The position numbers were made by a program, and so were the translations under genes. This document shows positions 1 to 64,000 of a stretch of DNA of 64,000 nucleotides, in pieces. Position 1 is the stretch's first letter, and each line of letters opens with the position of its first letter. This stretch comes from an uncultured Rhizobium sp. (GTDB lineage Bacteria; Pseudomonadota; Alphaproteobacteria; Rickettsiales; UBA1997), in contig CAYUSO010000006.1 of the NCBI GenBank assembly GCA_964447395.1, forward strand, positions 10,154-74,153. Reading direction: 5' to 3'. Under the pieces are notes generated by a model. That model made no database searches, was not told the DNA's origin, and saw only the letters and a program-made list of their open reading frames with translations.

Positions 1-400
1 CAACAATATTTTCAGAATTAATCTTATATTTTTCGATGAGATAGCGGCAGAGATCAACTCCTGCCTGCATTTGTGCCGTTTCAAACTTTTTGCTAAAAGG
101 TGCAGAATTTAAAAATTCAATACCGATAGAAGATTTGTTAAGGCCATCAACGCCGCGCCAGAAGCTGATTCCAGCGTGATAAGCAACATCATTTTCATCT
201 ACTAACTCAAAAATTTTTCCTGACTCATCAATGAGAAAATGTGAGCTAACTTCATGTTGACGAAACATCTCCAAAGCCGCGTCAGCGGAAGGTGATTCCA
301 CGTGATGTAAAACTAAAAAATCGATTTTTCGTGGTTCGATTCTTTTATCAAAAAATTTAGGAAATTCGAAAAATTTTTTACTGCGATCGATGATGATCAT
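1..400 (-). CDS. ampD: N-acetylmuramoyl-L-alanine amidase (AmpD-like, amidase_2); 3' end runs off the window
   Basis: Not in the ORF track because it is open to the window edge. Minus-strand translation from the ATG at 400 reads MIIIDRSKKFFEFPKFFDKRIEPRKIDFLVLHHVESPS...VAYHAGISFWRGVDGLNKSSIGIEF. This fits the AmpD pattern (HH ... AYHAG.S.W.G ... LN..SIGIE). Confidence 0.75.
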   Translation of the reverse strand, partial: MIIIDRSKKFFEFPKFFDKRIEPRKIDFLVLHHVESPSADAALEMFRQHEVSSHFLIDESGKIFELVDENDVAYHAGISFWRGVDGLNKSSIGIEFLNSAPFSKKFETAQMQAGVDLCRYLIEKYKINSENIV

Positions 401-430
401 TTTTTTAAATAGATTGGTTTTTCTTACTTG

Positions 431-565
431 TCTTAAGTTCCCCGAGCGTTCTTAGTTCCCCGAGCGGAGTCGAGGGGATGAGAGTCGGCTTTTTCACCCC
501 TCGACTCCGCTCGGGGAGCTAAGAACCCGCGAAGAGCTAAGAACTCGAGGGGAGCTAAGAACTTG
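431..565. repeat. Family A palindromic element, compound copy A1
   Basis: Core AGTTCCCCGAGCGGAGTCGAGGGG at 454-477 and its reverse complement at 497-520, with a 19-nt spacer. Flanked by degenerate sub-repeats: cttaagttcccc/cttagttcccc on the left and gagctaagaac three times on the right. Confidence 0.9.
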
Positions 566-662
566 CTCCTGGATCTGTCTTTGACATTAATTTTTCAAAA
601 ACTAGTTTCCGCCCGCTTTTTAAATTGGGCTTCGGAGCCTACAATCTCAAAGGAATTCAACA

Positions 663-2972
663 ATGGCTACTAAAAAAGACGCAACAAAAACTACAATAAA
701 AACTTCAACGGCAAGAACCTCAAAAGAAATTGAAGCGTTGCAATTTCACCTTCAAGGCCAGCCAGGAAAAGTTGCGATGCACGCAACCAAGCCGCTTAAC
801 ACTCAACGCGATCTTGCCCTCGCTTACTCTCCCGGAGTCGCAGTACCATGTTTGGAAATTCAAAAATCTCCCGATCTTGCTTACGATTACACCTCAAAAG
901 GGAATTATGTTGCGGTTATTTCCAACGGAACGGCGGTTCTTGGATTAGGAAATCTCGGCGCTCTCGCAGGAAAGCCGGTGATGGAAGGAAAGTCGGTTTT
1001 GTTCAAACGTTTTGCCGACATCGATTCAGTTGATATCGAAGTTGCCACTGAAAATGCTGATGAATTCATCAATGCTGTAAAATATTTGGGGCCAACTTGG
1101 GGTGGCATCAACCTAGAAGATATCAAGGCTCCCGAGTGCTTCATCATCGAAAGCAAATTGCGCGAAATCATGGATATTCCAGTTTTTCATGACGATCAAC
1201 ACGGCACCGCAATCATCTCTGCCGCTGGAATTATCAATGCTCTGCATATTTCTGGTAAAAAATTTAAAGAAATAAAAGTAGTCGTAAATGGCGCTGGCGC
1301 TGCGGGAATTGCCTGTTTGGAACTTCTGAAAGCCATGGGCTTACCGCATGAAAATGCAATTTTATGCGACACTAAAGGCACAATTTACAAAGGCCGCACT
1401 GATGGCATGAATCAATGGAAGTCAGCTCATGCCGTTAATACCAAGGCTCGCACTTTGGCTGAGGCAATGAAAGGCGCTGACGTATTTTTAGGTCTTTCCG
1501 TTAAAGGCGCGGTGACGAAGGAAATGGTGAAATCAATGGCGAAAAATCCAGTGATTTTTGCCATGGCAAATCCTGATCCAGAAATCACGCCTGAAGAAGT
1601 TCATGCAACTCGCAATGATGCTATCGTTGCAACTGGTCGCTCTGATTATGAAAACCAAGTTAATAACGTAATGGGCTTTCCTTATATCTTCCGCGGTGCG
1701 CTTGATGTTCGTGCTTCAACGATCAATGAAGAAATGAAAATCGCCGCAGCAAAAGCTATCGCCGAACTTGCTCGCGAGCACGTTCCTGATGAAGTGATCA
1801 AAGCCTATGGCGGTCGCGATATGAAATTTGGCAAACATTACATCATTCCAACTCCATTTGACGCGCGCTTGATCTATGTCGTTCCAATGGCGGTCGCGAG
1901 AGCTGCAATTGAAACTGGTGTTGCGCGTAAACCGATCAAAGATTGGGATGCTTATAAAAAACAACTTCAGGCGCGTCGCGATCCTTCAGTGAACAGCCTG
2001 AGCATGATCTTCGAGAAACTGGAACGTAATCCGAAAAAAGTAATTTTTGCTGAAGGTGAACAGCCAGAAATCATTCGCGTTGCCGCAATGTGGCGCGATA
2101 GTGGCTATGGTAAGCCAATTCTTATCGGTAAAGAAAAACGCATTTTGGAAAACATGGCCGAGGCCAATGTCAGCAGAAATGGTATTGAAATTTACAACGC
2201 CTCAATCTCTGACGAAAACAGCAAATTCACTGACTATCTCTACAAAAAATTGCAACGCGAAGGTGTTTTGCGTTCTGATTGCGCGCGCATGGTGAAAAAT
2301 GATCGCAATATTTTCGCAGCCTCAATGTTAGCTTGTGGACATGGCGACGCTCTGATCACCGGTCTTACTCGCGGCTATCGCAAATCACTAACCGATGTCT
2401 GGAAAGTGATTAAAAATAAAAAAGACAAAACTGTTCTTGGTATGTCGATGGTTATTTCCAAGGGCAAAACAATTTTTATCTCTGATACCGCTTGTTCAGA
2501 GCTTTCTTCCTCTGAGCAATTAGTAAAAATTGCTATTCAAACTGCAAAAAAAGTTCGTGATATGGGATATGAGCCACGGGTCGCATTCCTATCTTTCTCG
2601 AATTTTGGAAGCGCCCTAAAAACAGAATCTGAGCGCGTCAAATCCGCGGTTGAGATTCTCGACAACATGAAGAAAGGGGAAATAGATTTCGAATATGACG
2701 GTGAAATGACGGCTGACGTCGCTTTAAACATGGATAAAATGTCAAAATATCCATTCTGTCGCCTAACCGCTCCGGCCAATATTTTAATCTGTCCAGGCCT
2801 GCATTCTGCAAGCATCGCAACCAAGCTTCTTGAGGAAGTTGGTAATTGTACCGTCATTGGTCCGATTTTGGATGGTTTGGAAAAATCAGTTCAAATCGTC
2901 ACTATGCGCTCTTCAATCAACGACATTCTGAACATGGCCGCAATTGCCGCCGTGGGGTCTTCAAGCAAATAA
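663..2972 (+). CDS. maeB: NADP-dependent malic enzyme (MaeB type, with C-terminal phosphate-acetyltransferase-like domain)
   Basis: 769-aa ORF. The N-terminal malic-enzyme and Rossmann region (VVVNGAGAAGIA) is followed by a ~330-aa PTA-like domain, the typical MaeB architecture. Confidence 0.95.
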   Translation: MATKKDATKTTIKTSTARTSKEIEALQFHLQGQPGKVAMHATKPLNTQRDLALAYSPGVAVPCLEIQKSPDLAYDYTSKGNYVAVISNGTAVLGLGNLGALAGKPVMEGKSVLFKRFADIDSVDIEVATENADEFINAVKYLGPTWGGINLEDIKAPECFIIESKLREIMDIPVFHDDQHGTAIISAAGIINALHISGKKFKEIKVVVNGAGAAGIACLELLKAMGLPHENAILCDTKGTIYKGRTDGMNQWKSAHAVNTKARTLAEAMKGADVFLGLSVKGAVTKEMVKSMAKNPVIFAMANPDPEITPEEVHATRNDAIVATGRSDYENQVNNVMGFPYIFRGALDVRASTINEEMKIAAAKAIAELAREHVPDEVIKAYGGRDMKFGKHYIIPTPFDARLIYVVPMAVARAAIETGVARKPIKDWDAYKKQLQARRDPSVNSLSMIFEKLERNPKKVIFAEGEQPEIIRVAAMWRDSGYGKPILIGKEKRILENMAEANVSRNGIEIYNASISDENSKFTDYLYKKLQREGVLRSDCARMVKNDRNIFAASMLACGHGDALITGLTRGYRKSLTDVWKVIKNKKDKTVLGMSMVISKGKTIFISDTACSELSSSEQLVKIAIQTAKKVRDMGYEPRVAFLSFSNFGSALKTESERVKSAVEILDNMKKGEIDFEYDGEMTADVALNMDKMSKYPFCRLTAPANILICPGLHSASIATKLLEEVGNCTVIGPILDGLEKSVQIVTMRSSINDILNMAAIAAVGSSSK

Positions 2973-2999
2973 AATGCGATAAAATATTGAGGAAAAAAT

Positions 3000-3425
3000 A
3001 TGTCAAAAAGTCCGAGCTCTTCTGGTCCTAGTATTCATGAATTAATCGCTTCCGGCGCCGTTGGAGGCGGAAGCATTCGTTCTGGTGGATCTGTCGGCAT
3101 AAGCCATGGTGAAGGGCATGATGAAGAGGGAAATATGATAAAAGGCATGCTTCCAACTGAGGGAAAAAGCATTGATGAGCTTATAAATCATGGTGGAATT
3201 TCCCTCGCTCCCGAAAAACATTTGGGAAATTTACTTCCATCCGAAGGCCCTTTTTCTAACAACTTAGATCTCTCCAAAGCCGTTAATTATTTAGTGACCG
3301 CTGAGGCTCAAGGCGACAATATCAAGCTAGAACAGCTAACTGATAAAATTACCCCACCAACAGTTGCAAGCAACGAAGGTAAACTTGGAGAGCTCAGCTT
3401 CCGCGGTTCGGGAGCTAGAGAATAA
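3000..3425 (+). CDS. hypothetical Gly/Ser-rich protein
   Basis: 141-aa ORF with GAGGA about 8 nt upstream of the ATG. Low-complexity N-terminus (SSSGPS, GGGSIRSGGSVG). No family recognised. Confidence 0.5.
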   Translation: MSKSPSSSGPSIHELIASGAVGGGSIRSGGSVGISHGEGHDEEGNMIKGMLPTEGKSIDELINHGGISLAPEKHLGNLLPSEGPFSNNLDLSKAVNYLVTAEAQGDNIKLEQLTDKITPPTVASNEGKLGELSFRGSGARE

Positions 3426-3613
3426 TGCGAGATAAAAATCCCGAAACAGACCAAAAAAAATGCGGTGAATCTTGCGGATGTCAGGAGATGAAGGAAGAGA
3501 TAAAAAAAGATCTGACTGCTGAAAAAAATCCAAAAACTTCCGAGAAAAAAACCGAGTTAGATCCAACCCATTTCGGCGATTGGCAGGTGAATTGTCGCGC
3601 GATTGATTTTTAA
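3425..3613 (+). CDS. DUF1674 / SDHAF4-like small protein
   Basis: 62-aa ORF overlapping the previous stop (TAATG). The C-terminal DPTHFGDWQVNCRAIDF matches the GDW..G...DF tail of DUF1674 proteins common in alphaproteobacteria. Confidence 0.7.
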   Translation: MRDKNPETDQKKCGESCGCQEMKEEIKKDLTAEKNPKTSEKKTELDPTHFGDWQVNCRAIDF

Positions 3614-3678
3614 AAACGATGACGATTTAGCTATGGATCTAGTGCCAGACTGGGTCTGCAACCCACGTCCCGCATCGA

Positions 3679-3757
3679 GATCTCAGCTCCCCGAGCGAAG
3701 TCGAGGGGACGTGAGTTCGTTTTTCCACCCCTCGACTTCGCTCGGGGAGCTGAGATC
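3679..3757. repeat. Family A palindromic element, copy A2
   Basis: gatctcagctccccgagcgaagtcgagggg at 3679-3708 and cccctcgacttcgctcggggagctgagatc at 3728-3757. Imperfect pairing extends outward (cgtcc at 3666-3670, ggacg at 3767-3771). Confidence 0.9.
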
Positions 3758-3844
3758 AACCGTTGGACGGGGGTTCAAATCAGGTCCTGCATCTCGTTTA
3801 ATCTGTCATTCCGAAACTTGTTCCATGATTCGTCTTTCCGCAAA

Positions 3845-5092
3845 CTAAATCACAATTTTTTTCTTCACCCCACTCACCTTCCCAATCGCTGCAAATGTTG
3901 GCTTTGAGCCGCTAAAAATTTTCTCTGCCAATTTCGTCACATCTGATTTTTTTACCGCCGAAATCTTCTTCATAATTTCGTGGTCAGATTGAATTTTTCC
4001 GAGCGACAAAATATCCGAACCAAGCTTTTGCATTCTCGTGCTAGTGCTTTCTTTTGCCATCAACAAACTAGCTTCAAACTGCGTCCTTACTCGTTCCATC
4101 TCTTTATCAGAAATCTTTTCGCAGATTTTTTTTATCTGATCGCAAGTCGCAGAAATTAATTCATTAGCTTTTTCTGGCGTAGTTCCGGCGTAAATTCCAA
4201 ATATTCCCGAATCATGATGTGCCTGATTGAAGGCATAGATTGAATAAGCTAGGCCGCGCTGTTCGCGTACTTCTTGAAATAATCGTGACGACATTCCGCC
4301 ACCTAAAATCATCGCTAAAATTTGTGAGGTGTAATAATCGCGATCCAAGTAAGACAAGCCTTTAAAGCCCATCACTAAGTTTATTTGTTCGAGTTTTTTT
4401 TCTTTTCTGAAATCGCCACCAGAATATTTTGCTGCTTGTGGAGCCTTGATTTTCGCGCTTCCGAAGCCAGTAAAATATTTTTTCACCCACTTCTCCAAAT
4501 CTTTTTCTTTAATCGCGCCCGCCGCAACTACCGCCATGTTTTGGTAGTTATATTGCTTGCCGATATAGTTGGTAAAATCTTCGCGCGAAAATTTTTTAAT
4601 ATTTTTTACCGGCCCGAGAATCGAACGCCCGAGGGCTTGCGCGGGATATGCAGTTTCCTGAAAATAATCAAAAATAATGTCGTCAGGAGTGTCATTGGTC
4701 ATGGCGATTTCCTGCAAAATCACGCCGCGTTCTTTTTCCAATTCCACTTTGTCGAATGTAGAATTTTGCAAAATATCAGCGAGAAATTCGACGGCAAATT
4801 CCGCGTGCTGCTTCAAAACTTTTGCATAATAAACGGTTTTCTCCTTAGAGGTATAAGCGTTGATGCGTCCACCAATTCCCTCAAATTCTTCAGCAATTTC
4901 TTTGGCATTTCTCTTCGTAGTTCCCTTGAAAGCCATATGTTCGAGGAAGTGCGAAATGCCGTTAATCTCAGGTGTTTCATAGCGCGAACCGGTATTGACG
5001 AAGACACCGACGGAAACGGTTTCAACATCTTTCATTTCGTCGGTAGCAAGGCGCAGGCCGTTTGGGAGGGTGACTATTTGTTGGTTTGACAT
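3845..5092 (-). CDS. M16 family zinc peptidase (mitochondrial-processing-peptidase-like)
   Basis: 415 aa. Inverted zinc motif HFLEHMAFKGT (HxxEH) near the N-terminus and a two-lobed M16 layout. Confidence 0.9.
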   Translation of the reverse strand: MSNQQIVTLPNGLRLATDEMKDVETVSVGVFVNTGSRYETPEINGISHFLEHMAFKGTTKRNAKEIAEEFEGIGGRINAYTSKEKTVYYAKVLKQHAEFAVEFLADILQNSTFDKVELEKERGVILQEIAMTNDTPDDIIFDYFQETAYPAQALGRSILGPVKNIKKFSREDFTNYIGKQYNYQNMAVVAAGAIKEKDLEKWVKKYFTGFGSAKIKAPQAAKYSGGDFRKEKKLEQINLVMGFKGLSYLDRDYYTSQILAMILGGGMSSRLFQEVREQRGLAYSIYAFNQAHHDSGIFGIYAGTTPEKANELISATCDQIKKICEKISDKEMERVRTQFEASLLMAKESTSTRMQKLGSDILSLGKIQSDHEIMKKISAVKKSDVTKLAEKIFSGSKPTFAAIGKVSGVKKKIVI

Positions 5093-5128
5093 GAGAGAAT
5101 TTTTCTTAAGAATTTAGTTTATATTAAA

Positions 5129-5195
5129 GCCCCTCGACTCCGCTTGGGGAACTAAAAAACTCCAATTTTTAGTTCCCCAAGCGGAGTCGAGGGGC
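5129..5195. repeat. Family A palindromic element, permuted copy A3
   Basis: gcccctcgactccgcttggggaact, then a 17-nt spacer, then agttccccaagcggagtcgaggggc. The arms are in the opposite order to A1, A2, A5, A6, A7 and A8. Confidence 0.9.
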
Positions 5196-5213
5196 TATTT
5201 TTTCAAATTCATC

Positions 5214-7094
5214 ATGCGCTCCCCTCCACTATTGTCAATCCGCGACGCCACTATCTCCTTCGCCAAAAAAGTTCTTTTTGAAAATCTTCATCTTCATCTT
5301 TTTCCGCGTGATCGCGTTTGCTTGATTGGCAAAAATGGCGTCGGAAAAACTAGTTTGATGAATGCGATTGCTGGACAATTTGATCTCGATTGCGGTGAAC
5401 GCTGGATCACGCCTCACGCCATTGTTGGTTATTTGACGCAAAGTGAAAAACTGCCTTCAGGCCTTACGGTGTTTGATTTCATCATGTCTGGCATAAAACT
5501 TGATGAGCATAAAACTTACCTCATCGACATCGTTTGTGATCACCTAAAAGTCGATAAAAATGCCTTCACACAAAATCTTTCTGGTGGGCAGAAACGCCGC
5601 GTCAATCTTGCTCGCGCATTGGTTTTAGAACCTGATATTTTGCTACTCGATGAGCCAACAAATCACCTCGATTTGGAAGTGATTGAATGGTTAGAAAATT
5701 ACTTACAGAGCTTTCAAGGCGCGCTGCTAGTGATTTCGCACGATCGCAAATTTCTCGAAAAAATTTCCAACAAAGTTTTTTGGCTGCGCGCCGGACAGTT
5801 AAAAATTAATCAAAACGGTTATCGCGATTTCGATGAATGGTCGCAAAAAATTATCGAGCATGAACAAAGAGAGTTGACGAATTTAGAAAAGAAAGTCGGA
5901 CTCGAAAGCGGCTGGCTACAAACCGGTGTGACCGGAAGAAGAAAAAGAAACATCGGTCGCCTCCACTATTTGCAAGAGTTGCGAACGAAATTGGAAGCGC
6001 AAAAAAGATTGGTAAAAGCGAATCAGAGCTACATGAAAATCGAATCGCAAAAAATCGAGGAAGACGCGCCGCAGGTGATTTTGAGTTTGAATAATGTGAG
6101 CAAGAGTTTTTCTCGAGACCCCTCGACTCCGCTCGGGGAGCCGAATGAATCTAGTTCCCCGAGCGAAGTCGAGGGGCCAAAAAACCTCATCGAAAAATTC
6201 TCCCTAAAAATCCTCCGTGGCGAAAAAATCGGAATTATCGGCCGCAATGGCGCAGGAAAATCTACGCTTTTAAAAATGATGATTGGTGAAATTAAGCCCG
6301 ATTCTGGAACCGTCAAACCAGCCCGCGACATAAGCATTTCCTACTTCGATCAATCGCGCAGTAAAATAAAACCGACTTCAACAATTCAAGAAATTCTCTG
6401 CGATTCTGGTTCCGATTACGTCAAACTCGCTGGCGATAAAACCATGCATATTTGCGGCTATCTCAAGAATTTTTTATTCGATCCCAAAGAAACTCAAACA
6501 TTGGCCGGAACATTGTCTGGCGGGCAACAAAACCGTTTATTGCTGGCAAAAACTTTGGCGAATCCGGGAAATTTTATGATCCTCGACGAACCAACAAATG
6601 ATCTCGACATGGATAGTTTGGATATGTTGCAGGAATATTTGATGAGCTACAAAGGCACGCTAATCGTGGTTTCACACGATCGTGATTTTTTGGATAATGT
6701 GGCAACAAGCATTCTTGCCTTTGAGGGAAATGCAAAAATAAGTAATCATGTTGGCGGTTATTCGGATTATTTGGAATATAGGCAGAAGCATGATTCTCCT
6801 GTCCCCAAAGCGCCTCCAGTCTCTTCAAAAACTATTGAAAATATTGCTGTTGCGAGTGGAAATTCGAATGCAAAAAAACTCAGCTATAAGTACCGACTTG
6901 AGCTCGAAAAACTTCCGCAGAAAATTGAGAAGCTTGAAGAAAAAATTCGTGAGCTGAGTGAAGAGTTGAGTGAGACTGAAGATAGGAATTCGGCAAATTT
7001 GGCCCATATCGCAATTGAAATCGCAAAATATCAGAAGGAGCTTAATGCTGCGGAAGAGCGCTGGCTTGAGCTTGAAGAGATGAATCAAGTTTGA
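5214..7094 (+). CDS. uup: ABC-F family ATPase, Uup-like, carrying an in-frame family A element
   Basis: 626 aa. Two ABC cassettes: Walker A GKNGVGKTS and GRNGAGKST, signatures LSGGQKRR and LSGGQQNR. C-terminal coiled coil KLSYKYRLELEKLPQKIEKLEEKI. Confidence 0.9.
   Translation: MRSPPLLSIRDATISFAKKVLFENLHLHLFPRDRVCLIGKNGVGKTSLMNAIAGQFDLDCGERWITPHAIVGYLTQSEKLPSGLTVFDFIMSGIKLDEHKTYLIDIVCDHLKVDKNAFTQNLSGGQKRRVNLARALVLEPDILLLDEPTNHLDLEVIEWLENYLQSFQGALLVISHDRKFLEKISNKVFWLRAGQLKINQNGYRDFDEWSQKIIEHEQRELTNLEKKVGLESGWLQTGVTGRRKRNIGRLHYLQELRTKLEAQKRLVKANQSYMKIESQKIEEDAPQVILSLNNVSKSFSRDPSTPLGEPNESSSPSEVEGPKNLIEKFSLKILRGEKIGIIGRNGAGKSTLLKMMIGEIKPDSGTVKPARDISISYFDQSRSKIKPTSTIQEILCDSGSDYVKLAGDKTMHICGYLKNFLFDPKETQTLAGTLSGGQQNRLLLAKTLANPGNFMILDEPTNDLDMDSLDMLQEYLMSYKGTLIVVSHDRDFLDNVATSILAFEGNAKISNHVGGYSDYLEYRQKHDSPVPKAPPVSSKTIENIAVASGNSNAKKLSYKYRLELEKLPQKIEKLEEKIRELSEELSETEDRNSANLAHIAIEIAKYQKELNAAEERWLELEEMNQV
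6119..6176. repeat. Family A palindromic element, permuted copy A4, inside the uup ORF
   Basis: cccctcgactccgctcggggagc at 6119-6141 and agttccccgagcgaagtcgagggg at 6153-6176. Translated in frame as DPSTPLGEPNESSSPSEVEG. Confidence 0.9.
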
Positions 7095-7096
7095 TT

Positions 7097-7504
7097 TTAC
7101 CGCACTGCGAAGCAGGAAAAGTAGAGTTTTTTATCGCCAAATAGGAACGGAAAAATTTCTTCTGCGGAATCTTCGTCGTGACATGAATCCTTCTGCATCA
7201 ACAACTCACTTCCATTCGCTAAATAAAAACACAATCCGTGATCCATCAATTCACGCATCGCTTCGGCATATTTTATTTTCGAATATCTCACCATGGTTTC
7301 AAATTGACTACGCTCCAAGCAGCCAATAATCCCCTGCTTCGCGGTGATTTTTACTTTTTGATCAAATGGTAATTTTGAATCTTCTTCAACTATTTCTGGC
7401 TTGGTAAGATTGTATTTTTCGGAATAGATCCTGATTGCAGTGGTGATGATTATAGAGAGGATGAAGATGGTTATGAATTTGTGCATAAGATTATTTTTCG
7501 GCAA
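7097..7504 (-). CDS. hypothetical membrane-anchored protein
   Basis: 135-aa ORF with an N-terminal hydrophobic helix FITIFILSIIITTAI. No family recognised. The start could instead be the ATG at 7486. Confidence 0.5.
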   Translation of the reverse strand: MPKNNLMHKFITIFILSIIITTAIRIYSEKYNLTKPEIVEEDSKLPFDQKVKITAKQGIIGCLERSQFETMVRYSKIKYAEAMRELMDHGLCFYLANGSELLMQKDSCHDEDSAEEIFPFLFGDKKLYFSCFAVR

Positions 7505-7604
7505 GAGAGTAGCACGTCCACCTTACCTCGCCAGTTTTTAAGAATTTTTAATCTTGCAAATCTATTGTCGCTGTAGCGCGCGTGGTTTTAGCGATGGCGG
7601 TAAA

Positions 7605-7635
7605 ATGAGTTATAGAAAAAATTTCTATAACTCAT
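7605..7635 (-). terminator. possible weak intrinsic terminator downstream of ppdK
   Basis: On the minus strand: ATGAGTTATAGAAA, loop TTT, TTTCTATAACTCAT, then TTTACC. The stem is 14 bp but AT-rich, and the U-tract is short. Confidence 0.35.
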
Positions 7636-7641
7636 GATCTA

Positions 7642-10302
7642 CTACAGCGCTGCTCTTGCTGCTGCTAATCTTGCGATTGGAACGCGATAAGGTGAGCAGG
7701 AAACGTAATTCAAGCCGCTGCGGTGGCAGAATTCGATTGATGCGGGATTGCCGCCGTGTTCGCCGCAGATTCCTAGTTTGATGTCTTTTCTGGTCGCCTT
7801 CCCTTTCTCGGCAGCAATTTTGATTAACGCGCCGACGCCTTCTTGGTCCAGCTCGGCAAAAGGATCTTTTTCTAAAATTCCGGCTTTTTGGTAATGGCCG
7901 AGGAAGTTTGCAGAATCGTCGCGACTTAGGCCGAAAGTGGTTTGCGTTAAGTCATTAGTGCCGAAGCTGAAAAATTCTGCTTCGTGAGCAATTTGGTCAG
8001 CAATCAGTGCGGCTCTAGGAAGCTCAATCATTGTTCCAACCAAATATTTCAATTTTACGCCATGCTCTTTTTCAACTTCTCTTTCAGTTGCGACGATTAA
8101 ATCTTTCAAAATTTGTAGCTCTTTTCGCGTTGCAACTAGTGGAATCATGATTTCCAAAAGCACGTCTTTTTTAGTTTCTTTTTTGACGATTGATGCCGCT
8201 TCAAAAATTGCCCGCGCCTGCATTTCGTAAATTTCTGGATAAGAAATTCCGAGACGGCAACCGCGATGGCCAAGCATTGGATTTTGTTCCTGCAACTGAT
8301 GCGTGCGATGTTTTACGTAAGAAACATCAACACCGACAGCCTTCGCTACTTCGACAATTTCGGAATCTTTATGCGGCAAAAATTCGTGAAGAGGTGGATC
8401 GAGTAAGCGAATCGTCACCGGCAATCCAGCCATGATTTTGAAGATCTCGATAAAATCTTGGCGTTGCATCGGAAGCAATTTTGCTAGCGCTTTTTTGCGA
8501 CCATCAACTTCTTCAGCGAGAATCATTTCGCGCACTGCAATAATGCGATCTTCGCTGAAAAACATATGCTCGGTGCGACAGAGTCCAATGCCTTCGCAAC
8601 CAAAGTCACGAGCGGTTTGGCAATCAAGCGGAGTTTCAGCGTTGGTGCGCACTTTTAGCAGACGAATTTCATCTGCCCATTCCATGATTTTTTCGAAATC
8701 GCCCGATAAATTTGGTTTTAAAGTTGGCACCGAACCGAGAATTACATCACCGCTTGAGCCGTTGATGGTTATGGTTTCACCCTCTTTCACCTTCACGCCA
8801 TTTGCAGTGAAAAATTGTCCGCCGTGATCGACGTGCAAACCAGATGCTCCTGAAACGCAAGGTGTTCCCATGCCACGCGCCACAACGGCCGCGTGCGATG
8901 TCATGCCGCCGCGCGCGGTTAAAATTCCTTGCGAAACATGCATTCCCTTGATGTCTTCCGGACTAGTTTCGACGCGAACTAAAATAACTTTTTCGCCATT
9001 TTCAGATTTCTTTTCTGCTTCAGCCGAAGAGAAAACCACAATGCCTGAAGCCGCGCCAGGAGAAGCTGGAAGGCCTTTGCATAAAATTTTAATTTTAGCT
9101 TTTGGATCGAGAGTTGGGTGCAAAAGTTGATCCAAACTCGCTGGATCGATGCGCTTCAAAGCCTCTTTTTTATCGATCAATTTTTCGCCAACCATATCAA
9201 CGGCAATTTTCACCGCAGCATGCGCCGTGCGTTTGCCGTTACGGGTTTGCAGCATCCAAAGTTTTTTATTTTGCACGGTGAATTCGATGTCTTGCATGTC
9301 GCGATAATGCGCTTCCAATTTTTTGTAAATCTTCACCAATTCCGCAAAAACATCAGGCATGGTTTCTTCCATCGAAGGTAGTTTCGAGCCAAGCTGCTCT
9401 TTACCAGAGATCGTGATTGATTGCGGAGTGCGAATGCCGGCGACGACATCTTCACCTTGCGCATTGATCAAATATTCGCCGTAAAGTTCTTTGGTTCCCG
9501 TTGATGGATTGCGCGTGAAAGCCACGCCAGTAGCGGAATCGTCGCCCATATTGCCAAAGACCATTGATTGTACGTTAACCGCAGTTCCCCAAGCGGCGGG
9601 AATGTTGTTGAGCTCGCGATAGACGATGGCGCGATTATTCATCCAAGAAGCAAAAACCGCTTCAACAGCGCCCCAGAGCTGTTCGTGGACATCTTGCGGA
9701 AAATCGCGACCGAGTTCTTTTTTCACTTCGGCTTTAAAAAGTTCGACAATTTCTTCGAGATTTTCGGCGGTGAGATCAGTGTCGGCGCTAGCTCCAAACT
9801 CGTGTTTTTTTTCATCAAGAATCACTTCGAAATTGTGATGATCGGCGCCCAAAACAACGTTGGAATACATTTGGATGAAGCGGCGATAGGAGTCGAAAGC
9901 GAAGCGTTTATTGGCAGAATTTTTGGCGAGACCTTGCACGGTTTTGTCGTTTAATCCCAAATTCAAAACTGTGTCCATCATGCCTGGCATTGAGGCTCTA
10001 GCACCGGAGCGCACTGAAAATAAAAGCGGATTTTTTGGATCACCAAATTTTGCACCAATTTTTTCTTCAATTTGCTTCAAGGCGATTTCAAGCTGAGATT
10101 TTAATTCTGCCGGAAATTTTTTTTCGTTTTTGTAGTAAGCATCACAAACTTCGGTTGTGATCGTGAATCCTGGTGGAACTGGTAAGCCCATTTTTGACAT
10201 CTCTGCAAGATTGGCGCCCTTGCCTCCGAGAAGGTTTTTCATTGAAGCATCGCCTTCAGATTTTCCGTCGCCGAATGAGTAAACGAATTTTTTTGCAGTC
10301 AT
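7642..10302 (-). CDS. ppdK: pyruvate, phosphate dikinase
   Basis: 886 aa. Phosphohistidine motif GGMTSHAAVVARG, GLCRTEHMF, and a C-terminal PEP-utilising TIM-barrel domain. Confidence 0.97.
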   Translation of the reverse strand: MTAKKFVYSFGDGKSEGDASMKNLLGGKGANLAEMSKMGLPVPPGFTITTEVCDAYYKNEKKFPAELKSQLEIALKQIEEKIGAKFGDPKNPLLFSVRSGARASMPGMMDTVLNLGLNDKTVQGLAKNSANKRFAFDSYRRFIQMYSNVVLGADHHNFEVILDEKKHEFGASADTDLTAENLEEIVELFKAEVKKELGRDFPQDVHEQLWGAVEAVFASWMNNRAIVYRELNNIPAAWGTAVNVQSMVFGNMGDDSATGVAFTRNPSTGTKELYGEYLINAQGEDVVAGIRTPQSITISGKEQLGSKLPSMEETMPDVFAELVKIYKKLEAHYRDMQDIEFTVQNKKLWMLQTRNGKRTAHAAVKIAVDMVGEKLIDKKEALKRIDPASLDQLLHPTLDPKAKIKILCKGLPASPGAASGIVVFSSAEAEKKSENGEKVILVRVETSPEDIKGMHVSQGILTARGGMTSHAAVVARGMGTPCVSGASGLHVDHGGQFFTANGVKVKEGETITINGSSGDVILGSVPTLKPNLSGDFEKIMEWADEIRLLKVRTNAETPLDCQTARDFGCEGIGLCRTEHMFFSEDRIIAVREMILAEEVDGRKKALAKLLPMQRQDFIEIFKIMAGLPVTIRLLDPPLHEFLPHKDSEIVEVAKAVGVDVSYVKHRTHQLQEQNPMLGHRGCRLGISYPEIYEMQARAIFEAASIVKKETKKDVLLEIMIPLVATRKELQILKDLIVATEREVEKEHGVKLKYLVGTMIELPRAALIADQIAHEAEFFSFGTNDLTQTTFGLSRDDSANFLGHYQKAGILEKDPFAELDQEGVGALIKIAAEKGKATRKDIKLGICGEHGGNPASIEFCHRSGLNYVSCSPYRVPIARLAAARAAL

Positions 10303-10304
10303 TT

Positions 10305-11384
10305 TTAGATTAATTCAAATTGAAGTTTTTGTATTTCAATTCCATTTACAACCAATGAAATCAAGTGCTCGCCAGCATAATGTTTTCTGGTGGAGAGATC
10401 GCGAAAAGAGTGTTTTTTAGAAAATTTAAAAACACCTTTAGCGAAATTTTTGGTTGTGATTTGGAAAATTTTTTTGCTGTGAGAGCCGTTTTTTCGAATA
10501 AAAAAAACAGCGTATTCGAGCCGAAATTTCTTTTCTGAGCCTTGATTTTCTAGGGCGAAATCAAAAATCAGATTTTCCGAAGTTTTAATTTTATTTTTTT
10601 GTAAAGCAAAGGCTTGGACGCTGAAATCTTTTGTAAGATTTTTATTGGAAATGCCGATCAATTTTAGCGCCGTTTTATTTCCATTCGTAAGCAAGCCGCG
10701 CAGCGCGTGCTTTATCAAACGCTCTGAAACTTTTTCTTTTTTCCACTTTGTCAATAAATCCAAAACTATTTGCGGATGATCTTTGGAAATATCGTTGAGA
10801 TTATTGGCGACGCTTTTGCGCACATATTCCATCTCGTCAAATTTCAGCGCCTCCAAAATTGGTAAAATTTTTGCAGGATTTTTTTTGAATTCTTGCAAAG
10901 CTTCGCCCCAAGGAAGCCTTGGGCGACAAGCTTCGGAAGCCAGTCTTCTAACGTGATAATTTTTACTTTTTGTCCATTTCTGTAAAAAATGCAGTGCGCG
11001 AATTTTGTCTTTTTTGATGAATTGTCGAACAGCAAATTCAGAACTGCCAAATTCGGTAAAAAATTCGAGAGCATTCATCGAAAGATCGAAGAATTTTATT
11101 CCAAAAACTTCGACAAAATCAGGAAAAGTAATCAGCGCTAAACCAGAGTTCTTGTCCTTAGAAATTTTGCTCACCGCTTTTTTTAAAAGCGTGATTTGCT
11201 GCGAATAATTTTTTGTCGGAAGAGATTTGTTAAGCGCTAAAGTAATGGCGCGCATCCTTTGTTTTAGAGACTTCTCAGCCCAATCTTTTGCAAGAATTTC
11301 TAAGAATTTTTTTTGATCAAGCTTCGGCGTTGCGGCAGCAAGACGAGTTAAAAACTCGCGATTATAAACTTCTTTGAGCAGCAT
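10305..11384 (-). CDS. DNA alkylation repair protein (HEAT-like repeat AlkC/AlkD family)
   Basis: 359 aa. WTKSKNYHVRRLASEACRPRLPW and EYVRKSVANNLNDISKDHP fit HEAT-like-repeat alkylpurine glycosylases. The beta-rich C-terminal ~100 aa is consistent with the AlkC Ig-like domain. Assigned from memory of the family, not from a search. Confidence 0.55.
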   Translation of the reverse strand: MLLKEVYNREFLTRLAAATPKLDQKKFLEILAKDWAEKSLKQRMRAITLALNKSLPTKNYSQQITLLKKAVSKISKDKNSGLALITFPDFVEVFGIKFFDLSMNALEFFTEFGSSEFAVRQFIKKDKIRALHFLQKWTKSKNYHVRRLASEACRPRLPWGEALQEFKKNPAKILPILEALKFDEMEYVRKSVANNLNDISKDHPQIVLDLLTKWKKEKVSERLIKHALRGLLTNGNKTALKLIGISNKNLTKDFSVQAFALQKNKIKTSENLIFDFALENQGSEKKFRLEYAVFFIRKNGSHSKKIFQITTKNFAKGVFKFSKKHSFRDLSTRKHYAGEHLISLVVNGIEIQKLQFELI

Positions 11385-11392
11385 TGATTGCG

Positions 11393-12769
11393 TTATTTAT
11401 TCAGCGGCGATTTGCGACAGCTGTATCCGAAATAAACTGCCAATCCGAGAAGAGACCACAACATGAACCATTTTCCGGTTTCAAGCAGCAGAGTGTAAAC
11501 CAAATAACCGCAGCTCAAAACGGCTAACGGCACCGTCACATAGACCAACGGGCATTTGAAAGAGCGATGCATATTTGGTTCGGTAATGCGCAAAACTAAA
11601 ACCCCGATCGCAACGATGATGAAGGCAAAAAGCGTTCCGAGGCTGGTCATTTGGCTGAGAATTTGTAGCGGTAATAATCCAGAAATTGTTGCGACTAAAA
11701 GCGAAGTCAAAGCAACGCTGACATGGGGCGTGCCAAATTTCTTGTGAAGTTTGCTGAGTGGCGCAGGAATTAATCCGTCGCGCGACATCACGAAAAAAAT
11801 TCGCGATTGGCCGTAAATTAAAATTAATAAAACCGAAGTGATACCAGCGATGGCACCAGTTGCGACAAGGGCTGATCCGATGTTCGAACCATTTTCACGA
11901 AGCGCCCGAGCAAGAGGTTCAGGATTATTCAGCGTGTCGAAATGTACGATTCCGGTTAAAACCAAAGAGACTGCAACATAAAGCGCGGTGCAGATTAGCA
12001 GCGAACCGATGATACCAATCGGCAAATCGCGTTTAGGATTTTTACATTCTTCAGCAGCGCAAGCGACGGCGTCAAATCCGATATAGGCATAAAAAACAAT
12101 TGCTGCTCCGATGAAGACCCCGTGAATTCCGAAAGGAAAAAATTCTGCATAATTTTCTACTTTAATCATCGGCGTGGCGACGGCGAGGAAGAGAAAAATT
12201 ACGCCAAGTTTTGTAGCAACGAGAATGCGGTTGAAGGTGATGCTTTCTTTGGTGCCGCGGAAAAGTAAGAAGCCGATGAAAAGCGCGATTGACATTGCGG
12301 GCAAGTTAATGATGCCGCCATCAGTTGGCACTTTTGTCAAAGATTCTGGAATGATGATTCCGCCAGTTTTTAAAATACCAACCATGTAGCCCGACCAGCC
12401 CGCAGAAACGGTGGAAGCGCCGATCATATATTCCAAAACTAATCCCCAGCCGACTAGCCAAGCAATGAACTCGCCCATAACAGCGTAGGAGTAAGTGTAG
12501 GCGCTACCTGCGACTGGAACCATTGAGGCTAATTCGGCGTAAGCTAAAGCAGCAAAAACGCAGCATAATGCGGCAATGACGTAAGAAATAGAAATTCCCG
12601 GGCCAGCATATTTTGCGGCGGCGATTCCAGTGATGACGAAGATTCCCGTACCAATGGTGCAACCGATTCCGATCATGATGAGATCCCAAGCGCCAAGCGT
12701 TTTCTTGAGCGTGTTTTTTTCAGCGGTAGCGAGAATTTCTTGAATATTTTTTTTGCGAAAGAGGTTCAT
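11393..12769 (-). CDS. APC-superfamily amino acid permease (paralog 1)
   Basis: 458 aa, polytopic. GIGCTIGTGIFV near the N-terminus and AEECKNPKRDLPIGI. Collinear with the adjacent paralog. Confidence 0.9.
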   Translation of the reverse strand: MNLFRKKNIQEILATAEKNTLKKTLGAWDLIMIGIGCTIGTGIFVITGIAAAKYAGPGISISYVIAALCCVFAALAYAELASMVPVAGSAYTYSYAVMGEFIAWLVGWGLVLEYMIGASTVSAGWSGYMVGILKTGGIIIPESLTKVPTDGGIINLPAMSIALFIGFLLFRGTKESITFNRILVATKLGVIFLFLAVATPMIKVENYAEFFPFGIHGVFIGAAIVFYAYIGFDAVACAAEECKNPKRDLPIGIIGSLLICTALYVAVSLVLTGIVHFDTLNNPEPLARALRENGSNIGSALVATGAIAGITSVLLILIYGQSRIFFVMSRDGLIPAPLSKLHKKFGTPHVSVALTSLLVATISGLLPLQILSQMTSLGTLFAFIIVAIGVLVLRITEPNMHRSFKCPLVYVTVPLAVLSCGYLVYTLLLETGKWFMLWSLLGLAVYFGYSCRKSPLNK

Positions 12770-12777
12770 GGTAAAAA

Positions 12778-14166
12778 TTATTTGTTAAGCGGACTTTTTC
12801 TGCGGCTGTAAATGAAATAAACTACCAGAGCAAAAGAGAACCACAGGAAAACCGGTTGCGCGATTTGCAGCGCTAAAGTGTACATCAAGTAGCCGCAGCT
12901 AATAACGGCAACTGGAGCGACAAAAAACACCGCCGGACATTTGAAAGTGCGTGGTAATTCTGGTCGGCGCAAACGAAGAACTACAACGGCGACTGATGCG
13001 ATACAAAAGGCCAGCAAAGTTCCGAGGCTGCTCATTTGTCCCATAGTGTGAATCGGAGTGAAGCCAGAAATAAGCATAACGGCTAGAGTGACGATGATGC
13101 AGCTGATGTGCGGCGTGGCAAATTTTGTGTGCAATTTGCTGAAGGCGGCGGGAATTAATCCGTCGCGCGACATGGCAAAAAAGATGCGCGATTGACCATA
13201 CATCATCACCAATAAAACCGTCACCATGCCAGCGATGGCGCCAGTTCCTACTAGGGCTGAACCGATATTGCTGCCATTTTCACGAAGTGCGCGCGCCATT
13301 GGTTCGGGATTGCCGAGAGTGCTGAAATGCACGATTCCGTTGAGAGTGAGAGAAACTGCGACATAAAGCACGGTGCAAAATACTAGCGAGCCGATGATGC
13401 CGATTGGCAAATCGCGGCGCGGATTTTTGCATTCTTCAGCGGTGGTTGCGACCGCATCAAATCCGAGATAAGCGAAGAAAATTGCTGCGGCACCAGTGAT
13501 AACGCCAGACCAGCCGAAAGGCATAAATTCGGCATAATTCTCCATTTTGACATGCGGAACGGCGACGAGAAGAAAAGTGAAAATTACGACTAATTTTAAT
13601 CCGACCAAAATACGGTTAACCACGATGCTTTCTTTGGTTCCGCGATAAAGTAGCAAGCCGACGAAAAATGTGATGCAGATTGCGGGAAGATTGATGATTC
13701 CGCCTTCGGAAGGAACAGTGGTATATTCTGCAGGAAGATGAATTCCACCTTGATGAAGAATTCCGACGAAATATCCCGACCAGCCCGCAGCAACGGTGGA
13801 AGCGGCAACGGTATATTCCAAAACTAAACCGCAAGCAACTAGCCAAGCGACAAATTCGCCGAGAACTGCGTAGGTGTAAGTGTAAGCACTTCCGGCGACT
13901 GGAATGGTGGAAGCGAGTTCAGTGTAAGCAAGGCCGGCAAACATACAAACCACACCAGCAATAAAGTAAGAAACGGAAATAGCTGGACCAGCGTGTTCAG
14001 CGGCGGCGACTCCAGTTAAAACGAAAATTCCTGTGCCAATTGTGCAACCGATTCCGAGTAAAACGAGATCAAAAGCACCGAGGGTTTTTTTCAGCGAATT
14101 TTTTTGCGAACCCGCAATCATCGTTTCGATGCTTTTAGTACGGAAAAGTGATTTTATTACTTTCAT
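12778..14166 (-). CDS. APC-superfamily amino acid permease (paralog 2)
   Basis: The ORF is open to 14205, but the ATG at 14166 has AGGAG 7 nt upstream and avoids overlap with pilT. Motifs are GIGCTIGTGIFV and AEECKNPRRDLPIGI. Confidence 0.9.
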   Translation of the reverse strand: MKVIKSLFRTKSIETMIAGSQKNSLKKTLGAFDLVLLGIGCTIGTGIFVLTGVAAAEHAGPAISVSYFIAGVVCMFAGLAYTELASTIPVAGSAYTYTYAVLGEFVAWLVACGLVLEYTVAASTVAAGWSGYFVGILHQGGIHLPAEYTTVPSEGGIINLPAICITFFVGLLLYRGTKESIVVNRILVGLKLVVIFTFLLVAVPHVKMENYAEFMPFGWSGVITGAAAIFFAYLGFDAVATTAEECKNPRRDLPIGIIGSLVFCTVLYVAVSLTLNGIVHFSTLGNPEPMARALRENGSNIGSALVGTGAIAGMVTVLLVMMYGQSRIFFAMSRDGLIPAAFSKLHTKFATPHISCIIVTLAVMLISGFTPIHTMGQMSSLGTLLAFCIASVAVVVLRLRRPELPRTFKCPAVFFVAPVAVISCGYLMYTLALQIAQPVFLWFSFALVVYFIYSRRKSPLNK

Positions 14167-14188
14167 TATTTCTCCTAAATTGAATTGG

Positions 14189-15217
14189 TTATTCGCTTGC
14201 TGCAAGAGCTTCTTCCGCGGTTTCTGGCGAAATCATTCCTTTGAGCAAAAGTTCGTTGATAGAATCTTTCATTAAGCACATTCCATTTTTTTTGCTGAGT
14301 TCGATGATGGAATTGATCTGCGGAATTTTGTCTTCACGAATCAGGTTCCGAATTGATGAGTTAGCAACCATGATTTCATAAGCGGCACATCTGCCGCCCC
14401 CAACTTTTTTCAATAGGCGTTGCGAAACCACGGCTTTGATTGAGGTCGAAAGCATTGTGCGCACCACTGGTTTATCTTCGGCAGGAAAAACATCGATGAT
14501 TCTGTTGATGGTTTGAGCGGCAGAGCTGGTGTGCAATGTTCCCAAAACCAAGTGACCAGTTTCGGCAGCAGTTAGGGCTAAGTGAATGGTTTCGATATCG
14601 CGCATTTCTCCCACCAAAATTACGTCAGGATCTTCGCGTAAAGCGCTTTTTAGAGCGTTGGCAAATGACATTGTGCTATTACCAACCTCGCGTTGATTGA
14701 TGAGGGATTTTTTATTTTTGTGAACGAACTCGACAGGATCTTCAACGGTTAAAATGTGATGAGAGAAATTCGCATTCATGTGATCGATTAACCCGGCAAG
14801 AGTTGTGGATTTTCCACTTCCAGTTGGTCCAACCACTAGAATCAGGCCTTTTGCGGTGTGAGCAAGGCTGCGAACAATTTCTGGAGTATGTAGTGCTGCC
14901 AAACTTTTTACTTCGGTTGGAATTTCACGAAATACTGCGGCGGGGCCGTAAATTGTACGAAAAGCGTTAACGCGGAAACGTGAATCTGTGCCGACTTGCA
15001 CCGAAAAATCCAACTCCATTTTTTCTTGATAAGCCTTTTTTTGGAAATCATTCATCAGCGAATGAATCATTTCCAAAACCTGCTTATCGTTGAGCAGCGG
15101 AGCGTTTGGAATTGGTGCCATGTCGCCATCAATACGCAACATTGGCACGGCATTGGTTGTGATATGGACGTCAGAAGAGCCTTGTTTCTTGGCGTAAACC
15201 AAAATTTTTTCGATCAT
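14189..15217 (-). CDS. pilT: type IV pilus retraction ATPase PilT
   Basis: 342 aa. Walker A GPTGSGKST, Walker B ILVGEMRD, His box TGHLVLGTLHT, and a PilT-type SIRNLIRE motif. Confidence 0.9.
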   Translation of the reverse strand: MIEKILVYAKKQGSSDVHITTNAVPMLRIDGDMAPIPNAPLLNDKQVLEMIHSLMNDFQKKAYQEKMELDFSVQVGTDSRFRVNAFRTIYGPAAVFREIPTEVKSLAALHTPEIVRSLAHTAKGLILVVGPTGSGKSTTLAGLIDHMNANFSHHILTVEDPVEFVHKNKKSLINQREVGNSTMSFANALKSALREDPDVILVGEMRDIETIHLALTAAETGHLVLGTLHTSSAAQTINRIIDVFPAEDKPVVRTMLSTSIKAVVSQRLLKKVGGGRCAAYEIMVANSSIRNLIREDKIPQINSIIELSKKNGMCLMKDSINELLLKGMISPETAEEALAASE

Positions 15218-16086
15218 AATTTGTTGCGGATGGATTGGATTCTTTTTTGAATTTGGTCGATGGGAATCGACTGGTAGTTGTCGGAATAATTTTTTGCAAC
15301 GTTTGAGTAGAACTCGAGAGCTTTTTCATATTGATCTGTCTTGTCGTAGATCACTGCAAGGTTGTATTGATAGCTCAAATTTTCTGCATCGATCGAAACC
15401 GCTTTTTGCAAAAGTAAAATTGCTTGGTCGTAATTTTTTACTTTGTCGTAAGCAATTGCTGCGTGAGCTAAAATATTTGCTGAATTAGGATTTTGAACTG
15501 AGAGACGAGAAAGCAGATAAATCGCATCTCGCGGCGATTCTTCTACCATGATCGCCAAAAGATTTCCGATGATTTCATCTTGATTATCCAAAGAAGATTT
15601 TAGCAGTTGATAGTAGAGAGTTTTTGCTTGGCGGAATTGTCCAATTTTTTGATAAACTGCGGCGAGAGAAAATTTAGCGTAATTATTTTTCGAATCGGAA
15701 TCGAGAATTTCTTTATAGAGCTGAATCGAAACTTCATATTGGCCAATCAACGCGGCGTTGTAAGCGAGCTTTTCTTTTTCGACAATTTCTAGATTATCTG
15801 TTTTTGAATTGGCGACGCTGATTTCAACCGAGTTGGATTTTTTTTGCTCATCTTCATTTCCAGCAATGATCGTAAAATCACTTTTTTTTCTGGAATTATC
15901 GTTTTGGTAAAAATCAATTTTTTGGCGAGAATCTTTGTCGAAGAGTAAAGATTTTTCGATTTCCTTTACGATTTGAGAGTTTGAAACGACGGTTTCGGCG
16001 TAGGAGTTTTGCGGAATTTGAAGAGCTGCGAATAGAAAAAGAAATGCGAAGTTTTTTAACCGAAATTTAAAAAATTCATTCCGCAT
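15214..16086 (-). CDS. secreted tetratricopeptide-repeat protein
   Basis: 290 aa. Signal-peptide-like N-terminus [18 protein letters not shown]. Repeated TPR-like units: [66 protein letters not shown] overlap with pilT. Confidence 0.75.
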
Positions 16087-23944: not shown

Positions 23945-25414
23945 ATGAACTTTCCCATTCTTTCAGCTTTGATTTTTTTGCCAATTTTGGCGGCGATTCT
24001 GATTTTGCCAGTGAAGTTAAAAAACAGTCGCGGATACTACTTCTACGGCCTTCTCATCAGTTTCATAAATTTAATTTTAAGCTGCAAACTCACTTTTCTT
24101 TTTGATAAAAAAATCACCGATTTTCAATTCACTGAAATCGTTAATTTCATCTCAAATCACGACATAAAATATTTCGTCGGCATTGATGGAATTTCACTTT
24201 TGATGATTTTGCTCACCGCAATTTTAACGCCAATTTGCTTAGCAATTAGCATCAATTCAATTCAAAAACGCGTTAAGGAATATGTCGTGGCGTTCTTACT
24301 CATCGAAGGCTTCGTCATTGGTTCCTTTTGCGCACTCGATTTACTTTTCTTCTACATTTTTTTCGAAGCGATGTTGATTCCGATGTTTCTTGTTATCGGA
24401 ATTTGGGGCGGCGAAAACAGAATTTACGCGGCTTACAAATTTTTCCTCTACACGCTTTTTGGCTCAGTTTTATTCCTCATCGCCATCATTTTAATTTATC
24501 TCTACACCGGCACAACTGATGTGGTTCTGCTTTCAAAAGGCCTGCCGAAATTTTTCCCGCTTTCTTATCAGCAATGGTTTTTCCTTGCTTTCTTCGCTTC
24601 TTTTGCGGTGAAGGTTCCGATGTTTCCAGTTCACACTTGGTTGCCTGACGCTCACGTGCAAGCACCAACAGCTGGTTCGGTGATTCTTGCCGGAATTTTA
24701 ATCAAGCTCGGCGCCTACGGATTCTTGCGTTTCTCGCTGCCATTTTTTCCCGCCGCTTCGCAATTTTTTGCGCCGTTTATTTTCACTCTCAGTGCGATTG
24801 CCATCATCTACGCTTCGCTCGTCGCGCTGATGCAGGAAGATATGAAAAAAATGATCGCCTATTCTTCCGTTGCTCACATGGGTTTTGTGACGATGGGAAT
24901 TTTCTCTTTCACCCGACAAGGTATTGATGGCGCAGTGTTTCAGATGATTTCGCACGGCATCGTTTCCGCAGCGCTTTTCATGTGCGTCGGCGTAATTTAC
25001 GATCGCCTTCACACCAAGCAAATCAAGGATCTCGGCGGTATCGCGAGCAAAATGCCGAACTTCGCATTGATGGCGATGATCTTCACCATGGCTTCAGTTG
25101 GATTGCCTGGAACTAGCGGTTTCGTCGGCGAATTTTTAGCAATTGTTGGAACTTTCAAAGCCAGCAAATTTTTCGCAATTCTCGCCGCTAGCGGTGTAAT
25201 TCTTGGCGCTTGCTACATGCTCTGGCTCTACAAGCGCGTTTGGTTCAGCGAAATTCACAATCATCACGTTGATGAAGTTTCTGACCTTGGAAAAATTGAG
25301 TTAGCCTCGCTTGGCTTGATGGCAATTTTTGCAATCTTGCTCGGCATTTTACCGAATCTGGCTTTGAGCTTTTTTGAATTGCCAGTTGGTAATTTGGTCA
25401 AAATTTTTAATTAA
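23945..25414 (+). CDS. nuoM: NADH-quinone oxidoreductase subunit M
   Basis: 489 aa, polytopic. FPVHTWLPDAHVQAPTAGSVILAGILIKLGAYGFLRF is typical of NuoM/ND4. Confidence 0.93.
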   Translation: MNFPILSALIFLPILAAILILPVKLKNSRGYYFYGLLISFINLILSCKLTFLFDKKITDFQFTEIVNFISNHDIKYFVGIDGISLLMILLTAILTPICLAISINSIQKRVKEYVVAFLLIEGFVIGSFCALDLLFFYIFFEAMLIPMFLVIGIWGGENRIYAAYKFFLYTLFGSVLFLIAIILIYLYTGTTDVVLLSKGLPKFFPLSYQQWFFLAFFASFAVKVPMFPVHTWLPDAHVQAPTAGSVILAGILIKLGAYGFLRFSLPFFPAASQFFAPFIFTLSAIAIIYASLVALMQEDMKKMIAYSSVAHMGFVTMGIFSFTRQGIDGAVFQMISHGIVSAALFMCVGVIYDRLHTKQIKDLGGIASKMPNFALMAMIFTMASVGLPGTSGFVGEFLAIVGTFKASKFFAILAASGVILGACYMLWLYKRVWFSEIHNHHVDEVSDLGKIELASLGLMAIFAILLGILPNLALSFFELPVGNLVKIFN

Positions 25415-25508
25415 ATCCAACCGACATTTCCCCCGCAAAATCTTCCTCCGTTGCCATCCCCGCTTTCGCGGCGATAACAACAGCAACGGCAAAAAAACAT
25501 AACAAAAT

Positions 25509-26987
25509 ATGAACCTCTCTCTCATCTCTCCTGAAATCACGCTCTTCTGCGGTGCTTTATTTATCTTAATGGCTGATGTTTTTTGCGGCAAAAAGGTAAA
25601 AAACTTTTTTTATTTTTCGCATCTCATCTCTCTGCTCTTCTGCGCTGCGGCACTCATGTTCGTCATGCAAAATTTTGTCAAATCTGACATTATTTTTAAC
25701 CAGATGTTTATCAGCAATTCATTCACCTCTTTTGCCAAGGCAATAACCATTCTTTTGTTGATGATGGTGATTTTATTGGCGATTGGTTTCGTCGCAAAAA
25801 TTCAAAAAATTGGCGCCGAGTTTTTGTCTTTGATGATGATCGCAACTTGCGGCGGCATGGTTTTGATTTCAGCAAATGATTTTCTGGTTTTCTATTTGGG
25901 CTTAGAGCTTCAAGCACTTTCGCTATACCTTCTTGCTGCGCTAAATCGTAATTCCGCTAAATCCTCTGAAGCAGGAATGAAATATTTTATTCTCGGCTGT
26001 TTGGCTTCAGGGCTTCTGCTTTTTGGTATTGCAATGATTTATGGCTATGCCGGAACAGTTAATTTTTCTGCTTTGATGAATCTTTACCATCCATCTACTG
26101 AAGCTGCCTTAACCACAACTCCTTCGGCAATTCCTCTTGCTGTGATGTTTGGCTTTATTTTGGTTTTAATGGCGATGTTTTTCAAAATTTCTGCCGCACC
26201 TTTTCACATGTGGGCTCCAGATGTTTATGAAGGCTCCGCACCTTCTGCCGTCACTTTTTTTGCTACGGTCGCAAAATTTACCGCAGTTATCGCTTTGTTG
26301 CGCCTCTTCTCCACTTTAATCATCGGCTGGGGTGGTATCTGGCAAATTTTTATTCTTGTTTCATTGACCTCTTTGGTGATCGGATCTTTCGGCGCAATTT
26401 TTCAAAAAAATTTCAAACGTCTTTTGGCTTACAGCTCAATTGGACATATGGGTTTTATTCTTCTTGGCCTAGCTTCTCTCGGAGTTGAATCTTTAGCTGC
26501 CGTAACAATTTACGCCGTGATTTACGCCTTAATTTCCATCGGTTCTTTTGGTTTTTTAACCATGATAAAAAATAAAAATGGCGATGATAGTGATGCCGCA
26601 AATGAAAAAACTTTTGCCATTTCTTCGCTTTCTGGTTTGGCCAAAACCAATCCTGTAATGGCCTTTTCTTTGGCAGTTTTGATGTTTTCTACTGCTGGAG
26701 TTCCACCTCTCGCTGGCTTCTTCTCGAAATTTTATATTCTCGTTGCTGCTTTAAAAGGTGGGCTTTTGCCATTTGCCATCACTGCAATTTTATTCAGCGT
26801 TATTTCTGCCTACTATTACCTGCGTGTTGTTAAGGTGATGTATTTCGACGAGCCAGCGAACATCATCGAACTCGAAGATTTTGGTAATACCAAAAAGGTC
26901 GTCTTTCTTTCAGCGATTTTTAACATCATCCTAATTCTCTTCCTCAATCCGCTTTTGAACTCGATTATCGGCTTTTTAAACAACTAG
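25509..26987 (+). CDS. nuoN: NADH-quinone oxidoreductase subunit N
   Basis: 492 aa, polytopic. APFHMWAPDVYEGSAPSAVTFFATVAKF is typical of NuoN/ND2. Confidence 0.93.
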   Translation: MNLSLISPEITLFCGALFILMADVFCGKKVKNFFYFSHLISLLFCAAALMFVMQNFVKSDIIFNQMFISNSFTSFAKAITILLLMMVILLAIGFVAKIQKIGAEFLSLMMIATCGGMVLISANDFLVFYLGLELQALSLYLLAALNRNSAKSSEAGMKYFILGCLASGLLLFGIAMIYGYAGTVNFSALMNLYHPSTEAALTTTPSAIPLAVMFGFILVLMAMFFKISAAPFHMWAPDVYEGSAPSAVTFFATVAKFTAVIALLRLFSTLIIGWGGIWQIFILVSLTSLVIGSFGAIFQKNFKRLLAYSSIGHMGFILLGLASLGVESLAAVTIYAVIYALISIGSFGFLTMIKNKNGDDSDAANEKTFAISSLSGLAKTNPVMAFSLAVLMFSTAGVPPLAGFFSKFYILVAALKGGLLPFAITAILFSVISAYYYLRVVKVMYFDEPANIIELEDFGNTKKVVFLSAIFNIILILFLNPLLNSIIGFLNN

Positions 26988-26991
26988 TTTC

Positions 26992-28305
26992 ATGAAACTT
27001 TTCTCACAAAAAAACGATATTTCTCTTCGAGGCGAAATCACTGTCGCGCCAGACAAATCAATCTCCCACCGCTCTTTAATTTTTGCTGCACTTGCTCACG
27101 GCAAATCAAAAATCACAAATTTGCTTGAAGGCGAAGATGTTCTCAAAACCGCTGCAGCTCTGCGTTTAATGGGTGTTGAGATTGAGAGGCAAAAAGATTT
27201 TTGGCTTGTGAATGGCGTTGGAGTTGCAGGATTATCCGAGCCAAATGATGTGCTCGACATGGGAAATTCCGGCACCGCAGCGCGCTTGCTTGCTGGCCTC
27301 GTCACGCCTTACAACTTCACCTCTTTTTTCACCGGAGACGCCTCTTTGCGTAAACGTCCAATGGGCCGCGTTTTTGAACCAATCAAGCAATTCGGCGCCA
27401 AAATCACCGCGCGCCAAAATAATCTGATGCCTTTCGCAATCACTGGAACCAACGATTCCATGCCGATTGAATTTCAAATGAAAGTCGCGTCAGCCCAAGT
27501 TAAAAGCTGCATTCTTCTAGCTTCTCTCGCTGTCCGCGGAACCACTACAATCATCGAACCAGAAAAATGTCGCGATCACAGCGAAATCATGATGCGCCAT
27601 TTGGGATTAAAAATTTCTTGCGAAAAGTTCGGCGAAAATGGCACGAAAATTTCTTACAGCGGATTGCAAGAATTTGACGCAAAAGATTTCGCTGTACCAG
27701 GCGATATCTCATCCGCGGCCTTTTTAATTGTTGCTGCTTTGATCACAAAAAATTCACAAATCAAAATTAAAAATGTCGGCATAAATCCTTTGCGCGACGG
27801 CGTGGTTCTAACTTTGCGCGAAATGGGCGGAAAAATTTTATTTGAAAATGAACGCGAAATCGGCGGCGAAAAAGTTGCGGATATTATCGTTGAATCGAGC
27901 GAATTAAATGGAGTAGAAGTGCCAGCAAGCCGCGCTGCGAGCATGATTGACGAATATCCAATTCTCGCAATCGCTGCTGCAAATGCTAAAGGAATTACAA
28001 AAATGAACGGCCTTGCGGAATTGAAAGTGAAGGAAAGCAATCGCCTTTTGATGATCGCACAAAACCTAGAGAATTGCGGCGTTGAAGCCAAAATGGGAGA
28101 GGATTCTCTTGAAGTTAAAGGTGGAATCAAACAACAAAAATTGCGTACAAAAATCGCAACTGCAATGGATCACAGAATCGCCATGTCTTTCTTGGTCATG
28201 GGCCTTACACTTGAAAGCGGCGTTGAAATTGATGATGGTTCGATGATTCAAACCAGCTTTCCAAATTTTGAGAAAATTTTTGCTGACTTTGGAATTAAAT
28301 TTTAG
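26992..28305 (+). CDS. aroA: 3-phosphoshikimate 1-carboxyvinyltransferase (EPSP synthase)
   Basis: 437 aa. PDKSISHRSLIFAALA, LDMGNSGTAARLLAG, LKVKESNRL. Confidence 0.95.
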   Translation: MKLFSQKNDISLRGEITVAPDKSISHRSLIFAALAHGKSKITNLLEGEDVLKTAAALRLMGVEIERQKDFWLVNGVGVAGLSEPNDVLDMGNSGTAARLLAGLVTPYNFTSFFTGDASLRKRPMGRVFEPIKQFGAKITARQNNLMPFAITGTNDSMPIEFQMKVASAQVKSCILLASLAVRGTTTIIEPEKCRDHSEIMMRHLGLKISCEKFGENGTKISYSGLQEFDAKDFAVPGDISSAAFLIVAALITKNSQIKIKNVGINPLRDGVVLTLREMGGKILFENEREIGGEKVADIIVESSELNGVEVPASRAASMIDEYPILAIAAANAKGITKMNGLAELKVKESNRLLMIAQNLENCGVEAKMGEDSLEVKGGIKQQKLRTKIATAMDHRIAMSFLVMGLTLESGVEIDDGSMIQTSFPNFEKIFADFGIKF

Positions 28306-29549
28306 CGCAGCTTTTTCACCTCTTCTTCCACATTCTCCCGCAAATCAGGAACTGCAGTGCACTCAAAATCGCGACCAATATTCATTCCGCCAAGCAGATG
28401 AATTTTTGAGTGATTTGATTGCGCTAGAAGTATGTCTTTGTTGAGCAGAGCGCTATCGATCATTTGCTGCAAAAGAGAATATTTTTCGGCACGAAGTTCA
28501 AATCCAAGACAATTTACGACATAATCGAATTTCAATTTCTTGCCCTTTTGGATTTGGTTAATTTTTAAAATTTCCAACTGCTTTTCGGCGATCATTTTTT
28601 CAATTATATCGAGCGAAGAATCTGGTGCGCGGTGACGAAAAATATTCCAATAAGGCCATAAATGTTTAAGAAAAATTTTCTTGTTCCTCTGATCGAAATT
28701 TTGCCAAATTTTTTTGATGTTTGGACGAATCGCATCGACAGCTCCGCATAGGTCAAATTGTGAATTTGAATGCAGAAATTTACGGGTTTTTTGACATAAA
28801 AACAGCACGCCCTTTCTAGCGTCTTCCACAGAAAAAATTTCCTCAAATTTTGGATTATTTGAAACGAAATGTTTCTTTGGAAAATTACCTCGTCTTGAAA
28901 TGGCGATAATTTTTCCGGAGAAGTTTTTCTTTTTTAGACTAGTTATGACATCAATTGCACTAAGGCCGCATCCGATTAAGCAAATTTTTTCATCGGTAAG
29001 ATTTTCTTGATGAAAAAATGAAATCGCTTCTTTGTCCCAGAGTTTTTTTACAATGTTTTTGCCTGGAATATTTAATGTTAAATCACTTTGCCTAAAACTG
29101 GTTGCAAGCATGATTTCATTGGCCTGATAAACTCTACCATTTTTTGTTGTTAAGGAAAATTCTTCTTCAATTTTAACCACCTCTTCCTTCACAAAACTTA
29201 CTAGGTTTTTGTCGCAATTTTCTAAGTCTCTTTTGGTAATTTCTTCAAGATATTCGCCAAAAATATGGCGCGGGGCGAATCCACTCTCTCCAATTTTTTG
29301 CCAAATTTTCGGATATTTTTTTTGTAAAAATTCACAAAAATCATTCGGCTTATCAGAAAAAGCACTCATGTTTTTTGCCGGAACGTTTAAAATATAATGC
29401 GATGAGAAGCCTGAAAATGCTGGCCCGAGACTATTTTTTTCTTCTTTATCAAAGATGAGAATTCGACTATTTTTATCGATTGTTTTGAGCAGATGATGAA
29501 GTGCTAATCGTCCCGAAAATCCGAATCCGACAATGGCAATTATTTTCAT
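28302..29549 (-). CDS. FAD/NAD(P)-binding oxidoreductase-like protein
   Basis: The ORF is open to 29717. The start is chosen at 29549, where MKIIAIVGFGFSGRLAL gives the N-terminal dinucleotide-binding GxGxxG. A second nucleotide-binding stretch is ICLIGCGLSAID. Confidence 0.7.
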   Translation of the reverse strand: MKIIAIVGFGFSGRLALHHLLKTIDKNSRILIFDKEEKNSLGPAFSGFSSHYILNVPAKNMSAFSDKPNDFCEFLQKKYPKIWQKIGESGFAPRHIFGEYLEEITKRDLENCDKNLVSFVKEEVVKIEEEFSLTTKNGRVYQANEIMLATSFRQSDLTLNIPGKNIVKKLWDKEAISFFHQENLTDEKICLIGCGLSAIDVITSLKKKNFSGKIIAISRRGNFPKKHFVSNNPKFEEIFSVEDARKGVLFLCQKTRKFLHSNSQFDLCGAVDAIRPNIKKIWQNFDQRNKKIFLKHLWPYWNIFRHRAPDSSLDIIEKMIAEKQLEILKINQIQKGKKLKFDYVVNCLGFELRAEKYSLLQQMIDSALLNKDILLAQSNHSKIHLLGGMNIGRDFECTAVPDLRENVEEEVKKLR

Positions 29550-29557
29550 AAATTGGG

Positions 29558-29806
29558 CTATTCTTCCATCGCCTTCTTGTTTTGGCGTTCTAGCAGAAGT
29601 TCCCAACGTTTCTGCATTACCAAGTTGATTTTTTTGATGTTTTTGCTGGTGGTACTTAGAAAAATAAACGGAAATATTGCATGGGTAATTAAAATGAGCC
29701 CAGTGATGAAAATCCACATCCCCGTAGTAAAAGCGAAGAGAAAATGCTCGAAATAATTTTCATTAGTTTCGATTAAATGTTGATTAAAAAAGTTGGCTTT
29801 TTTCAT
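29558..29806 (-). CDS. small membrane protein (possibly DUF6356-like)
   Basis: The ORF is open to 29917 but would overlap recR. The ATG at 29806 gives MKKANFFNQHLIETNENYFEHFLFAFTTGMWIFITGLILITHAIFPFIF. The family assignment is tentative. Confidence 0.45.
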   Translation of the reverse strand: MKKANFFNQHLIETNENYFEHFLFAFTTGMWIFITGLILITHAIFPFIFLSTTSKNIKKINLVMQKRWELLLERQNKKAMEE

Positions 29807-29834
29807 AAATTTTGATTTGAAATTTTTAGCAAAT

Positions 29835-30437
29835 TTATAGCTCGCTTCTTGTTTTGAAGGCGATGGCAATCGTTCCTTCATCAAGATAATCAAGCTCGCT
29901 TCCAATAGGGATTCCATGGGCTAATCGGGTGATTTTAACAGAAAATTCTTTGAGATTTTCTGCTAAAAAATGTGCGGTAGTTTGCCCATCGAGAGTAGCG
30001 CTTGTTGCGATTATTACTTCAGTCACGTCTTTGTTTTCCAAGCGTTTGTAAAGATTTTTTAAATTTAAATCTTCGATAGTTTTCCCGGAAATTGCCGAAA
30101 GATTTCCTCCTAAAACATGATATTTTCCGCGATAATTTTCTGCTCGCTCAATCGCCCATAAATCCGCAACTTCTTCAACGACGCAGATTAAACTTTCGTC
30201 GCGATTATGACTGCTGCAAATGCTGCAAATCCTTCCCTCGTCAAGATTTCCACAGATTTCACAATGATGAATTTTAACATTCAGCGCCGATAAATTTTCA
30301 ATCAAAGGCAGTAAAGTTTTTTCCTTATTGGCAGCCAAATTCAACACGATGCGCTTAGCAATTCGCGGCCCCATTCCTGGAAGTTTGCTGATAATTTTAC
30401 TAAGATTTTCGATTAAGTTTTTTTGCATTTTAGACAT
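29835..30437 (-). CDS. recR: recombination protein RecR
   Basis: 200 aa. Zinc finger HHCEICGNLDEGRICSICS and Toprim segment LICVVEEVADLWAIER. Confidence 0.95.
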   Translation of the reverse strand: MSKMQKNLIENLSKIISKLPGMGPRIAKRIVLNLAANKEKTLLPLIENLSALNVKIHHCEICGNLDEGRICSICSSHNRDESLICVVEEVADLWAIERAENYRGKYHVLGGNLSAISGKTIEDLNLKNLYKRLENKDVTEVIIATSATLDGQTTAHFLAENLKEFSVKITRLAHGIPIGSELDYLDEGTIAIAFKTRSEL

Positions 30438-30440
30438 AAA

Positions 30441-30471
30441 AAAGGTCGGCTCTTTTTAGGAGCCGACCTTT
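30441..30471 (-). terminator. rho-independent terminator after the outer-membrane protein gene
   Basis: On the minus strand: AAAAGGTCGGCTC, loop CTAAAAA, GAGCCGACCTTTT, then TT. This is a GC-rich 9-bp core stem followed by a run of six T. Confidence 0.7.
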
Positions 30472-30492
30472 TAACTCTCAATTAAGAGTTGC

Positions 30493-31101
30493 TTAGAAAT
30501 TATAAGCTAAGCCCAATTTTAATACGTCGATGTCTGTTTGCGAAGCATCTATTGTACTAGTTCCGCCAGGAACTTTTAAGCGAGTTTTTTGGTTATTATA
30601 TTCAAGATTTACCAAAATGTTTTTGGCTACTTTGTAAGCAAGGCCTACACCGTAGAAATAGTCATTTTGTTTGTAGGATTTTTTTCTGTTAATTGAATCC
30701 CACTGAACTGTGTAATCTAAGCGAGAAACGCCGTTGGTTACGTAAGCAGCAAAATCGTCAGTGATGTCATAACCAATATCGAACTTCAAACCATAGCGAT
30801 TGTTTAGTTTTGTAGTATCGTAGTTAGAATCATGAGCCTTGTTGTTGTTATTTTCGTAGAAAGCTCCTGGGGCAACGAACATGCCGCCAAAATTGAAAGC
30901 GTGTTTGTAGTTAAGGCCGAATCCTGTTGAAACATCTTCAAATTTTGCTGAATTAACGACTCTTCTATTATCAACGGTGTATTTGTGGTTTGATGAAGTT
31001 CTTACCAAGTCGACACCAACATAGTTGCCTTCAGTTTTAGCAACGGCAGAAGAAGCGGTGATTGCTGCAAGTAGAGATGAGATAATAAATAATTTTTTCA
31101 T
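30493..31101 (-). CDS. outer-membrane beta-barrel protein (small porin/OmpA-TM-like)
   Basis: The start at 31101 gives the signal peptide MKKLFIISSLLAAITASSAVA. Alternating beta-strand pattern and a C-terminal LKLGLAYNF ending in Phe. Confidence 0.8.
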   Translation of the reverse strand: MKKLFIISSLLAAITASSAVAKTEGNYVGVDLVRTSSNHKYTVDNRRVVNSAKFEDVSTGFGLNYKHAFNFGGMFVAPGAFYENNNNKAHDSNYDTTKLNNRYGLKFDIGYDITDDFAAYVTNGVSRLDYTVQWDSINRKKSYKQNDYFYGVGLAYKVAKNILVNLEYNNQKTRLKVPGGTSTIDASQTDIDVLKLGLAYNF

Positions 31102-31262
31102 AAAATGAGTTTTTATTAAGGGAAAACCTCGTGCCGCCCTTTGGAAAAGAAAGCGCGAATTGGCTAGGTTGTTAAAAAGCGGTTTTAAAATTCTCAATTA
31201 ATTTTTTTTTAAGAAATGTTCGTGAGCAAATGAATGTGTCAAAATAGCTCTGAAGGCCTGAC

Positions 31263-32522
31263 TTACTTCCTCAACCCGCAGTTCGCCTCAACGATGTATT
31301 TGTAAGTGGTTAGCTGCTCTAAACCTACGGGGCCGCGAGCGTGTAGCTTTCCGGTGGCGATGCCAACTTCAGCGCCAAGGCCAAACTCTCCACCGTCGGC
31401 AAATTGGGTTGAGGCATTGTGCATCACGATTGCTGAATTTACTTTCTTCAGAAATTTTTCTGCCGCCGATTTATCTTCGGTGATAATGCTCTCAGTGTGC
31501 GACGAGCCATAAATTGCGATTTGTTTTATAGCGTCGTCAATGTCACGAACGATTTTAATTGAGATAATTTTATCGAGATATTCGGTGTAAAAATCTTTCT
31601 CTTCCGCTTTTTTTATTCTCTTATCCAGCGCTACAGCCTCTTCATCTCCACGCATCTCACATTTTACTTCAGCGAGATCGTTGGCAATTATTGGCAGAAT
31701 TTTTTTAGCGATTTTCTTGTCGATTAAAAGCGATTCAGTTGCGCCGCAAATTCCAACGCGACGCATTTTGGCGTTGAGCAGAATTTTGCGCGCTTTTTCA
31801 AAATCAGCTTTTTCGTGAATGTAGGTGTGACAATTGCCATCCAGATGTTTGAAAAGCGGAATTCGCGTATTTTCCATCACCGCTTTAATCAGCGATTTTC
31901 CTCCGCGCGGAATTACGACATCGATGTGGGAGTCCATTTTGAGAAGCTCGGTGACATATTCTCGTTCGATATTTTGAACTAAAATTACCGCATTTTTATC
32001 AAGATTAAAGCGCTCCAAAGCTTCGCGATAAATCTCAGCCAAAATTTTTGAAGAATTAATCGAATCCGAACCGCAGCGTAAAATCACGGCATTTCCAGAC
32101 TTCAGAGCCAAAGCAGCGATGTCAGATGTCACATTTGGACGCGATTCAAAAATTGCCAACAAAACCCCGAGCGGAGTGCTGATTCTTCTGATGTGAAGAC
32201 CGTTTTCTCTTTTTGTTTCGTAAAGAATTTTTCCCAAAGGGTCGGGTAATTTTGTGATTTCTTTCACCGCATTTGCCAGCGCAGTAATGCGTTTTTCATC
32301 GAGAGTTAGGCGATCAATTTTTGCGGCATCGAGACCATTTTCTTTGGCAGTTTTTAAATCTTTTTGATTGGCCTTAATGATTTTTGACGTGTGTTTTTTT
32401 AATAATTTTGTCACTTCGAGAAGAATTTGATCTCTTGTCGTAGAATCAAGCATAGCAAGCTCTGAGCTCGCTTTTTTTGCATCATTACAAATTTTTATTA
32501 CTTTCGATTTAATCTCGCTCAT
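31263..32522 (-). CDS. proA: glutamate-5-semialdehyde dehydrogenase
   Basis: 419 aa. FESRPNVTSDIAALALKSGNAVILRCGS, RRVGICGATESLL, GSSHTESIIT. Confidence 0.95.
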   Translation of the reverse strand: MSEIKSKVIKICNDAKKASSELAMLDSTTRDQILLEVTKLLKKHTSKIIKANQKDLKTAKENGLDAAKIDRLTLDEKRITALANAVKEITKLPDPLGKILYETKRENGLHIRRISTPLGVLLAIFESRPNVTSDIAALALKSGNAVILRCGSDSINSSKILAEIYREALERFNLDKNAVILVQNIEREYVTELLKMDSHIDVVIPRGGKSLIKAVMENTRIPLFKHLDGNCHTYIHEKADFEKARKILLNAKMRRVGICGATESLLIDKKIAKKILPIIANDLAEVKCEMRGDEEAVALDKRIKKAEEKDFYTEYLDKIISIKIVRDIDDAIKQIAIYGSSHTESIITEDKSAAEKFLKKVNSAIVMHNASTQFADGGEFGLGAEVGIATGKLHARGPVGLEQLTTYKYIVEANCGLRK

Positions 32523-33982
32523 AAGAAAAAATTAGTTAAAAATGGGAATAAAATTAATCCCAAAAATATTACGACTGCAACCGTGAGAGCAGTCAGAATA
32601 AGGCTTGAGTCGAAGTCGATATTTTTCGCTAAATCTAAATCTTCAGCCGCCCTCGCCTCTTTTTCGCGAATAAAAAATGGCCAAAACATTTTCCAGAAAA
32701 ATAGCACGAGGCTTAGAATATTAAGGAGGAAGAGACTAAGAGCTAACCACATCTTCTTCTGTAAGATGATTTTCAGCAAGAAAAACTTTTCAACTCCGCC
32801 AATACCTGGAGCGACTCCAGCCATATTGGCAATTCCAAAAGTAAGCAAAGAAATGGTAACGATCAAATCATAAAAAAGTCCGTCGAGCCTTTTATTTTGA
32901 GCGCTCGAGAGATATAGAACTAAGTTGGAAATGGCCAAAAAAACTAAAGTAAGGGAAAGAAAAAATGAAAACAAAGCTAGGTAAATTCTGGCTCCATCAA
33001 AAGTAGCAAAGATAAAAACTGAAAAAATTGCGAAGATAAATTGGTGAAAAAAAAGATAAAAAAACGATGATTTTATTCCTTTGCTAAGCAGTAGTAGAGT
33101 TGATGCGATGATGATATTTGCTAGAAAAATTATTCCAAAAAAATCAAAGCCAATTTTTTCGATCAAAATTGAAAAACCTTTAAAGCCAAAAATAAAATGC
33201 AGCAGCTTGACAAAGACGTAGAGGCTGCTGAAGGCATAGGCCAAAAAGAAAAAAATGTAGATGATAATGGGCTCAAGATTGATGTTGCGATAAAGTAAAT
33301 AGCATGGCGCCAAAACAGAGAGGAAAAGGCCGGCAAGGTAGAAAAATAGCAGCAAGCTGTGTTTTTGGTGATCAAAATTTTCAGCAATAATTCCGCCATT
33401 TATAAAATCGATTTGTGCGGTGAATTTGTAGGTTGCGACAGCGGCGAGAAAGAAAAAGAGCGATTCAAGATAAAGTAAAAAGGTGAAGAAACGCGAAAAT
33501 TTTGTTTCAGTTTTGTGCAAGAATTTTAGCGCAAAAAAATGACAAAGCAGAATTAAGCAATTGTAGAAGAATAGCGTGCTGAGAAGGTTTTTGCTAATGA
33601 TGATCAGGTTTACAAAAGCGATGATGAGAATGAAAAAAAACTGCAAATCATTAGCATTTTTTGTCGCGCTAAATTGCAAAAAACGTTGCGAATAAAAGGC
33701 AAAAACTAGCCAAAAAAAATCCAGCAGAAACAAAAAACCCAAGGTGATTTTATCAACCGAGAAACCAAGAGAAACGCCGCGTAGAGCTTCAGTTAGCGTT
33801 AAATAAGAACTATCGCTTTCCATGCTACCATAGAGTCCAATCAGATTTATTGCGAAAGCTACAGGCGAAAATTTATTAGCAAAATTTATCAGAAGTGGCG
33901 ACTCGACGCAAAGTTTAACAATAAGGCAATTTAACAGCGGAATTGCAGCGATTAAAAAAAGTAAAAACTGTGTTTGGGTCAT
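32519..33982 (-). CDS. polytopic membrane protein, highly divergent NuoN/MrpD-like (antiporter-like) paralog
   Basis: 487 aa, extremely Phe/Leu/Ile-rich. The layout is collinear with the upstream paralog. The position of the family's conserved TM Glu reads LFFYNCLILL. Confidence 0.55.
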   Translation of the reverse strand: MTQTQFLLFLIAAIPLLNCLIVKLCVESPLLINFANKFSPVAFAINLIGLYGSMESDSSYLTLTEALRGVSLGFSVDKITLGFLFLLDFFWLVFAFYSQRFLQFSATKNANDLQFFFILIIAFVNLIIISKNLLSTLFFYNCLILLCHFFALKFLHKTETKFSRFFTFLLYLESLFFFLAAVATYKFTAQIDFINGGIIAENFDHQKHSLLLFFYLAGLFLSVLAPCYLLYRNINLEPIIIYIFFFLAYAFSSLYVFVKLLHFIFGFKGFSILIEKIGFDFFGIIFLANIIIASTLLLLSKGIKSSFFYLFFHQFIFAIFSVFIFATFDGARIYLALFSFFLSLTLVFLAISNLVLYLSSAQNKRLDGLFYDLIVTISLLTFGIANMAGVAPGIGGVEKFFLLKIILQKKMWLALSLFLLNILSLVLFFWKMFWPFFIREKEARAAEDLDLAKNIDFDSSLILTALTVAVVIFLGLILFPFLTNFFL

Positions 33983-33985
33983 AAA

Positions 33986-53172: not shown

Positions 53173-54009
53173 ATGAAGCGAAACCAAATTTATAAGATCA
53201 CATTTTTATTGCTTAGCTTGCTCTTGCCATCGCATCTTCTTGCTCAAAATACTGATAATTTTTCTGAAAAAAATTTGCCCGACAATTCTCCCAAAGCGCC
53301 AAATAAAAATGAAAAATCTGAGGTTAAAGCGAGCGATTTAATACCAGCTACGAATCAAATAAAAAATTCTCTCGAATCAATCCTGCTCAATAAAAAAGCC
53401 ACTTCCTTGATGTTTGATGATGAGCAAAATGACAATATCGATCGCGCCATTGAGTCGCTAAAAAATAATCAGCTTTTTATTCCGGAAGATGGTTTGAAAA
53501 ATGGTGATTCAGATAAAAATTTAACCGAGGAAGAGAAAAAGAAAAAAGCTGAAGAGGCGAAAAACAAAGAGGATGAGAAAAAATCCGAAGAAAATGAAAA
53601 ATCCTACATCTATCTCGCATCCATAATTTACTTCACTCCGAGTGATTGGGTTTTATGGATTAATGATCAAAAAATCACCTCGGAAACCAATGGCAAAAAC
53701 AAAGAGATCTACGTGAAAGCGATAAAAAGAGATAGCGCAAAACTCCTGTGGAGGATGAGTGTCAGTAAGTGGAAAATTCTCTCCGGTCGCCAATCTGAGG
53801 AATTTGCTCCAAAAATTAACAAGGATAATCAAGTAGAAGTTGAGTTCGAGTTACATCCAAATCAAACCTTCATTCTTAGCACTGCGAATGTGGTCGAAGG
53901 TCGTGCTGTTATTGCTTTGCTGAAAAAAAGAGAAGAAGAAAAAAAGGCAAAAGCTGCGGAAGCTGCAAAAGGGATAAGAAAAACCAGCGATGAGAAACCA
54001 ACTCAATAA
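53173..54009 (+). CDS. secreted protein with K/E-rich linker and beta-rich C-domain, candidate PilP/GspC-HR-like
   Basis: 278 aa. Signal peptide ITFLLLSLLLPSHLLA, a charged low-complexity tract (EEEKKKKAEEAKNKEDEKKSEENEK), and a C-terminal beta domain (IYLASIIYFTPSDWVLWINDQKI...). Confidence 0.35.
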   Translation: MKRNQIYKITFLLLSLLLPSHLLAQNTDNFSEKNLPDNSPKAPNKNEKSEVKASDLIPATNQIKNSLESILLNKKATSLMFDDEQNDNIDRAIESLKNNQLFIPEDGLKNGDSDKNLTEEEKKKKAEEAKNKEDEKKSEENEKSYIYLASIIYFTPSDWVLWINDQKITSETNGKNKEIYVKAIKRDSAKLLWRMSVSKWKILSGRQSEEFAPKINKDNQVEVEFELHPNQTFILSTANVVEGRAVIALLKKREEEKKAKAAEAAKGIRKTSDEKPTQ

Positions 54010-54476
54010 CGCTTCAAATTGTGGAAATGACAGATCGCAATTGCCAAAGCATCGGCTTCGTCTTCAGTTTTAAAATTCGCTTTCGGCAGCAAAATTTTTA
54101 CCATCGCCTGAATTTGTTCTTTCTCCGCGCGCCCTACTCCCACAACGGCTTTCTTCACCGCTGTCGCAGAATATTCCGCAACTTTTAAACCACATAATCC
54201 CAAAGTTAAAATTAGCGCCCCTCTTGCATGCCCTAACTTGAGGGACGAAATGGGATTTTTATTTACAAAAGTTTCTTCGATTGCCGCTTCGTGAGGTTGA
54301 TGAATTTTTATAATTTCAGCAAGAGATTGGTAAAAGTGCTGCAACCTTGTCGCAAGGGGCTCGGAAGGCGAAGAATAAATCGTTTCCGACGCCACAAACG
54401 ACAAGGAATTATTTTTTATCTCGATAATTCCGACACCGGTTTTCGTCAGACCTGGATCAATACCGATGATTTTCAT
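54003..54476 (-). CDS. ruvC: crossover junction endodeoxyribonuclease RuvC
   Basis: 157 aa. IIGIDPGLTKTGVGII with the catalytic Asp, and EDEADALAIAICH. Confidence 0.95.
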   Translation of the reverse strand: MKIIGIDPGLTKTGVGIIEIKNNSLSFVASETIYSSPSEPLATRLQHFYQSLAEIIKIHQPHEAAIEETFVNKNPISSLKLGHARGALILTLGLCGLKVAEYSATAVKKAVVGVGRAEKEQIQAMVKILLPKANFKTEDEADALAIAICHFHNLKRY

Positions 54477-54485
54477 TTCAGCAGT

Positions 54486-56642
54486 TTAGTAAAATTTTTG
54501 ATTATTTTTCGCCATTTCAAGCAGCAAATTACTCACCTCAAAACGCTTGCCGTGTTTTTGATTTAGCTCTTGTAATTTATTCACAACTTCCGCAATTCCG
54601 CGCGAATCGGCATAGCGTAAAACCCCGCCACGAAAGGCTGGAAAGCCCGTTCCCATAATCATCGCCATGTCGAGATAACGTGCGTTTTTGACGACATTTT
54701 CTTCCAAACATTTCGCCGCCTCATTGACCATTGTTAAAATGCAGCGATCGAGAATTTCTTGATCTTGAATAAAAATTTCGTGGATATTTTTTTCCTTACG
54801 CACCGCAGATAAAATCTCCGCAATAGCAGGATTCACATAGCTTTGTGTCGCGTGAATATAAAAACCTTTTCCGACTTTTTTCCCCAAAAGCTCTTTGTGA
54901 TTTTTGTAAATTTCTTCGAGAATATCCGCGACTTTCATGCGTTCGCCATAACTTTCAAAAAGCGAATGCGCCACTTTCACGCCAACATCAACACCAACTA
55001 CATCCGCTAGAATAAAGGGTCCCATCGGCATACCAAATTTTTCGATCAAGGTATCGATGCGTTTTATTTCCGCGCCTTCTTGCAGCAAATAAGCGGCTTC
55101 ATTCATATAAGGCAGAAGAATTCGATTTACTAAAAATCCTGCAACATCCTTTACCACGATTGGAGTTTTGCCGAGTTTTTTTGAAAGCTTGACGATTGTT
55201 GCAATTGTCGAATCAGAAGTTTTTTCGCCACGAATTACTTCCACCAAAGGCATGCGATTTACCGGATTAAAAAAATGCATACCAGCGAAGCGCTCAGGAT
55301 TTTCTAGGGCATGCGCCATTTCAGAAATTGAAAGCGAAGAAGTGTTGGAAGCGATAACGGCATTTTTTTGTACGAATTTTTCACTCTCCGCCAAAATATT
55401 TTTTTTCACCGCCATATTTTCGACAACCGCTTCAACGATAATTTCAGCCTTGTCGAAACCAGCAAAATCAAGGCCTGCGCTCACATTGGCGATTTTCATA
55501 TTCGCCTGCTCTGGCGAAATTTTTCTAATTTTTTTGAGCTGATTAAAAATTTTTACGATCTGATTATAACCAAGCGCAATGGCATTTTGCGTGATGTCTT
55601 TGATGCGAATATTGATGTTGTTATTGGCGAAAAGCCAAGCGATTCCGCCGCCCATAACGCCAGCGCCGATAAGTGCGGCGTTTTTTATTTCAGAAACTGC
55701 GATGTCATTTTCAATTCCTGAATCTTTTTTCAGCGCCTCGTTAGTGAAGAAAATTTCGATTAAATTTTTTGAAATATCGCCGACGCAAAGCTCACAAAAT
55801 GCTTCGAGTTCAGTTTTGAATCCTCGAGTTCCGTAAGTCATTCCGTAAGTGCGTTTAATAACCTCCAGAGCCACGAATGGCGCGGGATATTGACCTTTGG
55901 TTTTTTCGTATAAATCTCTATGTGCGAGATAAAAAATAACGAATTTTCCAAGCAAAAGAGTTTCAAAAATGAAGCGTTTTTTCTTCGCCTCATTGCGCTT
56001 CGTTAAATAAATATTTTTTTCACCACTTTTCAAAATTTCGCTGACGAAATGTCCGAGCTTTTCTTCCAGAAATTCTTCGCGAATGAGATCGTCTACAAGC
56101 CCGATTTTAAAGGCTTTCTTAGTATCAATCGCCTTTCCCGAAAGAATAATTTTTAGCGATTCCTGCAGGCCGATTAATTTCGGCAAACGTTGCGTTCCTC
56201 CAAAGCCCGGAATAATTCCGAGATTAACTTCAGGAAGGCCGAGAGAGGTTTTTGAATTGACAATTCCAACGCGATATTTGCATGCCAAAGCCAATTCCAA
56301 ACCGCCACCGAGACAGGCGCCGTTTATCACCGCGATGGTTGGAATTTTTAGCGCAGCAATTTTATTCATAATTTCTTGGCCGCGAGAAACTTTGGCAAAA
56401 GCGTCTTTCGGATCGCGCAAATCCTTGATTTCATTGATGTCAGCGCCAGCAATGAAAATATCTTTTTTTGTTGAAGTGATGAGTAAAACTCGAATCGCCT
56501 TATTACCATCAATCACATTCAATGCTTTCTCAAGCTCTGCCATTATTGGCGCGGATAGCTTGTTCACTTTTTCGTTTTGCAAATCAAAAACTAAATTTGC
56601 GACGCCATTTTTTTCGATGGTAAGGGCAAGAGAATTGGTCAT
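54486..56642 (-). CDS. fatty-acid oxidation multifunctional protein (enoyl-CoA hydratase / 3-hydroxyacyl-CoA dehydrogenase, FadB/FadJ-like)
   Basis: 718 aa. N-terminal crotonase fold (FIAGADINEI, INGACLGGGLELALAC) and a central NAD-binding 3-HCDH domain (AALIGAGVMGGGIA). Confidence 0.92.
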   Translation of the reverse strand: MTNSLALTIEKNGVANLVFDLQNEKVNKLSAPIMAELEKALNVIDGNKAIRVLLITSTKKDIFIAGADINEIKDLRDPKDAFAKVSRGQEIMNKIAALKIPTIAVINGACLGGGLELALACKYRVGIVNSKTSLGLPEVNLGIIPGFGGTQRLPKLIGLQESLKIILSGKAIDTKKAFKIGLVDDLIREEFLEEKLGHFVSEILKSGEKNIYLTKRNEAKKKRFIFETLLLGKFVIFYLAHRDLYEKTKGQYPAPFVALEVIKRTYGMTYGTRGFKTELEAFCELCVGDISKNLIEIFFTNEALKKDSGIENDIAVSEIKNAALIGAGVMGGGIAWLFANNNINIRIKDITQNAIALGYNQIVKIFNQLKKIRKISPEQANMKIANVSAGLDFAGFDKAEIIVEAVVENMAVKKNILAESEKFVQKNAVIASNTSSLSISEMAHALENPERFAGMHFFNPVNRMPLVEVIRGEKTSDSTIATIVKLSKKLGKTPIVVKDVAGFLVNRILLPYMNEAAYLLQEGAEIKRIDTLIEKFGMPMGPFILADVVGVDVGVKVAHSLFESYGERMKVADILEEIYKNHKELLGKKVGKGFYIHATQSYVNPAIAEILSAVRKEKNIHEIFIQDQEILDRCILTMVNEAAKCLEENVVKNARYLDMAMIMGTGFPAFRGGVLRYADSRGIAEVVNKLQELNQKHGKRFEVSNLLLEMAKNNQKFY

Positions 56643-56643
56643 T

Positions 56644-57585
56644 TTAATGTGCTAAAAATTTTTCAATTTCGAGTGCGGCCATACAGCCAGTTCCAGCAGC
56701 AGTAATGGCTTGGCGATAGATTTTGTCCTGAATGTCACCAGCAGCGTAAACGCCAGGGATGTTGGTGGCTGTAGAGCCTGACTTAGTTTTGACATAGCCT
56801 TCAGCGTCAATTTCAAGGCCGCTATTTTTAAATAAATCGGAATTTGGTTTATGGCCTATAGCGATAAAAATTCCGTCGATTTTCATTTCGAGAATCTCGC
56901 CTGAAACTGTGTTTTTCAAGCGCGCGCCGGTGACGGAATTTGGATTTTCTGATCCTAAAACTTCATCCAAAGCATGATTCCAAATCACTTCGATTTTTGG
57001 ATTTTTGAAGAGACGATCTTGCAGAATTTTTTCCGATTTAAATTTATCGCGACGATGCACAACGTAAACTTTTTTAGCGTGATTGGTTAAATAAAGAGCT
57101 TCTTCAACCGCGCTATTTCCGCCGCCAACAACGATCACTTCTTTGCCGCGAAAGAAAAATCCATCGCAAGTTGCACATCCCGAAACGCCAAAACCTTGGA
57201 ATTTTTTTTCAGATGGAAGACCGAGCCATTTCGCTTGCGCGCCAGTTGCAATCACAACTGCCTCAGCTTCAAAAACATCTCCCGATTCGCCAGTTAAAAC
57301 GAAGGGGCGCTTAGAAAAATCAACTTGCTTGATGTGATCGTGAAAAATTTTCGTACCAACATGCACCGCCTGCTTTTCCATTTGCTCCACTAACCACGGG
57401 CCTTGAATGGCCTCGGCAAATCCTGGATAATTTTCAACATCGGTTGTGATTGTGAGTTGTCCACCAGGAGAATTTCCGTTAATGATGATTGGCTCAAGAT
57501 TAGCGCGCGCAGCGTAAATTGCGGCGGTATAGCCTGCTGGACCTGAGCCGATAATTGCTACTTTTGTTTTGTGAGTTGTTGTCAT
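56644..57585 (-). CDS. trxB: thioredoxin-disulfide reductase
   Basis: 313 aa. IIGSGPAGYTAAIYAAR, redox-active CATCDG, VVGGGNSAVEEA. Confidence 0.96.
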   Translation of the reverse strand: MTTTHKTKVAIIGSGPAGYTAAIYAARANLEPIIINGNSPGGQLTITTDVENYPGFAEAIQGPWLVEQMEKQAVHVGTKIFHDHIKQVDFSKRPFVLTGESGDVFEAEAVVIATGAQAKWLGLPSEKKFQGFGVSGCATCDGFFFRGKEVIVVGGGNSAVEEALYLTNHAKKVYVVHRRDKFKSEKILQDRLFKNPKIEVIWNHALDEVLGSENPNSVTGARLKNTVSGEILEMKIDGIFIAIGHKPNSDLFKNSGLEIDAEGYVKTKSGSTATNIPGVYAAGDIQDKIYRQAITAAGTGCMAALEIEKFLAH

Positions 57586-57620
57586 TAAAATATAAAAGTT
57601 AGTTCTCTGATTAAAGAAAC

Positions 57621-57688
57621 TAGTTCCCCGAGCGGAGTCGAGGGGTTAAGAGTTTGCTTTCTTACCCCTCGACTCCGCTCGGGGAACT
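57621..57688. repeat. Family A palindromic element, copy A7
   Basis: tagttccccgagcggagtcgagggg at 57621-57645 and cccctcgactccgctcggggaact at 57665-57688. These are perfect 24-nt arms with a 19-nt spacer. Confidence 0.92.
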
Positions 57689-57694
57689 CAAATA

Positions 57695-58435
57695 TTAATT
57701 CATAAACATCCCGCCGTTAATATGCAGTGTATGTCCTGTGATGTAGCTCGCATCTTCGCTCGCCAAAAAAGCTACGCCCTTCGCGATGTCGGCCGCCTCG
57801 CCCATTTTCCCTGCAGGAATTTTTGCTAAAATTCCTTCTCTTTGTTGTTCGTTTAAAACATCAGTCATCGGGCTTTCAATGAAGCCAGGCGCAACGCAAT
57901 TGATGGTGATGCCGCGTGAAGCAACTTCTTGCGCCATTGATTTACTCATACCAATCATTCCCGCTTTTGAGGCGACGTAATTGCATTGACCCGGATTTCC
58001 CGTCACGCCAACAACCGAAGCGATGTTGATGATGCGGCCATATTTTCGGCGCATCATTTTTTTGATGGCGTTGCGATTTAGAATGAAAGTTGATTTGAGA
58101 TTCACATCAATCACGTGATTAAAATCTTCGTCTTTCATGCGTAAAACCAGGTTGTCTTTGGTGATTCCAGCATTGCAAACGAGAATATCAATTTGTCCTC
58201 CCGCAAGCTCTTCAGCCTTATCAAACAAGGCCTCAACCGCAACGACATCGGATAAATTACAGGCGACATATTTCACATCTCCGCCGATTTGCGCTGCTAA
58301 TTCCTGAAGCTTTTCTTCTTTGGTTGAAGATAAAACCAACTTAGCGCCTTGAGCTGCTAAAGCCTTGGCAATCGCAGCTCCGATGCCACCTGTTGCGCCT
58401 GTCACTAATGCATTTTTTCCTGTAAGTCTGAACAT
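57695..58435 (-). CDS. fabG: 3-oxoacyl-[acyl-carrier-protein] reductase
   Basis: 246 aa. ALVTGATGGIGAAIA and catalytic YVASKAG. Confidence 0.93.
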   Translation of the reverse strand: MFRLTGKNALVTGATGGIGAAIAKALAAQGAKLVLSSTKEEKLQELAAQIGGDVKYVACNLSDVVAVEALFDKAEELAGGQIDILVCNAGITKDNLVLRMKDEDFNHVIDVNLKSTFILNRNAIKKMMRRKYGRIINIASVVGVTGNPGQCNYVASKAGMIGMSKSMAQEVASRGITINCVAPGFIESPMTDVLNEQQREGILAKIPAGKMGEAADIAKGVAFLASEDASYITGHTLHINGGMFMN

Positions 58436-58458
58436 ATTTTTAAAGTTTTGGTTAAGGA

Positions 58459-59169
58459 TTATTTATCGATAATATCGATAAGATGGTTCATTTTTTCGAT
58501 GTCTTTTTTGTTGTAGCCAGCATCTATATCACTTTTATCAAGCTGCTCTGACATTGCCTCTTCGGCTTTTTCTTCAATCACTTCATCAATTTTTTTATCA
58601 AGCACTTCTTTGGAATTTGGTACGACGCGATCGAGATTTTCTGTCGCAGCATCGAAGAATTTTTTCACTAAAGGATCGAGCGTTTCGCCGGAGAATTTTA
58701 GCAAGCTATAACATTTCGCGTCTCTCAGCCAATCTGGAGTTTTTACGCCGCCTTCTTTGAGCTTTCCGCCGAGCAAAAATCCGTAAAGCGTGAAATAAAG
58801 CGAATAGATAAAGCCGCAAATAATCAGAGTTTTAACGAAACCAAAAAGCACACCGAGCGAGCAATCAAACATTTTCGGCATTTTCTTTTTTAGCGTGTCG
58901 CAAAGATTGGCGGTTGACATCGCAGTAGTGAAGAAAACCAAAATGAAAATTATGCTTCGCATCGAAATATCGACGACGAGTTTATTTTTAAAATATTTCG
59001 AAGCCAACTCTGCGGCATAAGGAGCGAGGAGATAAGAGAGAGTAAGAGCGACGATCCAGTTAAATAGCGCAAAAATTTCCTTCACAAAACCGCGAAAAAA
59101 CGCGGTAAGCACGAAAATTATGGTGAAGGTGATGAAGATTAAATCGAGAATATTGAAGGTTGTGGACAT
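58459..59169 (-). CDS. cvpA: CvpA family membrane protein
   Basis: 236 aa. The N-terminal FNILDLIFITFTIIFVLTAFFRGFVKEIFALFNWIVAL is typical of colicin V production protein family members. Confidence 0.8.
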   Translation of the reverse strand: MSTTFNILDLIFITFTIIFVLTAFFRGFVKEIFALFNWIVALTLSYLLAPYAAELASKYFKNKLVVDISMRSIIFILVFFTTAMSTANLCDTLKKKMPKMFDCSLGVLFGFVKTLIICGFIYSLYFTLYGFLLGGKLKEGGVKTPDWLRDAKCYSLLKFSGETLDPLVKKFFDAATENLDRVVPNSKEVLDKKIDEVIEEKAEEAMSEQLDKSDIDAGYNKKDIEKMNHLIDIIDK

Positions 59170-59188
59170 AGTTTAAATTTTTTTGGCT

Positions 59189-59280
59189 TAGCTCCCCGAG
59201 CGGAGTCGAGGGGTTCGCGAGTAAAACTCAAATCCCCTCGACTCCGCTCGGGGAACTGAGGTGATGTCGGAGAGCTGAGG
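59189..59280. repeat. Family A palindromic element, copy A8
   Basis: tagctccccgagcggagtcgagggg at 59189-59213 and cccctcgactccgctcggggaactgag at 59234-59260. An extra partial sub-repeat gagctgagg lies at 59272-59280. Confidence 0.9.
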
Positions 59281-59303
59281 TCGCAGGAATTTGAATACAG
59301 GCT

Positions 59304-59996
59304 CTAGGTAAATAAACGGAAAAATGGTAAATTCTTTATGATTTTTTTTGGGGATTTTGGCGAGCCTTTTTCATCTAAAAAAAATTCGTTAAAAACTTTT
59401 TTTACATGCGCTTTGCGTTGAGCGAATTTCATCACTTTTTCAATTTCTGAATCAATAAAATTTTTGGTTTTCTCGAAATCATTTTTCAAAAAAACTCGCG
59501 TTGTGCGAAAAATAATTTTTCCGAGAGTTAGTCTTTTTGTGTAAAAATTAAAATCGGTTGATTGGTCGTTAATTTCTTTCCAAATAAAATCGGCGATTTT
59601 GTAAGAGGCTTTCATGCCTTGAATTGCAGGCCTCAGGCCAGTTTCAAAAGATATAAGATTTTTTGGATTAAGGTAAAAATTGATCAATCTCTGCAAAGCA
59701 ATTTTGTTGTTTTTCTCAACTTCAAATCTGGCATAAAGCGCGAGACGGATTTTATCGCGAATCTTTTTTTCGCTTAAATCCTCCAAAATTTCTGTCGATT
59801 TTTTGTTTTGCGATTCGATGTAAAATTCAGCCAAATCAAGCAGGCCATTTTCGAAAATTAAACTGGAAGAATTTTCGCTAATTCCACAATTAGAAAGAGC
59901 CTTTAGAAGCGCTTCTTTGCTCCATCCGTCAAAGGTACAGATTTGGAGAAATTCGGCTAAAATTTTTTGCTTAGTTTCGGGAGAGTCGAGGAGCAT
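59304..59996 (-). CDS. COQ9-like / RpsU-divergently-transcribed family protein
   Basis: 230 aa. An N-terminal TetR-like helical segment (KQKILAEFLQICTFDGWSKEALLKA) and an overall helical layout as in alphaproteobacterial COQ9 homologs. Assigned from recollection of the family. Confidence 0.6.
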   Translation of the reverse strand: MLLDSPETKQKILAEFLQICTFDGWSKEALLKALSNCGISENSSSLIFENGLLDLAEFYIESQNKKSTEILEDLSEKKIRDKIRLALYARFEVEKNNKIALQRLINFYLNPKNLISFETGLRPAIQGMKASYKIADFIWKEINDQSTDFNFYTKRLTLGKIIFRTTRVFLKNDFEKTKNFIDSEIEKVMKFAQRKAHVKKVFNEFFLDEKGSPKSPKKIIKNLPFFRLFT

Positions 59997-60004
59997 GAAA
60001 AAAT

Positions 60005-60161
60005 AATTACGATTTAGGATTTAGGATTTACGATTTTTTATGGCGGTTATCACTGCAGATGGAGACAGATCCAGAAACAAGTTCGGGATCTGTCTTTAAA
60101 TCACGAGATTAACAACAATCAGCTTACTAAACCCCAAATCATAAATCGTAAATCGTAAATT
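60005..60161. repeat. Heptamer-tract palindrome E1 (CGATTTA/TAAATCG repeats), filling the COQ9-like|argD divergent spacer
   Basis: Left arm aattacgatttaggatttaggatttacgatttt at 60005-60037. Right arm aaatcataaatcgtaaatcgtaaatt at 60136-60161. The ~100-nt interior contains D2. Confidence 0.88.
60063..60095. repeat. Family D hairpin element, copy D2 (nested inside E1)
   Basis: agacagatccagaaacaagttcgggatctgtct. This forms a 14-bp stem with one mismatch and a 5-nt loop. Confidence 0.88.
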
Positions 60162-60162
60162 C

Positions 60163-61338
60163 ATGACCACCTCAACAAAGCTTCTTCCGGTTCACAAACG
60201 TTTCGACATCACCTTCTCTCATGGCGAAGGAGTTTATCTCTATTCTGATGGCAAGAAATATCTCGATTTTGGTGCTGGTATCGCAGTGAACGCTTTAGGA
60301 CATTGTCACCCGAAAATGGTAGAAGCCATCACCACGCAAGCAAAAAAATTGTGGCATGTTTCTAACATTTACAACGTCAACGAGCTCAATGTTTATGCGG
60401 ATAAATTGGTTGCTGCAACTTTTGCCGATTACGTATTTTTCTGTAATTCCGGCGCCGAAAGTTTGGAATGCGCAATCAAAATGATTCGTCGCCATTTTTA
60501 CTGCAAAAGTCAGCCGCAAAAAAATCGCATCATCACTTTCACTGGCGCATTTCACGGCAGAACTCTCGGCACAATTTCCGCCGCAGCAAAAAAGAAATAT
60601 CTCGAAGGTTTTGAGCCCGCAGTTCCTGGTTTTGACAATGTTGAATTTGGCAATATCGAAGCGGTAAAAAATGCAATCACCGAAAACACTGCCGGCATTC
60701 TGATTGAACCAATTCAAGGTGAGGAAGGAATTCGCGTTTCTGACAAAAAATTCATTCAAGAATTACGCAAAATCTGCGACGAAAAAAATCTGCTATTAGC
60801 TTTTGATGAGGTACAATGCGGCATGGGGCGCACTGGCTATCTTTTTGCTTACGAATTTTACGGCGTAAAACCAGACATCATTGCCACCGCCAAAGCCATC
60901 GCTGGCGGCTTTCCTCTTGGCGCATGCCTTGCCACAAAAGATGCGGCGAGCGGCATGACTCTAGGAGTTCACGGCACAACTTACGGCGGAAATCCGCTAG
61001 CAATGGCCGTCGCAAATTCAGTTTTGGATGTAATTTTGGAAAAAGATTTTCTGCCTCGCGCCAGAAAAATCGCCGAGGAATTGAAAAGCGAATTGCAAAA
61101 TCTACAAAAAAAATTCCCCGATAAAATTGAAGAAATTCGCGGCGTTGGATTGATGCTTGGCGTGAAATTTAATCAAAAAATCGACAATAATGAAATGGTG
61201 AAGAAATTCATCGAGAATGGCTTGCTGACTATTCCGGCTGGCGAAAATGTAATCCGAATTTTACCACCGCTAGTGATTACTTCAGAACATGTGAAAGAGG
61301 CGATTGAGAAGATGGAGATGGCTCTGAGCGCTGCTTAA
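60163..61338 (+). CDS. argD: acetylornithine aminotransferase (class III PLP aminotransferase)
   Basis: 391 aa. ALGHCHP, DEVQCGMGRTG, and KAIAGGFPLGA with the PLP lysine. Confidence 0.9.
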   Translation: MTTSTKLLPVHKRFDITFSHGEGVYLYSDGKKYLDFGAGIAVNALGHCHPKMVEAITTQAKKLWHVSNIYNVNELNVYADKLVAATFADYVFFCNSGAESLECAIKMIRRHFYCKSQPQKNRIITFTGAFHGRTLGTISAAAKKKYLEGFEPAVPGFDNVEFGNIEAVKNAITENTAGILIEPIQGEEGIRVSDKKFIQELRKICDEKNLLLAFDEVQCGMGRTGYLFAYEFYGVKPDIIATAKAIAGGFPLGACLATKDAASGMTLGVHGTTYGGNPLAMAVANSVLDVILEKDFLPRARKIAEELKSELQNLQKKFPDKIEEIRGVGLMLGVKFNQKIDNNEMVKKFIENGLLTIPAGENVIRILPPLVITSEHVKEAIEKMEMALSAA

Positions 61339-61395
61339 AAGGTCTGAAAATTTTAGCAAAACAGCGTTAAATCTGGGGCGCTCTTGGGGCGCAAA

Positions 61396-61425
61396 TAGAT
61401 CCCGAAACAAGTTCGGGATCTGTCT
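61396..61425. repeat. Family D hairpin element, copy D3
   Basis: tagatcccgaaacaagttcgggatctgtct, lying between the convergent argD and the PopZ-like gene. Confidence 0.85.
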
Positions 61426-61462
61426 TCGCGAATCACAAAATCCAGAAATTTAAAAACTAAAA

Positions 61463-62905
61463 TTACTCCGTCGGAATAATTTTTTTAATCTCCTCGCGCA
61501 CAATTTTTTCCACCACTTGCGCAAGATTTTCATTCAACCACTTTTCCAATTTCGGCTCCATCAATTGTGTTGCCAAATCTTGCAGCGCTGGGCTTTGCGA
61601 GAAAGATGAAATTCCCGCCACAACATTTTTCGCATCAATTAATTTTTTGATAGATTGAGTGGTTTGCATCACGGTTTCTTGATTCATCAGAGTTGTATCT
61701 TCTTTTGCTGAAACTGGCTGCGCTGGCATTTGTTGAACAGATTTAGACTCTTCTTTTGTGAATAAAAGCTCTTCGGGTTTTTTGTTGATAATTGGCAATA
61801 GAGGCTCTGGCGCTGGTCCGGAATTTTGTTGATCACGCGGCGTCGAAGGCTTGAAACCCATCAATTCTTTTTCAAACTCCAAATCAATTTCTTGATGAAT
61901 AGTCGAAGATTGCGCTGATTTTTTCTCTGAGTCCTGTTTCCTTTTTTCTTCAATTTGCTTCTCTAAAGCATCCAAATCAAATTCATCCTCATCCTTTTCA
62001 TTTGTTGATGAGACCTCTGTTTTAGTAGGTTCAGACTTGATTTGATTCTTTTGCAAATCGTCAAAATTGAAATCTTCCATCGGTTTTTCCGTCGTCGGAG
62101 TTGTCGTCGCAACTTGTAAATCTGGATGAGTTTCTTCTTCGAAAGAATTAACTTCCGGCTTTTCTGCTGTTGATTCCACTTCAGCATCTTCATCTTCAGG
62201 GAAACTTAAAATATCATCCTCTGGCAGTTCGTGATGCTCTTCAGCAACTACTTCTGCGTTGGAGTCGGAAGCATATTCCTCTTCAGCAAAATCTACTTCG
62301 CCCTCATAATCTTCGAGGTCTTCCTCGACAAATTCTTCGCGATTTTCTTCTGTTTTAGGTGCTGACTCAGTCTGAGTTGGAGCTGTATTTGACAAGGATA
62401 GCTGATTGGTTTCTAAACCAAGAGGATCTTCAGAATTTGGTTGAGATGCCGGAGTTGGCGCAGCTTCAACAGCAGGAATGGCATTAATTTCTGGCGCAAC
62501 AGGCGAAGGTTTTTTTGCGGCGCTTTCGTCATCCAAATCCAAATCATCGAGATTAAAATCATCTAATTTATTTTCGGTTGCAGCTGGTTGAGTTTGTGGC
62601 GCTTCATCCTTTGCAGCAGGGGCTGCAGCAGATTGAATTGAATCGTCAAGGCCAAGACTATCTTCAAAATTTGGCATTGATTTTTCGGAAGTTTTTTCGG
62701 CGATTTTCGTTTCGAGTTTTTCTTCAGATTTGATTTCCGTTTTAACTTCCGTTGCGGCTGCAGCGTTATCTTTCTTGGCTGGAGCAATGTATTCAAACTC
62801 ATCAACCACTTCAGAAATTTTTGAATTTTTTTCTGATTTCTGATCAAACTTATGTAGTTTTTTCTTGATAGTTTCTAAAATCGAATGAGTATTTTTTTCT
62901 GCCAT
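61463..62905 (-). CDS. acidic low-complexity protein with C-terminal DUF2497 (PopZ-like polar organiser)
   Basis: 480 aa and very Asp/Glu/Pro-rich. The C-terminal LATQLMEPKLEKWLNENLAQVVEKIVREEIKKI matches the DUF2497/PopZ oligomerisation tail (..l.p.Lk.WLd.nLp.lVe..Vr.EI.r). Confidence 0.7.
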   Translation of the reverse strand: MAEKNTHSILETIKKKLHKFDQKSEKNSKISEVVDEFEYIAPAKKDNAAAATEVKTEIKSEEKLETKIAEKTSEKSMPNFEDSLGLDDSIQSAAAPAAKDEAPQTQPAATENKLDDFNLDDLDLDDESAAKKPSPVAPEINAIPAVEAAPTPASQPNSEDPLGLETNQLSLSNTAPTQTESAPKTEENREEFVEEDLEDYEGEVDFAEEEYASDSNAEVVAEEHHELPEDDILSFPEDEDAEVESTAEKPEVNSFEEETHPDLQVATTTPTTEKPMEDFNFDDLQKNQIKSEPTKTEVSSTNEKDEDEFDLDALEKQIEEKRKQDSEKKSAQSSTIHQEIDLEFEKELMGFKPSTPRDQQNSGPAPEPLLPIINKKPEELLFTKEESKSVQQMPAQPVSAKEDTTLMNQETVMQTTQSIKKLIDAKNVVAGISSFSQSPALQDLATQLMEPKLEKWLNENLAQVVEKIVREEIKKIIPTE

Positions 62906-63006
62906 GATAAGTCTGGGGATCGTTGATTTTATTGGTCTGAGAGCTGATTTATTCTTCTAGAAATTCGTAGCAATTTTTTTTACCAATTCCAAAAACACAA
63001 GCAAGA

Positions 63007-64000
63007 ATGAAGAAAAATTATTATTCGATTATAGCCTGGATTTTTATCGGAATTCTTGGCGCTTCGTCAATTGCAGGAATTGCTCTGATTCGCGGCGAAA
63101 AAATTTCCTCGCTGTGGTTTTTATGCGCCTGCATTTGCACGCAGCTCATCGCTTATCGTTTTTATTCCGCCTGGATCGCAGCAAAAATTTTATGCGTTGA
63201 TGGTCGTCGCGCCACGCCAGCAAGGCGTATCGACGATGGCAAAGATTTCGTGCCAACCAATCGCTGGATTGTTTTCGGACATCACTTCGCCGCTATCGCC
63301 GGCCCTGGCCCGCTCATCGGCCCAACTCTCGCAGCGCAATTTGGTTATCTTCCCGGAACCTTATGGATATTGATCGGATCGGTCTTGGCTGGCGCAGTAC
63401 AAGACATGATAATTTTATTTTCTTCGATGAGGCGCGACGGAAAATCACTCGGCCAAATCATCAAAGATGAACTCGGAAATGTCGCTGGCTACGCAGCGCT
63501 CATCGGCACTCTTGCCATTATCATAATTTTAATTTCCGTTCTTGGATTGGTTGTGGTGAAGGCCTTGATGCACAGCCCGTGGGGTTCTTTCACGGTTTTG
63601 ATGACGATTCCAATTGCGATGTTGATCGGAATTTATCTTTATTTCATTCGTCCCAGCGGCGTTTTGGAGGCGAGTATCGTCGGCATAATTTTATTTTTAC
63701 TCGCGGTTTACGGCGGAAAAATAATTCACTATGACGAAAAACTCGCACTGCTTTTTGATCGTGATGCAAAATTTTTAGCCTTCGCGATTATGTTTTACGG
63801 ATTTGCTGCAGCGACGCTTCCAGTCTGGCTTCTCCTTGCTCCGCGCGATTATCTCTCCTCATTTTTAAAACTGGGAACCATCGCACTTCTTGCCATCGCG
63901 CTTTTGATTTTCCGCCCCGAAATTCAAATGCCGGCAATCACGCAATTTGTTGATGGAAGCGGCCCGATTTTTTCGGGAAAAATTTTTCCATTTTTATTCA
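63007..64000 (+). CDS. cstA: carbon starvation protein A (peptide/pyruvate transporter); 3' end runs off the window
   Basis: Not in the ORF track because it is open to the window edge. Translation from the ATG at 63007 reads MKKNYYSIIAWIFIG...YRFYSAWIAAKILCVDGRRATPARRIDDGKDFVPTNRWIVFGHHFAAIAGPGPLIGPTLAAQFGYLPGTLWILIGSVLAGAVQDM, a close match to the CstA N-terminal consensus. Confidence 0.9.
   Translation, partial: MKKNYYSIIAWIFIGILGASSIAGIALIRGEKISSLWFLCACICTQLIAYRFYSAWIAAKILCVDGRRATPARRIDDGKDFVPTNRWIVFGHHFAAIAGPGPLIGPTLAAQFGYLPGTLWILIGSVLAGAVQDMIILFSSMRRDGKSLGQIIKDELGNVAGYAALIGTLAIIIILISVLGLVVVKALMHSPWGSFTVLMTIPIAMLIGIYLYFIRPSGVLEASIVGIILFLLAVYGGKIIHYDEKLALLFDRDAKFLAFAIMFYGFAAATLPVWLLLAPRDYLSSFLKLGTIALLAIALLIFRPEIQMPAITQFVDGSGPIFSGKIFPFLF

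Follow-up and report, generated by a model that had tools for sequence, protein, structure and literature searches.

The window analysed here is a 64-kb stretch of a genome whose nearest named protein homologues belong to 'Rickettsiales bacterium' MAGs. Among its genes, ampD, maeB, the DUF1674 and M16-peptidase genes, uup, zapE, nuoM, fabG, trxB, COQ9 and cvpA adjoin or contain eight copies of a GC-rich palindromic repeat, which we call Family A (copies A1 to A8). A search of both strands for the 24-mer AGTTCCCCGAGCGGAGTCGAGGGG, allowing up to three mismatches, returned 15 matches, against 0.00 expected from 100 shuffles, and all of them are located at the eight sites named in the preliminary description, whose count of eight copies of a palindrome with a 24-nt core is thus borne out. 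Both arms were scored at seven of these sites, the second arm of the remaining one (23799-23822) being too degenerate. An inverted-repeat scan placed the copies at 436-538, 3679-3757, 5128-5196, 6119-6176, 22659-22820, 23752-23826, 57622-57688 and 59187-59260, which agrees to within a few bases with the coordinates given before. The arms had been said to lie 11-20 nt apart; the upper end of that range stands, and the lower end moves to a measured 10 nt. An isolated half-core match at 9583-9595, in the PPDK gene, is not a Family A copy. The eight copies are as follows.

A1, 431..565, plus strand: ampD/maeB spacer; inner doublet with arms at 454-477 (plus) and 497-520 (minus) around a spacer at 478-496; an additional half-module at 436-448 and degenerate 18-nt repeats at 521-565.
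A2, 3679..3757, plus strand: convergent gap between the DUF1674 and M16-peptidase genes; 30-nt arms of perfect complementarity; 19-nt spacer.
A3, 5128..5196, no strand assigned: divergent M16/uup spacer; opposite architecture (reverse-complement module, 7-nt loop, forward module); perfect 31-nt arms; stem variant CCCCAAGCGGAGTCGAGGGG.
A4, 6119..6176, no strand assigned: in frame within uup (ABC-F; 5214-7094, plus strand); opposite architecture.
A5, 22659..22828, plus strand: in frame within zapE (22340-23644, minus strand); inner doublet at 22706-22773, with two or three 21-nt tandem half-module repeats on each side.
A6, 23752..23826, minus strand: divergent zapE/nuoM spacer; the most degenerate copy; reverse-oriented spacer; arms 79% complementary.
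A7, 57621..57688, plus strand: between fabG (upstream) and trxB (downstream), both on the minus strand and named by eye from their translations; perfect 25-nt arms; 17-nt loop.
A8, 59187..59280, minus strand: between COQ9 and cvpA, both on the minus strand; reverse-oriented spacer; doublet at 59187-59260, then a degenerate half-repeat up to 59280.

As had been described, six copies lie outside genes and two within intact ORFs, uup and zapE. Of the six, three occupy divergent spacers and one a convergent gap, while the other two each separate a pair of co-directional genes. The G+C content of the eight copies is 54-66%, against 41% for the window. All eight are predicted to fold strongly, at -45 to -112 kcal/mol, with z-scores of -7.4 to -18.7 against their own shuffles. 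The most stable fold belongs to A5, whose 71-nt arms are 90% complementary (-111.5 kcal/mol, z = -18.7), and further values are -89.6 kcal/mol for A1 (z = -10), -67.6 for A2 (z = -12.4), -61.8 for A3 (z = -13.5), -60.4 for A7 (z = -12.5) and -61.3 for A8 (z = -9.2).

The hairpin module as the repeated unit

Family A had been read as one palindromic element. The repeated unit is in fact a smaller one, a hairpin module of 22-24 nt with the form CCCC / GAGCGGAGTCGA / GGGG, in which a stem of 4-5 bp, here CCCC/GGGG and usually extended by AGTT, closes the 12-nt loop GAGCGGAGTCGA. Thirteen of the 16 arms in the window fit exactly a 12-nt loop GAGCGNAGYCGA with a complementary stem of at least 4 bp. 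Two modules make up each copy, and they do so in two different orders: A1, A2, A5, A6, A7 and A8 run core, 19-20 nt spacer, reverse-complement core, while A3 (5128-5196) and A4 (6119-6176) run reverse-complement core, spacer, core. Since the arm order of a palindrome is unchanged by reverse-complementing it, the window has two architectures that share a single building block. The opposite order of A3 and A4 had been missed in the preliminary description. Two folds are open to the doublet, a single long hairpin or cruciform and a pair of small hairpins.

The spacers carry further information about descent. Those of A1, A2, A5 and A7 can be aligned with A6 and A8 once the latter two are reverse-complemented, and the six copies of this first type yield the consensus ATGAGAGTTTGCTTTCnTA. 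The homology and polarity of the spacers noted earlier are therefore confirmed, and for the copies of the first type these homologous, oriented spacers support common descent rather than independent hairpins. In addition, A1, A5 and A8 contain tandem half-modules, in which the outer half of the module is repeated with a period of 18-21 nt, as in AGTTCCCCGAGCGTTCTT followed by a full module. A2 forms the centre of an older, degenerate palindrome from another family (about 3650-3673 and 3766-3788). A GGTTCAAAT-like stretch in its flanks led us to consider a tRNA or tmRNA; ARAGORN found nothing, the Rfam tmRNA model scored only 6 bits, and Rfam 15 gave only spurious microRNA-hairpin hits around A2. 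These flanks are instead the arms of the older palindrome.

Insertion and turnover among relatives

The comparison covered syntenic loci of relatives that share about 80% protein identity. The ampD/maeB spacer occupied by A1 is empty in L176. The gap that holds A2 contains, in both L175 and L176, a doublet of a different variant, catgctGAGCTTGTCGAagcatg, with a catgct stem, and a doublet of the same catgct type occupies the A3 spacer in L175, with nothing there in L176. A6 has a counterpart module arm (17-40) upstream of zapE in L110, the closest relative. Each lineage has its own stem variant, namely CCCC in the window and L110, CATGCT in L175 and L176, and CACCCT in L109. The empty sites of the relatives are too diverged for junctions or a target-site duplication to be placed, and no cleavage site could be defined.

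The two copies inside genes tell a similar story. Translated, A4 gives roughly SRDPSTPLGEPNESSSPSEVEGP, an insert that falls after the first and before the second strand of Uup's second ABC domain, and it is here that the alignment of the window Uup with E. coli Uup breaks. Baseline uup orthologues encode 603-604 aa and read NNVSKTFGEKALIDKFS at the A4 site, where the window Uup is about 22 residues longer; in other relatives, the same spot holds unrelated palindromic inserts. Similarly, A5 adds about 55-60 residues to ZapE. Most zapE orthologues encode about 350 aa and have no insert, as is the case in L108; L110 has only about 15 extra residues there and no A5, and L109 has a different palindrome at the A5 site. 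The uup and zapE sites are thus hot spots, in which unrelated palindromic families have entered at the very same codons in relatives. We also considered selection for stop-free frames; two to four of the six frames are open per copy, which is not clearly over background.

Taken together, the copies are lineage-specific, recent insertions with turnover, and not conserved regulatory sites. The preliminary description had proposed a mobile repeat and had reasoned that conservation of every copy at orthologous positions in distant relatives would instead indicate a regulatory site. Family A copies are not conserved at the orthologous positions of the relatives, and the case for mobility stands.

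These observations bear on the idea that the hairpins are structural RNA or DNA elements kept by host selection, so that function and not selfish spread would explain their presence, for example as stabilisers of mRNA 3' ends, intercistronic attenuators, RNase III sites or binding sites for nucleoid proteins or topoisomerase. The hairpins are indeed very stable, A7 and A8 each separate two co-directional genes, A2 lies where two genes converge, and positions of this kind are ones at which E. coli REP sequences are known to act. However, the sites lack conservation in relatives, three copies occupy divergent promoter spacers and two fall in coding regions, the scan showed no terminator-like U tract for any copy, no Rfam family matches, and the flanking of a GIY-YIG gene by such modules (see below) would be left unexplained. 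We therefore regard a purely host-functional origin as very unlikely. As for specific identities of this kind, a terminator scan called none of the eight copies an intrinsic terminator, three being in divergent spacers and two in ORFs, and no Rfam 15 family reached its gathering threshold in the window or at the GIY-YIG loci.

The in-frame copies in uup and zapE also speak to the comparison with Rickettsia palindromic elements (RPEs) drawn in the preliminary description. RPEs insert in frame into intact genes at tolerated sites, and both of these copies do the same, so the analogy is apt in this respect. Likewise, both families are palindromic, reside in a Rickettsiales-like alphaproteobacterial host, lack a transposase and consist of copies that decay over time. 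Family A differs in being built from modules of 22-24 nt, in its total length of 58-170 nt and in being GC-rich in a genome of 41% GC; in addition, we know of no link between RPEs and a GIY-YIG gene. In fungal mitochondria, GC clusters are GC-rich mobile palindromes in AT-richer genomes and are sometimes found inside coding regions. These GC-rich palindromic clusters and double-hairpin elements belong to a different host compartment, and we treat them as an analogy only.

A cross-phylum module family and its GIY-YIG neighbour

The core is not private to this genome: the exact 21-mer TCCCCRAGCGRAGTCGAGGGG occurs in more than 107 contigs of a collection of species-representative genomes, as well as in phage contigs. 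By our estimate, chance would give about one occurrence with even base composition, and about seven if all genomes had 65% G+C. The 21-mer is found in Bacteroidota, Myxococcota, Fibrobacterota, Spirochaetota, Patescibacteria, Actinomycetota, Acidobacteriota and other phyla, and also in Alpha-, Beta- and Gammaproteobacteria, with cultured strains included. In many genomes it lies inside a longer, genome-specific stem, and in sphingomonads it forms inverted doublets as in the window. In phage contigs, modules adjoin portal, terminase, capsid and primase genes, and one is in frame within a primase. Plasmids gave no blastn match, and a metagenome scan with the 24-mer returned three unrelated contigs, none with a GIY-YIG gene.

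What is conserved in this family becomes clear from 86 distinct modules that were picked by the loop GAGCGNAGYCGA alone, hits of the search pattern being left out. The five positions flanking the loop are paired in 82% of cases, against 56% in shuffles, and the stem covariation score is 0.716 versus 0.26, a value reached by none of 500 shuffles, with slid controls at 0.13-0.19. Because the stem around GAGCGNAGYCGA covaries, what is conserved is a hairpin whose loop is invariant while its stem is free to vary. Thus, the module family is spread across bacterial phyla and phages, with the loop GAGCGNAGYCGA conserved and the stem lineage-specific.

We next compared the genes that lie beside the modules, using an unbiased all-against-all clustering of the ORFs neighbouring the 107 module loci listed. 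One recurrent non-housekeeping family emerged, a protein of about 100 aa present at 11-12 of these 107 loci and in at least six phyla, which Pfam identifies as a GIY-YIG domain (E about 1e-15 to 1e-18). The other recurrent neighbours are ordinary genes, namely ABC ATPases, porins, short-chain dehydrogenases, histidine kinases and phage structural genes. Among solved structures, the UPF0213 proteins 1zg2 and 1ywl come closest to the GIY-YIG protein, followed by SLX1, and this protein gave no PHROGs or PADLOC hits that would annotate it as a phage or defence function. The geometry is regular: a forward module lies 15-50 nt before the GIY-YIG start codon, and the stop codon is followed at once by a reverse module. 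This forward module–gene–reverse module arrangement has the polarity of the six first-type copies of the window, with the gene removed.

A search in the opposite direction, from gene to module, gave the same picture. A profile search returned at least 7,974 homologues of the GIY-YIG protein. Among the best 120, 67 have called ORFs that extend past the domain, and 61 of these 67 run into peptides encoded by modules, such as GFDSAQP, PLDSARG and RSLSEVEG, or FDSAQ, LDSAR, SLSEVEG and SGVEG. At the DNA level, we took four homologues on long contigs that were chosen blind to the motif and lack a module-peptide extension. All four loci carry modules with other stems (gtcgcc/gtcgac, ggtggt/accacc, gttggc/gccag and ggtgcc/ggcacc), and they lie within operons, for example between thiC and thiE or between hsdM and hsdS. 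The GIY-YIG locus of L172 shows the tandem half-module pattern seen in A1 and A5. At L085, a MAG with 41% G+C, the module downstream of the GIY-YIG gene matches the window core over 23 nt. The G+C fraction of L085, 0.41, is like that of the window, and it is a possible relative.

The association is confined to part of the GIY-YIG family. That every such gene is flanked by modules is refuted by 51 viral relatives (28-64% identity) without them, and E. coli yhbQ, which is 32% identical, has none within 10 kb. The link to modules is therefore limited to one GIY-YIG subfamily, which carries a C-terminal extension ending around LAEC.NESH. Within that subfamily, the physical association of modules with the gene is shown to be tight.

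How does this arrangement compare with known mobile palindromes? REP sequences are multicopy palindromes, short and imperfect, that often pair up as inverted doublets (REPINs), and the window holds eight doublets in 64 kb. As in REP/REPIN-RAYT systems, the units are short, GC-rich hairpins in many copies, they form inverted doublets with short spacers, they are mostly extragenic, their variants are lineage-specific, and a single small gene is flanked by the repeats. REP sequences are further defined by a tetranucleotide, GTAG (or CGTC), that is conserved at one of the unit's ends (PMC3733652). Family A lacks a GTAG/CGTC tag, and the gene flanked by modules in other genomes is a GIY-YIG gene and not a Y1/HUH transposase. 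In addition, it is the loop and not the stem that is conserved in the module family, across phyla and in phages, and Family A has in-frame copies in essential genes, which also sets it apart from REP.

These differences weigh on the proposal of a classical REPIN family, in which a RAYT (Y1/HUH, IS200/IS605 type) encoded elsewhere in the genome would mobilise the Family A copies. The doublet architecture, the intergenic bias, the lineage-specific variants and the single-gene logic all resemble REPIN-RAYT (PMC3116915, PMC3337134), and a GTAG-type REP in the uup of L176 indicates that RAYT-type systems may exist in the clade. Against this, neither GTAG nor CGTC occurs as a tag in the module AGTTCCCCGAGCGGAGTCGAGGGG or its flanks, no Y1 transposase was present in the scanned ORFs of the window or among the recurrent neighbours at the 107 and 120 loci, and the gene that is flanked by these modules elsewhere encodes a GIY-YIG protein. 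In the window, Pfam found no transposase or RAYT domain in 20 ORFs and the other ORFs are housekeeping genes by eye, in agreement with what had been said of it before. We give the RAYT explanation little credence.

Bacterial MITEs (Correia/NEMIS, RUP, ERIC and Nezha) are likewise non-autonomous, with inverted termini and strong secondary structure, lie near genes and presumably have an autonomous partner elsewhere. Family A differs from them in having no partner with an insertion-sequence-type transposase, none being found beside modules in the 227 loci listed, and in its hairpin-within-hairpin build and alternative arm orders, which are unlike a deleted insertion sequence. The preliminary description had suggested a non-autonomous repeat of the MITE or REP type. 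A dispersed, non-autonomous palindrome is what we find; its autonomous-looking relative elsewhere is a GIY-YIG gene between inverted modules.

The module-flanked protein itself resembles the UPF0213 or bacterial Slx1-like proteins (E. coli YhbQ, 1zg2, 1ywl) in that it is a minimal GIY-YIG domain standing alone. In eukaryotes, Slx1 cleaves branched and hairpin-like DNA, an activity that fits a structure-specific reading of the modules. A phylogenomic survey of GIY-YIG proteins (PMC1564403) describes inheritance of the prokaryotic Slx1-like proteins as mostly vertical and gives them a proposed role in DNA repair. In the literature covered, which is incomplete, no paper contained the core string and none tied GIY-YIG proteins to REP, REPIN, RAYT, MITE or RNA-motif surveys. 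There is a substantial chance that the GIY-YIG–module partnership is new.

The association as such gives no direction, and the gene could be a parasite homing into pre-existing modules. According to this main rival explanation, which keeps the association and reverses its direction, the gene would behave like some insertion sequences that have REP sequences as their targets. The modules would owe their own spread to something else, for example replication slippage or template switching driven by hairpins, recombination, or another enzyme. Several observations fit. Modules far outnumber genes, the gene being present at 12 of the 107 bacterial loci listed and at none of the 120 phage loci, where no module-bearing stretch has a GIY-YIG gene nearby. 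Moreover, the gene lies inside module arrays and in the middle of operons, as a selfish insert would, and the nesting of A2 in another palindrome, together with the different families at the same sites, shows that palindromes are themselves targets. However, a loop that is conserved over so many phyla calls for a reader that is conserved as well, and the loci listed offered no other conserved neighbour; in addition, the modules that flank the gene agree in polarity with the doublets that lack it. On balance, we consider homing unlikely, and both a RAYT system and a purely host-functional hairpin less likely still.

Proposed mechanism and significance

We favour, by a modest preference, the reading that Family A copies are gene-less doublets of the cross-phylum module family, with a GIY-YIG nuclease as the candidate for spreading them in trans. 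Neither the 64-kb window nor the loci of relatives, about 52 kb in all, contain a GIY-YIG homologue, and mobilisation in trans is therefore something that we infer.

The steps of such a process can be sketched. Two inverted modules around a spacer of 10-20 nt make up a REPIN-like doublet. A nuclease of the UPF0213/Slx1 type may then recognise and cut the module hairpin, or the cruciform formed by the doublet, and repair or copying after cleavage could spread modules and gene-less doublets in trans. The active form of the module would be DNA rather than RNA. Targets would include intergenic spacers, the tips of other palindromes and, occasionally, permissive protein loops entered in frame, and the tandem half-modules may be scars of the spreading process. 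Indeed, the half-module repeats and the insertion of palindromes into palindromes fit a cut made at the loop or close to it and then mended by slipped or templated repair, and the half-module repeats suggest GAGCG|GAGTCGA as the place of the cut. This genome would be predicted to encode such a GIY-YIG gene, flanked by (A)GTTCCCCGAGCGGAGTCGAGGGG.

It is also tempting to speculate on a broader scheme, which we put forward tentatively, as a possibility that we would not yet bet on. Modules with the loop GAGCGNAGYCGA may be the cognate substrate of one UPF0213/Slx1-like GIY-YIG subfamily, forming a second system of the REPIN-RAYT kind in which GIY-YIG replaces the tyrosine transposase. Family A in the window, and probably much of the RPE-like traffic of in-frame palindromes in Rickettsiales-like bacteria, would then be its gene-less offspring.

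If the link between module and nuclease holds, it would name a concrete enzyme, open to testing, as the candidate behind a class of palindromic repeats that is very widespread in bacteria. The GIY-YIG proteins of UPF0213, so far uncharacterised, would gain a possible natural substrate. The link would also matter for annotation, as recurrent short peptides such as LDSARG, FDSAQG and SLSEVEG, where they turn up in predicted proteins, would be repeat modules read through by translation. Finally, because the same Uup and ZapE loops have been hit independently by several repeat families in related lineages, these bacteria would offer a tractable model for the in-frame entry of palindromes into proteins.

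Heptad and palindromic repeats beside Family A

Besides Family A, the window holds a second repeat family, built of (AGTCGTA)n heptads, and a third one, which is palindromic (GGACGGGGTTTGTAACCCCGTCC type). The repeats, together with a large ORF that adjoins zapE, lie as follows (window coordinates unless stated).

About 3650-3673 and 3766-3788: decayed copy of the GGACGGGGTTTGTAACCCCGTCC type, with A2, the Family A copy in the DUF1674/M16 gap, inserted at its centre
17612-17717: (AGTCGTA)n heptads in palindromic arrangement, within the mnmG ORF
18155-22333, minus strand: ORF of 1,392 aa adjoining zapE, with a sub-threshold NADAR match only
23258-23295: one-sided run of (AGTCGTA)n heptads, within zapE
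43077-43176: AT-rich palindromes composed of (AATTAAG)n heptads in tandem, within the spacer that precedes the ORF at 43179
L175, a syntenic fragment of a relative, about 1530-1640: GGACGGGGTTTGTAACCCCGTCC-type family

The one-sided run explains an insert of some 19 residues that is specific to the window's zapE (peptide …HKTRLTTYSLQLTT…) and, since the Family A copy A5 also lies in frame there, zapE holds two different in-frame repeats. The position of the 1,392-aa ORF is occupied in relatives (for example, 4881-8579 of the syntenic fragment L108) by a large domain-less protein of 1,232-1,370 aa. In another such fragment, L109, arrays resembling (AATTAAG)n form the outer arms that enclose a caccct-stem module doublet in the nuoM/zapE spacer (5060-5360).

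The GGACGGGGTTTGTAACCCCGTCC-type family is found in frame in the Uup proteins of relatives (P0242, P0244, P0245, P0247 and P0250), where it encodes peptides such as SRTGLQT and RTGFVTPS. At this Uup hot spot, the uup gene of the relative's fragment L176 (7001-8881) carries a palindrome that starts GTAGGGGCGACCCTTGCG and is GTAG-tagged and REP-like, so REPs of the type mobilized by RAYT transposases may coexist in the clade of the window.

Boxes near gene starts and the dnaA region

The box AAGACAGATCCCGAA has 11 sites in the window, against 2.3 expected, and these are frequently inverted pairs close to gene starts (567-581, 23681-23710, 38263-38371, 42388-42402, 60062-60096 and 61392-61426). 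The site adjoining A1, the Family A copy in the ampD/maeB spacer, overlaps TTGACA and is kept in L176, where A1 is absent. Perhaps it acts as a promoter or a site for a regulator.

The AAGACAGATCC box stands as a palindromic pair (38261-38373) just upstream of one ORF, which was read by eye as dnaA:

38863-40284: dnaA, with a Walker-type GGVGMGKTHL motif and a C-terminal DnaA-like region

The window may include the replication origin region.

Module loci in other genomes

In two Brumimicrobium-like assemblies (L165 and L166, 2700-3750), the GIY-YIG gene is flanked on both sides by tandem arrays, in which at least 10 modules (gtcgccTTCGACTACGCTCAgtcgac) recur every 41-62 nt; runs of N there suggest that these arrays break assemblies. 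In three samples (L172-L174), a type I restriction-modification operon has a GIY-YIG gene and its modules inserted at the identical place, with hsdM on one side and hsdS on the other. The lake MAG CAMDJN01 (L045 and L085), titled 'Rickettsia typhi', looks mislabelled, because it has 40-41% G+C and encodes propionyl-CoA carboxylase, among other genes.

Modules are also in frame in two ORFs from other genomes:

L266, 3361-6759: phage primase-like ORF, peptide …FDSAQSPGDPSVPSTPLSHQG…
L017, 3357-5927: MurF/alanine-racemase-like ORF of a Flavobacteriales MAG, peptide …ERSPSEVEG…

In-frame insertion is therefore not restricted to the lineage of the window.

Follow-up and report, generated by a model that had tools for sequence, protein, structure and literature searches.

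A short palindromic repeat lies in frame within the gene for a Uup-like ABC-F ATPase in the window, by which we mean the whole 64-kb stretch of DNA that was analysed, and lengthens the turn between strands β1 and β2 of the second nucleotide-binding domain (NBD2), directly after the aromatic residue F299 at the A-loop position. We consider it very probable that a lineage-specific palindrome, here called family A, was copied into this turn with the reading frame kept, and that the resulting loop is tolerated as a passenger. Such a single insertion into uup is ordinary for this class of element; the feature that deserves follow-up is the recurrence of insertions at the same turn, which in the window and its relatives holds at least eight unrelated palindromic DNA families. 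As far as our searches show, recurrent colonisation by many unrelated palindromes of one four-residue turn beside an ATP-binding residue has not been described previously.

The uup gene and the inserted palindrome

The host gene and the parts of the element within it are as follows.

5214..7094, + strand: uup host gene, intact, 626 aa (ORF list, profile models and closest structure).
6111..6185, + strand: replaced hairpin turn, codons 300–324 (SRDPSTPLGEPNESSSPSEVEGPKN), against four codons in the orthologs (GEKK, GGC GAA AAA AAA), a net gain of 63 nt (ortholog alignments, empty-site DNA of L145 and pLDDT).
6119..6139, + strand: left arm in the A' orientation, CCCCTCGACTCCGCTCGGGGA, translated as PSTPLGE (arm search, inverted-repeat search and translation).
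6140..6155, + strand: spacer of 16 nt, GCCGAATGAATCTAGT, like the outer flanks of canonical family A copies (RCTRAG / CTYAGY) and unlike the conserved loop of the family.
6156..6176, + strand: right arm in the A orientation, TCCCCGAGCGAAGTCGAGGGG, with one mismatch to the consensus, translated as SPSEVEG.
6179..6184, + strand: A6 run abutting the palindrome (sequence, and empty and filled ortholog sites).

The ORF of 626 codons has no stop codon across the palindrome, and the string ...NNVSKSF-SRDPSTPLGEPNESSSPSEVEGPKN-LIEKFSLKILRGEKIGIIGRNGAGKST was found exactly, as expected from an earlier note on this DNA, which had the uup frame reading straight through the element (copy A4 of that note). 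The same note held the gene to be otherwise intact, and this is borne out: both Walker A motifs (G39–T46 and G343–T351), both LSGGQ signatures (residues 122–126 and 434–438) and the C-terminal coiled-coil domain (PF16326, residues 555–622) are kept, as is every column that is invariant among 54 aligned orthologs. The Pfam scan returned two ABC_tran domains and one ABC_tran_CTD domain, and helices 206–274 of the AlphaFold model join the two ABC domains, so the protein shows the two ABC domains with Walker A/B and LSGGQ motifs and the helical linker of an ABC-F protein. Its top NCBIfam model is Uup (NF050005), with a score of 510.7 bits that lies below the model cutoff of 900 bits, whereas the general ABC-F model NF000355 is passed (410 against 380); the nearest solved structure is that of E. 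coli Uup (9nlj_U). The synteny of the locus (M16 peptidase, uup, PPDK) is preserved.

The hairpin within uup spans 58 nt and consists of two 21-nt arms, paired at 20 of 21 positions (95%), around the 16-nt spacer. As RNA it folds with −48 kcal/mol (z = −7.6; none of 200 shuffled sequences was as stable), and as DNA with −26.3 kcal/mol (z = −6.6). All six frames of the family A arms are free of stop codons, which makes read-through possible, and the reading frame of uup survives because these G+C-rich arms are stop-free and the net gain is 63 nt. The inserted peptide is rich in Ser, Pro, Glu and Gly. The A6 run at 6179–6184 is probably left over from the GAAAAAAAA that the turn had ancestrally.

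The uup element showed neither a target-site duplication nor terminal inverted repeats, and no transposase was identified for it. An intrinsic terminator within uup was considered and rejected, as the terminator search found no terminator-like site at the element. ARAGORN, and Rfam at gathering thresholds, found no known RNA gene in the window, a permissive Rfam scan yielded nothing beyond generic hairpin hits to miRNA models of eukaryotes, and blastn against plasmids gave no match. A microhomology of the family loop (AAGAGTTTG) with the uup codons AAG AGT TTT was also rejected as an explanation for the site, since it already exists in relatives without family A and is not accompanied by a duplication.

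The segment as an insertion

Ortholog alignments show that the segment was inserted, with a net 63 nt, and is not ancestral sequence. Among the 120 closest orthologs (71–81% identity), which were retrieved by searching 5.8 billion proteins, 81 have a four-residue turn, typically GEKK or GEKA, bounded by ...NNVSK(S/T/G)(F/Y) and LI(D/E)KFSLKILRGEKIGIIG; the window protein has 25 residues in place of GEKK, which is 21 more. Of the insert-free orthologs the closest is P0015 (603 aa, 79% identity); it differs from the window protein by a single clean 21-residue gap at window residues 300–320, the remaining gaps being two single residues in the C-terminal linker, and the DNA of its empty site (L145) reads TTT GGC GAA AAA AAA TTA. 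An exhaustive profile-free search of 1.84 billion cluster representatives provided a distant set of 145 full-length Uup-like proteins (35–69% identity), in which the turn has 0–9 residues, exactly four in 108 of the 145, and is preceded by an aromatic residue in 123.

The earlier note had proposed an insertion of about 22–25 residues at a point where ABC-F proteins normally have only a few residues before the strand that precedes the second Walker A motif, and had named ortholog alignments as the check. The insertion stands, as does the short normal spacing; its size is refined to 21 residues net, with 25 replacing GEKK. A segment that was ancestral and conserved at the protein level, which the note gave as grounds for abandoning the idea, was not seen in the orthologs.

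The structure agrees with this. Two AlphaFold2 models were computed, of the window protein and of P0015, each with a 54-sequence alignment. In the window model, residues 300–321 have a pLDDT below 50 and lie between strands 288–296 and 329–334, the remainder of NBD2 has a pLDDT of about 75–85, and the confidence of strand β2 falls with the insert (pLDDT of 58 for residues 321–330). In the P0015 model the same region is a tight hairpin of strands 288–299 and 302–313 with a pLDDT of 83–87. The inserted segment is thus probably a disordered loop that protrudes from a tight hairpin turn, as judged from these models, which answer the structure comparison with and without the segment that the earlier note had suggested. 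That the segment was inserted is supported by these lines together: most orthologs have the four-residue turn, the insert-free ortholog forms a tight hairpin and the window segment is a predicted disordered loop.

The note's placement in a surface hairpin of NBD2 was correct and can be made more precise, as the site adjoins ATP site 2. With the insert removed, 23 residues separate F299 from the first glycine of the second Walker A motif (G343), which, given what is established for the family (Ambudkar et al. 2006) and the alignment, is the spacing of the aromatic A-loop residue that stacks on the adenine in ABC ATPases. As aligned, the insert starts in the β1–β2 hairpin turn, at the residue next to the A-loop position of ATP site 2.

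Family A in the window

A search with the 21-mer arm, allowing up to three mismatches, gave 15 matches in the window against 0.00 expected from 100 shuffles. These represent eight family A elements, at about 457, 3688, 5130, 6119, 22709, 23759, 57625 and 59193, the lone arm match at 23759 belonging to an element that is diverged but complete. Of the eight, six lie between genes and two in frame within them (Uup and an AFG1-like ATPase). The copies in addition to that in uup are the following.

436..538, unstranded: canonical copy with an extra outer stem layer, intergenic.
3679..3757, unstranded: canonical copy nested at the centre of another palindrome (GGACGGGGTT-type), intergenic.
5128..5196, unstranded: copy with swapped arms and a perfect stem of 31 bp, in the intergenic DNA between divergent genes and 18 nt upstream of the uup start codon (ATG); a T6 run comes after it.
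22659..22820, − strand: composite palindrome with 71-nt arms, 162 nt or 54 codons, in frame in the AFG1/ZapE-like ATPase ORF 22340..23644.
23752..23826, unstranded: diverged canonical copy, intergenic.
57622..57688, unstranded: canonical copy, intergenic.
59187..59260, unstranded: canonical copy, intergenic.

The assignment of the uup segment to a palindromic repeat family, made in the earlier note, is thereby confirmed, yet the uup copy is not a canonical member, since its two arms have changed places and it has no conserved loop. The canonical form, common to five window copies and to L080 from another metagenome, consists of CTYAGY, arm A, a conserved loop of ~19 nt (TTNAGAGTTTGCTTTCCNA), arm A' and RCTRAG; the 22709 copy has the canonical arm order and a divergent loop. 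Canonical copies measure 67–79 nt and composites 103–162 nt, with spacers of 16–20 nt. The uup copy and the 5128–5196 copy have their arms in the order A'...A without the conserved loop, and their spacers look as if canonical outer flanks had been joined. Other metagenome contigs contain 11 arm pairs in the order A...A' and one in the order A'...A. Simple transposition of the canonical unit does not explain the structure of the swapped-arm uup copy.

The same behaviour is seen elsewhere in the window in the AFG1-like ATPase, where the Pfam match is broken into two stretches in the ORF that carries the 162-nt in-frame composite; a solved structure was sought to place this insert, and none exists for the AFG1-like protein. 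The family is lineage-specific among the sampled relatives: in 22 related contigs, 343 kb of orthologous loci contain no arm match with up to three mismatches, and a diverged, rearranged family-A-like insert is present at the same Uup turn in L146. The eight copies show no consistent target-site duplication. Runs of at least six A or T abut four of the eight, against about 12% expected (p ~0.01 by a rough binomial estimate, with the run defined post hoc and intergenic AT-richness uncontrolled), so that adjacency to such runs is only suggestive of a target signal. The GGTTCAAATC-like flanks of the 3688 copy had raised the idea of a tRNA or tmRNA; they are the arms of another palindrome family (GGACGGGGTT...), repeated in L019, and the idea was rejected.

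The same turn in relatives

The turn is longer than four residues in 39 of the 120 close orthologs, and in 23 of those it measures 13–82 residues. The records of these relatives are labelled as Rickettsiales, Pelagibacterales or Alphaproteobacteria MAGs. On a neighbour-joining tree calculated with the insert masked, the orthologs with long inserts are scattered and often nested among relatives with four-residue turns; the immediate clade of the window has long inserts in ten of ten members, and its sister lineages P0015 and P0018/19 have short turns. DNA was compared for 12 orthologs with a lengthened turn and for one empty site. Eleven of the 12 have inserts of 21–82 aa (the turn of L001 has 7 aa), and nine of these 11 fold significantly better than shuffled sequences (z from −3.2 to −9.4), the other two being weakly folding (L006, z = −2.3) and degraded (L019, z = −1.3). 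Several of the inserts are repeated elsewhere in their own contigs. The families found at the turn are listed here.

Window and a relative in L146: family A.
L019: GGACGGGGTT...AACCCCGTCC.
L020, L147 and L024: CGTC-tagged ATCCTTGG.
L148 and L006: CCTCCTTTGAAAAAGGAGG.
L021: GTAG-tagged palindrome.
L022: GGACCCCG, with a second copy in the M16–uup intergenic region, mirroring the window.
L023: 111-nt tandem duplication containing palindromes.
L002: A+T-rich palindrome.

The CGTC-tagged and CCTCCTTTG families each occur at the Uup turn in three or four separate clades. The inserts nearly always follow the aromatic codon and precede the turn's A-tract. No insert of at least 13 aa was found at any other internal position of Uup in the 120 orthologs, where smaller length variation is confined to the disordered linker before the coiled coil, and the turn never exceeds 9 aa in the 145 distant representatives; long turn inserts are thus, in these alignments, a property of this palindrome-rich clade. 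The intergenic region upstream of uup contains strong palindromes of different families in seven loci.

Whether the four-residue turn after the A-loop aromatic residue of Uup NBD2 is a true insertion hotspot at the DNA level, beyond a permissive loop, is a separate matter, and we regard it as possible but somewhat doubtful. By eye on the neighbour-joining tree, independent colonisations of the turn in the clade number on the order of ten or more, and nearly all inserts lie immediately 5' of the A-tract, between GGN and GAAAAAAAA. The occurrence of GTAG-tagged, CGTC-tagged and untagged families at the one turn argues against the preference of a single transposase. If the site were a hotspot in this sense, mechanistically different REP-like elements would share a target or a host-mediated route of insertion, for which template switching or breakage at the A-tract would be a candidate, and the site would be a natural experiment on the entry of palindromic repeats into genes.

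Origin and fate of the uup insert

According to the preferred explanation, family A, a non-coding, lineage-specific element of REP-dimer or MITE-like type, would have been copied into uup between the F299 codon and the A-rich codons of the four-residue β1–β2 turn in the second NBD. The stop-free arms and the net length of 63 nt would have kept the frame, the product would be a full-length Uup with 21 additional loop residues, many of them Pro, Ser, Glu or Gly and presumably translated, and the insertion would persist because the turn tolerates the additional residues as a flexible loop. The insert is most likely a neutral or slightly deleterious passenger and not an adaptation.

The copying step may alternatively have been local, by replication template switching or gene conversion from the nearby copy at 5128–5196 and not by transposition of a mobile unit. 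Such an origin, which would explain the swapped arms, seems to us unlikely, although the only two swapped-arm copies of the window are 1 kb apart (5128–5196 and 6119–6176), the spacer of each looks like canonical outer flanks brought together, family A palindromes grow by nesting and layering, and L022, with a different family, likewise has copies both in the Uup turn and in the M16–uup intergenic region. However, the two window copies differ in spacer and in arm variants (CTTGGGGA and CTCGGGGA), in the other relatives examined the palindrome ahead of uup and the one inside it are of different families, and the arms would still have had to come from a member of the family.

Neutrality of the insert is not assured, because the turn adjoins the A-loop position and lies in CORE2, which in E. 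coli Uup contacts 16S rRNA and uS7 of the 30S subunit (bioRxiv 10.1101/2023.06.15.543498); in Uup the turn is within CORE2 and one residue from the A-loop position. The loop might therefore have been co-opted, with the peptide or the −48 kcal/mol mRNA hairpin serving a lineage-specific function such as an altered contact with the ribosome or its 30S subunit, an effect on ATP site 2 or a pause of translation in the uup mRNA. Besides the location of the site beside the A-loop position and in the 30S-contacting CORE2 (bioRxiv 10.1101/2023.06.15.543498), the long inserts kept at the same place by many relatives and the second family A copy in the uup leader region would fit a function of this kind. 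It is nevertheless quite improbable: the insert sequences are unrelated between lineages and vary from 13 to 82 aa, disorder is predicted for the window segment, identical DNA is also present between genes, most orthologs, close ones included, function with four residues, and the hairpin has no terminator-like tail.

A repeat-induced chimeric join during assembly is extremely unlikely, for although the contig is evidently metagenome-assembled, repeats can mislead assemblers and the exact protein is on record only once, both flanks are precise orthologous uup sequence, in frame and with synteny kept (M16 peptidase, uup, PPDK), and independent assemblies from other samples have analogous in-frame palindromes at the same codon. 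Equally remote is a long loop ancestral to the clade and lost repeatedly to leave GEKK, which the long inserts in ten of ten members of the immediate clade might suggest, since the inserts of the clade derive from at least five unrelated DNA families, the turn is short in P0015, P0018/19 and the 145 distant representatives, and repeated precise restoration of GGN GAA AAA AAA is implausible.

Significance

In-frame palindromic insertion has been known since the RPEs of Rickettsia, and it is now seen in an uncultured Rickettsiales-like lineage and in a translation factor. Many unrelated repeats have added 13–82 residues to one tight β-turn beside an ATP-binding residue, and elsewhere the 600-aa protein is free of long (at least 13 aa) internal inserts. 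The Uup turn is therefore a natural map of a highly permissive site in an ABC-F protein, which could guide tagging or engineering, as well as a tractable system for asking whether the insertion of repeats into genes is limited by the choice of target or by selection alone. It also carries a warning for annotation, as the length variation of Uup orthologs at this turn is due to repeat DNA and not to domain evolution.

Comparison with known repeat families

A literature search by sequence motif returned nothing relevant, and no paper on Rickettsia RPEs and uup was found. Bacterial MITEs that make in-frame fusions, among them ERIC, BOX and Correia/NEMIS (PMC10969869), resemble family A in that the repeats are small, structured and non-autonomous and that ORFs can read through them, whereas terminal inverted repeats bounding a non-palindromic body, a target-site duplication or a related IS were not seen for family A.

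REP dimers or REPINs (Bertels & Rainey 2011, PMC3116915), with the GTAG- and CGTC-tagged REPs (Di Nocera et al. 2013, PMC3733652), are closer in architecture. Like them, family A consists of two inverted units of ~21 nt with a spacer of 16–20 nt, forms a long hairpin and is mostly extragenic, and its 21-nt arms agree with the REP/REPIN definition of a 20–40-nt unit in inverted doublets that have a short spacer and form a hairpin. True GTAG-tagged (L021) and CGTC-tagged (L020, L024, L147) palindromes occupy the Uup turn in relatives. Neither GTAG nor CGTC, nor the complement of either, occurs in the arms or flanks (CTYAGY / RCTRAG) of family A, which thus lacks the tags of the two REP superfamilies (PMC3733652); no RAYT gene was present among 11 ORFs scanned in the window, and the arm order of the Uup copy is opposite to that of the canonical dimer.

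The RPEs of Rickettsia (RPE-1 to RPE-10; Ogata et al. 2000/2002; Claverie & Ogata 2003), as summarised in PMC10969869 and PMC1779305, are likewise interspersed palindromes of a Rickettsiales-like alphaproteobacterium that occur both between genes and in frame in housekeeping genes, where the added peptide occupies a site that the fold can accommodate. Documented precedents include RPEs that lie in frame and REP dimers within genes that code for 20–30 aa (PMC10969869, PMC3733652, PMC1779305). The RPE hallmark of a palindrome with both intergenic and in-frame genic copies is found for family A (six and two, respectively), and in the window lineage, as in Rickettsia, several families coexist and have proliferated in a lineage-specific manner. 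The host of family A is, unlike Rickettsia, an uncultured freshwater or environmental lineage. The likeness is drawn by behaviour and not by sequence; no Rfam family matches family A. RPEs are 100–150 bp long (PMC1779305), a length reached by the composites of family A (103–162 nt) and not by its 58-nt core (63 nt net) or its canonical copies (67–79 nt). The earlier note had seen in the uup element the hallmark behaviour of RPE-type selfish DNA; the behaviour holds, the length does not (58-nt core against 100–150 bp), and the name RPE can be used descriptively only. By analogy, and in behaviour only, the palindrome in uup is comparable to an RPE or a REP dimer.

Palindromes in the reading frames of other housekeeping genes

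Besides uup, at least two genes of the window carry palindromes within their reading frames:

17612-17710, palindrome AGTCGTAAGTCGTGAGTTGTAAGTC, not of family A (the palindromic repeat family with 21-nt arms), in frame within MnmG/GidA (ORF 16076..18133, minus strand)
22659-22820, composite family A palindrome of 162 nt with 71-nt arms, within an AFG1/ZapE-like ATPase (ORF 22340..23644, minus strand)

The composite palindrome is made up of nested layers of CTCAGTTCCCCAAGC and runs in frame through 54 codons, encoding the peptide ...FPERSRGATKENFHPLDSARGTE..., and the Pfam match of the AFG1/ZapE-like protein is broken into two stretches. At about 23279, the AFG1-like gene also contains a 12-mer that is related to the MnmG/GidA palindrome, with the peptide TRLTTYSLQLTT. 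Counting uup, MnmG/GidA and the AFG1-like gene, the window therefore has at least three housekeeping genes with in-frame palindromes.

Uup itself has another permissive site, weaker than the turn, in the variable linker that precedes the coiled coil. In the ortholog P0004 (uup locus L019, about 4560), the GGACGGGGTT-type palindrome is present for a second time in this linker, at a position corresponding to residues about 538-549 of the window Uup, where the pLDDT of the AlphaFold model is <50.

Palindromes upstream of uup and nested palindromes

Two further family A copies lie outside these reading frames:

3679-3757, family A copy inside another palindrome (region 3650-3790)
5128-5196, family A copy with its arms in swapped order (A'...A) and a 31-bp perfect stem, in the 5086-5213 region upstream of uup

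The first occupies the exact centre of the palindrome GACTGGGTCTGCAACCCACGTCC ... GGACGGGGGTTCAAATCAGGTCC, which is itself related to the family inserted in the Uup of L019; this nesting indicates that the loop of one palindrome serves as an insertion site for another. Promoter-like hexamers at 5086-5113 lie upstream of the swapped-arm copy and a T6 run comes after it; the distance from the end of the copy to the uup ATG is 18 nt. If transcribed within the uup leader, this copy would look like an intrinsic terminator or attenuator. At seven loci (L008, L009, L019, L020, L022, L023 and the window), the M16-peptidase/uup intergenic region (170 nt upstream of uup) contains highly stable palindromes, with folding energies as low as -117 kcal/mol. 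Their families differ across the seven loci; within the window, and likewise within L022, one family is common to the uup upstream region and the Uup turn (the β1-β2 hairpin turn of NBD2).

A separate intergenic feature was also observed:

43077-43176, A+T-rich palindromic and tandem array AATTAAGAATTAAGAATT..., between divergent ORFs 41913..43073 (minus strand) and 43179..44192 (plus strand)

The family A arm in other metagenomes

Among the matches listed, more than 120 metagenome contigs (L025-L144), with G+C contents from 33% to 72%, contain the exact 21-mer arm of family A, mostly as a single unit. Neither an Rfam family nor a paper was found for small hairpins with the core GAGCG(G/A)AG(T/C)CGA(A/G). 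The sequence contexts of the arm in these contigs suggest a cross-phylum class of such hairpins, in which this conserved core would be flanked on either side by variable complementary stems.

Follow-up and report, generated by a model that had tools for sequence, protein, structure and literature searches.

The core of the palindromic repeat that we designate Family A contains no stop codon in any of its six reading frames, and this property is an outcome of base composition rather than of special design; for a GC-rich 24-mer it is close to a coin toss. Stop-freeness is permissive, neither decisive nor demonstrably selected. We regard it as highly probable that stop-freeness driven by composition merely permits a copy to reside within a gene, and that purifying selection acting on the length, the phase and the loop of the insert decides which copies survive there.

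Family A and its distribution in the genome

The core, AGTTCCCCGAGCGGAGTCGAGGGG, is 24 nt long, has a G+C content of 71% and is poor in T and A. It makes up one arm of a palindromic repeat that carries no gene, and that repeat is an inverted doublet of a hairpin module of 20-24 nt in which a CCCC/GGGG stem closes a 12-nt loop, GAGCGRAGTCGA. In the window, by which we mean the whole 64-kb stretch of DNA that was analyzed, we found 15 arms with three mismatches or fewer against 0 expected, which is far above chance. The features of the window that are needed here are as follows.

454-520: Family A hairpin, intergenic, flanked by partial repeats of the arm
3685-3751: Family A hairpin, intergenic
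5130-5194: Family A tail-to-tail doublet, intergenic, directly upstream of uup
5214-7094, plus strand: uup, encoding an ABC-F ATPase, a host gene with its insert directly ahead of the second ABC domain
6119-6176, plus strand: tail-to-tail doublet in uup (a reverse-complement arm, 10 nt and an arm), translated PSTPLGEPNESSSPSEVEG
22340-23644, minus strand: zapE, encoding an AFG1-like ATPase of 434 aa, a host gene
22663-22836, minus strand: compound palindrome in zapE, surrounding the hairpin at 22706-22773
22706-22773, minus strand: Family A hairpin in zapE, 68 nt, translated FPERSRGATKENFHPLDSARGT
23756-23820: hybrid doublet of a Family A arm and the variant arm CCCCTCGACGCAGTGTGGGGA, intergenic, in the zapE/nuoM spacer
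56644-57585, minus strand: trxB, neighbor of the hairpin at 57622-57688
57622-57688: Family A hairpin of 24 + 19 + 24 nt, with two perfect 24-nt arms and a 19-nt loop
57695-58435, minus strand: fabG, neighbor of the same hairpin
59190-59257: Family A hairpin, intergenic

The hairpin at 57622-57688 is the copy from which the six-frame openness of the core was originally described. An earlier note on this DNA placed its start at 57621, one nucleotide ahead of the position at which the core actually begins. The six translations that it gave for AGTTCCCCGAGCGGAGTCGAGGGG and its complement are exactly as written there, with stops in none of the six frames. The hairpin as a whole is not stop-free, however, its own loop placing stops in three of the six frames. 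It is predicted to fold with an energy of -60.1 kcal/mol (z = -11), and it lies between trxB and fabG, so that it is itself a non-coding copy. Hybrid doublets such as the one at 23756-23820, in which a Family A arm is joined to a variant arm, occur at nine loci in the genome. The two kinds of arm differ only in their central 8 nt (GAGCGGAG against ACACTGCG), and the mismatch in a hybrid would give an internal loop within the long hairpin.

The source genome is small and Rickettsiales-like; its draft assembly comprises 1.54 Mb on 29 contigs, with a G+C content of ~41% and an estimated completeness of 95.9%. Three of its contigs (C23, C26 and C28) are short, have 56-68% G+C against 41% for the genome, and probably represent contamination of the bin. 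Family A was amplified recently within one species: among 41 related genomes it is found in the source genome (209 arms in this comparison) and in one congener (11 arms), and the other 39 have none. In the full catalogue of the source genome we counted 215 arms with four mismatches or fewer at 125 loci; among them are 81-83 head-to-head hairpins (loop length 18-22 nt) and 4 tail-to-tail doublets. The hairpins are 66-70 nt long, and this length is a multiple of three in only 9 of 81 cases, which is why a copy is read in different phases in its two arms.

To place the copies relative to genes we used a simple codon-usage caller of our own, which yielded 1,271 genes covering 88.5% of the bases; it is a crude caller, and copies close to gene ends may be misclassified. 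Nine Family A loci fall within called ORFs. Two of the nine, in the genes for an SDF symporter and for MlaD, precede the first Pfam domain and probably lie upstream of the true start. The true coding loci thus number seven of 125 (5.6%), all of them in Pfam-confirmed genes, with ~94% of loci in spacers, and coding DNA is ~130-fold less likely per base than spacer DNA to hold a copy. The earlier note had made its proposal, that openness would let the hairpin settle in ORFs, depend on coding copies being commoner than expected; with only 7 of 125 loci coding where genes cover ~88% of the bases, they are not.

A copy is present in 12% each of the convergent, the tandem and the divergent spacers. 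We rejected a role as a terminator or other 3′-end element on these grounds, since equal occupancy of the three spacer types means that there is no 3′-end bias. In the spacers between tandem genes, ~20 of 76 copies start no more than 9 nt past the stop codon of the upstream gene. Some genes may end on a stop supplied by the element, whose arm borders often spell TGA, TAA or TAG.

Copies inside genes

The seven copies that reside in genes are listed here by host, with the position (in the window, or as contig and coordinate) and the reading of the two arms.

Uup, window 6119: arms read PSTPLGE ... SSPSEVEG
ZapE, window 22706: arms read FPERSRG ... PLDSARGT
ABC ATPase, C1:155584: arms read LPERSRG ... 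PSTPLGE
IspE, C3:13502: arms read VPRAKSRG ... PLDFARGT
Methyltransf_28 protein, C4:110954: arms read LPERSRG ... PSTLLGE
DapF, C6:98575: arms read SSPSGVEG ... PSTPLRE
IscS-like protein, C1:138844-138867: one degenerate arm (21 of 24 bases), read SLDSARET

The frames first quoted for Uup (PSTPLGE and SSPSEVEG) and for ZapE (FPERSRG and PLDSARGT) are correct, and the statement that the element is tolerated in at least two phases holds more broadly than it was made: genome-wide, all three left-arm phases are in use, FPERSRG three times, VPRAKSRG once and SSPSGVEG once, in addition to the doublet in Uup. The Uup ORF reads DPSTPLGEPNESSSPSEVEG across the doublet at 6119-6176, and the ZapE ORF reads QFPERSRGATKENFHPLDSARGT across the hairpin at 22706-22773. 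The compound palindrome around the latter carries 21-nt sub-repeats, each composed of an arm head and a spacer, to one side of the hairpin and the reverse complements of these to the other, and lengthens ZapE by ~69 aa. When searched against 5.8 billion proteins, the ZapE insert peptide matched only ZapE itself. Sub-repeat periods in the flanks of Family A copies range from 17 to 23 nt overall and are 21 nt in five of five coding cases, which come from three loci only; 21-nt periods in coding cases are the signature expected of a filter on reading frame.

Telescoped flanks of this kind (L^n ... R^n) are seen at 22663-22836, at many other loci of the source genome, and at two loci in other phyla (L072 and L081). 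In each arrangement the outer arm and a locus-specific spacer are repeated one to four times on one side, with the reverse complement repeated on the opposite side. They could arise from nested self-insertion or from hairpin-templated duplication. The borders of the coding copies share no consistent direct repeat, and no target-site duplication could be defined at them.

All seven coding copies differ from congeners at their site, six as added segments and one as a replaced loop. The comparison covered 8 to 25 congeneric genomes for Uup, ZapE, IspE and DapF; for the three remaining hosts it covered 4 or 5. ZapE has 434 aa in the source genome versus ~340-370 aa in congeners, and Uup is ~22 aa longer than in insert-free congeners; the congeneric proteins are shorter by ~31-32 aa for IspE and by ~17-19 aa for DapF, and no such segment is present in the congeneric orthologues of the ABC ATPase and the Methyltransf_28 protein. 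In the IscS-like cysteine desulfurase a single arm substitutes for a loop of variable length, with a gain of ~1 residue, and the loop sequences of congeners are unrelated to it.

At exactly these positions several congeners carry inserts of unrelated sequence: in Uup (L002, L003, L005), ZapE (L013, L014), IspE (P0008, P0030, P0035, P0086), the Methyltransf_28 protein (L145) and the ABC ATPase (L149, L150). Since unrelated inserts recur at the same protein sites, these sites are tolerant loops, and they are hot spots of recurrent insertion or of survival. Some of the congeneric inserts stem from other palindrome families, for example those reading HPELVSGS. The AlphaFold2 model of IspE is a confident fold (mean pLDDT 89.7) in which the insert, at about residues 46-81, is predicted to be an unstructured loop between two strands (pLDDT 40-49).

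With all seven host genes intact and the inserts at surface-loop positions, one might suppose that the added peptides have acquired a function of their own, serving for instance as an interaction motif or a new surface loop, and are retained for it. We consider this very improbable. The segments are missing from every congener compared and are therefore young, the same sites are occupied by unrelated inserts in other species, and different hosts read different phases, so that there is no common peptide on which a function could rest. When searched against 5.8 billion proteins, the ZapE insert peptide matched only ZapE itself.

We also looked for genes that a copy might have split. Among 33 same-strand gaps that a copy nearly fills, we checked the five whose flanking ORFs are shortest, and none contains a split gene; complete, different genes flank all five (IscU/IscA, an Fe-S assembly protein/PRA-PH, Def/PurN, DedA/Gmk and CyaY/PdxH). 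The possibility that most coding copies disrupt genes, which would have counted against the tolerance first proposed, is thus not borne out: no broken gene was found in the five spacers checked.

The intact reading frames suggest that the inserts are translated. The coding copies retain mRNA hairpins with predicted energies of -37 to -61 kcal/mol, and structures of this stability should hinder translation, a point that selection on length, phase and loop leaves unexplained. Such extremely stable hairpins, awkward for a ribosome, would present less difficulty if in-gene copies were never translated, either because they are cut out of the RNA or because the ribosome skips them, in which case their frame would be irrelevant. 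However, each in-gene copy preserves the frame of its host and is free of stops in the phase that is read, it is only in coding copies that the sub-repeat periods are divisible by three, and no out-of-frame copy that splits a gene was found. Excision would make these constraints needless, and we regard a lack of translation as very improbable.

Nor is it credible, in our view, that the in-gene copies are mis-joins made at repeats during assembly of this metagenome-derived genome. The draft is in 29 contigs, three of which have a foreign G+C content of 56-68%, and these facts invite the suspicion. On either side of every coding copy, nevertheless, the sequence is part of one gene and stays in its frame, and Pfam domains extend from one side to the other; a mis-join would rarely keep gene and frame seven times.

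Base composition, stop codons and residence in genes

The core has no stops because it is 71% G+C, with few T and A. Shuffled versions of it are stop-free in six frames in 39.6% of cases, and random 24-mers are so in 47.7% of cases at 71% G+C and in 4.9% at the 41% G+C of the genome. The loops have not been cleared of stops: among 76 non-coding hairpins the mean number of open frames is 4.26 of six, and it is 4.17 after the loops are shuffled. Stop-free cores are found in three of the seven hairpin-forming repeat families of the genome, against 1.9 expected from composition by shuffling. Among related modules in other phyla, stems ending in T make a TGA at the junction of stem and loop, and such stems are common.

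The flanks give the same picture. The earlier note proposed to test whether coding copies are depleted of stop-containing flank variants, and they are not: TGA, TAA or TAG is spelled across the arm border (CT followed by GA, AA or AG) in 71% of non-coding arms and in 11 of 13 coding arms. In the coding copies these words fall out of phase with the frame used and are hence harmless.

The GC-rich composition and the codons that it creates have a second consequence, which is that every phase of the core encodes a short hydrophilic peptide of Pro, Gly, Ser, Arg and Glu. Kyte-Doolittle means lie between -0.5 and -1.8 for all six phases and between -0.8 and -1.4 for the inserted segments. Hydrophilic translation probably matters more for tolerance than the missing stops.

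Across the repeat families of this genome, six-frame openness fails to predict residence in genes, as the following counts show.

Family A: core without stops; 7 of 125 loci deep inside genes
Family D (GTCGTAA heptamers): TAA in one phase of the core; 19 of 48 loci deep inside genes
Family E (AT-rich): several stops in the core; 0 of 32 loci deep inside genes
Family F (CCCTCTCCCACAAGG...): core without stops; 8 of 16 loci deep inside genes
Family G (GATCCCGAAACAAGTTCGGGATC): core without stops; 3 of 46 loci deep inside genes
Variant arm TCCCCACACTGCGTCGAGGGG: core without stops; 0 of 26 loci deep inside genes

The peptides that these other families contribute to genes include LTTYDLRLTT and SRKSLVVSRKS (family D), ALSHKGRG and PSPLVGEGWGEG (family F) and, within three genes, HPELVSGS (family G). 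In the window, such families occur in genes at, for example, 17613-17716, in a gene of 685 aa, and 23273-23290, in zapE. The latter position (approximate, minus strand) marks a second in-frame insert specific to the source genome, 19 aa of the heptamer family reading RQPSFNTHKTRLTTYSLQLTT; it lies directly ahead of the Walker B motif of ZapE and is missing from nine of nine congeners compared.

These results bear on whether selection has favored six-frame openness of the core itself, enabling the hairpin to colonize the ORFs of a compact genome. There are observations that agree with such a design. Two other GC-rich hairpin cores of the genome are open in six frames as well, all six phases of the core give hydrophilic, turn-prone peptides, and in other phyla the module is found in frame in LeuRS (L041), in an NRPS (L067) and in long ORFs (L090, L093, L094). 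We nonetheless think design unlikely. A 40-48% chance of six-frame openness follows from composition alone, the loops show no depletion of stops, and 71% of arms have a stop word at the border. Residence in genes is confined to 5.6% of loci, with the ~130-fold deficit per base noted above; family D, with its TAA, has 40% of its loci in genes, the six-frame-open variant arm has none of 26, and related modules whose T-ending stems create TGA are common all the same. Weak selection at the level of the element for translatability may have acted, given that the three GC-rich stop-free families, among seven, are also hydrophilic.

What stands of the original claim, that a stop-free hairpin can enter ORFs without truncating them, is the tolerance; what does not stand is the importance of openness, which composition, loops and census mark as neither remarkable nor decisive. 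We infer that selection is the filter through which in-gene copies have passed. A copy of the GC-rich core that lands in a gene, having no stops, need not truncate its host, and ordinary purifying selection would then sort which copies persist. Survival would require that the whole insert be a multiple of three, that stops in the loop and at the borders fall out of phase, and that the site be a surface loop able to accept extra residues.

Related elements, spread and significance

In-frame palindromic repeats within genes are already known from the Rickettsia palindromic elements (RPEs) and from several MITEs (PMC10969869, PMC3184786). The RPEs (Ogata et al. 2000 Science 290:347, as presented in PMC10969869 and PMC3184786) are, by the account in PMC10969869, ~100-150 bp long, with one conserved peptide per family and nearly half of their copies in ORFs. 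Like them, Family A is a palindromic repeat in an alphaproteobacterium of the obligate-intracellular type, found in frame and without disruption in unrelated housekeeping genes at positions compatible with the fold; all seven coding copies are of this sort. Unlike them, Family A is a 67-nt hairpin that has 5.6% of its loci in genes, is read in three phases and yields no common peptide. No single peptide, frame or orientation is conserved, phases differing between hosts and between arms. Family A may be said to work like an RPE, the likeness being one of behavior.

REP and REPIN elements, which are associated with RAYT transposases (PMC3116915, PMC3337134, PMC2817692), resemble Family A in being short GC-rich hairpins and inverted doublets, non-autonomous, mostly intergenic and present in more than 100 copies. 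They are described as extragenic, however, whereas Family A is also found in genes, and modules of the Family A type in other phyla flank a small GIY-YIG gene rather than a RAYT. The RAYT family (Y1 transposase, PF01797) had no match in the source genome, which is 95.9% complete, and did match in control genomes. One end of REP elements, as characterized in PMC3733652, is marked by a conserved tetranucleotide, GTAG or CGTC; the arms of Family A lack GTAG, and CGTC occurs only inside variant arms (...GCGTCGAGGGG), not at an end.

Among MITEs, ERIC, BOX, Coxiella QMITE1 and the Anabaena MITEs form in-frame fusions with ORFs of their hosts (for reviews, see PMC10969869 and PMC3184786). Family A shares with MITEs a small size, the lack of genes, inverted repeats that form long stem-loops, and occasional residence inside or fused to coding sequences. 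Its 24-nt arms are terminal inverted repeats, with the palindrome continuing ~30 nt further in many copies. It differs in its flanks, which are symmetric telescoped partial repeats, and our searches turned up no transposase-bearing insertion sequence as its parent. A search of Rfam with the hairpin returned only sub-threshold, microRNA-like matches, as expected for any long perfect hairpin, and we found no paper on the core sequence.

Family A is also related to unnamed hairpin modules associated with GIY-YIG genes, which have the same 12-nt loop, GAGCGNAGYCGA, and a complementary stem. The 21-mer TCCCCGAGCGGAGTCGAGGGG of the core is found without any change in at least 99 stretches of DNA from many phyla, among them Bacteroidota, Spirochaetota, Myxococcota, Fibrobacterota, Actinomycetota and Patescibacteria, where ~0.3 would be expected by chance. 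The conserved unit is the loop, closed by complementary stems of variable sequence: four or more closing pairs accompany it in 159 of its 184 occurrences in the source genome and in 160 of 182 in other phyla, the latter with 25 different 4-bp stems. The modules flank a small GIY-YIG gene (100-119 aa) in 14-16 of 80 loci from other phyla (L021-L100), and when ORFs near the motif in other phyla were clustered, the small GIY-YIG family was the only recurrent neighbor.

To judge from their sequence, Family A hairpins look like two such modules inverted, minus the GIY-YIG gene. Units that bear the gene were found in other genomes only. Unlike some of its relatives, Family A in the source genome adjoins no GIY-YIG gene; the nearest module lies 4.6-7 kb from two small GIY-YIG ORFs, one of which belongs to another subfamily and the second of which is frameshifted. 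The frameshifted gene, at C5:52800-53200, has the family G palindrome on both sides. It seems likely that Family A was spread by a GIY-YIG nuclease acting in trans. The literature on GIY-YIG proteins and palindromic repeats yielded fungal mitochondrial work and REP/RAYT systems only, and nothing on these modules.

A bolder reading would be that the modules of this pan-bacterial family, possibly spread by small GIY-YIG nucleases, have been shaped by selection at the level of the element for a reading that is open in six frames and hydrophilic. We think this unlikely. If it were true, such elements would gain extra landing space in the genes of compact genomes, and openness would be an adaptation, not a by-product of G+C content.

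For the narrow claim about stop-freeness the outcome is deflationary, since the observation is accurate but ordinary. Its setting is of wider interest. Essential proteins of a reduced genome, Uup, ZapE, IspE, DapF and others, can gain 17-69 residues from a selfish hairpin repeat and survive it, and the factors that govern this appear to be the length of the insert, its phase and the availability of a tolerant surface loop, not the absence of stops. There is also a lesson for annotation, namely that unusual Pro-, Ser-, Gly- and Arg-rich segments in the proteins of such genomes are repeat-derived.

Follow-up and report, generated by a model that had tools for sequence, protein, structure and literature searches.

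Introduction

Heptamer arrays in front of start codons and inverted pairs of heptamer arrays are both already known from bacteria. The TAACTGA direct repeats of marine Beggiatoaceae, also present in Cyanobacteria and Bacteroidetes, consist of two to six tandem units in forward orientation that end about 1 nt before start codons, with a few copies inside ORFs, and a role as leader or binding site has been proposed for them (MacGregor 2015, PMC4679880). Each Xanthomonas genome has 70-75 pairs of closely spaced, inverted arrays of the heptamer GGGAATC, and the type of pair is usually preserved from species to species (Rehm et al. 2015, PMC4692102). For the ctxAB promoter of Vibrio cholerae, a preprint abstract describes TTTTGAT heptad repeats as a protein-binding site with known regulators (bioRxiv 10.1101/2021.05.14.444153). 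Polymerase template switching homogenizes the arms of inverted repeats and quasi-palindromes and can copy several bases at once (PMC8604942, PMC7202029); homogenization of quasi-palindrome arms is credited to Ripley (1982), as cited in PMC8604942.

Here we analyze E1, a quasi-palindrome of two heptamer arrays, and its relatives within a 64,000-nt stretch of DNA (the window, G000:C6:10154-74153), in the source genome and across the genus. Like the TAACTGA repeats, E1 has tandem, UAA-containing 7-nt units in forward orientation near start codons. Whereas the TAACTGA unit is fixed and related heptamers are rare, several units (TAAATCG, ATTCTTA, CGACTTA and variants) coexist here, and whereas one inverted pair is recorded among 170 TAACTGA sets (PMC4679880), 27 of 28 neighboring period-7 arrays in the present genome are inverted pairs. 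These 27 pairs, within 300 nt, recall the dispersed, closely inverted arrays of Xanthomonas, but the GGGAATC arrays are G-rich and quadruplex-forming while the units here are AT-rich and lack GGG runs; moreover, flanking start codons on both sides are not reported for the Xanthomonas arrays, nor is any turnover of their unit (PMC4692102). The V. cholerae heptads share with the arrays studied here an AT-rich composition and a position upstream of a gene, and they differ by one base per unit from GATTTTA arrays of the relatives; they form, however, a single direct array at one promoter with known regulators. Template switching, finally, has been described for short unique inverted repeats, whereas the arms here are tandem arrays, in which shifted registers are possible.

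Architecture of the E1 locus

The source genome (G000), from an uncultured freshwater alphaproteobacterium, is a 1.54-Mb draft of 29 contigs with about 41% G+C, and its relatives are MAGs of uncultured bacteria from freshwater and groundwater that carry the label Rickettsiales or Alphaproteobacteria. E1 fills the 166-nt spacer between two divergent housekeeping genes, which, like all genes here, were delimited by simple ORF calls:

59304-59996, minus strand: COQ9-family gene, divergent left neighbor of E1
60007-60036, unstranded: E1 left (5') arm, (TTA)CGATTTA GGATTTA GGATTTA CGATTT(T); its minus-strand reading lies directly upstream of the COQ9-family ATG
60037-60128, unstranded: E1 spacer between the arms, about 92 nt, almost wholly occupied by what we read as an inserted D-type element
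60129-60158, unstranded: E1 right (3') arm, TAAACCC CAAATCA TAAATCG TAAATCG TAAAT
60163-61338, plus strand: class-III aminotransferase (argD-like) gene, divergent right neighbor of E1

In the best ungapped pairing the two arms of 30 nt each are 83% complementary and 92 nt apart. Both were identified as period-7 arrays by Tandem Repeats Finder and comprise 4-5 units, compared with about 4-6 units in arms genome-wide; they are imperfect complements, the dominant units differing at one position. The right array runs on to 60162 with a last unit TAAATTC, abutting the argD-like ATG at 60163. The distances from the arms to the two start codons are thus 0 and 13 nt, and no Shine-Dalgarno (SD) sequence is visible between the arrays and either start codon.

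The whole spacer is predicted to fold with -30.1 kcal/mol as DNA (z -7.4 versus shuffles) and with -49.5 kcal/mol as RNA (z -8.5 versus shuffles), and no shuffle folded as well as the real sequence in either form. A scan of the E1 spacer for sigma-70 promoter and terminator consensus sequences found nothing, which leaves a promoter reading of the arms unsupported, and an Rfam scan of the whole window returned no match at the gathering score.

Heptamer families in the window and the genome

The window holds further heptamer arrays, of the types here called B and C:

17612-17717, unstranded: B1, TAAGTCG/CGACTTA array pair within a long ORF, of a family apart from E and C
23258-23290, plus strand: B2, solo TAAGTCG/TAAGCTG array
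43079-43176, unstranded: C1, TAAGAAT/ATTCTTA array palindrome filling the lpxB / asd divergent spacer, of the same class as E1

Across the whole genome we counted 54 period-7 arrays, while the other periods from 4 to 12 yielded 0-6 arrays each at the same threshold, and pattern controls read backwards gave no match. Three unit families cover most of the period-7 arrays: B, with TAAGTCG in the 5' arm and CGACTTA in the 3' arm; C, with TAAGAAT and ATTCTTA; and E, with CGATTTA and TAAATCG. That the three types are unrelated AT-rich low-complexity sequence, palindromic by chance, was named beforehand as an outcome that would undo the whole case, and the units are indeed AT-rich; the excess of period 7 over all other periods, the empty reversed controls and the failure of any shuffle to fold as well refute this reading and leave it a practically negligible probability.

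The original prediction gave the units of B1 and C1 correctly, and their arms are 84% and 88-91% complementary, respectively, the latter in several registers. It also ascribed a matching opposite arm to B2, which turns out to be a solo array with no partner, and derived a general form TAA[G/A][T/A][C/A][G/T] for all copies. This formula aligns the 3'-arm unit of E with the 5'-arm units of B and C. Because a palindrome reads identically on both strands, the polarity of its arms is intrinsic, and the alignment is therefore not valid; we rejected the formula as a statement of homology, TAAATCG being E1's 3' arm and TAAG... the 5' arm of B and C. The spacer between the arms is, as predicted, longer in E1 (about 92 nt) than in C1 (about 27 nt) and B1 (about 40 nt).

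Read with the correct polarity, the 5' arms of E and C share the unit GAWTTAN, which is NTAAWTC in the mRNA sense ahead of the ATG. The loops of C and E pairs differ in every case and range from 6 to 54 nt, whereas the 13 paired copies of family B have a common asymmetric loop, AACCGAGTTCGGAG, and a fixed element size of about 84 nt. Grouping B with E and C was rejected on these grounds: judged by units and loops, B is a separate dispersed element with a conserved loop, and E and C are one class that stays in place. Another 13 copies of family B are solo arrays within long ORFs and show no preferred orientation.

Arrays of the E/C class are closely tied to start codons. Ten of 17 C pairs adjoin start codons on both sides within 12 nt, and the solo C and E arrays upstream of genes have the near-arm sense in 10 of 10 cases, with ATTCTTA or TAAATCG right before the start. 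In at least four cases a C palindrome is flanked by genes in tandem, and its far arm then has no divergent gene to serve.

The complementary arms could also have been inherited from master copies, if B, C and E were three unrelated non-autonomous mobile palindromes of MITE or REP type and the apparent covariation merely the difference between families. Family B, with its conserved loop in 13 copies and its fixed size, has the features of such an element; only a few genomes of the genus are rich in B, in C or in D, and no compensation specific to single copies is seen (below). For C and E, however, the loops all differ, so that these copies, unlike those of a MITE, have no common internal sequence; pairs recur at orthologous spacers of many species, with units that are linked by single-base steps and by mixed intermediates. 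Neither a target-site duplication in the flanks of family B nor a Y1/RAYT transposase gene in the genome was seen. We hold this explanation to be improbable for the three types as a whole.

Among 24 other sampled genomes of the genus, the B unit is abundant, apart from the source genome, only in G011; C-type arrays are abundant only in the source genome and G053. The genomes rich in B arrays (G000, G011), in C arrays (G000, G053) and in D modules (G000, G012, G015, G053) thus make up different subsets of the genus, which are not sister groups. Each of these repeat families appears to have expanded independently in the genus or to have been transferred.

Unit turnover at orthologous spacers

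The COQ9 / argD spacer was compared across 28 genomes of the genus. An array pair fills it in nearly all of them, with a median length of 84 nt, and the unit differs between lineages:

Source genome: GATTTAC / GATTTAG
G005 (L008): GGATTTA and GGAATTA, two of each per arm, in an order that is not mirrored
G011 (L009): AGATTTT
L013, L015, L017: AGGAATT
G053 (L021): AAGAATT
G048 (L022): AACAATT

Single-base steps link the units in a chain, GATTTAC, GATTTAG, GAATTAG, GAATTAA and CAATTAA, and a step has usually been taken on both arms. This chain makes E and C one class of the same polarity that evolves in place. The lpxB / asd spacer, which holds C1 in the window, likewise alternates between E-like and C-like pairs among the relatives, and over both orthologous loci the types of the left and right arm are E/E in 16 cases, C/C in 4, mixed/mixed in 1 and E/C in 1.

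For 17 lineage representatives, the complementarity of each left arm to its own right arm summed to 287, compared with 208.5 ± 13.5 for shuffled partners, and none of 20,000 partner shuffles attained this value, in a test that ignores the relatedness of the species. Of 12 phylogenetically separate species pairs, 7 had a positive contrast, 3 a negative one and 2 a contrast of zero, for which the sign test is weak (P = 0.17). The contrast was large in deep species pairs (+12, +13, +15) and about zero or slightly negative in close ones.

The closest argD relative in named records (85% amino acid identity) has GGATTTA / TAAATCC arms, a loop of about 22 nt and no D. Given the arms of this relative, the mixture of CG and GG units in E1 looks like turnover in progress. 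Among the relatives examined only concordance of the unit type was seen and no template-switch event was caught directly; the nearest relatives, at 81% identity over COQ9 and argD, are too distant for a single conversion event to be resolved. In five related species (L010, L011, L012, L016, L035) the right array has been lost and the left one kept, so that pairing of the arms is dispensable.

Other inserts occur at these loci. The heptamer palindrome in the 273-nt COQ9 / argD spacer of L034 (G051) hosts in its loop a palindromic insert of another, unrelated kind (AAACACCGAACTTCTGAC ... GTCAGAAGTTCGGTGTTT), and further palindromic insert families (e.g. GTCATCCTGAGCCTGTCGAAGGATGA...) lie beside the heptamer arrays or replace them in the lpxB / asd spacers L039, L059, L064, L048 and L052.

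Coupling of unit type without base-pair compensation

A first catalog of array pairs had been seeded on exact family units and was therefore biased towards concordant arms; it was redone without an assumed unit, as all neighboring period-7 arrays at most 300 nt apart (n = 28). The consensus units of the two arrays were exact complements in 18 pairs, one base off in 8 and two bases off in 1. A difference of 0-1 was thus found in 26 of 28 pairs, compared with 19% of random arrays drawn from different loci (12% exact, 7.5% one off). All three E pairs, E1 included, were one base off in this unit-free catalog.

No locus in the genome catalog has an E-type arm opposite a C-type arm, whereas about 8 mixed loci among 26 would be expected if the arms were independent, in a rough estimate that takes E as about one-fifth of the arrays. 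The absence of mixed loci and the excess of complementary units together mean that the unit type is coupled between the arms of a locus. The same absence bears on the idea that each arm is selected independently for one genome-wide motif, such as the site of a single regulator, with the palindrome as a by-product of divergent gene order. The constant near-arm sense of the solo arrays, the position of most pairs between divergent start codons, and a conserved unit core around one or two freely varying positions would all suit that idea, but E and C loci coexist in this genome without mixing, and palindromes exist in tandem-gene spacers too. We consider it very improbable.

Compensation was examined within families by combining left and right arms taken from different elements and comparing these swapped pairs with the true ones. 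In family B (19 elements) arm identity was 0.890 for true and 0.887 for swapped pairs, and 19 matched double changes (15.6 expected) stood against 58 one-sided changes. Of the latter, 13 were G-T wobbles, which by rough reasoning is about the level of unselected changes and no enrichment. Family C (15 elements) gave 0.867 for true and 0.854 for swapped pairs (P about 0.09), and the three elements of family E gave no compensation signal. Arm mismatches fall mainly on the variable unit positions (1, 2 and 7 in TAAGTCG, 2 and 3 in TAAGAAT, 1 in CGATTTA), while the cores AGTC, GAATT and GATTTA are constant. Base-pair compensation within a family is absent, and private variants of one arm are not matched in the other. 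In an E copy between divergent genes (contig C2:8962-9048) each arm is uniform and yet the two are discordant, with four CGATTTA units facing three TAAATCT units; here homogenization within an arm appears to outrun homogenization between arms.

The claim that each opposite arm carries the matching complement therefore stands for the type of unit but not base by base, E1 being 83% complementary and every E pair one base off. The wider proposal, that covariation points to selection or templating, fares likewise: coupling of the unit type is seen both in the genome and among the orthologs, and compensation of base pairs is not (58 one-sided and 19 matched changes in B). A genome-wide covariation survey had been suggested, with arm mismatches as frequent as under independent drift as the result that would count against the proposal; at the level of units 26 of 28 pairs agree, but at the level of individual copies the arms of family B agree hardly better than arms swapped between copies (0.890 versus 0.887), and C2:8962-9048 is discordant throughout. 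As far as covariation copy by copy is concerned, the proposal is thereby refuted.

These data also weigh on the possibility that selection acts on the folded structure itself, either a 5' stem-loop of the RNA or a cruciform of the DNA in a bidirectional control region, and that compensatory evolution keeps its arms complementary. The strong predicted fold of the E1 spacer would agree with it, as would the unit type common to both arms within loci and across species, the palindromes upstream of single genes in tandem contexts, and the conservation of the pair type at two orthologous spacers across the genus. The mismatches, however, are spaced at 7-bp intervals, on variable unit positions, with no compensation, which argues against strict selection on pairing; G-T wobbles are not in excess by our rough reasoning, one E copy has uniformly discordant arms, a clade of five species keeps the left array alone, L008 has two unit variants in both arms in an order that is not mirrored, and loop inserts of 80-200 nt are tolerated. 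On balance we regard this explanation as rather unlikely.

A D element in the loop of E1

The loop of E1 and the region downstream contain the following D features:

60042-60062, plus strand: left shell of the putative inserted element, GGCGGTTATCACTGCAGATGG; matches the GGCGATTATCC... terminal module common to families D and A genome-wide
60063-60095, plus strand: D hairpin, AGACAG + module ATCCAGAAACAAGTTCGGGAT (60069-60089) + CTGTCT; full sequence AGACAGATCCAGAAACAAGTTCGGGATCTGTCT
60096-60127, plus strand: right part of the E1 spacer, possibly a degenerate right shell with weak similarity to ...GAAGGGATAATCnGCC of other copies; boundary uncertain
61393-61425, plus strand: second D hairpin, between the convergent ends of the argD-like gene and a DUF2497 (PopZ-like) gene

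The complete D hairpin reported at 60063-60095 was recovered, with a 14-bp stem containing one mismatch, and the center of hairpin and module lies 3-4 nt from the center of the E1 spacer. Its second copy at 61393-61425 has an expectation of 0 such matches in shuffles. That copy has the position typical of a terminator; the copy in E1 lies between divergent genes, where none is needed, and a role as a needed terminator was rejected there.

The family is built as a shell, GGCGATTATC..AGACAG, followed by the module ATCCCGAAACAAGTTCGGGAT and CTGTCT. The 21-nt module occurs at 48 loci of the genome, either as single hairpins closed by AGACAG/CTGTCT or as inverted doublets, many of them 50-110 nt apart. 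A shell of about 25 nt (GGCGATTATCC..ACAAA) stands ahead of many copies and also flanks the 130 loci of family A. Treating the flanks of D as a clean inverted repeat was rejected, since the shell is present on both sides in some copies only, and for the same reason the right boundary of the E1 insert is uncertain. One shell palindrome, GGCAATTATCCCACAGTTCACAAAAGACAG / ACTGTCTTTGTTTGCGAAGGGATAATTAGC, on the minus strand of contig C14 (about 11580-11646), is empty, the 21-nt D module being absent from it; this suggests that D hairpins may themselves be modules nested at the center of a shell palindrome.

None of the other 27 orthologous COQ9 / argD spacers contains a D core, a pair of half-sites or a shell. 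The spacer of the source genome measures 166 nt against the median of 84 nt, and the difference fits an element of about 82-90 nt. The proposed insertion of D into the loop of E1 is thus supported, and we infer that a D-type element of about 82-90 nt, a unit larger than the 33-nt hairpin, entered the loop in this lineage only. E-type copies without D, for which a search had been advised, do exist, at contig positions C1:168260, C3:125178, C2:8962 and C2:128499 and in all 27 other orthologous spacers. Going by these orthologs, the E1 array pair is old at this spacer and D a late addition. The D module is patchy in the genus, being found in 17 of 44 genomes, with many copies in G000, G012, G015 and G053.

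Nine heptamer palindromes have a spacer of at least 45 nt, and four of them host an A or D element (E1 and those at contig positions C1:45052, C5:87340 and C7:17129), where a rough estimate from 147 intergenic A/D loci, about 670 nt of loops and about 138 kb of non-ORF sequence predicts about 0.7. We infer that the loops of heptamer palindromes are favored or tolerated landing sites. Short matches to D half-sites (ATCCTGTCT, AGATAGATCC, GGAATCTGTCT) lie in the loop of the E1 ortholog of L009 (G011), at position 39 of L025 and in the loop at contig C4:12922-13045; they may be remnants of D, or chance matches. The one in G011, ATCCTGTCT, was set aside as a half-D remnant, the similarity being too short.

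A compensated stem variant, CCCGAA/TTCGGG versus CCTGAA/TTCAGG, exists in family D. The two stem versions, ATCCCGAA..TTCGGGAT and ATCCTGAA..TTCAGGAT, are related by a compensated C-G to T-A change and are seen in G012, G042, G017, G008 and others, the genomes being dominated by one or the other, and in the source genome at contig positions C8:17437 and C18:5697.

The small dispersed repeats (SDR) of Nostoc are reportedly nested in heptameric tandem repeats and are said to show compensatory changes in their stems. D is likewise a very small hairpin-forming element nested in other repeats, heptamer arrays included; phylum, sequences and sizes differ, however, and here a shell with a 21-nt module sits in the loop between inverted arrays. 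In being a short hairpin repeat with 48 loci, frequent inverted doublets and a compensated stem variant, D also resembles REP/REPIN sequences (PMC3116915), but in contrast to REP/REPIN-RAYT systems (PMC3116915) no Y1/RAYT gene was found in this genome: PF01797 had no match in the source genome (96% complete), whereas control genomes did match. D is therefore not a classical REPIN.

Discussion

The explanation that we favor, and to which we give about an even chance, is that E1 and its class are not a mobile element but leader arrays close to start codons, one for each divergent gene, kept alike by slippage and by template switching between the arms. At E1 itself, each arm lies 0-13 nt from a start codon, and such a pair occupies the same spacer in most species of the genus. 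By analogy with the TAACTGA repeats, their probable role is that of A/U-rich leaders that contain UAA and lack an SD sequence, or else of putative protein-binding sites.

Since the arms share their unit type, both in this genome and across orthologous spacers, some local coupling between them exists, and templating of one arm from the other is its most economical cause. Under this proposal, replication slippage within an arm would spread new unit variants and homogenize the arm, while rarer template switching between the arms of the quasi-palindrome would copy variants across, one arm templating the other. With arms that are tandem repeats, switching would be possible in registers shifted by 7 nt; heptamer arms can in fact pair in several such registers, so that a copied variant may end up in a unit other than the mirrored one, which fits L008 and E1. 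In the long term the unit type would then move on both arms jointly, and in the short term single positions would stay mismatched. Because G000 and G053 alone are rich in C-type arrays, a lineage-level effect exists as well, and the concordance of the arms could partly stem from spread or conversion between loci.

A more speculative extension, which we think unlikely, holds that the arms extrude in vivo as hairpins or cruciforms, that register-slipped templating on these structures drives the joint turnover, and that their loops are preferred sites for A and D elements, with nested palindromes built outwards. The order of nesting would then be module inside shell inside heptamer palindrome, in a setting of bidirectional control regions.

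To our knowledge, the literature has no description of a unit that turns over stepwise and jointly on the two arms of orthologous spacers, and we found none of hairpin-module elements hosted in the loops of heptamer palindromes. Tandem arrays of heptamers at start codons recur in several bacterial phyla and are still unexplained. The present genus allows the same two spacers to be followed through dozens of species while the unit changes on both arms, which makes it testable whether the sequence of the unit matters, or the pairing of the arms, or whether the two arms are simply copied from one another. With D and A insertions nested in them, these palindromes also offer a natural experiment on what their spacer tolerates, and a hint that palindrome loops attract small hairpin elements.
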